IMG/VR virus record: IMGVR_UViG_3300031938_000011
Span: 1-39,231 of that record
Reading direction: 5' to 3' (one strand)
Origin: a virus
Taxonomy: Duplodnaviria; Caudoviricetes
Length of the DNA stretch: 39,231 nucleotides
Under the pieces are notes generated by a model. The model searched no databases. It was not told the DNA's origin and was given only the letters and a program-made list of their open reading frames with translations. Within the stretch, counting starts at the first letter, position 1. Every line of letters begins with the position of its first letter. Shown here piece by piece: positions 1 through 39,231 of the stretch. A program made the position numbers and the translations under genes.

Positions 1-48
1 ACCGCGAGGTGCACCCCGACGCGCCGCCCCGCGACGGACATGCCAGTA

Positions 49-82
49 GCGCCCCACCCCGGGAGTAGCCGGGGTGGGGCGC
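49..82. terminator. Hairpin, probable bidirectional terminator between converging genes
   Basis: 14-bp perfect stem GCGCCCCACCCCGG (49-62) / CCGGGGTGGGGCGC (69-82), 6-nt loop; lies downstream of the minus-strand lysis cassette. Confidence 0.7.
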
Positions 83-123
83 AGTGACGTACTGGGGGCC
101 GTGTGGGCCTCGCTGGGGCGTTG

Positions 124-330
124 CTAGGCCTCGGGTGGCCCGTTGCCCTTGGTGGGGTTGACCAGCAGGCCTATGAGGCCCGCCAGCGCCCCGCTAGCAA
201 TGTTCTGCAAGATGTCCGGGATGGGTCGGCCCGAACCGGCCCCCCACGCCAGCCCGATGATGCCGAGGACGCACACCAGCAGCGTGGCCCCCACGAACAG
301 GATCGCTGCCCGGTACGTGCCGTGATTCAT
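124..330 (-). CDS. Putative holin / small 2-TM membrane protein
   Basis: MNHGTYRAAILFVGATLLVCVLGIIGLAWG...GALAGLIGLLVNP has two hydrophobic segments; ATGA overlap with endolysin stop. Confidence 0.65.
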   Translation of the reverse strand: MNHGTYRAAILFVGATLLVCVLGIIGLAWGAGSGRPIPDILQNIASGALAGLIGLLVNPTKGNGPPEA

Positions 331-1646
331 GCCGCCACCTTCCCCCGGGCTTGGACGTAGATGTGCGCCCACCGGGCCGCGTGGTCGGTGAACAACTGGT
401 CTGTGCCCAACGTGCCGGTGGCCACGGCCTCGACCGTGCCGCCGTTGCTCGCCTCGCATGTCCACAGGTGGTCATAGCCGCCGTTGATGAGCCAACGGTG
501 GCCCGGGGCGAAGCCGGGGAACGCGCCGGTTCGGTTGAAGTCCCCGCCACCGATCACGGTGTAGCCCTGGCTGAGGAAGCCCTGCACCAGCGCGCTCATC
601 TTGTCGTGCGCCACGGCCCACATGGCTCGCCGCCACTGCTCCTCGGGCTGGCCGGGGTTGCTGTACGCCCCCGAGACAAAGTGGGTGTTGACCACGACGA
701 ACGACGGAGCGGACGAACCGTTGCGCTGCAACCGGACCCACGTCGCCACCCGGTGCGGGCTCACGTGCTCCTTGCCGCCGTGCAACGTGACCTTGCCGTA
801 GTCGAGCACCTTCCAGCCCTTGGTCCACACGCTGATCGGGCACTCGGTGTCCGTGTGCATGTGCGTGTAGCCGGGCACGGTGCTGCGGAGGTCGGCCACG
901 TCGTCCGGTTCGGCAATCTCCTGCCAGCAGATGACACCGCCCAACTTGCGCACCAGCCCCATGTCGTGGCGCACCTGATCCCGGGCGAGGTCGGGCAGGT
1001 TCTTGATGTTGCTGGTGACCAACTTGGCCCCGGTGCCGCCAGCCTTGTGCGGCACGGGTGGCACGGGCTTGATCGGCGGCGGCGGCTTGGCCACCAACGA
1101 CTTGGCCTCCTGCTTCACCATCGCCATGAACGCATCCCACGGGAACCCCACCCCGGGGTCGGTGTGCGTGGTCTGGTGCCATGCGTTGGTCACGTCGATG
1201 TGCCCGCAGATGCCACGGATGCCCAAGCGCAACTGCAACGAACCGACCTTGCGGATTGGCACGTCGTAGGCCAATGCCAACTGAGCCACCAGGTGCGCGG
1301 CCCGGGTGAGCATCGCGTGGTGGTTCGTGTCGCCCCACCGTGACGGGTTGCCGGTCTGCGGGTCGCACAACTCCACGCCGATGGTGTCAGTGTTCGGCGG
1401 TGCGTGATAAGCGATCTGGTGGTCGTAGACCACCTGCACGGCCTCGGCGGGGTCCACCACGTAGTGCGCGCTGCTCGGCGTGGTCACCGTGGTCTTGAAG
1501 TAGCCCGCCACGGCCCGCGCGCCACCAGCCACGCACGGGCTTACCGTGCAGTGGATCACGATGCGCTTGAGCGGCTTGAGCGCCTGGGGGCCGCCGTGGA
1601 ACTTGGCGGGGCCGAGGTACGGCGGGGCGGGAGGTGACACGGGCAC
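327..1646 (-). CDS. Endolysin: N-acetylmuramoyl-L-alanine amidase + Pro-rich linker + C-terminal EEP (endo/exonuclease/phosphatase) domain
   Basis: Amidase_2 motifs IVIHCT, SAHYVVD, AYHA, IGVELC, GHID, HTDPG; EEP motifs TSNI, WQE, NTH, GDFN, YDH, TDH; GTG start after GAGGAG. Confidence 0.85.
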   Translation of the reverse strand: MPVSPPAPPYLGPAKFHGGPQALKPLKRIVIHCTVSPCVAGGARAVAGYFKTTVTTPSSAHYVVDPAEAVQVVYDHQIAYHAPPNTDTIGVELCDPQTGNPSRWGDTNHHAMLTRAAHLVAQLALAYDVPIRKVGSLQLRLGIRGICGHIDVTNAWHQTTHTDPGVGFPWDAFMAMVKQEAKSLVAKPPPPIKPVPPVPHKAGGTGAKLVTSNIKNLPDLARDQVRHDMGLVRKLGGVICWQEIAEPDDVADLRSTVPGYTHMHTDTECPISVWTKGWKVLDYGKVTLHGGKEHVSPHRVATWVRLQRNGSSAPSFVVVNTHFVSGAYSNPGQPEEQWRRAMWAVAHDKMSALVQGFLSQGYTVIGGGDFNRTGAFPGFAPGHRWLINGGYDHLWTCEASNGGTVEAVATGTLGTDQLFTDHAARWAHIYVQARGKVAA

Positions 1647-1650
1647 GGCG

Positions 1651-2061
1651 TTACTCCTCATGGTCGTGGTGGCCAGCCACCAGGGGCGGCGGCGGCGGGT
1701 GCTCGGGGTTGACTTGCGACAAGATGGCGAAGGCCATTTGGTCCCAGGCCTCGTGAACGGCGGCCCGGGTGAGCATGTGGCGCTCGCGCTCCTCAAGGAG
1801 GGTCAGCCGGTGCTCAAGGTTGTCGATCCGCTCGGCCTTCTTGGCCTCGCTCTGCCGCACCTCCGCGATGATGTCGCGCAGGTACTTGACTTCCCCGGCC
1901 ACGATCTCCTGCTCGGTGGCCCTGGTTTCCACGCGCGTCTTGTCAGCAGCGGCGGCCCGGCTGGCCCGGCCCCACATCAGGTCAAGCACGCGCAGCAGGC
2001 CAGCACCGGCTGCACCAGCGGCGGCCACCAGTGCCGCCGCCTCGCTAGGGCTCACGTGCAT
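1651..2061 (-). CDS. Lysis-region membrane protein with coiled coil
   Basis: N-terminal hydrophobic segment followed by a charged heptad region (AERIDNLEHRLTLLEERE); directly upstream of the lysin. Confidence 0.65.
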   Translation of the reverse strand: MHVSPSEAAALVAAAGAAGAGLLRVLDLMWGRASRAAAADKTRVETRATEQEIVAGEVKYLRDIIAEVRQSEAKKAERIDNLEHRLTLLEERERHMLTRAAVHEAWDQMAFAILSQVNPEHPPPPPLVAGHHDHEE

Positions 2062-2593
2062 GCTTGCCGCCTCCGTTCTTGGGCTGGTGGCGGCGCAGCA
2101 GGCGCAGCGTCCACAGGTGGATCACCAGCAGCGCCAGCAGGCCCGCGTACACCGCTATGGGGTAGCCGGGCACGTAGCCGTGCGGCTGTGGTTCGTGCGG
2201 CCCCAGCACCCGGTAGTTGTTCTGGTGCACCCGCGCCCAGGCCAGGCCTGCGGTCATGGCCAGGTCCCACAGCGCGATCAGCGCCAGGCCCAGGCCTTCC
2301 AGGTGAATGCTGCGGGGCCGCCCCAGCAGCCCGCCGATGAGCGCGATGCCGCCCACCACGGCGACCGGCCCCATGATGAAGCGAGCCCCCGGCCCGGCCA
2401 CCTGCTCTATCTGCGAGGCGGTGCCCCACAGCATCATCTGGATGCCCGCCAGCGTGGCCACCAGGCCGTGGACCCATAGCAGGCCCAGCCGGTTGGCTAT
2501 CTCGTAGGCCTGCCGGGACTGGGTGCGCTGCACGCGCGCCGTCACCAGTTCGGCGGCCTCCTCTAGCCGGTCCAGGGGGTCGAACGATTCCAC
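2045..2593 (-). CDS. Multi-pass (about 4 TM) membrane protein, holin-like
   Basis: Four hydrophobic stretches; GTG start at 2593 just after the tail gene stop. Confidence 0.65.
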   Translation of the reverse strand: MESFDPLDRLEEAAELVTARVQRTQSRQAYEIANRLGLLWVHGLVATLAGIQMMLWGTASQIEQVAGPGARFIMGPVAVVGGIALIGGLLGRPRSIHLEGLGLALIALWDLAMTAGLAWARVHQNNYRVLGPHEPQPHGYVPGYPIAVYAGLLALLVIHLWTLRLLRRHQPKNGGGKHAREP

Positions 2594-2612
2594 GGTGTGT
2601 CGCCCCCGCCTG

Positions 2613-5405
2613 TTAGGAGTCGGTGAACCAGAAACAGTTGCCGAAGATGTTTGACCCGGCTGGCAGGGTGGACGCGGTGCCGTAGCCGTCAAAGGCGGCC
2701 AGGTGCAGCACCCCCACGTTGTTCATGTAGGCAATGCCCGCCCTGCCGTTGGCGAGCAGGAATACCGGGATGCTGTCGTCGCTGGGCCGGTAGCCCACCG
2801 GCAGGGTGGACAGCATCACCGGGTCACCCGTGACGTTGCCGGTGTTGGCGAAGGACACCGCTGCGTTGTTACTGATGAGGAAGCGCAGGTACACCACCGG
2901 CCCGATCTTGCGGTAGTGCGCGAACACCTTGGTGTAGCCGGTGCCTGCGGTCAGTTCCAGCCACCCGGTGTCGCTATAGAGCCCCTTGGTGTCCTTGCCG
3001 GTGGCGTCCCAGGCCCACGGCCCCACGCGGCCCGAGCCGTCACCGGACAACTTCACCAGCGGGCCGCTGCCGTCGCTGGCTTGGGACACCAGGGTGGCCG
3101 GGGTGCCCGTGCCGAACGAGGACACCGTGAGGTTGTTCAACGGCGTGAACGTGGCCGCCGTGATGACGCGCGACGGCGTACTGGTGCCGGTCGTGGACCC
3201 CTGCAACGTCATGGATGCCGTGGCCACGTTGGGAGCCGTGGCCCCCTTGGCCAGGTACACCCGGGCCTCGGTGGCCCCCGATGCCACGGCGGTGGTCTTG
3301 ACCGTGAGTTTCGCCCGCCGCTTCATGGTGAACGCTTGGGCCGGGGAGAGCGTGGTTTCTGCCGGGGTGTTGGCGTTGCGCCAGGAGTAGGCGGCGTACC
3401 AGGTCGCATCGGCGCTTGCCGACCACTTGTTGCCGTTCTCGAACTTGTACTCCATGCCGGTGGAGGACACGGCCCGGAAGTTGCTGCCGTCCCACAGCAT
3501 GCCGCGCAGTTGAACACCGGAGGGCGCATCCCACACCTGCGTGGTGTCCAGCACCCCAGCGGTGTCCACCACCTGCACCAAGGCGCTGCCCAGGTCGGTG
3601 CCGAACACGTACCGGCTGGCCCCCATGTCGAACGTCCCGAACATCAAGTAGCGCAGGTGATAGGCGAACGCCGTTGCGCACACCAGGTCAGCACCCCACG
3701 TCACTGCCGGGGCCGCGCCGATGGTGGTCGAGCCAGCGGGCAGCGTGAACCGTCGAATGTGCACCTTGCCGTCGCTGGTGTACGACTGGGCGTAGATGAA
3801 CTCCCCCGTTGCCGGGTCACGGGTCAGGGCGGGTGCCCAACCGTTGACGCCCGTGCCCTGGGGCGAGCCAGCGCCGCTCAACGCCCAATAGCGCCTGTCG
3901 GCGTTGACGCTGGCCGCCAGCGTCAAATACCAGCCCGCGTGAAGGGTGCTGTAGAAGATGACGTACGGGGCCGAGTTGTCGGGGGCCATGACGAAGTTGG
4001 TTGCCTGCCACGCGTCCCCGGACTCCGTGGGCTGCGCATTCCAGCCCGCGTAGGAACTCCCCAGGTCCCGCCAGATCGTGAAGCCGGGAAAGCCGACGCT
4101 CGGGTAGTTGGTCTGCAACCAAGCACGGCGCACCACCCCCAAGGTGTCGGGGCACAAGTTCCACCCGTAGACCTTGGACCAGTCCCCATTCACGTCGTAT
4201 TGCGCCGTGTCGTAACCCACCGTGATGGTGGGCGGGTTGCTGGGCGCGGCCACGCTCATGGCCATGGTCAGGGTGGAGCCCTGGGACAACAGGGTGGCTT
4301 GCAGGGTGGTGAGGGTCGCCACCGTCAGGTGGTCAATCTCGGCATCGCCGCGAAACACGTTCGGCAGGTTGGGATCGTCGGGCATCTCCACGCGCTTGTT
4401 GCCGGACTGGTCGTAGGTGAACAGGCCGGTAGGCGTGAGGTCGATGCCGGGGCCGGTCAGGTTGCCGTTGGCGTCCAACGTGCGGGTGCTGATGGTCGTG
4501 CCCAAGATCACGACACTGGCCAACGTCGCGGCGGTCACGGACCCCACCGCCAGGTCCCCGCTGGCAGCCCGGTCCATGGCCCCGTTGGTGGTGGGGCTGG
4601 CGGCGGCGTTGCCGTCCTCGTCGTAGGCCTGCACCACGAACGCGTAGGAGGTGTCGTACGCAAACGGCGTGCCGTCCGCGAGGTACTTGACGGCGGCCAT
4701 GGTCCCCGCCGTCTCGGCCAACAACGTGGTGGCATCCAGGGGCAACGGGCTGCCCGATGGTGCGCCATAGACCCGGTACCGAACAGGGGCCGTCTGCGGG
4801 TCGCCGTTGGCGTTGGTGGTCACCACGGACCACTTCACGAAGATGAGCCCAAGGCCCCCCAGCGTCGTCACGGTGGCCACAGCAGCGGGCACGACACCAT
4901 CGCGGGCCGGGGGCACGCTGGTGGGGTCGAGGACCACGCTGCCTTGCAACGTCGGGGCCGTCTGCGGCTGGCTGGTCACCCGGTACGTGCCGCGCACCAA
5001 CTCAAGTTCGACCGGCACCGGGTTGTCGTAGGAACCCTCGGGGAAGTAGCCGACCAACGCCGTGGGGAGTTCGGCGGGCACCGTGTCCCCGGTGCTGTCG
5101 TCGTCGGCGTCCACCAGGGCCACGTGGGCGTACCACTGCACCATCGGCGTGCCCGCTTCGATCACCTGCACGGGCTCGGAAACGTCCGCTGTGACCCCAG
5201 CAGCGGCGGCCAGGTAGATCAGTCCCGCGTCCTCGTCCAACGCCGTGTAGGTCAACGTGGCCCCTGCCACGAGCAGGAGGCCGCCGTCCTCGTTGAAGTC
5301 CGCCGTGTGGTCCACGGTCAGCACGGTGTCCGTGGCCAGGAGCGGGATCACCAGACTGCTGCCCAGCAAGCCCTTCTCGACCGCCACCACCGTGCCGTAC
5401 TGCAT
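2613..5405 (-). CDS. Minor tail / receptor-binding (tail fibre) protein
   Basis: 930 aa beta-rich; FN3-like segment (VKWS...YRVY...YAFVVQAYDEDGN); C-terminal fibre motif DTGW...YRKIGPVVYLR...LPVGYRPS. Confidence 0.8.
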   Translation of the reverse strand: MQYGTVVAVEKGLLGSSLVIPLLATDTVLTVDHTADFNEDGGLLLVAGATLTYTALDEDAGLIYLAAAAGVTADVSEPVQVIEAGTPMVQWYAHVALVDADDDSTGDTVPAELPTALVGYFPEGSYDNPVPVELELVRGTYRVTSQPQTAPTLQGSVVLDPTSVPPARDGVVPAAVATVTTLGGLGLIFVKWSVVTTNANGDPQTAPVRYRVYGAPSGSPLPLDATTLLAETAGTMAAVKYLADGTPFAYDTSYAFVVQAYDEDGNAAASPTTNGAMDRAASGDLAVGSVTAATLASVVILGTTISTRTLDANGNLTGPGIDLTPTGLFTYDQSGNKRVEMPDDPNLPNVFRGDAEIDHLTVATLTTLQATLLSQGSTLTMAMSVAAPSNPPTITVGYDTAQYDVNGDWSKVYGWNLCPDTLGVVRRAWLQTNYPSVGFPGFTIWRDLGSSYAGWNAQPTESGDAWQATNFVMAPDNSAPYVIFYSTLHAGWYLTLAASVNADRRYWALSGAGSPQGTGVNGWAPALTRDPATGEFIYAQSYTSDGKVHIRRFTLPAGSTTIGAAPAVTWGADLVCATAFAYHLRYLMFGTFDMGASRYVFGTDLGSALVQVVDTAGVLDTTQVWDAPSGVQLRGMLWDGSNFRAVSSTGMEYKFENGNKWSASADATWYAAYSWRNANTPAETTLSPAQAFTMKRRAKLTVKTTAVASGATEARVYLAKGATAPNVATASMTLQGSTTGTSTPSRVITAATFTPLNNLTVSSFGTGTPATLVSQASDGSGPLVKLSGDGSGRVGPWAWDATGKDTKGLYSDTGWLELTAGTGYTKVFAHYRKIGPVVYLRFLISNNAAVSFANTGNVTGDPVMLSTLPVGYRPSDDSIPVFLLANGRAGIAYMNNVGVLHLAAFDGYGTASTLPAGSNIFGNCFWFTDS

Positions 5406-6550
5406 CAGGGCCTCCGCTTGTACGTCTTGGGAATCGAAACGGCGTCGGTGTAGCCCACCGTCATGTCGCCGCCCGTGAGGGGGAACGAGAACTGCCGCAA
5501 CCGCTCGGTGCTGGCGTACGCCGTGGTGCTGATCCGCACCATGTCCAACTCATCGAGGAACGGCACCGGCAGGGCGTTGAACGTCGAGCCGAACGACAAG
5601 TTCGTGACGCGGGCCAGGTCGCGGTCGGCGCGGGCCTGGGCCGCCTTCTTGCTGCCGATCTTGTCGTCGGTGATCGTTTGGCGCAGGTAGGTCCACACGC
5701 CGTTGCGGGCAAGCGATTTGGGGCTGGCCGGGTGCCAGGAGGGCAACGTGGCGTGGGCCGTGTGGTCGGCGGGCTTGTGCCCGATGACCACCACCTGGTT
5801 GATGATGTTGGACTTGTCGTGCGAGACGGTCAGCGGTGCGGTGATGTTGCCGCCCTGGCCGTCCTTGAACGTGTAGACCGGGGCGCTGGGGTAGTCGCGC
5901 AACCGGAGCACCCCGGCCCCGTCGTAGTACAACTGCATGTCCAGGCTGCTGGCGATGGACTTGCACACCGCCCACGGCTGCACCTCGTCCTCCCACCCCA
6001 CGTGCACGTCCTTGGGCAGCCGCCGCGTGACACCCGAGGGCAAGCCGAACGTGTCCTCGCCCGCCCGCTCGCTCATGATCGTGCGTATGGCCGCCACAGC
6101 GTTGTGGCCCTTGCGCAACGTCATGGTGGGCACGCCGTGCATGGCCAGAGCCTCCTTGCCCTGGCACTCCACGCTCACCTCGTCCCCCGTGCGGTCGAAC
6201 TTCACCAGGGGGCCGGTGAACACCGGGCACGTGACGACGCGGCCCAACGCGGGCACGAACATGCGCACCCGCACCTGAGCCATGTTGTCGAAGTAGACGG
6301 CCCCGTCTGCCGGGCTGTCGGGCTCAAACTGCAACGCCCCGGTGGGGTCGAGCCACGCCAACGTGGCCGAGCGGGTCACGTCGGCGGTGGTGTCGAGGTT
6401 CACCTGCCCGCTGTCGAGCGCCGGGGCAATCGTGGTCACGAGGTCCCCGGACAGGGTGAGGATGCGCACCTGCACGTCCATGACGTACGAGTGCGACCAC
6501 GCGGCGACGTAGGCCGCCAGGTCGGCGCTGGTCAGCCCGAGGGTCTGCAC
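5405..6550 (-). CDS. Minor tail protein (baseplate hub / Tal-like)
   Basis: 381 aa; LYYDGAGVLRL and INQVVVIG motifs typical of hub proteins; second gene after the tape measure. Confidence 0.75.
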   Translation of the reverse strand: MQTLGLTSADLAAYVAAWSHSYVMDVQVRILTLSGDLVTTIAPALDSGQVNLDTTADVTRSATLAWLDPTGALQFEPDSPADGAVYFDNMAQVRVRMFVPALGRVVTCPVFTGPLVKFDRTGDEVSVECQGKEALAMHGVPTMTLRKGHNAVAAIRTIMSERAGEDTFGLPSGVTRRLPKDVHVGWEDEVQPWAVCKSIASSLDMQLYYDGAGVLRLRDYPSAPVYTFKDGQGGNITAPLTVSHDKSNIINQVVVIGHKPADHTAHATLPSWHPASPKSLARNGVWTYLRQTITDDKIGSKKAAQARADRDLARVTNLSFGSTFNALPVPFLDELDMVRISTTAYASTERLRQFSFPLTGGDMTVGYTDAVSIPKTYKRRP

Positions 6551-8352
6551 TACAGCACCGCCGCGTATGGGAGTTCGCCCACCTGCGTGAAGGAGAACGT
6601 GACGGCGATGTAGCGGCTGCCGTCCTTGCTCAACGGGTGCGGGGCCAACGTCATGGCGTGCAACTGCACCGGGATATTGATGTCGCCCGCCACCATGCGC
6701 AGCACCTTGGCGGGGTTGCCCTTGAGCGCAAACAGGTTCGCCTCCACGGTGGCCACGGTCGGGTACCCGGGCACCTCCACCGCCTCGCCCGACCAGTCGC
6801 CCTCAAGGCCCCGTTGGCTGCTCACGACGAGCACCGGAGCGTCGGCCCCAATGGGGTTGAAGATCGTTGAGTCCTCGCCGTACGCCCACGAGCCCTCGTC
6901 GTTGCCCCACAGCACCGCGTCCAGGCCGGTGTCGGGGTCCGCGAGCCAGAACCCTGCACCCACAGGGGTCAGCGTCACGGACGGCCCTTGCTGGCCCGTC
7001 TTGCCGTTGACGATGGGCACCACCTTGTACGTGGTGGGCCGGTTCGGTGCCACGGACCAGTCGCGCCACGCGTAGTTGTTGGTGCTGCCCACCCGCACGT
7101 CGGTGTAGTCGGTGGTGCGGTACACCTCGGTGCCGTTGCGCAACACCACCCAGCCGTCCGGGGCGGCTGCACGGCTCCACGTGAGGTCCACCCAGGGCGC
7201 GGGCTTGGCCTGCACGGCGGCCATGGTGTCCACGCCCGCGATGGTGTTGTCCTGGGCGTACGTGAGCGCCTGATCGACTTGCACGTAAGCCGGATCGCCC
7301 ACCGTCTCGTCGCGCACCACGTTGTCCCACGCCCGCACCCGCAGCGTGTAGGCGGCGGTGGGGTCGGTGAACACCGACGAGGGCGGGGTGTAGTCCCCGG
7401 TGGTGGTGGCGAATACGCCGGAGTCGAACACCTGCACCCCGGCCCGGTACGCCAACACCTGCATGCGGCGCAGGTTCGCCATGGTGATCGCCACGGGCGG
7501 GCTCGGGTCGTACACGGTAGCCGGGGGCTGGTTCGCCACCATGGCGGGCTTGACGTGTCGGGAGAACGACGCCCACGCAGACCATGCGCTCAGTTGGCCG
7601 TTGCTACTGCGCACCCGCACCCGCCATTGGGTGCTCGCACCATCGGCCAGGCCCGCGTACGTCGTCGCCGCGAGGTCGTAGGACTCGGTGTCGGTCGCCA
7701 CCTCGCCGCTGTCGTACGCGGGGGCGGCGGCGTTGCCTGCGGGGTCCACCTGCACCTGGTGGGCCACGGTGTCCGTGCTGCTCACGTACGACAACACCGG
7801 CTTGGCCAACGACACCGCTGCGGCGCTCGGGTTGAGCGACGTGGGCGTGGGCGGCGGGTAGCCGTACGTCACGACCAACACCGGCTTGAGCGTGCTGGCG
7901 CGGAAGCCCCACACGCGTTGCGTGGTGGTGCGGTCGGTGCTGATCCGCCAGCCGTAGTTGGGCTGTCCGTCCACAATCGACTGGACGTGCGCGGTCACGT
8001 CGAAGTCCCACAGCGCACCGGCAGCCGGTGCCGTCAGGGCGACGGTGGCCACCGGGCCGGTGACCCCGGGCCGGTTGGACCACGTGGCCTTGCTGGCCGT
8101 CCACTTGGCGCTGATCCGCTGTGCGGACAGCGTTGTGGTGCCGGTCAACGCACCGACGCCCCACAGCCGCAGCCGGGCGCTGGTGACCACCGCGCCCTTG
8201 TGGAGGTCCTTGGGTAGGCCCAACTGCACCAGGGCGTACGCGGTCGGCGCAGGGCCGAGCAGGGCCAGTTGTGCCGGGCTCCCGTACACGTAACTGGTCT
8301 TGGCCTGCGACACCATCACGGAGACACCGGAGCGCAGCGTGGTGGTGGTCAT
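6550..8352 (-). CDS. Minor tail protein with N-terminal DNRLRE-like carbohydrate-binding domain and Ig/FN3-like repeats
   Basis: VTSARLRLW...ATWSNRP...FDVTAHVQ...NYGW...PVLVVTY pattern; directly after the tape measure. Confidence 0.75.
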   Translation of the reverse strand: MTTTTLRSGVSVMVSQAKTSYVYGSPAQLALLGPAPTAYALVQLGLPKDLHKGAVVTSARLRLWGVGALTGTTTLSAQRISAKWTASKATWSNRPGVTGPVATVALTAPAAGALWDFDVTAHVQSIVDGQPNYGWRISTDRTTTQRVWGFRASTLKPVLVVTYGYPPPTPTSLNPSAAAVSLAKPVLSYVSSTDTVAHQVQVDPAGNAAAPAYDSGEVATDTESYDLAATTYAGLADGASTQWRVRVRSSNGQLSAWSAWASFSRHVKPAMVANQPPATVYDPSPPVAITMANLRRMQVLAYRAGVQVFDSGVFATTTGDYTPPSSVFTDPTAAYTLRVRAWDNVVRDETVGDPAYVQVDQALTYAQDNTIAGVDTMAAVQAKPAPWVDLTWSRAAAPDGWVVLRNGTEVYRTTDYTDVRVGSTNNYAWRDWSVAPNRPTTYKVVPIVNGKTGQQGPSVTLTPVGAGFWLADPDTGLDAVLWGNDEGSWAYGEDSTIFNPIGADAPVLVVSSQRGLEGDWSGEAVEVPGYPTVATVEANLFALKGNPAKVLRMVAGDINIPVQLHAMTLAPHPLSKDGSRYIAVTFSFTQVGELPYAAVL

Positions 8353-10211
8353 CGGCTCTGCCGTCCCATCGTCGCGGAGTGGTGGCGGTGCGCCCGGATA
8401 CGGGAGTCGGCCACGTCGGTCAGGTACGCGTCGAACGTGCGCTCGCCCACCACCAGGGCCACACGACGGCCCGACAGCCCTTGCTGTGCAGCGTCCTGGG
8501 GCTGCACCGAGGCGTACGTGCGGGCGACGTTCGGCACGATGCGTCCGCTGGCGTCCGGCTTGAACACCTCCGGCCCGTTCTCGCCCACCAGGTACGCGGC
8601 ACCTCGGCGCACCGGCCCACCAATGGCCCGACTCCCCGCGATGTCGGCGTGCTTGGCGGCTGCCGTGTTGGCGTTGACGATTCGCGTCGTCCGGGTGGTG
8701 ATGATGTCAATATGCACCGGCTTGGGCGAGTGGATGTTGTCGAGCCCGTTGCGAACGTCCTTCAACTTGTTCTCGACCCCGGCCAGGTGGCCGATCACCG
8801 AACGCCCGAACGAGTCGAACGCCCCGGCTGCCTTCTTCACCTTGGGACCAATGCCGGGTATCCAACCCAGGCCCCTGGCCGCCGCGTGCACGATCCCGCC
8901 GAACACAGCGAATGCGGCGGTGAGGAGGAGCCGCAGGGCGTGCACGCCAAAGATGCCCACGGTCAACCAGGCCTTGGCCAGCAACTTGAGGTAGCCGACG
9001 AACACCTTGCCGATGAACGAGCCCACCACCTTGAGCACGCCCCACACGCCGTTGAGCACCGTGCGGAACTTCTCGCTGTGACGGTAGGCGTACACGATGC
9101 CCGCCACCAGGGCGGCAATCGCTATGACCGTCAGGCCGATGGGCGACAGCAGGAACGCGGAGTTGAGCAACCGCTGGGCGGCGGCCCATGCCTTGGTGAC
9201 CCCCACCACCGTGGCGATGATGCCCACGAACGTGCCCACGGTGGCCTTGTTGTGCGCGATGAAACCGAGCACCTTGCTGATGTACGGCAGGGCGGCTTGA
9301 AACGCGGTGGCAATCCGGCGCACCACATCGGCCAGCCGTCCACCCGGCCCGGTGCCGTTCTGCATGCCCTGGATGAACCCCTCAATAGCGGGAATCACCT
9401 TACGGGTAACGACATTCTCGAACTTGTCGATGTACGGCAGCAGCGCGGTGCCGATCATCTCCTTGAAGTTGGCGAACGCCGTAGACATCTTCTCGCCCGA
9501 CGTGGCCGAGGCGGCGGCGGTGCCGCCGAACTCCTTGCGCAACTCGCCCAGGATGACCTTCTGCGCGCCCATGGTGTCGCCCGACTTCACCATGTGCTTG
9601 ATCTGCTTCTGCTGTTGGGCATCGAACGAGACGCCGACCTTGGACAGGGCGGTGAGCCCCTTCACCGGATCGTTGAGCGCCTTGCCGAGTTGGATCGCGG
9701 CGGCCTTGGGCGGCTTGCCCATCGCGGCGGCCATGTCGGTGGCCGCCTGCGTGGCCTGGTCAAAGACCTTGTTGCCCTTGCCCGCCTCGTTGCGCACGTT
9801 GGTGAACGTCAGCAGCAGGTTGCTGGCCGACTGCACGGCCTCGTCGTCAATGCCGGTCTTGTTGCTGATCGCCGTGGCCAGGTTGCCCACCTGCTTGGCG
9901 GTCACGTTCGCCGCGCCACCCGTGGACTTGATGACGTTGGCCGTTATCGCGCCAACCTTCTGGCTCTCCCGGGCCTCGGCCACGGAGTCCTTGAGGAAGT
10001 CCACCACCTTGGTGGCCGCGAACGCCCCACCAATGGCCGCGCCGATCTTGGCAACGCCCGGGATCATCCCGGCGTGGAAGCCCTTGCCTGCCGCCCTGCC
10101 GCCCTCGGTACCGGCCTTGGCGCTGGCCCCGGCCACCTCCTTGGTGATCTGGTCCGTGGCCCCCTTGGCGGAGAACATCAGCGACACGTAGGCCGATGCG
10201 ACTTCGCTCAC
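8349..10211 (-). CDS. Tape measure protein (short, 620 aa)
   Basis: Starts SEVASAYVSL; Ala/Gly-rich helical; QLGKALNDP motif; C-terminal GGPV...YLVGENGPEVFKP. Confidence 0.92.
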   Translation of the reverse strand: MSEVASAYVSLMFSAKGATDQITKEVAGASAKAGTEGGRAAGKGFHAGMIPGVAKIGAAIGGAFAATKVVDFLKDSVAEARESQKVGAITANVIKSTGGAANVTAKQVGNLATAISNKTGIDDEAVQSASNLLLTFTNVRNEAGKGNKVFDQATQAATDMAAAMGKPPKAAAIQLGKALNDPVKGLTALSKVGVSFDAQQQKQIKHMVKSGDTMGAQKVILGELRKEFGGTAAASATSGEKMSTAFANFKEMIGTALLPYIDKFENVVTRKVIPAIEGFIQGMQNGTGPGGRLADVVRRIATAFQAALPYISKVLGFIAHNKATVGTFVGIIATVVGVTKAWAAAQRLLNSAFLLSPIGLTVIAIAALVAGIVYAYRHSEKFRTVLNGVWGVLKVVGSFIGKVFVGYLKLLAKAWLTVGIFGVHALRLLLTAAFAVFGGIVHAAARGLGWIPGIGPKVKKAAGAFDSFGRSVIGHLAGVENKLKDVRNGLDNIHSPKPVHIDIITTRTTRIVNANTAAAKHADIAGSRAIGGPVRRGAAYLVGENGPEVFKPDASGRIVPNVARTYASVQPQDAAQQGLSGRRVALVVGERTFDAYLTDVADSRIRAHRHHSATMGRQSR

Positions 10212-10600
10212 CGCTGCACCTCCTTGAAGTCGTGGCCGTATCGGTTCAGCACCGCCAGCACCTCAGCCCGGGACATCGTGGTGCCGCCGCGTCGGGCGGG
10301 CCGGTGCTCGGGTTGCGGGCGCGGGTAGGGCGGGGGGTTCTTGGCGTGCGCGCGGTGGGTCAGGTCGAACAGGTCGGCCAACAGGAACCACTCGGGGCTA
10401 CGTGGCCCGGACCAGTCGTTGCGGGCGGCGAACACCTGAGACGTGGGATCGGTGAGCAGCACGCCCGTCAACCGGATCGCCTCGCCCCAACTCATCGTTG
10501 GGCCGCCAACCTCGTGCAGCCCCAGGCGAAACCGCGTGCGCCAGTCGTACTCAAACGCGGGTCGGTGCTCCTCGATCAGTCCGAGGAGCGCAAGGATTCC
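10208..10600 (-). CDS. Tail assembly chaperone, frameshifted C-terminal extension (gpGT-like)
   Basis: The -1 frame opens at the slippery site (GILALLGLIEEHRPAFEYDWRTRF...) and ends overlapping the tape measure start. Confidence 0.8.
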   Translation of the reverse strand, partial: GILALLGLIEEHRPAFEYDWRTRFRLGLHEVGGPTMSWGEAIRLTGVLLTDPTSQVFAARNDWSGPRSPEWFLLADLFDLTHRAHAKNPPPYPRPQPEHRPARRGGTTMSRAEVLAVLNRYGHDFKEVQR

Positions 10601-10929
10601 CCCACGCTGGGCTCGCCGTCCGGCTGCGCGGTGCTCATCCACGCCGCGACGTGCTCCAACATCACCGGGGCGGGCATGTCGTACAGGGCTTCCAGCGTCT
10701 CGGGCTCGGCCACCAGTTCCAGCATGGCGAAGCCGAGGCGCATCTGGCCGTTCTCGCCGTCCAGGTAGGCGTCCCGGATGAACCGGCCCGGCACCTGGTC
10801 CACGACCGATGCACCGCTCGGCAACACGTGCTCCACGCCGTTGTGGGTGAACACGTACGTTGAAACGCTTGTGGGCTTGACGTTGATTGCCTTGGGCTTG
10901 TGGTCCTGGGGCTGCTTCTTGGTGGGCAT
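10576..10929 (-). CDS. Tail assembly chaperone (gpG-like)
   Basis: 117 aa between major tail and tape measure genes; ends SVGESLRSSD. Confidence 0.85.
   Translation of the reverse strand: MPTKKQPQDHKPKAINVKPTSVSTYVFTHNGVEHVLPSGASVVDQVPGRFIRDAYLDGENGQMRLGFAMLELVAEPETLEALYDMPAPVMLEHVAAWMSTAQPDGEPSVGESLRSSD
10597..10603 (-). other. Programmed -1 frameshift slippery site GGGGGAA
   Basis: Minus strand GTG GGG GAA TCC; the -1 frame GGG GGA ATC stays open to 10208; heptamer type known from actinophage chaperones. Confidence 0.85.
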
Positions 10930-10967
10930 GCGCGGGTGCCTTTCCGGTTGCGCGCGGATTCATGGAG

Positions 10968-11007
10968 CACCAGGGGCGGGAGTCCGCGCAGTCCCCCGCC
11001 CCTGGTG
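10968..11007 (-). terminator. Hairpin after the major tail gene
   Basis: 13-bp stem CACCAGGGGCGGG / CCCGCCCCTGGTG in the intergenic gap. Confidence 0.55.
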
Positions 11008-11021
11008 TGTCTTGCGGGGGG

Positions 11022-11570
11022 TTACGCGGTCTTGAGCGCCGTCATCCAGACCTTGGCGGCACCGCCCAGGGTGGCGTCCAGGTACGCGGTCACGGTGACC
11101 TCGTAACCAATGGCCTCGCCGTTCTGGTACACGCGGTCCCCAACCTCGGTGACTTCGCCCTGCGGCACGTACACGCGCAGCAGTTCGCTGCCGTCGATCA
11201 CGTCGAGCACGAACGACTTGCGGCCCCCGGTGGAGGTCGGCACGATCACCAGGCTGCCGTCCGAAACGTCGGCCACGGACGTGGCCCCGTAGAACAACTC
11301 GGCGGTGGCCTTGCTCGTCTCCAACATGATGAAGTGATACGTGAGGGTGCCGTCCGTCACGACGGTGCGAACGAGCGCACCGCCCTGCCAGGCCTTGATG
11401 TCGTTGGTGGATCGGCCTCGGGACTCGGTAACTCCGTCCTCACCGATGAGCCCCAGGTCGCTGAACCCCGTAAGCGCACCACTGGTGCCGGTCGGTGCGG
11501 TGGCGTCGGTATCGCCAACGGACACAGCACCCGTGACGGCCACGCGCACGTTCTGCGAGTTGGTAGCCAT
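11022..11570 (-). CDS. Major tail protein
   Basis: LGLIGEDGVTE...IKAWQGG..VRT and GYEVTVTAY motifs; strong RBS AAGGAGGA. Confidence 0.9.
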   Translation of the reverse strand: MATNSQNVRVAVTGAVSVGDTDATAPTGTSGALTGFSDLGLIGEDGVTESRGRSTNDIKAWQGGALVRTVVTDGTLTYHFIMLETSKATAELFYGATSVADVSDGSLVIVPTSTGGRKSFVLDVIDGSELLRVYVPQGEVTEVGDRVYQNGEAIGYEVTVTAYLDATLGGAAKVWMTALKTA

Positions 11571-11659
11571 GCGTTCCTCCTTCGTGGCCTTACAGGGGCC
11601 GTTGTTGGTGCGCGCGGATAGCCCGCCAGCCGTACGGGTGGCGGGTGATCGTGGAGGGG

Positions 11660-12064
11660 CTAGACCTGCTGGCCCCGGGTCGTGACCTCAAAGGTCTGGT
11701 AGCGCAGCGGTTGGCCGCTCGGATCGGCCACCGGGGTGTTGCCAGCCGGTTGGGTGACGCGCACCACCGGGTCACCCGTGGGGGCGCTCCACAGCAGCGC
11801 GCCGACGAGGCGGGCCAGGTCGCTGGCCTCCTGGTCGGTCTTGCCCCACGTGCGAACCGACAGCCGCGCGACCTCGCGGAGCATGTCGGTGCGGAGCCCG
11901 CCGTCGCGGCGAACCACCACCATGCGGTCCCGGCGCTGGGTCGGCACGGTGTTGCTCACGTACACGTCCACCGCGTAGGGCTCCACGCGGCCCGCTAGGG
12001 CTTCACGGAGCCACGTCGTGGCCCACAACTCCACGTCCGGCTGTACGACGACGGGAAGGGCCAT
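11660..12064 (-). CDS. Tail terminator / tail completion protein
   Basis: MALPVVVQPDVE...VVVRRDGG...; directly upstream of the major tail gene. Confidence 0.75.
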   Translation of the reverse strand: MALPVVVQPDVELWATTWLREALAGRVEPYAVDVYVSNTVPTQRRDRMVVVRRDGGLRTDMLREVARLSVRTWGKTDQEASDLARLVGALLWSAPTGDPVVRVTQPAGNTPVADPSGQPLRYQTFEVTTRGQQV

Positions 12065-12342
12065 TACGAGCCTCCTGCGGCGTCCAGCGCGCGGGCGAGG
12101 TAACCGTGGTGGGTTTCCTCCCACAGCGCACGGGGGCCGGTGGCCACCACGCGCACCACCGCGCGGTCGTGGGTCACCTGCTCCACGTCCACCGTGGTGC
12201 GGGAGTCCAACTTCTCCTTGGGCACGGCGGCCAGCACCCGCGTCATGCGGCGGGTCAGGTCGGCGCGCAGTTCGCTGCTGTTGAGCAGCGCGACGATGCC
12301 GGGGCCTTCGATCTTCACGCGCACGGACTTGATGGTCCCCAC
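12064..12342 (-). CDS. Neck protein (HK97 gp10-like)
   Basis: 92 aa ending HGYLARALDAA; position in the head-tail joining block. Confidence 0.65.
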   Translation of the reverse strand: MGTIKSVRVKIEGPGIVALLNSSELRADLTRRMTRVLAAVPKEKLDSRTTVDVEQVTHDRAVVRVVATGPRALWEETHHGYLARALDAAGGS

Positions 12343-12345
12343 GGC

Positions 12346-12663
12346 TCAGCCCTCCGTCCGGTAGGCCTGCACGACCACGCCCACCGGCCATTGCTGCGGC
12401 GTGCCCTGCACGGGGTACGTGACACCGCGCACCTGCACGCGGTCATAGGCGGTGATCGGGTCGTCAGGGGGCAGGTACAAGGTCCACCCGCTCACCACCG
12501 CGTTGCGGGCGTCGATCACCTGCTCGTCGGTGGGCCGTGGTTCGGGCGGTGCCAACGTCGTGACGGTGCGCGACGTGGGGTTGTCCCAATCGGCCTTGGG
12601 TTCGTTGCTGTACGGGTCGGTGGTGCTCCCAGCGGTGAGCACCACCACGTCCTCGCCCTCCAC
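12346..12663 (-). CDS. Head-to-tail stopper / adaptor
   Basis: DPYSN...DW, TLYLP, DRVQVRGVTYPVQGTP motifs. Confidence 0.75.
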   Translation of the reverse strand: MEGEDVVVLTAGSTTDPYSNEPKADWDNPTSRTVTTLAPPEPRPTDEQVIDARNAVVSGWTLYLPPDDPITAYDRVQVRGVTYPVQGTPQQWPVGVVVQAYRTEG

Positions 12664-12665
12664 CG

Positions 12666-13196
12666 TCAGGGCCTTGCCGGTAGCCGGTAGTGGGTGAGCA
12701 CGTCGCGGTACTGGCCCAACGGGTCCTCGCCTGCCATGAACGTTTCGGAGAACGGGCCGGTTGACTTGGACTTGAGGCCGGGCAGCGCGGCCTTGGCCTG
12801 TTGGGCAATCGCCACCACGGCGGCGGTCACCTCGGGCGGCGGCTCGTCGTAGCCGTGCGTGAACGTGACGGCCACCTCATCCACGCCCCACCAATGGAAG
12901 GGCTCATGCGTGAACGACTGCCAGAACGTCGGATACACCCGACGCAGCACCCCGGACTCGGTGGTCCGGTAGGTGCTCGGGTCGAGCACCGTGCCGTCGT
13001 CGGTGACCACCGAGTCCACGGACACCAGGTGCAGCGTGGGCAGCACCACGGTGCCGTCCGCGAACGACGCATGCATGGTGCTCTGTCGTACCGGGGCGAT
13101 GTGCCAGCCACAGAACGCGCGCACCAACGCCTCGGCTGCAGCCAGCCGGTCGTCGTCGGTGACAACCAGGCTGGTGGCCAGTTCGGTGGGCGGCAT
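12666..13196 (-). CDS. Head-to-tail connector / adaptor
   Basis: AAEALVRAFCGWHIAP, VTFTHGY, GPFSETF, LTHYRL motifs. Confidence 0.8.
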   Translation of the reverse strand: MPPTELATSLVVTDDDRLAAAEALVRAFCGWHIAPVRQSTMHASFADGTVVLPTLHLVSVDSVVTDDGTVLDPSTYRTTESGVLRRVYPTFWQSFTHEPFHWWGVDEVAVTFTHGYDEPPPEVTAAVVAIAQQAKAALPGLKSKSTGPFSETFMAGEDPLGQYRDVLTHYRLPARP

Positions 13197-13202
13197 CGCG
13201 GG

Positions 13203-13352
13203 TCACTTGTTCCGGGTGCTGGTGGCGCGGGACTTGTTGGCGGGCGTGGATGCCTTGCCCTGCACGGGCTTGGCGTCGCGGGCCTTGGCCTCGTCCTCGT
13301 CCAGCCGCATGGTGTGCTCGGTCCCGTTGATGGTGACCACGTACTCCTTCAT
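13203..13352 (-). CDS. Small protein after the capsid gene
   Basis: MKEYVVTINGTEHTMRLDEDEAK...PANKSR; RBS AAGGGAG. Confidence 0.65.
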   Translation of the reverse strand: MKEYVVTINGTEHTMRLDEDEAKARDAKPVQGKASTPANKSRATSTRNK

Positions 13353-13394
13353 GGTGCGAACTCCCTTGCTGTGCAGGCGATTGGTGGTCGGGGA

Positions 13395-13433
13395 GCCGGG
13401 CGGGGGTGTGCGCTCAAACACCCCCCGCCCGGC
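13395..13433 (-). terminator. Hairpin downstream of the major capsid gene
   Basis: GCCGGGCGGGGG-TGT ... ACA-CCCCCCGCCCGGC just after the capsid stop. Confidence 0.6.
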
Positions 13434-13441
13434 CCATGTCA

Positions 13442-14677
13442 CTACGCGGTGAAGGTCACCTCAACGATGGCCGAGGGCCACCGAACCGCGAGCGCGATGC
13501 GCTCCTCGATACGGGTAGTGATGATGTTGCTGGTGAACTTGCCCTGGTCGGAGTTGGTGGACTCGACCCGAACACCGCCCTTGCGGTACACCGTCGCGGC
13601 CTGCTGGAAGGCCCCGACCACCGCCGTGCCAGCCGCCACGGCCTGGGTCACGATGGTGCGCATGCCCCAAATCGGCTGGTTGAGGGCGAGCGACTGGCCC
13701 AACTCGCCGTACTGCGGCTGGAAGAAGCCCCCGCCGTAGTACTGCTGGTTGGCGTCCCGACGCAGCCGCAACCGCTGGTAGTCGGTCGGGTTGATGATGA
13801 TGCCGTCAGCGCCGAGCCCGGTCGCGGTCATGATCTTGGTCATGGCCCGGAACAGGGCGTCTGCGTCGTCGTCACCGCCAGCCGCCGACACCTCGGTCTG
13901 GATGCCCGAACGGTTGAGCAGGCCGCGCACGTTGTTGCCCGCGCCCGACCCGTTGAGCAACTGCTGCTCCTCGACCATCGCCAGCCGGTAGAGGCCGCGC
14001 TGGTTGATTTCGGACACCAGGAACGGCAAGTCCTCCACCATCTCGTCCGACACGTCGAACCAGCCCGCGATCTTGCGCAGCGCGTCCGTCACCTGGGTGG
14101 GGTCGCCCTGGTGGAACTGCGGCTTGGCCGCACCCTCGGCAACGGTCGCCAGGTCACCCTCAAGGGAACCCTCAAGGAAGTACGTCACCGCGTTGCCCGC
14201 AAGCGTTCCGCTCCCGAGGAGGTCGGCCACCACCGGGCGCGGGCGGTAGCCCGGCACGATGTTGCGGTCGTACTCGGTGAGCAGCGGAGACAGGGCTGCG
14301 CCCGTGGTCACCTGCGGGTCGGTGGCTGCCTTGGCAGACCACGCGGGGGCCGCCACGGTGAAGCCGCTCTGCGCCTTGAGGCGGGCGAACCCATCCTCAC
14401 CCACGGACTTGGCGAAGTGCTCACCGAGGGAAAGCCCCTTGGTCTGCACACCGCCCGGCTGGTCGTCGTCGGGGTCCTGGTCGGCGCTGTCGAGCGACAG
14501 CACGGACTTGACCAGGGCCTGACCCTTGATCTGCTTGTCGAGGGTGCCAACCTCATCCATCTTGCTCTCGACCAGCGTGTGCTCGTCGTCGGTCAGTTCG
14601 CGCTGCTCCTTGCGGGCCAGGTCCACGACATCGCGGGCGGCCTTGAGAGCAGCAGCGCGCTGGGCCTTGAGGTCCAT
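13442..14677 (-). CDS. Major capsid protein, HK97 fold with delta domain
   Basis: N-terminal coiled coil (RELTDDE); VAEGAAKP, LLNGSG, IINPTDY, RIEERIAL; RBS AAGGAG. Confidence 0.93.
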   Translation of the reverse strand: MDLKAQRAAALKAARDVVDLARKEQRELTDDEHTLVESKMDEVGTLDKQIKGQALVKSVLSLDSADQDPDDDQPGGVQTKGLSLGEHFAKSVGEDGFARLKAQSGFTVAAPAWSAKAATDPQVTTGAALSPLLTEYDRNIVPGYRPRPVVADLLGSGTLAGNAVTYFLEGSLEGDLATVAEGAAKPQFHQGDPTQVTDALRKIAGWFDVSDEMVEDLPFLVSEINQRGLYRLAMVEEQQLLNGSGAGNNVRGLLNRSGIQTEVSAAGGDDDADALFRAMTKIMTATGLGADGIIINPTDYQRLRLRRDANQQYYGGGFFQPQYGELGQSLALNQPIWGMRTIVTQAVAAGTAVVGAFQQAATVYRKGGVRVESTNSDQGKFTSNIITTRIEERIALAVRWPSAIVEVTFTA

Positions 14678-14681
14678 TGCG

Positions 14682-15464
14682 TTACTCCTTGTCTTGAAGG
14701 TTGATGAGTGCCGCCCAGGTATCGACGGGCACGTGGCGGTTGGGCTCCTCGGCCTTGGCCCCGTGGGGCTCCTCGGCCTTGGCCGGTGCGTCCGTGCTGG
14801 CCTGCTCCTGGTGCTTCGTGCTGTCGTCGGTTCCGACCGACGCCAGAACGTCCTTGATCTGCTTCGCGCTGGCCTCAATGGCCCCGAGCGCGTCTCGCAG
14901 GGTGTTCTCGTTCTTCGCGGACAACGTGCGGCCCGCCTTGGCCTCGACGGTCAACGCGTCCACGGCGCGCTTGACCCCGAGGAGTTCGGTTTCCGGGTTG
15001 GCCCCCACCGGGGTGGGACCGACCTCGTACAACTTCAACTTGCGCAACTCGTAGAACGAGTCGCCGTCCTTCTCGACCAGCCCGCCGTCGATCACGTCGT
15101 AGGCGAACGAGAACTCACGGACGCGGCGGCCCTTGAGCAGCCGGTAGGCCTGCCGGGCCTTGGGGCTCGCGCCCTCGTCCATGTCGATCTGTGCCAGGAC
15201 CTCCAAGCCCTGGTCCGTCTCCGTGGCGTCGAGAACCCACCCGATGTTGAAGTCGGGGTCAGCCATCTGGTGCGACCAGTAGACCGGGATGCTGTCGCCG
15301 CTGGACTTCCAGTCGGCCAGGGTGTCGGTGAACGCGCCCGGCTGCACCACATCGCCGTACGAGTCCTTGTTGCCGAACACCGACACCAGGGCGCGGAACT
15401 GACCCTCGGCCAGGCCGTCCTCGGTGCCTGCGGCCTTGATCTGCGCGGGGGCGGACTTGTGCAT
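14682..15464 (-). CDS. HK97-family prohead protease
   Basis: SVFGNKDSYGDVVQPGAF, WSHQ, FSFAY, LYEVGPTPVGANP. Confidence 0.92.
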   Translation of the reverse strand: MHKSAPAQIKAAGTEDGLAEGQFRALVSVFGNKDSYGDVVQPGAFTDTLADWKSSGDSIPVYWSHQMADPDFNIGWVLDATETDQGLEVLAQIDMDEGASPKARQAYRLLKGRRVREFSFAYDVIDGGLVEKDGDSFYELRKLKLYEVGPTPVGANPETELLGVKRAVDALTVEAKAGRTLSAKNENTLRDALGAIEASAKQIKDVLASVGTDDSTKHQEQASTDAPAKAEEPHGAKAEEPNRHVPVDTWAALINLQDKE

Positions 15465-15600
15465 GAGTGCCCTCCTTGGGCGTCGGGGTGCGCGCGGCTT
15501 GTGCGTGGCCGTACGAGGCCGTGTGCTGCCCGTGGGCGGGCGTTGGGCACCGGGGCGGGGGAATCACCCACCCGGGCGATACGGGGCCGTGCAGGGCCGC

Positions 15601-15981
15601 TTACGGCCTCGGCCAGGGCGGCACGGGCTTGGGGCCGGTGCCGTCCCATCGCGCGGCCCAGCCGGTGCCGATGAGGTGAGTCACCAGATCACCGACACCG
15701 GGCAGGGCCACGGATACGTCGATGCGGCCCGCGTACTTGTCCCACGCCATGCAGGTGATCGCTACGACCGAACCCACCGGGATCAGCGTGGCCAGGTGGT
15801 CGCGCGCCTCGGGGCCGCCGTCGTCGTGTAACTCCCGAGCGTTGCAACCCCATAGCCGCAAGCCCATGCCGGAAGCCGAGAGCCCGTGATTCCACTGGCC
15901 CAACCCCTGGTCCACCCAGCCGTACAAGGTGTCCCCGTCGTGCACGTCGCGGATCAGGGCCTCAAGCCCCCACGTCCTCAT
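15601..15981 (-). CDS. Thermonuclease (SNase-like)
   Basis: VHDGDT, LRLWGCNARE, DKYAGR match the staphylococcal nuclease family; ATGA overlap with portal stop. Confidence 0.8.
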   Translation of the reverse strand: MRTWGLEALIRDVHDGDTLYGWVDQGLGQWNHGLSASGMGLRLWGCNARELHDDGGPEARDHLATLIPVGSVVAITCMAWDKYAGRIDVSVALPGVGDLVTHLIGTGWAARWDGTGPKPVPPWPRP

Positions 15982-17906
15982 GAGAGGTTGATCTGCACCG
16001 TGCAGTTGCAACCGGAGTCATCGGGTGCACCGCCACCGCCCGGCCATTGCATGCCGTTGGAGAACGAGTCATCGAGCGGCACCGTCTCGCCGTCCATGTC
16101 GGCGTGCGACTGGCGCGGGTTGGGACCAGCCACCCACGTCTTGGTGGGCTCAAGGTCGTGCGTGCGCGCCAACTGCTGCGCGGCCTCGTGGGTGGCGAAG
16201 CCCGCCACGAACGTGGCCACCTGGCCCGCAACGCCCTTAGCCCGTTGGGCAACCGCCTCCGGTGCGTACACGTCGGTGGGGTCGCCGTCGTCGGCAGCCA
16301 GGGCCGCATCCAACTTCCCCTTGGTGGTCATGTTCACGTTGGTGGCGTAGCGCGCGGCGGCGGCTTGCAGGAAGTGGACCGTTACGTCCTCGTCGTAGTC
16401 GTCGGCGCTGTAGCCCAACGCGGTGGCCTCGGCCTTGCCCAACGTGGTGGCCACGGACAGGGCCACGGCGTGGAGGTCGGTGGCCAACTCGCGGTCCCAT
16501 CGGTCGGCGTCCCACCAATCACCCTCGCCCACCTTGGGGAGCACCGCGCTGCCCTGACGGGTGAGGTATCGGTGCAGCACGTCCGCGATCTTCTCGGCCT
16601 GCCGGTCGGTGGCGCGGGCCTTGAGCAGAAACAGGTTCCCGGCCTTCGTGCCGACCTCGCGGCCCTTGGGCGGGGCCGAGTCGGTGGGGCTGGCCTGGCC
16701 GCCCACCAGCACGTTGAGCGGGGTCACGAGTTCGTCCCCGCCGTCAATGGCGGGCATGTTGCGCAACGCCCGGGCCTCGTTGGCGGTCATCCACGGGCGG
16801 CCCACGCTGCTTTGCAGGGCGGTCGTCTGCTCCTCGAACGACCCCTGCAACTTCTCGTCAATGTTGAACTCGACATAGAGGTCTGCGCGGCTGTCGATCC
16901 GGGGCAGCAGAAACGTGTTCAGCCGGTCCTCGATCATCGCCATGGTGGGGCCGAGGGTGTCGCCGTAGAGCATGCGGCGGAACTCGCGCACGTTGGAGTA
17001 GTTCGCGTTGTCCAGCAAGCCGATCATGGTCGGGTTGACGTGATACACGCTGGCCACGGTGTTGAGCGCCAGCCGCGCGCCCTCGACGTACTCCATCTCG
17101 TGCGCGGAGAAGTCAACGCGGTTCAGCGTCATGCCGTCCTCAAGCAACGGCGTGCCGCCCACCTCGCTGCCTGCGCCGGAGAACCGCGCGTTCCAATCGG
17201 CCTTGAACTGCGCCCGGGCCTCCGGTCCCCAATCGGGTGCACCGGCAGGGCGGGAGAGCACCGCGCCGACCTTGCCGCCGCGCTTCCACACCGCCTCGCG
17301 GTACCGCGCGGCCTGCACCTGCTCGGCCAGGATTTCGCGCAGCGCGTGCACGGGGCTGCTGCCCGCGTACAGGCTGCCCGGGTGCCAACCGTGGAAGGCC
17401 AAGATTTGGTTGGCGGGGATCGGCGCGGCCTCGCCCCGGTCGTTGCGCTTGACCAGGTACTCCTCCGGGGCCATGGCGTCACCGCCGCGCGGGGTCACCC
17501 ATGCCACCGGCAGCCGCACAATCCGGTTGGTGGGGTCATCGCTGATGAGCCAGTAAGCCACGTCGTACAGGGCGAGGTCGGCCACGAGGGAGAACACCAA
17601 CTCGTAGGGCGTGGTCACCGCGTTGGGGTGCGCCAGTACGGCGGCGACACCATCGCGCACCCGGTGCCGGTCGTCGTCGCTCACCCGCTGGAAGGTCTGC
17701 AAGCCGAGTTGGGCGATGTTGCGGGCCAGGAACGTCACGACGGTGCGGAGGTACGGCTGCGTGCGCCACATCTCTCCCGGGGCCAGGCCCAGGATGCGCT
17801 CGTACTCCTCGGTGCTCAACCGCCAAGCGCCGTAGTAGTCGGCGGTGGTGGGCACGTAGACGCCCTCCACGGACGACACCTTGCGGAAGCGGTCGAACAG
17901 GCCCAT
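15978..17906 (-). CDS. Portal protein fused to a C-terminal MuF-like head morphogenesis domain
   Basis: HK97 portal motifs (LLEDGM, NYSNV, MTANEARALRNMPAIDGGDEL); C-terminal KTWV...RQSHADMDGETV...GCNC MuF-type motif. Confidence 0.88.
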   Translation of the reverse strand: MGLFDRFRKVSSVEGVYVPTTADYYGAWRLSTEEYERILGLAPGEMWRTQPYLRTVVTFLARNIAQLGLQTFQRVSDDDRHRVRDGVAAVLAHPNAVTTPYELVFSLVADLALYDVAYWLISDDPTNRIVRLPVAWVTPRGGDAMAPEEYLVKRNDRGEAAPIPANQILAFHGWHPGSLYAGSSPVHALREILAEQVQAARYREAVWKRGGKVGAVLSRPAGAPDWGPEARAQFKADWNARFSGAGSEVGGTPLLEDGMTLNRVDFSAHEMEYVEGARLALNTVASVYHVNPTMIGLLDNANYSNVREFRRMLYGDTLGPTMAMIEDRLNTFLLPRIDSRADLYVEFNIDEKLQGSFEEQTTALQSSVGRPWMTANEARALRNMPAIDGGDELVTPLNVLVGGQASPTDSAPPKGREVGTKAGNLFLLKARATDRQAEKIADVLHRYLTRQGSAVLPKVGEGDWWDADRWDRELATDLHAVALSVATTLGKAEATALGYSADDYDEDVTVHFLQAAAARYATNVNMTTKGKLDAALAADDGDPTDVYAPEAVAQRAKGVAGQVATFVAGFATHEAAQQLARTHDLEPTKTWVAGPNPRQSHADMDGETVPLDDSFSNGMQWPGGGGAPDDSGCNCTVQINLS

Positions 17907-19478
17907 CTACAGCACCTCCAATCGGCGTGACTCGTATGCAGAAACGGGGCGCGGTGCGGACTGGCCATTGGTCAAGCACCACAGCGCACCCGTGACGGCC
18001 ACCAACGGGCTTGCATCGCTGCGCTTGCGGTCCCACAGCCACGCGTCCCCGGCAGGGCGAGTGCTGGCGGTGGCGGCGGCGAGGTTGAGCACGGGCTGGT
18101 TGCGGTGTCGCAACGCGGTGGGGGCTTCGCCTTCGCCCACGGCGGCCCGTACGCGGTCGTACAAGGCCCCCGTGGCTGCTCCCAGCGCCGCGCCGGACCA
18201 TTCCACGACGTTGACCCCCGCCTCAGCCAGCGGGGCAGCCAGGCTGCTGGCCGGTGCGCCCTTGGCTTGCACGGCAACGGGTGCGCGGCGTACGTCGTCG
18301 CTGCGCTCGGGGCTGGTCAACCAGTCGGCCACCCAATCGGTGCCCGCCCGGCTCGCCACCACCTCGACGTGCGCCAGCCCGTCGCTGCGCGTGGTGGCCA
18401 ATCCCACGTACGTGGTGCCCCGGTCCCACGACACGTCTACGCACAGGGCCACGGGTGCACCCGGTGCGCGTCGGCTGGCCGAGTCCCCGCAGGCCTCCCA
18501 GGCTCCTGCGGGGAACGGCCCCTCAAGCGTTCCCTCGCTCCACTGGCACAGCACCTCGGTGCGGAATATCCACTCGGGGTCCGTGCGGCACGCGCTGGCG
18601 ATGGTGCGCTCGCTGATGGTGTAGCCAAGGCTGGGGTTGGCCATGGCCCACGCGTCCCGGTCCAACACACTGCACCCCGGTGGCGCGCTCCATTCAAAGA
18701 TGGCCAGGGTGTCGTCGTCGTCGGGTAGGTCGTCCTCGTCCTCGGGCAGGATCACCGGCACGGCCTCGGCGTGCTCGTGCAGCCCGTCCGGGTCGCCCAA
18801 CGGTTCGTGCGCCAACTTGCGGAGGTAGCGCAGGACCACGCTCGTGGCGTCGCCCGCGTTGGACAGCGCGAGGATGAGCGCCTGGGCTCGCGCCATGGTG
18901 GTCTTGGTGATCGCCCCCCACGCGTCCCACGTCTGGTGCTCGCGCAACTCGTCCAGGAGCACCACGTCACCCGACAGGCCACGGCCCGCGCGCCGGTTCG
19001 CCGCCTTGACCTTGTATCGCTCACCGCTCTTGAGGTTCAACGACTTCTTGCCGTTGACCATCACCACGCGGTCCAACAGGTCGTGGAGGTCGGGCCGCAA
19101 CGGCATGCCCTCGTCGTCGGTTTCCACCACGAGGTCCACCGCCCCTTGCCACACCTCCTCGGCGGTGTCGAGGTCTTGCGCGGTGCCGAGGACCAACGCG
19201 GTGCCGTACACGTACAGGAACCACAGCGCGAGCACCTGAGACAACGTGCTCTTGCCGTTCTGCCGGGCCACCAGGATCACGACCGTGCGGAAGCGGAGCG
19301 TCCCATCGGGCAGCAGTTCCAGCATGTGCAGGAGCAACCATCGCTGCCACGGCAGCAGGTTGATGCCGAGCACGTCATCGGCAAACGTGATGACGGCGTG
19401 CCCCAACGTGGCGTCCGGCTCGCTCAGGTCACGCAGCGGCGGGGTGAAGATGCGCGGCTCGGTAACCCCGGTGACCAT
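17907..19478 (-). CDS. terL: Terminase large subunit
   Basis: Walker A VARQNGKST, Walker B VLLDELRE, MANPSLG, nuclease CVDVS. Confidence 0.95.
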   Translation of the reverse strand: MVTGVTEPRIFTPPLRDLSEPDATLGHAVITFADDVLGINLLPWQRWLLLHMLELLPDGTLRFRTVVILVARQNGKSTLSQVLALWFLYVYGTALVLGTAQDLDTAEEVWQGAVDLVVETDDEGMPLRPDLHDLLDRVVMVNGKKSLNLKSGERYKVKAANRRAGRGLSGDVVLLDELREHQTWDAWGAITKTTMARAQALILALSNAGDATSVVLRYLRKLAHEPLGDPDGLHEHAEAVPVILPEDEDDLPDDDDTLAIFEWSAPPGCSVLDRDAWAMANPSLGYTISERTIASACRTDPEWIFRTEVLCQWSEGTLEGPFPAGAWEACGDSASRRAPGAPVALCVDVSWDRGTTYVGLATTRSDGLAHVEVVASRAGTDWVADWLTSPERSDDVRRAPVAVQAKGAPASSLAAPLAEAGVNVVEWSGAALGAATGALYDRVRAAVGEGEAPTALRHRNQPVLNLAAATASTRPAGDAWLWDRKRSDASPLVAVTGALWCLTNGQSAPRPVSAYESRRLEVL

Positions 19479-20101
19479 CAGCCCGTGGCGCGGTTGGCGT
19501 GGATCGCGCGCAGTTCGGCCAACCTGCTGCCCTTGGCCTGCGTGGCCGCCACACCAGCGGCGTTACGGCTGGCCGGTGTGGCCAGCATTTCGCGCAGCAC
19601 GTTGAGCATGTGCGGCACCAGGTACAGGGCCTTGGTGGCCTCGATCCCGTCACCGCTCGCCACCGCCGCGTCCACCCGATCCGCGATGGTGCGCCCGGCC
19701 TCGATGAGTGCCGCGTCCACGTCCTGCGTGTGCTGGCTGGTCGCCGCGCTGGCGTCGAATGCCTTGCGCAACGTGTGATCGTTGGCGGCGGGGTCGGACA
19801 GCACCTTGTCCCGGCGCTCGCTGATCTTGAGCACCCGGTCCACGGCGTCAAGTTCGCCCGCCTGAGCCTTGGGCCACACGGCCATGTGCAGCCGGTCGAG
19901 CCGGTCCACCTCAAGGGCTTGCTGCACCTGCACGTCCACGGTGCCCAGGGCCACGTCGAACCAGGCCCGGGCTGTATCGGGCGTGATGTTCAGCGCCTGG
20001 CTGATCGTGTCGAACGACGCGCCACCACGGCGAAGGCCCAACACCCGTTGGGCAATCTCGGGGTCGTACCCCTCGGGAAGTTCGCGCTTCATCTTGCTCA
20101 C
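19478..20101 (-). CDS. terS: Terminase small subunit with N-terminal HTH
   Basis: HTH LRRGGASFDTISQALNIT; C-terminal LNVLREMLATPASR...LAELR; abuts terL; GTGA overlap with folE stop. Confidence 0.75.
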   Translation of the reverse strand: MSKMKRELPEGYDPEIAQRVLGLRRGGASFDTISQALNITPDTARAWFDVALGTVDVQVQQALEVDRLDRLHMAVWPKAQAGELDAVDRVLKISERRDKVLSDPAANDHTLRKAFDASAATSQHTQDVDAALIEAGRTIADRVDAAVASGDGIEATKALYLVPHMLNVLREMLATPASRNAAGVAATQAKGSRLAELRAIHANRATG

Positions 20102-20709
20102 GGCGTCGTCGCCGCCAGGAACTCGGCGCGGAGCGCGGGGTCGGACTTCATGACCCCCCGCACGTCGTAGGTGCGCATCTGGCCCCCGGCCTTGGCACCA
20201 CGCAGCCGCATGCACGTGTGCACGCCCTGGATGAGCACGCCCACCCCTGCGGGCTGCACGTACTGCACCAGGGCGTCAGCGATCTGTGCTGTAAGCCGTT
20301 CCTGCACCTGCGGGCGGGCGGCGTAGTGCGCGACGGTGCGGGGCAGTTTCGACAGCCCCACCACGCGCCCGACGTTGGGCACGTAGGACACCCACGCGGT
20401 GCCGGTGAACGGCAACAGGTGGTGCTCGCACAGCGACACGAACGGAATCGGCCCCACGGTCACCGGGGTGCCGGGGTGCCGCACGTCGGAGAACACCACG
20501 CCCAGGTCGTGCTCGGGATCGCCCGGCTGGGCGGCCATTTCCAGGTACGCGCGCACCACCCTCTCGGGGGTGTTCACCAGGCCGGGCCGGTGCGGGTCCT
20601 CGCCCATCAGGCGAAGGAGCGCCCGCACGCCCGCCACGGCGTGCACGTAGTCCGGCTCCTCCTGGGCCTCGTCGTACGTGCGGGGCCGCTTGGCGGTGGT
20701 GGTGGTCAT
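20098..20709 (-). CDS. folE: GTP cyclohydrolase I
   Basis: TPERV, SLCEHHLLPF, GLSKL, RPQVQERLT, HTCMRLRG. Confidence 0.95.
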   Translation of the reverse strand: MTTTTAKRPRTYDEAQEEPDYVHAVAGVRALLRLMGEDPHRPGLVNTPERVVRAYLEMAAQPGDPEHDLGVVFSDVRHPGTPVTVGPIPFVSLCEHHLLPFTGTAWVSYVPNVGRVVGLSKLPRTVAHYAARPQVQERLTAQIADALVQYVQPAGVGVLIQGVHTCMRLRGAKAGGQMRTYDVRGVMKSDPALRAEFLAATTP

Positions 20710-21413
20710 CGGCCCCTTTCCTCTCCGTACAGCAGCGTGTGCAGCCTCGTGGTGGTGTTGAAGCCCTCGCGCTCAATGGCGGGGGCGAGTGTGCGGTGCC
20801 GGTGGATCAACTGCCCGGCGTTGGTGCCCTCGGGCATGATCCACACGTGCTCGCGGGCGATGCCCAACTCCTGCGTGAGGTCGCGCACGGTGGCCACGTC
20901 GGCGGGTACCGAGCACACGAACTTGAACGCGGCGAGGCCCGCCCGGGCGAGCACCGCCCAACCGGCCAGGGCCTCGGGCTTGAGGCGGCGCTTCAACGGG
21001 TCGCGGGTGTTGATCTTGGGGCTCACCGTCGTGTGCTCCACGTGCCGGTCCCACCACCACGGCGGGGCAATGGTGCCGTTGGTTTCGGCGTGCCACGTCC
21101 ACTCGTCGGTGAGCAACGGGGCGAGGTTCTTGTGGTGCACCAACGGCTCGCCACCGGACAGCACCGCGAGGTCAACGCCCAAGCCACGCAGCCGGTCGTG
21201 TATCTCGGCCACCTCGGTGGGCGGGCATTCCTTGGCCACGTCGTACCGGGTGGTGTCCCACGTATAGGGGGTGTCGCACCATTCGCACGACAGGTTGCAC
21301 AGCCCGAGCCGCACGAACCCCGTACGCCTCCCCGCGTACGGCCCTTCCCCTTGCCACGTTGGGCCGAACACCTCCGACACCGGCAACGGGGCTTGCGGCG
21401 GGGTGATGGTCAC
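20706..21413 (-). CDS. queE: 7-carboxy-7-deazaguanine synthase (radical SAM)
   Basis: QGEG, CNLSCEWCDT (CxxxCxxC), SGGEP, ETNGT, VSPK, RLH; GTG start overlapping the queD stop. Confidence 0.93.
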   Translation of the reverse strand: MTITPPQAPLPVSEVFGPTWQGEGPYAGRRTGFVRLGLCNLSCEWCDTPYTWDTTRYDVAKECPPTEVAEIHDRLRGLGVDLAVLSGGEPLVHHKNLAPLLTDEWTWHAETNGTIAPPWWWDRHVEHTTVSPKINTRDPLKRRLKPEALAGWAVLARAGLAAFKFVCSVPADVATVRDLTQELGIAREHVWIMPEGTNAGQLIHRHRTLAPAIEREGFNTTTRLHTLLYGEERGR

Positions 21414-21778
21414 GGGGTCCACCACGCCCACGTCTTGGGCGTCTCGCTCACACCCACGGCGACCTCCACGCCCTCGGGCAGGCTGAGGATCGTGGGCGCG
21501 ACGCGCGCCACCGCGTAGGCCAAGTTCTCGGCGGTGGGGTTGGCGTCCATCCAGTCGTTGAGGTGCCGGTGGTCCAGCACGTCGTCCACCATGGCCTTGA
21601 TCGGCGCGAGGTCGCCGTAGTCGAACAAGAACCCTTGCGACATCAGCGATTCACCGGCCAGGGCGATGCGGAGCACGTAGTTGTGGCCGTGCAGCCGCCC
21701 ACATTGGTGCCCCTCGGGCAGGCCGAGGAGCACGTGACTGGCGGAGAAGTGAAAGTCCTTCGTGATGGAGAAAGTCAT
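21410..21778 (-). CDS. queD: 6-carboxy-5,6,7,8-tetrahydropterin synthase
   Basis: FSASH, CGRLHGHNY, LDHRHLN, PTAENLA, SETP. Confidence 0.95.
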   Translation of the reverse strand: MTFSITKDFHFSASHVLLGLPEGHQCGRLHGHNYVLRIALAGESLMSQGFLFDYGDLAPIKAMVDDVLDHRHLNDWMDANPTAENLAYAVARVAPTILSLPEGVEVAVGVSETPKTWAWWTP

Positions 21779-22659
21779 GCGCGCGGAGGTCCCATCTTGT
21801 GGGCGGTGATCGGTTCACGGTTGGACGGGCTGGCGGCGAGGTACAGCCGAAAGCCCGGGTTGCGTACCTGCTGGGCCGCCTCCACCCGCATGTACGCGCG
21901 GGCTGATGCGACGGTGGCCCAATCGGTGCGGGCCTTGGCCAACTCCGGCCCCACGTGCTTGGTGGAGGAGTAGCCGTACTGCGCCATGGCGAGGGGATCG
22001 CCCCCGTAGGCGCGGACAAGGGGCACGTAGTGCGGCGGCACCGGCTGGCCGTAGGTGAACGACACCAGCCGCCCGTCACGGTTGGCCAGGTACACCATCG
22101 GCATGCGTCGCGGGATCGTCCACGACGACGAGTCGCACGATGCCCACGGCAACTTGCGCAGGGCGTCGGTAGACGTGATCCCCAAGCCATGCAGCGATGT
22201 GCCGTACTTCCGGGCGATCTTGTGCACCTGGATGAACTGGCGCATGAGCATCTGTTGCTGGCGGAAGCGCGCCACCGCGCCACCAATCGAGACGTATTTC
22301 GCCACCCGGCACAGCCGGTCCAACTCGGCCACGGGTGACCCGATGTGCCACGTGGGCACGATCAGCACCGTGTCCCCCATGCGCTCCACGGCGGTGTCGT
22401 AGTTGCGCGCCGAGGATCGCCAATCGTTGATGACATCGAGGGCGAACGCGAAGCGCATATGGCGTTTGTGCTGGTCGAGCCAGTCGAGGTAGGCCCGGTG
22501 GTTGATCGGCTTGCCGCTAGTCCACGCCGTGAAGGCCCCGCTGTCGATGACCAGATCGACGCCCGACAAGGAGGCGAACGCGGCGGCGTCCATCTTGGAC
22601 GCGTACGCGTACGACAGGAGCATGCGCGGCTGGTCGGGCCACCGCTCGGTGGCGGTCAC
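21775..22659 (-). CDS. dpdA: TGT-like 7-deazaguanine DNA transglycosylase (DpdA family)
   Basis: IDSGAF, ALDVI, PTWH, IGG, HGLG, CDSSSW motifs; directly upstream of queD-queE-folE. Confidence 0.8.
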   Translation of the reverse strand: MTATERWPDQPRMLLSYAYASKMDAAAFASLSGVDLVIDSGAFTAWTSGKPINHRAYLDWLDQHKRHMRFAFALDVINDWRSSARNYDTAVERMGDTVLIVPTWHIGSPVAELDRLCRVAKYVSIGGAVARFRQQQMLMRQFIQVHKIARKYGTSLHGLGITSTDALRKLPWASCDSSSWTIPRRMPMVYLANRDGRLVSFTYGQPVPPHYVPLVRAYGGDPLAMAQYGYSSTKHVGPELAKARTDWATVASARAYMRVEAAQQVRNPGFRLYLAASPSNREPITAHKMGPPRA

Positions 22660-23258
22660 GCCGATTCACGAACCTGCGCACGGTTGAGCAACTGCACCAA
22701 CCGCTCGGGCTCGGTGTCGCCGTCCTCGGCCCCCAACGCGTCGTAGAACTGCCGGTGCACGTCGGGCGGCACCTTCATGGAGATGGACAGCCACAGGTCA
22801 TCGTCCTTGGGCTCCCCGTATTGGGCTTCCAGGGCGTCGAGGTCGGAGGCGGTGACCTTGGCCAGGATGTCGGCCACGTCGTCCGGGGTGTACCCGGTGC
22901 CGTCAGGATCGCCCAAGCCCGCAAGCAGTTCGGCCAACACCTCGTCCTCGTACGAACCGAGGTCGGCGGCCCGGTTGTCCACCAGGACGATGCGCGCGGC
23001 CTCGTCGTCGTCCACGTCCACGAACGTGGCCGCGATCTGATCCCAGCCCAACTCCTTGGCGGCGGCCAACGTGTGGTTGCCCGCCAGCACCTCAAACGTC
23101 TTAGCCCGCACGACGATGGGCCGGTACTGGCCGTGGTGTTTGAGGCTGTCCACGATCACATCGACGTTGCCCCGGCGCGGGTTGCGCCCGTACGGCTGTA
23201 GCCCGTCGATGGGAACCGCCAACGGGGTAAGCGTTTCGGGGATGGTTGCGCGGACCAC
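22656..23258 (-). CDS. ParB/Sulfiredoxin-like N-terminal domain protein
   Basis: PYGRNPR, GQYRPIVV, VLAGNHTLAAAKELGW, LVDNR. Confidence 0.85.
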   Translation of the reverse strand: MVRATIPETLTPLAVPIDGLQPYGRNPRRGNVDVIVDSLKHHGQYRPIVVRAKTFEVLAGNHTLAAAKELGWDQIAATFVDVDDDEAARIVLVDNRAADLGSYEDEVLAELLAGLGDPDGTGYTPDDVADILAKVTASDLDALEAQYGEPKDDDLWLSISMKVPPDVHRQFYDALGAEDGDTEPERLVQLLNRAQVRESA

Positions 23259-23267
23259 CGGGGGCTC

Positions 23268-23348
23268 CTAGACGTTGAAAGCGATCAGCAGTACGGCCAG
23301 GACGAGGACGACGAGCGCCACGAGCAAGACCAAGTTGGCGTTGTTCAC
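23268..23348 (-). CDS. 26-aa single-TM peptide (below the ORF track cutoff)
   Basis: MNNANLVLLVALVVLVLAVLLIAFNV*; GTGA overlap with the upstream stop; fills the gap before the ParB RBS. Confidence 0.6.
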   Translation of the reverse strand: MNNANLVLLVALVVLVLAVLLIAFNV

Positions 23349-23527
23349 GGGGTGCCCTCGCTGTCCGGGGTGCGGGCGGCGGCCTTCTTGGCGGCACGCT
23401 TGCGGGTGGCGGCGGCGGCCTTCTTCGCGGGCTGCTGCACGACCCATCCCTGGGTCTGGTACTCCGCGACGGTGGCGGCGGGTACCTCGATGCTGCGGCC
23501 CCCGCTTGCGTGCTTCACCTTGGGCAT
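23345..23527 (-). CDS. Small basic protein with AKKAA-rich tail
   Basis: MPKVKHASGGRSIEV...PAKKAAAATRKRAAKKAAAR; RBS AAGGAGGA. Confidence 0.7.
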   Translation of the reverse strand: MPKVKHASGGRSIEVPAATVAEYQTQGWVVQQPAKKAAAATRKRAAKKAAARTPDSEGTP

Positions 23528-23543
23528 CGGTCCTCCTTGTTGG

Positions 23544-24431
23544 TCATACGGTGGCCAGTTGCATGTCGAGGTCGCCGCCACGGCACGAGAACGGCCCGCA
23601 TGACGAGTCGTTGTTCTCGCGCTCGGCCAGGGCGTCACCACGGCGGCGGCGCTCGCGGTCGATGGGCGCTTGGGCGAGCGGCAACAGGCTGGCGTGGAGG
23701 TACATCTGGCCGCGCAACGTGTGGCCCTGGGCGTTGGCCCGGGCGGTGCCGTTGCGGATCGCCTCATCGAAGGCCACAGCGTCGGCCCATTCGTCGGGCC
23801 GGGTGTCGCGCAGTTCGCGCCACTGCCGGTTGCCGTGGAAGGGGCACCCGATGCACGCGGACTTGGCGGTACTGCCGAAACCGTGCGCGTCGAGGAGCGC
23901 CGCACAGTCGTCGCGCGTCATGTCCAGTTCCAACAGGGGGAAGCGGTTGCGGGCGTACTTCACATCGCTCGACTTCGCCCGCATGAACTCATCGCGGCTG
24001 ATGCCCACCCATTGCTCGACGTACATGCCGCGCGGCACCCGCCTGGGGTGCGGGTAGCCGAGCAACTGCCGAACCTGCCGCTTGATCGGCTTCAACTTGT
24101 ATTCGTTCGTGCATTGCCGTCTGACCATGCCCTTCTTGCCGTCAGGGTTGCGCACGAACATGGGCATGGAGGCGAACCTGTGCTCGGGGTCGAGGGCGTC
24201 GGCGCGAATGTTGCCCTGGCTCACCCGGTGCAGCGGGATGCCTGCCGGGGCCAGCACCTCAGCGTCCAGCCGGTCGAGGTGTTCGTACACGGCCCGGGGC
24301 TCCCAGCCGGTGTCCGCGAAGATCGCGGCGTCCACCTTGGGCAAGTCCCCCACCGCCGACATGACGGCCAGCGCCGTGCTCTGCACCCCAGCCCCCAACG
24401 ACAGCACCCGCAGCGCGGGCTCCGTCGTCAT
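23544..24431 (-). CDS. PAPS-reductase-like adenine nucleotide alpha-hydrolase (PP-loop) protein
   Basis: VLSLGAGVQS, FADTGWE, RQCTNEYKLKPI, VGISRDE, FPL, KSACIGCPF. Confidence 0.8.
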   Translation of the reverse strand: MTTEPALRVLSLGAGVQSTALAVMSAVGDLPKVDAAIFADTGWEPRAVYEHLDRLDAEVLAPAGIPLHRVSQGNIRADALDPEHRFASMPMFVRNPDGKKGMVRRQCTNEYKLKPIKRQVRQLLGYPHPRRVPRGMYVEQWVGISRDEFMRAKSSDVKYARNRFPLLELDMTRDDCAALLDAHGFGSTAKSACIGCPFHGNRQWRELRDTRPDEWADAVAFDEAIRNGTARANAQGHTLRGQMYLHASLLPLAQAPIDRERRRRGDALAERENNDSSCGPFSCRGGDLDMQLATV

Positions 24432-24757
24432 GCGGGCGGTTGGAGGTCGGCGGCGGTCACCCCGGCCATGGCGTCCCACACCTGGTTGACCTGGTACAGG
24501 AGGTCACCGTCGGCAGCGTCCAAGCCCGCTTGGGCAATGGTCACGTTGGCGAGGACCGGCCAGGTGAACAGGTCGGCGTAGTTGTCGGGGTTGGCCAGCA
24601 CCTCGCGGGCCAGGGCCAGGCGCTTGTCGTGCCGCTGCTCGCTCATGGTGCTGGCGTCCTCGGACCACACGGCCACGGCGGCGGTGGCAATGGTGACCTT
24701 CACCCGGGCCTTGAACGTGGCGGCCTCGGCCAGGTCGGCGGTGTTCATGTACGACAC
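24428..24757 (-). CDS. Hypothetical protein
   Basis: 109 aa with protein-like composition; RBS AAAGGA; ATGA overlap with the next gene. Confidence 0.7.
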   Translation of the reverse strand: MSYMNTADLAEAATFKARVKVTIATAAVAVWSEDASTMSEQRHDKRLALAREVLANPDNYADLFTWPVLANVTIAQAGLDAADGDLLYQVNQVWDAMAGVTAADLQPPA

Positions 24758-24779
24758 GGCGTTGGATCCTTTCCACGTA

Positions 24780-24915
24780 CGTGATGGGGGGCCGAGGGGC
24801 CGGGGGGGGATGGATCACTCCCGGTGGACAGGCCCGCTTGAAGCGCAAGCCGTGATCTGGACGCCCCTACCCGCCGTGGGGGGTGGGGGTGGGGGTGGGG
24901 GGTGGGGTGGGGTCT
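24780..24915. other. Probable cos / genome-end region
   Basis: Non-coding gap right after HNH; minus strand reads GGGTAGGGGCGTC...ATCCCCCCCC, a layout common in HNH-associated cos phages; cut site not determinable. Confidence 0.5.
24878..24912 (+). repeat. (G4-6 T)n tandem repeat, G-quadruplex motif
   Basis: G6 T G5 T G5 T G6 T G4 T G4. Confidence 0.85.
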
Positions 24916-24919
24916 GGAA

Positions 24920-25204
24920 TCACCACGGCTCGCTTGCAGCGCCCAGGCCGGGCCTCGTGCCGCCGTCCCCCGCGCTTTGATTGCACAGCAGGTGAGCGGC
25001 GTGCAGGTTGGCCGGGTCCTGGGCGAGGTGCGGGTGGGTGGAGAGCGGGTGCGGGTAGTGGTCCACCGAGAACGACGCGGGGTCAGGCCACGCGAGACGG
25101 TAGTCGATGGGTTGTCCGCACCGACAGCACGGCTCATGTCGTGCACGAACCTGCGCCTTGAGCCGGACCCACGGTCTGCCGCTGCGCCCGGCCACCTTGC
25201 TCAC
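24920..25204 (-). CDS. HNH endonuclease (terminase-associated)
   Basis: CCRCG, SVDH, NLHAAHLLCNQS; last gene before the putative cos; GTG start after AGGTGG. Confidence 0.85.
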   Translation of the reverse strand: MSKVAGRSGRPWVRLKAQVRARHEPCCRCGQPIDYRLAWPDPASFSVDHYPHPLSTHPHLAQDPANLHAAHLLCNQSAGDGGTRPGLGAASEPW

Positions 25205-25295
25205 GGCATCCACCTGTGTGCGGGGTCGGCAAACGGGCTGGGCGTTATGCAAGCACGGACCTGACGCAACGTCGTGCCCGGACACGCCCGACGAT

Positions 25296-25577
25296 TCACA
25301 CCAGCCCCTCGTCCTCGCGGCGTTGATGAGCGTGGGCGTAGCACAGCAGGAGGTACGTGCCGCCCTGGCTGCGCTTGTAGTGGGCCTGCCGACTGGCCGG
25401 TGCGTTGCCGTGGTTCGCTGCCAGCACAGCCATGCAGTCGTCGCACTTCATGGCCAAGGTGCCGTGATACTTCGCCCACGTCACCTTGCCGGTGCCCGGC
25501 TTGGGCGGTGCCTTGGGCACCGGGCTGTCGGCCACGTCGAACATGGCCAACTGGTCGGGGTCGATGCGCCTGGTCAC
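25296..25577 (-). CDS. Hypothetical Zn-binding protein
   Basis: CDDC...LCYAH; GTGA-coupled to the upstream gene. Confidence 0.6.
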   Translation of the reverse strand: MTRRIDPDQLAMFDVADSPVPKAPPKPGTGKVTWAKYHGTLAMKCDDCMAVLAANHGNAPASRQAHYKRSQGGTYLLLCYAHAHQRREDEGLV

Positions 25578-25765
25578 GAGTCGGCCCGCCGCACCATCAC
25601 GTGCCGGTCGGGGTTGATGACCTTGCCGAGGCCGCGCCGATGGTCGGCCACTGGGCTGTCGCCCCAGTCGTGCGGCTCACGTACGCACACGAACGTGATG
25701 CCGCTCGGGGTGCGCACCGTGTGGCCGCACGTCGGGTCAGGTGTTGCTACCAGGGTCTTGGTCAT
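25574..25765 (-). CDS. Hypothetical protein
   Basis: 63 aa; overlapping start/stop on both sides; RBS AAGGAG. Confidence 0.6.
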   Translation of the reverse strand: MTKTLVATPDPTCGHTVRTPSGITFVCVREPHDWGDSPVADHRRGLGKVINPDRHVMVRRADS

Positions 25766-26730
25766 GACGCGTTCTCCTTGGGCTTGGCCCGTTGCTGGGC
25801 GGTCAGGTGTTGCTCACGTACGTGCGGCCACCACACCAACAACCGCTTGGTGTCGGGGTCGCGTGCGGTGTCCACGAGGCCACGGCGAATCCAGGCCCGC
25901 ACCGTCTGCTCAGGTCGTTCGATGGCTGCGACGGCATCGGCAATCGCCACGAACCGCTCAGCCCCCTTGCTGGCCAGGTGTTGGTGCTTGGCCCGTTGGT
26001 ACCGGCCCGCGTCGTACCGCTGCCCACACCTCGGGCACACGTGGTGATCCTCGGCCACCGTGTTGCCGTAGGCCTTGACCAACCGCGCGCCACAGTCGAG
26101 GCACGGCACGCGGCTCACCTGGTCCCGCTCACCCTCGTGCAACACGTCCTCCATCTGGCGCACCAGTCGGGCCACGGCCTTGGCGAACGTCGGGAACGTG
26201 TGATGCCGGGCCATGGCTTGGAGGCGGTCATCGAGCCACCAACGAGCCATAGCGGGGCTACCGGGTCGGTGGGTGGGTTGCCCCAGGGTCTTGCGCCATT
26301 GGGCTTCCCAGGTCAGTAGCCGGGCTCCGGGCGGTTGCACGTCGCCGCGTAGTTCGTCGTAGGTGTGGCTCACGTCCAGGTCGTTGGCCAACCGACGCGC
26401 CAACTGTCGGTGCATGCCCTCGATGTCAGCGCCGGGGCTGGCCATGACCAGGGCGTCACCACCCGGGACACGTGCCCCCACCTTGAACGCCAACGCACCC
26501 CACCGGGCCTCAGCCGACAGGCGGCCCATCAGCCGGGCCACCTGCCGCAGGTTGGACCGGACTACGCCTACGCACATCGCACACGTGCCCTCGGCGTGGG
26601 TCCGTTCGCACGTGTCGCAATGGGGCTCCGGGCACGGTTGGCATCCCGGGCACAGCATCGGGTCGGCGCACTCGTCGGTGTGCCGGTTCGCCAACACGTA
26701 CAGCCCGCCGTGGAAGATGCACCCGGTCAC
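25762..26730 (-). CDS. Zn-ribbon + C-terminal HTH protein, possible late transcription regulator
   Basis: Several CxxC pairs (CLDCG, CPRCG); HTH-like RPEQTVRAWIRRG; located near HNH. Confidence 0.65.
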   Translation of the reverse strand: MTGCIFHGGLYVLANRHTDECADPMLCPGCQPCPEPHCDTCERTHAEGTCAMCVGVVRSNLRQVARLMGRLSAEARWGALAFKVGARVPGGDALVMASPGADIEGMHRQLARRLANDLDVSHTYDELRGDVQPPGARLLTWEAQWRKTLGQPTHRPGSPAMARWWLDDRLQAMARHHTFPTFAKAVARLVRQMEDVLHEGERDQVSRVPCLDCGARLVKAYGNTVAEDHHVCPRCGQRYDAGRYQRAKHQHLASKGAERFVAIADAVAAIERPEQTVRAWIRRGLVDTARDPDTKRLLVWWPHVREQHLTAQQRAKPKENAS

Positions 26731-26978
26731 CGATCCGCCTCCCTGTCTGCCCGGGGTTGCCCAGCCCCCGCACCCATGGGGTGCGGCGGGGGCGGGCAGG
26801 TGGGCTCGAGGGCCTGCCCGGGCCTGCCCGGCGGATCAGTCGGGCAGGATTCATACCGCTTGACCTGGGCTTTCACGGCGGCGGCCAGCATCCTGCTCGC
26901 ACCTGCCCAGCAGTAGTCCGGGCAGGTTGGGTAACAGGCCTGCCCGATAGCGTCTCGGGCAGGATGGGCCGTGCTCAT
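26727..26978 (-). CDS. Hypothetical Cys/Pro-rich protein
   Basis: MSTAHPARDAIGQACYPTCPDYC; ATGA and GTGA coupling to its neighbours. Confidence 0.5.
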   Translation of the reverse strand: MSTAHPARDAIGQACYPTCPDYCWAGASRMLAAAVKAQVKRYESCPTDPPGRPGQALEPTCPPPPHPMGAGAGQPRADREADR

Positions 26979-28411
26979 TCGTCCACCTCCGGCAGCCGGT
27001 AATCGGGATTGGGCTTGCCCTTGTACTCGGCCAACGCGTCCTTGGCCGGGGCCTTGGCGATGTTGAGCGCGGCCATGGTCTTGCCATGGGCCGCTTTGAG
27101 CGCGTCCCACCCCGACCCGTTGCCCTCCTTGGGCCACGGCGGGTCCAACGACCGGAGCCAGTCGAGGGCGTGGGCGACCTTGCGCAGGTGGGCATCCCGG
27201 GCCGCCGTCGTGGACACCGTGTGCTTGAGCGGGAACGAGTGCCGGGTGATCGTCAGGACCTTCTCAGCGATGGGGAGCCGGTTGTCGGTGCATTCCAACC
27301 GGAGCGTGGTGTCATCCAGGGCGGTCAACTGCCACACCGCGTCCACGTCGCCGTACTTGGCCGAGCCGCCGCGCATGCCCTTGCTGGTGTCCTTGCCGGT
27401 GTGGTCGAGCCGCACGCAGGCGATGCCCGCGCCCTTGAGCCGCACACCCGTGTTGCGATAGAAGCCCAGCCACGTGTCGTTGTCGTTCTCCTCGCCCTGC
27501 ACCGCGCGGCTGATGGTGTCGATGACCACCAGGTCCACGCCGTAGTGCTGGGCCACGGCCAGCAGTTGCATGCCGCCCATCGCGGTGTCGAGGTACGCCA
27601 ACGACGGGAACGACAAGTAGCACAGGTTGTCGAGGTGGTGCGGGCCGTAGTTCATGGCGATGAGCCGAGAGCGAATGTCGCCGCGCGGGTCGTTCTCAAA
27701 ATCCACGTACAGCACCCGAAAGGCCCGGTCCACCTTCTGGCCCAACGTCGTGTGACCCAACGAGATGCGCACCGCCAACTCCAACATCAGCAGCGACTTG
27801 CCCACCTTGGGCGCGGAGAACAGGGCGACCAACCGCCGCGCCGGGATGATGGGCTCAAGGATCCATTCCTCCTCGTCGTCCTTGTCCCACAAGTCGTGCC
27901 AGTCCACCAACGGGAACAGCGCCTCGATGCTCGCCGCCATGTCGGCGGCCTCCTCCGGGCTGGTCGGCCCGCCCTCGGTGTGCGTGCCCTCCACGGCCAT
28001 GTCGGAGAGCACCGGCAGGGCCACGGGCGGCACCAGTTGCAGGTCCGGCACGTAGCGCGGCTGGGCCTCCCCAGCCTTGAACGCGGACGCCAACGTGGCC
28101 TCCGTCTCGGACGGCGTGAGCCCAATGGCTACAGCGGTGTCGCGCAGGGCGTCCCACACCACCTCGCGGGCCAGGTACCCGCCCGCCACCAACTGCGCGA
28201 GGTTGAACCCCGACTCATTCAACTGGTCGTTGCGGCGGCCTTCCGGTGCCCGGGCCAGGTCGTCAAGTTCGGACGCCAACGCCTTGGTGGCGTACGGCTT
28301 GCCCTTGTCCACCGGCATGGGCGGGAGCGGCACCACGGTGCCGTTGCGCTTGGCCCGTGGAAACAGGCGTTTGAGGAACTCCGGGCGCTCGTCCGGTTCG
28401 TCAACGGTCAT
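26975..28411 (-). CDS. RepA/DnaB-like AAA helicase with primase C-terminal-like N domain
   Basis: EGRRNDQLN; Walker A SAPKVGKS; YVDFEN; Walker B VVIDT; HTGKD...RGGSA. Confidence 0.85.
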   Translation of the reverse strand: MTVDEPDERPEFLKRLFPRAKRNGTVVPLPPMPVDKGKPYATKALASELDDLARAPEGRRNDQLNESGFNLAQLVAGGYLAREVVWDALRDTAVAIGLTPSETEATLASAFKAGEAQPRYVPDLQLVPPVALPVLSDMAVEGTHTEGGPTSPEEAADMAASIEALFPLVDWHDLWDKDDEEEWILEPIIPARRLVALFSAPKVGKSLLMLELAVRISLGHTTLGQKVDRAFRVLYVDFENDPRGDIRSRLIAMNYGPHHLDNLCYLSFPSLAYLDTAMGGMQLLAVAQHYGVDLVVIDTISRAVQGEENDNDTWLGFYRNTGVRLKGAGIACVRLDHTGKDTSKGMRGGSAKYGDVDAVWQLTALDDTTLRLECTDNRLPIAEKVLTITRHSFPLKHTVSTTAARDAHLRKVAHALDWLRSLDPPWPKEGNGSGWDALKAAHGKTMAALNIAKAPAKDALAEYKGKPNPDYRLPEVDE

Positions 28412-29010
28412 GACCACGGCGTCAGTCCTGGTTGGAAGGGGCGCAAGAACTCGTACGTCCCTTGACCCGTTCGGCTCGGTGGCGCGAGCACGTAGCCGCC
28501 AGCGCCTCGGTAATCGACCCCGGGCACCATCGAGGCCCCGTTGCCCTGCCCGGTGGCCCGCACGTACGCGTGCAGGCCACCAGGGCGTGGGGTGGACACG
28601 GTGGCCAACAACGGCACCCCGGGGGTCAGCCCGTCGTCGGGGTGATCGCGCCACAGTTCGGCCCACGCCTCGTGCCCGCGTACGCCGTCGAAGTCCACGA
28701 CATCAACCAGGTGGCCGGTGGCAATGCCGATGTTGGCGCGCGGGTCGGCCTTCCACCACGCGGCCACCCGGTCCATGTCGCTGGTGCCGTCCTTGCAGCC
28801 CCCGCTGCCCTTGTACGGCACCTTGGTGCCCGGGCTGATCGGGAACACCCGGAACCCCTGCTCGGCGTACCAGAGGGCCGCACCGGCCAGGCTTGCGGAC
28901 GGACGAACGGGCAGGCCGTCGAGCACCACCATGATGCGCTCGACAGCCTCCCAATCGTCGTTGGCCATGGCCTCGCGCAAGTCCTGCTCCACAGCGTCGC
29001 GGTGCAACAT
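28408..29010 (-). CDS. Bifunctional DNA primase/polymerase (Prim-Pol) domain protein
   Basis: GFRVFPI, ANIGIATG, VVDFD, TPRPGGLHAY, GVDYRGAGGYVLAPPS. Confidence 0.9.
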   Translation of the reverse strand: MLHRDAVEQDLREAMANDDWEAVERIMVVLDGLPVRPSASLAGAALWYAEQGFRVFPISPGTKVPYKGSGGCKDGTSDMDRVAAWWKADPRANIGIATGHLVDVVDFDGVRGHEAWAELWRDHPDDGLTPGVPLLATVSTPRPGGLHAYVRATGQGNGASMVPGVDYRGAGGYVLAPPSRTGQGTYEFLRPFQPGLTPWS

Positions 29011-29906
29011 CACACCGGCTCGGGGAACTGCTCGGGCTTGGCACCACCGGCCCGCCACGACAGCACCGAACAGGGCTCCCCGCGACGCCACTTGTTCCAG
29101 GCCTTGAAGATGAGCGCCAGGTGCAGCCGCACGTCGCTGGTCTGTGCGTGCTTGGCCCGTCGCATGAACACCTCGCGCAGTTGGTAGATCGGGCTGTCGG
29201 CGGGGAGGTTCGTGCCGGTGCGCAGGAGGTCGAAGAACGCGGCGGCGTCGGCGGCGTCCACCTGCTCAAGCCGCCAGATCGCCAGTCCGGCAACGCGTGC
29301 CGGGATACGGGTGGCGACGTACACGGCCCGGGCCAACGTCAGCACCTCGCGCAAGTGGGGGTTGCGCTCCAACGTCTCGTGCAACTCCGCGTTGGTGGGG
29401 TCGGCGTTGGCGAAGTTGGCGGCCAACGCTTTGACCTGTTGCCGCTCCCACGCCCACACGATGCGCACCAGGGCGGCCAACTTGATGCAGTCCACCTCTC
29501 CCGACATCTGCAACACGTTGGAGAACTGGCGCTTGCGGCCCGTGTCGATGCTCGCCTGGGCTTCGCGGGTGATCCCCCGCACCACCAGCATGCGCACGGT
29601 GCAGCCGGACTCGACCACGGCGGCGAGGCGGTGCTGGCCGTCCACCAAGATGCCGTTGGCGGTCACCTTGATGGTTTCGCCGTTGTCGGACCAGTCCCCG
29701 CTCAGCATGTCGCGGGCCAGGGCGCTCACCGCACGCTGGCTCAGGTTGCGGTTGCCGATGTTGCCGCCCAACAGGTCGTGGGCCTTGGCGGGCGTGATGT
29801 CCTCCCACTCGACGGTGGGGGCTCGCAACGTCAACGCTGCATACGGTGCGGGCCAGTCATGGGGTGTTGCTTGCGCGGTCATGCCGTTCTCCTTGGTGGT
29901 GTTCAT
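29010..29906 (-). CDS. DGQHR-motif ParB/DndB-like protein (alternative start 29882)
   Basis: ITPAKAHDLL..N..NR, LVDGQHRLAAV, IDTGRKR. Confidence 0.75.
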   Translation of the reverse strand: MNTTKENGMTAQATPHDWPAPYAALTLRAPTVEWEDITPAKAHDLLGGNIGNRNLSQRAVSALARDMLSGDWSDNGETIKVTANGILVDGQHRLAAVVESGCTVRMLVVRGITREAQASIDTGRKRQFSNVLQMSGEVDCIKLAALVRIVWAWERQQVKALAANFANADPTNAELHETLERNPHLREVLTLARAVYVATRIPARVAGLAIWRLEQVDAADAAAFFDLLRTGTNLPADSPIYQLREVFMRRAKHAQTSDVRLHLALIFKAWNKWRRGEPCSVLSWRAGGAKPEQFPEPV

Positions 29907-30106
29907 CGCTTCCACTCCGTGCCGTCGTGGAATCCCTCGGTGTAGCCGTTGGCGTACGCGGTCTCTACGGGGCTACGGCGACGCCCGTGCAAGCGCGCAC
30001 GGCGGTTGCCGGTGGTCGTGGTGCACCAGTCCCCTGGCCGCGCTTCACAGCGCGGACAGGGGACCAGCAGCACCAGCCCCTCGGTGGGTGACTCGTGACG
30101 GTTCAT
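29903..30106 (-). CDS. Small zinc-finger protein
   Basis: CPRCEARPGDWC...H; ATGA coupling. Confidence 0.65.
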   Translation of the reverse strand: MNRHESPTEGLVLLVPCPRCEARPGDWCTTTTGNRRARLHGRRRSPVETAYANGYTEGFHDGTEWKR

Positions 30107-30393
30107 CGGGGCGACGCCTGCCGGGGTATCAGCCGGTAGCACCACAGCCCGTTGCCGTGATACCGACGCTCCACGGTGTGCCCGCCGTGCTTGGGCTTGC
30201 GGAGGTCACGCAGCCGGGCGCTCACGGACGCCTCGGGGTATCCGAGGCGGGCCGATAGTTCGCTCAACGTGTGCCACCGCCCGTCAGCCATGGCGGCCCG
30301 CACAGCCCGTTGCTGGCGGGCCAACCGCTCCCCGTCCCGGTCGGCGTCGTACGTCGCACCGTCGTAGGCGCGAGCCATGCCCTGCATGCTCAT
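30103..30393 (-). CDS. Winged-HTH DNA-binding protein
   Basis: WHTLSELSARLGYPEASVSARLRDLRK...YRL. Confidence 0.7.
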   Translation of the reverse strand: MSMQGMARAYDGATYDADRDGERLARQQRAVRAAMADGRWHTLSELSARLGYPEASVSARLRDLRKPKHGGHTVERRYHGNGLWCYRLIPRQASPR

Positions 30394-30821
30394 CAGAAAG
30401 GGGGCTCGCTGCTGGCGGGCTGGCTGAACTGCCGCGACGACAGCCGCCGCATGAAATCGCCCGCCGCGTTGCGGTCGGCGTCGGTGACCTTGCCGTCCAG
30501 AATCCACGGAGCCGACTGGCCCTTCTTCGCCTCGCCCCGACCGAGGCGGGCAAGCACCTTCTGCCCGATGCTCCCCCGCAACTGGCCCTGCATGACGCGC
30601 GGGAAGATGAGCGCATCGCTGCGCACCAAGCCAGCGTGCGGGCCGTCGATCACGTACACGTTGGCGCGCACGGCGCTGGTCTTTTGGCCCGGCTCGGTGA
30701 ACGCCGTCTGAATGTGCTCGATGTCCTCGGTTGGCTCGACAACCAACAGGCTGCCCATCAGGCCTTGCAGGTCGAGGGGATCGCCGCCCGGCGCGGACGG
30801 TGCTGCGAACTCATCGGACAT
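30393..30821 (-). CDS. Probable single-stranded DNA-binding protein
   Basis: 142 aa, beta-rich; C-terminal tail EPPF; follows the exonuclease. Confidence 0.5.
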   Translation of the reverse strand: MSDEFAAPSAPGGDPLDLQGLMGSLLVVEPTEDIEHIQTAFTEPGQKTSAVRANVYVIDGPHAGLVRSDALIFPRVMQGQLRGSIGQKVLARLGRGEAKKGQSAPWILDGKVTDADRNAAGDFMRRLSSRQFSQPASSEPPF

Positions 30822-30860
30822 GGTGGTGGTGCTCCTTCTTCATAGGGGTTGGGTGTTGCA

Positions 30861-31862
30861 TCACGCCAGGGCCGCAACGCGGGCCTTGGCGAGGTTGGTG
30901 AGGTCGTCAGTCCATGCGGCCCGGTGGTCGCGCCACAGGGCGTCCAGGGCCGCACGGTCGGGGGCATTGGCCACGGCGGTGGCGAGGTCGATCAGCACCT
31001 CGCCGTCCTGCACCGGCTCGGACGGCACCGGGGCATCCCACGGGGCGAACAGGTCGCGCATCTTCTTAGCCCGTTGGGCGCGCACGGCCCGGCACACCTT
31101 CACCGCCTCCCATCCGGCCAGGAGGTCCACCCAATGCAGGGTGCACCGCCCGGTCCCAGCGGGCAGGTGGATCACGATGCCCCGCTCGATGCTCGCCCCG
31201 TGCGCGTCCATGCGCTGGTCGGTGGTCACGTCGTAGGGCGTACTGCGTGCGTACACAGCAAGTTGCGCCGCGATCTTGAGCGAGCCGAACTGCACGTCTC
31301 CGGTCTTGAGGTCCGCGATGTACCGCTTGCCGCCCACCTGCACCACGCGGTCAGGGGTGCCGCCGATCCCGAGGAAGTCCTGGACGGTGAACTGCTCGAT
31401 CTGCACGTGCTTGAGTGGCCCGGTGGCGACCTTGTACGCGGCGAGGTCGGGCACGTACGCGTCGGCAGGGCGCGGGTGCACCAGGTGGGGCACCGGCACG
31501 GCGGCGGGGTCCTCGCCACGGTCGGCGGCCTCGGTCACCGCGTGCATGTACGTGCCCCACCGAGCGGAATCGCCTGCCCCCGCAGCCTCCTTGGCTTCCT
31601 CGCACAGGTCGTTCAACGGCGTCTTGTGCTCGTCGTTGTCGAGCGACAGGCCCGCGATGGTGTCGCGCAGGGTGGCGCTGGTGGCCACGCCCATGGCGAC
31701 GTGCCGCTCCTTCCAGCGCACGATGTTGAAGTTGTCCTCAATGGCTCCCACGTACGTGGTGCACCGCGTGTAGGTGGTGCGACGCCCGCCCGGGGTCAGC
31801 ACGTACGGACGGCCCCACCGATCCCGCTCGGGCTCGGGCCTGGGGCTGGTGAACTCAGTCAT
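30861..31862 (-). CDS. PD-(D/E)xK (RecE/Cas4-like) exonuclease
   Basis: RDRWGRP, WGTYMH, GTPDR, IADLKTG, QLAVYA; RBS GAGGAG. Confidence 0.85.
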   Translation of the reverse strand: MTEFTSPRPEPERDRWGRPYVLTPGGRRTTYTRCTTYVGAIEDNFNIVRWKERHVAMGVATSATLRDTIAGLSLDNDEHKTPLNDLCEEAKEAAGAGDSARWGTYMHAVTEAADRGEDPAAVPVPHLVHPRPADAYVPDLAAYKVATGPLKHVQIEQFTVQDFLGIGGTPDRVVQVGGKRYIADLKTGDVQFGSLKIAAQLAVYARSTPYDVTTDQRMDAHGASIERGIVIHLPAGTGRCTLHWVDLLAGWEAVKVCRAVRAQRAKKMRDLFAPWDAPVPSEPVQDGEVLIDLATAVANAPDRAALDALWRDHRAAWTDDLTNLAKARVAALA

Positions 31863-32263
31863 GCGGTCGCTCCTCGGTTTGCTTCGTGGTCGTAGGGCTG
31901 CACCATGCGGAGGCGCTGCCGGTAGGTGGTCCCGGCCCACACGCCGAACAGCGCGCGGCCCGCACGGGCTTCGCCCAGGGCGTAGTCCAAGCACTCACGA
32001 CGCACCGGGCAGGCCCGGCACGTCAGCACCGCCATGCGGTTCTCAGCCGTGTAGCCGTCCGGCTGCGGGAACCAGGCCTCGGGGTTGCCGGTCGTGGCGC
32101 AAGCCGCGTACTGCATCCACGGCTCCCCCGTGCCGATGTCGTCAATGCGGGCCATGCATTCCTCGCTCGGGTTGGGCTTGGCGCGGTCGCACGTCCACCA
32201 GGGGCGACGCATGACCAGGTGCCGGTCGGGCATGTCGCTGTGAACTCGCACCTGATCGGTCAT
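31859..32263 (-). CDS. whiB: WhiB-family Fe-S transcription factor (alternative start 32155)
   Basis: AAC...WFP...CRACPVRREC...GVWAG. Confidence 0.9.
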   Translation of the reverse strand: MTDQVRVHSDMPDRHLVMRRPWWTCDRAKPNPSEECMARIDDIGTGEPWMQYAACATTGNPEAWFPQPDGYTAENRMAVLTCRACPVRRECLDYALGEARAGRALFGVWAGTTYRQRLRMVQPYDHEANRGATA

Positions 32264-32787
32264 CGCTCGCACCGGCTCAGGACGATGAGCGCGCCGGGGC
32301 GGTCGAGGAGGAACGGCAACGGGTACCGGGCGACGGTGCTCGGGTACACCTTGGTGGCGAACACCTGGCACACCCGGCTGTCGTCGGCGTACACCCCGGC
32401 GCTGGTCAGGGCGTCGCACGTGCTGCGGATCAACTTGTCAATGTCGGGCTTGGTGGCGTGATAGGCCGGAGCGTTGTCGCGCAACAGGTGCGCGAACTTG
32501 CCGGTCCGGTAGTGGCTGCGGGGGCGAGGCAGCGCGAACGTCACATGCATCAGCAGCCGGTCGGCGGCGGGCTCCCACCACGGCGACGTGGCCATGGCTT
32601 CCAACGCGGCTTGGCGAACGTCCGCGCGCCACGGCTTCACCTTCGCGCTTGATTCGACCATCACGCCGTGGCCTACGTGCCGCTTGCTGCCCTGGGGGGC
32701 GGGCGTGCCGTAGACGAGGATCACCAAGCGGCGTTGGGCTGCGGCGTTCGGCGGGTGCAACAGGGTTGGGGCAGTGACATCGGGCAT
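32260..32787 (-). CDS. rusA: RusA-like Holliday junction resolvase
   Basis: PAPQGSKR, VKPWR, KPDIDKLIRSTCDALT, YADDSRV. Confidence 0.9.
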   Translation of the reverse strand: MPDVTAPTLLHPPNAAAQRRLVILVYGTPAPQGSKRHVGHGVMVESSAKVKPWRADVRQAALEAMATSPWWEPAADRLLMHVTFALPRPRSHYRTGKFAHLLRDNAPAYHATKPDIDKLIRSTCDALTSAGVYADDSRVCQVFATKVYPSTVARYPLPFLLDRPGALIVLSRCER

Positions 32788-32826
32788 AGGGGCTCCCGGA
32801 GGTGTCGCGGAATGGGGGGAGGGGTG

Positions 32827-32940
32827 TTACCGGGTCAGCACGCCCACGACGGCGGCGAGCAGCACGACCCACAAGGTGGCGAGGGCGAACAAGATCGCTG
32901 CCCACACAGCGACCACCGGCCAATCGGTGCGCCGGTTCAC
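32827..32940 (-). CDS. 37-aa single-TM protein (below the ORF track cutoff)
   Basis: MNRRTDWPVVAVWAAILFALATLWVVLLAAVVGVLTR*; GTGA overlap with the upstream gene. Confidence 0.6.
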   Translation of the reverse strand: MNRRTDWPVVAVWAAILFALATLWVVLLAAVVGVLTR

Positions 32941-33182
32941 GGACGCTCCCGCTCGGTGGGCAGCGAGTGCAAGAAGGCCTCGATGCTGGCCACCGGGATC
33001 AGTCGCCGCCTGCCGATGAAACGGGATTCGATGATCTGCTCATCGAGCAGTTGGTAGGCCCGGGCGCGGCTGATGCTCAACATGCGGGCCATGTCCGAGA
33101 CGGTGACGGCGAGTGGCCCGGGCGATGTCGGCCTGGGCGGTGCCGCGCACAACGGACAGGGGTCGGTCGTGATGGTGCTCAC
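32937..33182 (-). CDS. Excisionase / Cro-like HTH DNA-binding protein
   Basis: VTVSDMARMLSISRARAYQLL...IGRRRLIPVASIEAFL. Confidence 0.85.
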   Translation of the reverse strand: MSTITTDPCPLCAAPPRPTSPGPLAVTVSDMARMLSISRARAYQLLDEQIIESRFIGRRRLIPVASIEAFLHSLPTERERP

Positions 33183-33386
33183 CAGGGGGGTGTCCTTGCT
33201 TGTCGAGACGTGTGAGGGCGGGTGCGGGCATGGGGCACCCGCCCTCCCGAGAGGGCGGAATCGGCTTGCAGGCTTGGGCTTTCGGCTCCTCGGACGGTCC
33301 GTTACCAGCCGTGCACCTGGTTGGTGACACGGGGCACGTGGACCCCGGGACCGCTTGACCCGGATGGGTCATTGCGGTGTGTCCAC

Positions 33387-33417
33387 ACAGTACCGATGAG
33401 TACTACCGACGTAGCAA
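33387..33417 (-). promoter_or_regulatory. Candidate leftward promoter for the xis-replication operon
   Basis: TTGCTA-19 nt-TACTGT on the minus strand. Confidence 0.4.
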
Positions 33418-33483
33418 TACCCGGTCAGGACCGGGTTTCTCGGGGTCCGTACCCGGTCCGCACCGCACCCCCGTGAGACCGTT

Positions 33484-33513
33484 TTGTGTACGGCTCGGGG
33501 GGTGCCTTACAGT
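33484..33513 (+). promoter_or_regulatory. Candidate rightward promoter for the RHH gene
   Basis: TTGTGT-18 nt-TACAGT. Confidence 0.5.
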
Positions 33514-33588
33514 GATGCAAGCACCAAGCATGTCTCCCCTGACAGCAGCCTGACGACCGACAACCGAACACGCAGGAAGCCACGACCC

Positions 33589-33801
33589 ATGCCGCGCATG
33601 CCCAAGTTCGATTACCGCTGCCCCGCCGACCTCCACCACCGCGTTGCTATCAAGGCCCAGCGCAACGGCGAGTCCATCGGGGCGGTGATCCGCCGAGCGT
33701 TCCAGGAGTACGTCAGCCCCAAGGCCACGGAGCGCAAGCACCCCAACCGCCGCGCCACCGACGAGGAGCGCGCCCGCCAGTCCCAGCAGCGCAGCGCATG
33801 A
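33589..33801 (+). CDS. Arc-like ribbon-helix-helix regulator
   Basis: MPKFDYRCPADLHHRVAIKAQRNGESIGAVIRRAFQEY resembles P22 Arc (MPQFNLRWP...AEENGRS); divergent from xis. Confidence 0.75.
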   Translation: MPRMPKFDYRCPADLHHRVAIKAQRNGESIGAVIRRAFQEYVSPKATERKHPNRRATDEERARQSQQRSA

Positions 33802-34022
33802 CGGGCCAGGACCGGCCCGTGCCTCGCCCCAAGGGCGTGCGCTACGTGATGCCCAACGGCGACACGTTGCCGCTGGAACTCACGTACGTGGGGCTGGACC
33901 AGGAGGACGGCACCCATATGTGGTTGGCGGCCACCCCGTTGCCGCCCGGTGCCGTGGTCCGCGCCGACATCTGGCCAGCGCACACCGGGGTGTCGTTCCC
34001 CGTGGGGCCACCCGATGCCTGA
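33798..34022 (+). CDS. Hypothetical protein
   Basis: 74 aa; ATGA overlap with the RHH gene; GC-rich third positions. Confidence 0.65.
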   Translation: MTGQDRPVPRPKGVRYVMPNGDTLPLELTYVGLDQEDGTHMWLAATPLPPGAVVRADIWPAHTGVSFPVGPPDA

Positions 34023-34554
34023 GCCACCCCGTCCAGGGCGACCGCAAGGCGGCATGAAATCCGACGCGGGCCGGGCCGCCTACTGGCGGTTGCAGTGGGA
34101 GTCGGCCATTGGTGCGTTGGCCGACCTCATCGCGGAGCACGCCGAAACCGTCGAGGAACTGGAACGGGCTGCGCGCCGAGGGTCAGGTGCCCCGAGGACG
34201 CCCGGACATACGACGAGGCCCCCACCCGGAGGTGGGGGCCTCGTCTCCCCTTGCAACGCCTGCCCGGCAACGCACCGACCCCCGGTGAACCGGAGGAGCG
34301 AACCTGACGGCTCACCGGGGGCGGCGTGCCAAACATTACCCCAGCGGCTCCATGTGCCCCGCTGGCGGCCCGGTGGCCCCGGGCCGGGGTGTCCGTACCC
34401 CCAGCCGGGGCCAGCGAGCCACAGCGCCCGCTACAGCCCTTGCGCGGCCACGTCGGGGTCGGGGTGCCCCGTGGCGTTCAGGTGCCGGGACAGCGAATAC
34501 GACGGCGAACGGGTGTCCTCCTCGGTGACCACGAAGTCACAGCCCGGCTCGTAG
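34015..34554 (+). CDS. Hypothetical protein (first ~55 codons look real, 3' end doubtful)
   Basis: AYWRLQWESAIGALADLIAEHAETVEELERAARR is helical; the frame then runs through hairpins and overlaps the minus gene. Confidence 0.35.
   Translation: MPEPPRPGRPQGGMKSDAGRAAYWRLQWESAIGALADLIAEHAETVEELERAARRGSGAPRTPGHTTRPPPGGGGLVSPCNACPATHRPPVNRRSEPDGSPGAACQTLPQRLHVPRWRPGGPGPGCPYPQPGPASHSARYSPCAATSGSGCPVAFRCRDSEYDGERVSSSVTTKSQPGS
34207..34327 (-). ncRNA. Candidate trans-acting anti-RBS small RNA
   Basis: -10 TAATGT at 34333-34338; long stem 34273-34326 with loop UCAGGUUCGCUCCUC; terminator hairpin 34212-34245. Confidence 0.5.
34212..34245. terminator. 15-bp perfect hairpin, probable terminator
   Basis: GACGAGGCCCCCACC cgga GGTGGGGGCCTCGTC at the convergence of plus and minus gene blocks. 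Confidence 0.75.
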
Positions 34555-35087
34555 CATTTCCACACGCCGTTGAGCCGGTCGCGCTGGTGCGGAATATCGG
34601 GCCGCCCGGGGCCGGGCTTGCCGTACCGCTCGACGTATTCCGCTGGGGTGATCGCATGCCGGGCATGCAAATGCTGGTGGAATGCGTCGAGGTTGATGCT
34701 GGGCGCACGTTGGGTGCAGCCCTTCACCCGACACTTGAACGGCCCCCACACCTTGGTGCCCGGCTTGGGGAACTTCCGGCCCCCGCTGTCCTTGGCTCGG
34801 TGTGATCGGTCGCCCGTCGTCGTCCTGACGCCCGGTGCCGGTTGGGCGAGGCCCACCGGCTGGCGTCCCACCATGCTGGGTTGCAGCGACACCCCCCACG
34901 CGTTGAGGGCGTCAATCAACGGGACCACCAACTCCTTGTGGTGCCGGTCGCACAGGTCGATGGTGCGTGGCTTGGCCCCCTTGGCGCTGGTGTCCAGGAC
35001 CATCGGCGCGGTGGTCGTGGCGGGCTCCTGGCTCTCGGGGTCGGCCTCCAAACACGCGTCGCACCACGCGATGATTTGCTTAGCCAT
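34431..35087 (-). CDS. Lsr2-like N-terminal domain fused to two C2H2-type zinc fingers
   Basis: MAKQIIAWCDAC...RTIDLCDRHHKEL; CRVKGC...HLHARH; CYEPGC...HLNATGH. Confidence 0.6.
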   Translation of the reverse strand: MAKQIIAWCDACLEADPESQEPATTTAPMVLDTSAKGAKPRTIDLCDRHHKELVVPLIDALNAWGVSLQPSMVGRQPVGLAQPAPGVRTTTGDRSHRAKDSGGRKFPKPGTKVWGPFKCRVKGCTQRAPSINLDAFHQHLHARHAITPAEYVERYGKPGPGRPDIPHQRDRLNGVWKCYEPGCDFVVTEEDTRSPSYSLSRHLNATGHPDPDVAAQGL

Positions 35088-35482
35088 CACTTCGCCCCCG
35101 TACTGCGTGCAATCGACACCACGCGGAGCATGCCCCGGCCCTCGCTGGTGATGCGTCCCATGCCCTCGACCAGGTAGCCCTCGGCGTGTTCGTACCGGGG
35201 CGAGCCGATCAGCATGCCGTTGATGTCGAGGTGTTGAATCTTCCGGGTGCGGCACCGGCTGCACCGCAACGTGCGCTCGTACCCGCCGTCACGGTGGCGG
35301 CCCACGTTGAACGGCAACCAGTTGTGGGTCAGTTCTCGGCATTGCAGGAACTTGTCTGACATGCCCTCGGCCAACTCGCGTACCTCGTCCAACGACGCCT
35401 CGCCAGGCGGTCGGTCCGATGTCGCGTTGGTGTCGGGGTGTGGCACGGCCTTGAGACGGCGTGCCGTGGCGGTTTGCGCCAT
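35087..35482 (-). CDS. Hypothetical Zn-ribbon protein
   Basis: CRELTHNW...CSRC; RBS GGAGGAG. Confidence 0.7.
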   Translation of the reverse strand: MAQTATARRLKAVPHPDTNATSDRPPGEASLDEVRELAEGMSDKFLQCRELTHNWLPFNVGRHRDGGYERTLRCSRCRTRKIQHLDINGMLIGSPRYEHAEGYLVEGMGRITSEGRGMLRVVSIARSTGAK

Positions 35483-35552
35483 GCGTTGCTCCTCCATGTT
35501 GGTTGCCCGGGCGGGGCGGTTGGGTGGTGCTTGGGTCACACGGTACGCGGGG

Positions 35553-35765
35553 TCATGTCGCGTGGGCGACGACCCCACGCGGGCGAGTCTCAGGGGCGCG
35601 GTGGCGCACCTGTTCGCGGAGTTGGTGCACCGCTCGGTCCAGGGCGGTGTCCACCTCGTTTCGGGTGGTCCCGTCCGGCCACAGCAGATATAGGTCGGCG
35701 GTGACCACACCGCCCTCCGGCAATGGGACGTTGATTGCCACGTAAGCCGTGCGCCGAGTCGCCAC
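35553..35765 (-). CDS. Hypothetical protein, first gene of an early operon
   Basis: GTG start MATRRTAYVAINVPL after GAGGAGGAGCGAAATC. Confidence 0.65.
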   Translation of the reverse strand: MATRRTAYVAINVPLPEGGVVTADLYLLWPDGTTRNEVDTALDRAVHQLREQVRHRAPETRPRGVVAHAT

Positions 35766-35825
35766 GATTTCGCTCCTCCTCGACGGGCGGAATAGGGGAG
35801 GGGCCGCCCGCCGTCGAATACCAGC

Positions 35826-35855
35826 AGAGTAAAGGCACCGGACCGGGACAAGCAA
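35826..35855 (-). promoter_or_regulatory. Candidate promoter
   Basis: TTGCTT-18 nt-TACTCT right after the terminator. Confidence 0.45.
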
Positions 35856-35890
35856 AAAGCCCCCCAGCCCGTGGGATGGGCTGGGGGGCT
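35854..35890 (-). terminator. Rho-independent terminator ending the integrase operon
   Basis: 13-bp stem AGCCCCCCAGCCC / GGGCTGGGGGGCT followed by a T run on the minus strand. Confidence 0.85.
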
Positions 35891-35914
35891 CTACGCGGGC
35901 CGTGGGCTGGCTGG

Positions 35915-36199
35915 CTAACGCACCAGCACCTCGGTGGGCGACACCACCACCACGCGGCTGTACGAGCCGGTTTCCACCAACTCCTGGGCCACCCGCATGG
36001 CCACGGGGTCCACCCGACTGGTCCGCACGTCACCCGTGCGGGGTCGGCCCAACGGTGCCGGGCGGCGGCGACGCTTGGCCGGTGCCTCGGCCATGGCCTC
36101 CACGGTGCTGGGGGCCACGGTGGCCGTGGTGCGGATCGTGGGGCCTGCCGGGTCGGGCTTGCGTCGGGGGTCCTTCACCCGGCCCACCTTGGCGGTCAT
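35915..36199 (-). CDS. Basic hypothetical protein coupled to integrase
   Basis: MTAKVGRVKDPRRKP...; ATGA overlap with the integrase stop. Confidence 0.65.
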   Translation of the reverse strand: MTAKVGRVKDPRRKPDPAGPTIRTTATVAPSTVEAMAEAPAKRRRRPAPLGRPRTGDVRTSRVDPVAMRVAQELVETGSYSRVVVVSPTEVLVR

Positions 36200-37398
36200 G
36201 AGGCCACCACGCCCAACGTCGCGCCCTCGCCCATGAACTGGTCGAACGACTCGGCGGCCTGCATGGTCGCGGCCTCGTTGCCGTCCTGGTAGCGGTACGT
36301 CACGGCCACGGTGCTGTGCCCCAGCCATTCGGCCACGACGCGCGGTTGGTTGCCAGCCGACTCCAACAATTGGGCGCACGTGTTGCGCGCGCTGTGCAGC
36401 GTGTACGCCCCCACCCCGGCCTTGGCCAACACCCGGTCCCAGTTGTAGCGGTCCTGGGTGGCGCTGTACGGCGTGCGCTTGCCGGTGCAGAACACCAACT
36501 GTTCGGGGTCGGCGGTCCACCCCTTGGCGGCGTGTTCGGCCTTGAGCGCCCGCAGCCGGGCGGCCACGCGGGGCACCAACGGCACCACGCGGTCCCGGCT
36601 CGCCTTCGACTTGGGCGTGGTGAACACCAGCCCCTTGCCGACCTCGCGGCACACGCTGCGGCGAACCACGAGGAACGGCCTCGGCGCGTCCAGGTACACG
36701 TCGGACCACCGGAGCGCCAACGCCTCGCCCTGACGCAGCCCGCACAGCAATGCGACGTACGGGCGGGGGTTGTCGCCCGCCGCTGTCAGCACGGCCTCGG
36801 CCTGGGGCTTGGTCATGACCTCGCGGCGGCCCTGTTCGGTGCCGGGCGCGTCCACCAACTCGGCCACGTTGCGGCCCACCTTCCCCCAGCGGAAAGCCAC
36901 CTTGAGCGCCTGGTGCAACAACACGTGCACCTGACGGATGGTGCCCTCAGCCTTGCCCGCCTCGCGCATGGTCGTGTAGAGCCGCTCCACGTGCTCGGGG
37001 CCGAGCCGGTCGAGCCGGTGGTGGCCGAGGTGCGGGATCAGCCACGTGTTGACCCGCTGGCGCGCGCCCTTGATCGTGTTCACCTTCCAGCCCTTCTTGG
37101 CGGCGGTGGTCACGAGCCATTCCTCGATCCACTGCCCCACCGTCACGGCCTTGCCGATCACCGCCACGCCCTTGCGGTCGGCGGCGGCCAGGTCGCGCAT
37201 CTTGGCCGCCACCTCCTCCTGGCTGCGGCCATACAGCGTCTTGCGCACCCGCCTGCCGTCCGGGGCGGTCACGGTCACCCGCGCCCGCCAATAGCCCTTG
37301 CAACGGTGCTTGGGCCGCTTCCCGTCAACCAGCGCGGGGCATTCCTGGGTGTGGTGGCGGTCGATGGTGCCCTCGCCGTTGGTCCTACGTCGTGCCAT
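36196..37398 (-). CDS. int: Tyrosine integrase
   Basis: RRTNGEGTI arm domain; catalytic GLRQGE, TPKS, HSAR, LGHS, TYRY intact; RBS GAGGAG. Confidence 0.95.
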   Translation of the reverse strand: MARRRTNGEGTIDRHHTQECPALVDGKRPKHRCKGYWRARVTVTAPDGRRVRKTLYGRSQEEVAAKMRDLAAADRKGVAVIGKAVTVGQWIEEWLVTTAAKKGWKVNTIKGARQRVNTWLIPHLGHHRLDRLGPEHVERLYTTMREAGKAEGTIRQVHVLLHQALKVAFRWGKVGRNVAELVDAPGTEQGRREVMTKPQAEAVLTAAGDNPRPYVALLCGLRQGEALALRWSDVYLDAPRPFLVVRRSVCREVGKGLVFTTPKSKASRDRVVPLVPRVAARLRALKAEHAAKGWTADPEQLVFCTGKRTPYSATQDRYNWDRVLAKAGVGAYTLHSARNTCAQLLESAGNQPRVVAEWLGHSTVAVTYRYQDGNEAATMQAAESFDQFMGEGATLGVVAS

Positions 37399-37427
37399 GT
37401 TCGTTTCGCTCCTCGATAGGGGTTGAT

Positions 37428-37454
37428 GCCCCCCGGCCACGGTGGCCGGGGGGC
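37428..37454. terminator. 12-bp hairpin just upstream of the integrase RBS (attenuator-like)
   Basis: GCCCCCCGGCCA cgg TGGCCGGGGGGC. Confidence 0.55.
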
Positions 37455-37464
37455 GGGGGGTTGG

Positions 37465-37722
37465 TTAGGCGTCGCACGCCCGGGCGCTGCACGTCCAGGC
37501 GCTCAGCCGCACCACCTGGCCGGTGGTGTTGTCGTACCACTCGGAGAATCGGACGGCGTGGTCGCTGCCCTCCTGCACCACGTGGAAGCCGAACGCCATG
37601 AGGTCCTGACGGGCGGCCACGATCACCGGGGCCAATTCGGCCACCGTGGCGGCGGTGCCGATGCACACCGGGCGCTCGTCGTCGGTGCGCTTGCTGGCGT
37701 GTGCGTGCGGCGTGGCGGTCAT
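37465..37722 (-). CDS. Hypothetical protein
   Basis: MTATPHAHASKRTDDERPVCIG; ATGA coupling to the upstream gene. Confidence 0.65.
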   Translation of the reverse strand: MTATPHAHASKRTDDERPVCIGTAATVAELAPVIVAARQDLMAFGFHVVQEGSDHAVRFSEWYDNTTGQVVRLSAWTCSARACDA

Positions 37723-37991
37723 GCGCGTGCCGCCTGGTCGGCGTCGAACCCACAGTCGTCGCACAGCCGGGCGTCGCCCCGCTCGTGCACGTCCTCGACG
37801 GCGAACACCAAGCCGCAGCCGGTGCACGTGTCGGTGTCAATCAGCGTGATGGGACACCCGCCGATGCACGCGTCACCGCATGATGCCTGGTCGCACTCGG
37901 GGGTGTGATCGGCGGCGGCGTCGCCCTCCGGGTAGAGCCGGTCGAGTTCGGCCTGGCAATCCGCGCTCGGTGTGGTGAATCCGTGGGACAT
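37719..37991 (-). CDS. Cys/Asp-rich Zn-binding hypothetical protein
   Basis: CTGCG...LCDDCG plus further Cys; RBS GAGGAGCGAAC-ATG. Confidence 0.7.
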   Translation of the reverse strand: MSHGFTTPSADCQAELDRLYPEGDAAADHTPECDQASCGDACIGGCPITLIDTDTCTGCGLVFAVEDVHERGDARLCDDCGFDADQAARA

Positions 37992-38034
37992 GTTCGCTCC
38001 TCATTTGGCCGCCCGGGGTGGGTCGGCGCTACGC

Positions 38035-38310
38035 GCCAACGGTACCCCAACGTATGGCCCAATTAGCAGCCCAACGCCCCTGGACGCCCCTGGACGCCAA
38101 TGGACACCGGAGGTGGGGAATCGCCTTACGGCTAAGACGATTGTGGACGTGGGTGGACACCAATGGACACATGCCGGGGGGCATGGTGGATGTACTCGAA
38201 GTAATCGCAGTTTGGCAAAGTTTCGTGGGTGCCATTCGCGTACTGACCTGCGGTTTTACCCCCGTGGGGGTGGCCCAACGGGGCGGCGTGGCCCCTTTTT
38301 TGGCCCAACG
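38035..38310. other. Candidate attP region with repeat arrays
   Basis: TGGCCCAA at 38055, 38271, 38301; TGGAC(G/A) at 38081/91/101 and 38144/54/64; AT-richer centre; CTGACCTGCGGTTTT motif. Confidence 0.55.
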
Positions 38311-38336
38311 GTGCACGGCGCGTGCGCGGAGCGAGT

Positions 38337-38366
38337 TTGCGCGGCCCCCGGTCGGCTACTTAGGGT
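38337..38366 (+). promoter_or_regulatory. Candidate sigma-A-type promoter
   Basis: TTGCGC-18 nt-TAGGGT. Confidence 0.5.
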
Positions 38367-38665
38367 GTCGTTCGTCCCACCGTCAGCACGGGGCATGGGA
38401 GCGCCGCCCGGAATAGGGGCCGGTCGGCGTTCAACGCGTAGCACCCAGGGGGGGCAGGCGCGGACGTGCTGGCGGTGGCACCAAATCGGCCCCCGGGGTG
38501 CGTGTCTCCCCCGTCGCGTACCTCGGGGGTCAAACCGGCGCATCGGGGCGCGAGTCGATCCCAGGTCCACCCCGGTGCGCCACCCGGTGGCCTCGCCCCG
38601 ACGCCATGCCCCCCTATCGGTGCGGCCAGCGGGGCCACCGGCTCAACGTGAAGGAGCGCCCCGGT

Positions 38666-38902
38666 ATGGCCGTCCAGGTAGGCAGCGCCGTCAGCAGCCC
38701 GTGCCCCGCATGCGGCACCGTGGCCAAGCGCACGGCGTACGACGTGGGCAGCGGCCCCGAACTGTCCTGCGCCAGTTGTGAGTGGTGCTGGGGGGCCAAC
38801 GGCCAACCCCTGCGCCCGGTCACCCTGGGCGATGTGTGGGCGCACCGCACCCAGGGCACCCTGCCCGCCACGCTCCCCGAGTGGCGCGAGGATGACCGCT
38901 GA
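38666..38902 (+). CDS. Zn-ribbon hypothetical protein
   Basis: CPACG...CASC; RBS AAGGAG. Confidence 0.65.
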   Translation: MAVQVGSAVSSPCPACGTVAKRTAYDVGSGPELSCASCEWCWGANGQPLRPVTLGDVWAHRTQGTLPATLPEWREDDR

Positions 38903-39129
38903 TGGAGCACACCGCCGAGAATGACGCGAGGTTCACAGTCCAGCCCGGGACGGAGAACTACTACGACCGGATGACGTTGCAGGCTGCCCTGGCCGACACG
39001 ATCACGATGATCCAAGAGTGGAACTACAGCCAGGACCCACACGGCTACTGCCACTTCCGTCCCATGTTGATCCGACTGGTCGAGGCCGCCGAGCGCGTCA
39101 TTCCGCCCGAAAGGGGGCAGGTGCAGTGA
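38902..39129 (+). CDS. Hypothetical protein
   Basis: 75 aa; TGATG coupling; RBS GAGG. Confidence 0.65.
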   Translation: MEHTAENDARFTVQPGTENYYDRMTLQAALADTITMIQEWNYSQDPHGYCHFRPMLIRLVEAAERVIPPERGQVQ

Positions 39130-39231
39130 CCGCCGACCTGCTGCGCTGGTCCGCCGTGCGGGCACAGCGGCGGTGTGCGCGGCGCGGGCACGACTGGTTC
39201 CCCAACCTTGGCCCCAGCGAGTTCATCGTGC
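39126..39231 (+). CDS. Hypothetical protein, continues across the window join to position 68
   Basis: GTGA overlap; MTADLLRWSAVRAQRRCARRGHDWFPNLGPSEFIV continues as HREVHPDAPPRDG...* if the window is circularised. Confidence 0.5.
   Translation, partial: MTADLLRWSAVRAQRRCARRGHDWFPNLGPSEFIV

Follow-up and report, generated by a model that had tools for sequence, protein, structure and literature searches.

The window examined here (the whole stretch of DNA that was analysed, 39,231 nt in length) is the near-complete 39-kb genome of a temperate, siphovirus-like phage with 69% GC that originates from soil metagenomes. A locus identical to this genome (L039) supplies about 355 nt more (L039:13218-13572), and these join both ends into a circle. 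Nearly all genes are carried by the minus strand, and when read in this direction their order begins with an attP-like region (in which short repeats are present), ORF 37991, ORF 37722, a hairpin, the tyrosine integrase gene (37398-36196), and a terminator. Next are a three-gene operon (ORFs 35765, 35482, and 35087), the hairpin element with which we are concerned here, and a convergent plus-strand operon with an RHH gene as its first member, after which follow excisionase-like, RusA, WhiB, exonuclease, replication, 7-deazaguanine, and virion genes. By eye, the product of ORF 35087 appears Lsr2-like, with no family match, and on the same strand ORF 35765 is preceded by a terminator (35892-35856) and a promoter-like sequence (TTGCTT-N18-TACTCT). 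Upstream of the integrase operon, the heptamers GTGTCCA/GCGTCCA are repeated at 38085-38175, and these are likely the integrase arm-type sites of attP. Elsewhere, a 7-deazaguanine DNA-modification cluster (20098-24479, minus strand) includes genes for GTP cyclohydrolase I, QueD/PTPS, QueE, and a tRNA-guanine transglycosylase-like protein, and is accompanied by ParB-like and PAPS-reductase-like genes. As for the host, the exonuclease relatives in Kribbella (from a search of that order alone) and the style of the terminator tentatively suggest an actinobacterium.

An earlier note on this DNA had described the phage as having no CI-like repressor. In part this stands, in that no CI/XRE domain was found among the 45 ORFs scanned against PHROGs, nor among the 19 + 25 scanned against Pfam. 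However, an Arc-like RHH gene (33583-33801, plus strand; PHROG 6506, E 3e-7) faces the HTH_17 excisionase-like gene (33182-32937, minus strand) divergently, which is a position expected of a repressor, and we consider it a repressor candidate. Any argument from a missing repressor is therefore weak.

Hairpins at the convergent junction

At the junction of the convergent operons, four hairpins stand in series. Foremost among these is a long hairpin on the minus strand (34266-34330), with a lower stem of about 20 bp (G-U pairs included) that is made from the arms 34330-34308 and 34292-34266. At -48.8 to -49.0 kcal/mol, its stability ranks third among 780 minus-strand hairpins. When both strands were folded, the minus strand was favoured, as the earlier note had supposed, with -49.0 kcal/mol (z -6.2) versus -41.8 kcal/mol (z -5.1) for the plus strand, in which the AGG is paired. 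The G-U pairs, together with a candidate -10 box, likewise favour the minus strand, which is also the strand of the target mRNAs. At the tip of the hairpin, the segment 34292-34307 is the complement of (G)GAGGAGCGAAC, a sequence to which we refer as the tag. While the apical 15 nt (34307-34293) had been taken as an open loop, only six of these (UUCGCU) are open in the predicted fold; AGG/CCU adds three closing pairs, with an opening cost of 4.5 kcal/mol.

The candidate -10 box is TAATGT (34333-34338, minus strand), the sole TANNNT of the intergenic stretch, albeit TANNNT is a weak pattern. It is preceded by GGGG, as is the TACCGT box that lies ahead of ORF 37991, and the transcript start predicted from it (about 34327-34325, 5-7 nt past TAATGT) coincides with the foot of the stem. 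Upstream of TAATGT there is no recognisable -35 box, and a strict sigma-70 scan of 30000-39231 returned no promoters. The candidate promoter would have its -35 position within an inverted repeat (34340-34364, minus strand; 7 bp with an 11-nt spacer), possibly an operator. Further upstream, directly past the stop of ORF 35087-34431, another strong minus-strand hairpin (34365-34422; rank 2 of 780) could shield the unit against transcription from upstream.

On the other side of the long hairpin, a perfect and GC-rich 15-bp palindrome (34212-34245) that lacks a U-tract sits between the convergent operons. When 401 genomes of the Kribbella order were searched, similar palindromes turned up in 36, and nine of the ten best lie just behind gene ends. 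Judged from these, the palindrome is a terminator-type element, and one would be required at a convergent junction even if there were no sRNA.

Entering this region from the opposite direction is a small plus-strand gene (34015-34554) with homologs in three other loci (L038, L040, and L041) and with third-position changes in sequencing runs X1 and X4. Compared with L040, there is an additional base near 34166, and the homology ends at about 34180. Because no frame of this gene stops ahead of the terminator hairpin (stops are at 34286, 34305, and 34552), its mRNA may lack a stop codon or undergo read-through.

An extended tag at early-gene ribosome-binding sites

The core of the tag, GAGGAGCGA, occurs five times in the genome against 0.21 expected, a count that none of 100 shuffles reached. 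Four of the copies are on the minus strand, every one at the ribosome-binding site (RBS) of an early gene, and the exact complements to the hairpin tip are 9 to 11 nt in length and lie 3-8 nt ahead of the start codons. These are found at ORF 37991, the first gene after the attP-like region (37992-38002; 11 nt, with pairing that can span 13/14 nt through the AUG), the integrase (37405-37414; 10 nt), ORF 35765, the first gene past the terminator and promoter-like site (35769-35779; 11 nt), and the PD-(D/E)XK exonuclease (30861-31862), where the tag (31867-31875; 9 nt) falls within the final codons of the gene for WhiB. All positions in the earlier note (TAATGT, stem arms, apical 15 nt, the inverted repeat at 34212-34245, and the four complements) proved correct, though two 8-nt matches had escaped its list. 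One is a weaker minus-strand tag at ORF 35482 (35488-35495; PHROG 4480), with a net pairing energy of -4.3 kcal/mol, and the other is at what could be an RBS close to the endolysin start (1793). The tag is absent from the excisionase and other early genes. Immediately upstream of the ORF 35765 tag is a leader hairpin (35778-35815, minus strand) whose loop, CCCCUCCCCUAUU, is rich in C; this motif recurs almost unchanged ahead of RusA (32810-32825, minus strand), and CCCCTAT is found repeatedly ahead of several early starts.

The fifth copy of GAGGAGCGA is the lone reversed one (34293-34301, plus strand), and a minus-strand RNA would show the complement of the tag at this place. Alternatively, the plus-strand GGAGGAGCGAAC-CTG could be a real or decayed gene start, as the earlier note had conceded. 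Its spacing is the same as at ORF 37991, a TGA is closely upstream (34286), and a 74-codon frame follows. However, GC by codon position in this frame (0.73/0.84/0.67) is not coding-like when compared with real genes (about 0.68/0.51/0.90), and the frame overlaps ORF 35087-34431 in antisense and sits behind a terminator-type hairpin. Moreover, the likeness of the loop region to the L040 gene end is a chance one, with 42% of windows scoring equally high. We thus regard a gene start here as highly improbable.

For the specificity of the match, we used two hand-picked sets, one of 17 RBSs and one of 40 starts that had been curated. When the 40 starts were ordered by the energy of their duplex with the loop, the four tagged ones took ranks 1-4. 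Net pairing after the opening of both RNAs, computed for eight starts, came to -11.8, -8.7, -8.5, and -7.6 kcal/mol at the four tagged starts, versus +4.4 (capsid), -0.1 (major tail), and -1.4 kcal/mol (ssb-like gene) at untagged AGGAG starts. An accessible seed complementary to the target RBSs, as is generally looked for in base-pairing sRNAs, is thus predicted here in the form of six open nucleotides. Among the 780 minus-strand hairpins, just this one has complements of at least 9 nt to four starts, and the runner-up (one hairpin) reaches two; on the plus strand, none of 857 hairpins reaches four starts and three reach three. When flanks were permuted among the 17 RBSs with AGGAG held fixed, p was 0.012 for at least four sites of at least 9 nt and 0.0015 for the sum of the top four, and random anti-SD loops matched four sites at a frequency of 0.0085. 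Because of these low values, the match sits beyond that of a generic anti-SD loop, with p values that are modest for a scan of many genomes and not overwhelming.

Pairing beyond the hairpin tip fared less well. The additional CCGACCC match upstream of ORF 37991, listed in the earlier note, is at chance level (5 of the 40 starts show a 7-nt match to the same arm), and extended strand invasion through the stem arm is not energetically favoured. In co-folding, the stem never breaks.

Comparison with other RNAs and with the SAS of cluster K

The c4 RNA of phages P1 and P7 and the CI RNA of phage P4 govern lysogeny through base pairing. A place for the hairpin unit within the c4 type was not upheld by the Rfam search, in which no family reached its cut-off and no C4 model was matched. 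According to the available text of PMC5320573, c4 has three stem-loops with pairing loops a' and b', and a loop of this phage RNA occludes an RBS in trans in a lysogeny-linked manner. The last of these is where the likeness lies, whereas the present unit has two hairpins and a single pairing loop, with no three-stem fold, and its targets are dispersed gene starts rather than its own operon as described there for c4. Other traits of c4 are its processing by RNase P from a precursor and its part in immunity. A further likeness is with the 6C sRNA of high-GC Gram-positives, for which the available text of PMC6486639 reports, in mycobacteria, C-rich hairpin loops that pair with several mRNAs without Hfq or another chaperone. 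In contrast, 6C is host-encoded, with two C-rich loops and broad targets, as given in the same source, and the Rfam 6C model, whose cut-off is 47 bits, scored 21 bits here, on a different stretch of sequence.

Homologs of the hairpin were also sought. With blastn of 33000-39231 and of the unit itself against GenBank phages, no copy of the hairpin was obtained, only short terminator-like matches. Three pattern searches for loop and tag in viral contigs gave 24 loci (none hairpin-like with repeated tags), about 200 loci (119 looked at, none related), and one unrelated locus, and searches with neighbouring proteins led to distant or mosaic loci without the hairpin. When 48 exonuclease loci and seven others were scanned for tag plus loop, the present phage, Anaya, and Adephagia were recovered, with only weak or coding-region matches elsewhere. 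The 74-75 interval of phage Giles, a putative small RNA site, showed no anti-RBS loop. Reads from four DNA runs showed no hairpin variant. The small plus-strand gene recurs in a contig of 5,760 nt from run X1, with 25 differences over 132 nt. About 4.8 kb away on the opposite strand, this contig has a 21-nt stretch with one difference to 34290-34310, possibly the start of a tagged gene or else the hairpin in inverted orientation.

Closer to the tag are the start-associated sequences (SAS) of cluster K mycobacteriophages. In the available text of Pope et al. (PMC3203893), SAS are located at non-structural gene starts, four K1 phages have a single reversed copy that is left unexplained, and the role of SAS is described as unknown there (2011) and in the available texts from 2024 (PMC11373665) and 2025 (PMC12699233). 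Like the SAS of cluster K and of cluster EF Microbacterium phages (PMC7302621, as far as its available text describes them), the present tag is asymmetric, contains AGGAG, is kept beyond the SD core 3-9 nt ahead of the start codons of non-structural genes, and keeps to one orientation save for a lone reversed copy that lies apart from gene starts, with the partial match near the endolysin start as an exception to the non-structural pattern. Still, it has another sequence, 9-11 nt in 4-5 copies as opposed to the 13 nt in 10-19 copies given for SAS in the available text; it tags the integrase; and no ESAS-type repeats were noticed in the present phage. The cluster K SAS proper, GGGATAGGAGCCC, matches once within two mismatches (0.79 expected).

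In Anaya and Adephagia, we observed a long hairpin on the mRNA strand of an intergenic stretch (between genes 92 and 93 in Adephagia), and its 10-nt loop is the reversed SAS. As stated in the available text of PMC11373665, late transcription of Adephagia starts in the interval that holds this hairpin, which is part of a late leader, whereas the hairpin of the present phage stands alone between convergent early operons. Among 19 cluster K phages (four from PMC3203893 and 15 chosen for divergence among 45 of 182 records), the anti-SAS loop is exact in eight, degenerate and C/U-rich in six (such as Hammy), and absent from the stretch fetched in five (such as Pixie), with SAS kept in all 19; here, about 2.7 kb was compared for 15 of the 19, and homology of the TM4 leader is doubtful. 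In seven aligned K1-type hairpins, all close kin, the loop is invariant (7/7), while two of the 17 stem pairs differ at both bases and several at just one. AnnaSerena has ten SAS and no reversed copy within two mismatches. Taken together, these sequence comparisons show that the design recurs with another sequence, and likewise that an anti-tag loop is not always needed by SAS. The proposed mode of action is then like that of c4 and 6C, with membership in neither, and the tag is SAS-like but different in sequence. No paper that assigns the reversed SAS to the loop of a hairpin was found in a literature search that was thin on subscription journals and whose scope excluded supplements and the ZoeJ paper.

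The cluster K late leader (L035:30600-30880, homologs L210-L224) is itself a conserved and highly structured RNA of about 300 nt with at least three hairpins, and in the 182 records it is often annotated as a hypothetical gene. Additionally, the CTCCT pentamer is absent from the coding (plus) strand over 33 kb of Pixie (L036) and 28 kb of TM4 (L037), which suggests avoidance of the anti-SD sequence in SAS-bearing arms.

That SAS also occur without an anti-tag bears on another explanation, in which the tag would be a site for a protein, either an RNA-binding translational repressor or nuclease, or a stoperator-like DNA site for an RHH, WhiB, or Lsr2-like protein, with the reversed copy serving the plus-strand transcript or acting as a decoy. 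The available text of Pope et al. (PMC3203893) left RNA or protein open for SAS, and plus-strand read-through is conceivable, since no plus-strand frame stops ahead of the terminator hairpin. However, all four of the tag copies coincide with the SD, the plus-strand fold is the weaker and pairs the AGG, and a DNA site has no need of a hairpin tip, for which we consider this explanation very unlikely.

A putative antisense RNA and its mode of action

In our interpretation, with a probability of about one half, the minus-strand unit 34327-34208 would be an sRNA of about 120 nt, the hairpin tip of which pairs with the tag and so occludes the RBSs of four early genes. Transcription would proceed from TAATGT, and the open UUCGCU would nucleate with the AGCGAA of the tag. 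The weak 3-bp top helix would then open to give a duplex of 9-11 bp that covers the Shine-Dalgarno sequence, with the CGAA(C) extension conferring specificity over other AGGAG sites. As a constant brake, such an RNA could act on the integrase, the first genes of two leftward operons, and the exonuclease, working alongside the Arc/RHH protein; in the simplest role, these genes would be silenced in the lysogen or after integration.

The same pairing may also be had without a promoter of its own, if the hairpin were the 3' end (or a processed piece) of the 35765-34431 mRNA and provided negative feedback on this operon and the integrase. Consistent with this, ORF 35087-34431 ends 100 nt ahead of the hairpin on the same strand, both leading genes of the operon (35765 and 35482) are tagged, the -35 box is absent, and the K1 loop belongs to a long late transcript and not to a free sRNA. 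Set against it are the strong hairpin at 34422-34365, which could halt upstream transcription, and a TANNNT box that is correctly spaced from the stem foot, and we view a 3'-end origin as quite unlikely.

Somewhat less unlikely, though still improbable in our estimate, is that there is no pairing at all and the hairpins are a mere transcript boundary of convergent operons (with tail-less actinobacterial terminators), with the tag as a strong RBS that is favoured locally and its reversed counterpart as a chance event or relic. The serial arrangement of the four hairpins, the final one being a common gene-end palindrome, would be expected of such a boundary, as would the failure to find a homolog in the collections searched, and the degenerate loops in 6 of the 19 cluster K phages show that such loops can drift. 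But the match runs past the SD core into the exact bases that are common to the four starts, it is placed at the hairpin tip, and the K1 loop is invariant while the K1 stem varies.

The antisense-loop interpretation is then what appears to fit the sequence best, together with the K1 parallel. The RNA-based translational switch that the earlier note had proposed is retained in part on these grounds, as a putative one, shorn of its argument from a missing repressor and mindful that the terminator hairpin would be needed without any sRNA.

More tentatively, and with rather less than even odds, SAS in general could be the addresses for a phage-made antisense hairpin, whereby one RNA switches scattered early genes, here including the integrase. 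The lone reversed SAS of K1 would then be the same device set in a late leader for early-to-late shut-off, and unrelated phages would have reached this design with different pairs of tag and loop. If true, dispersed phage genes would be coordinated through RNA-addressed control of translation, and an RNA would help to set integrase levels. Moreover, the anti-tag loop makes the role of SAS testable in one experiment, and the K1 parallel brings to this a cultured phage with published genetics (Adephagia, M. smegmatis).
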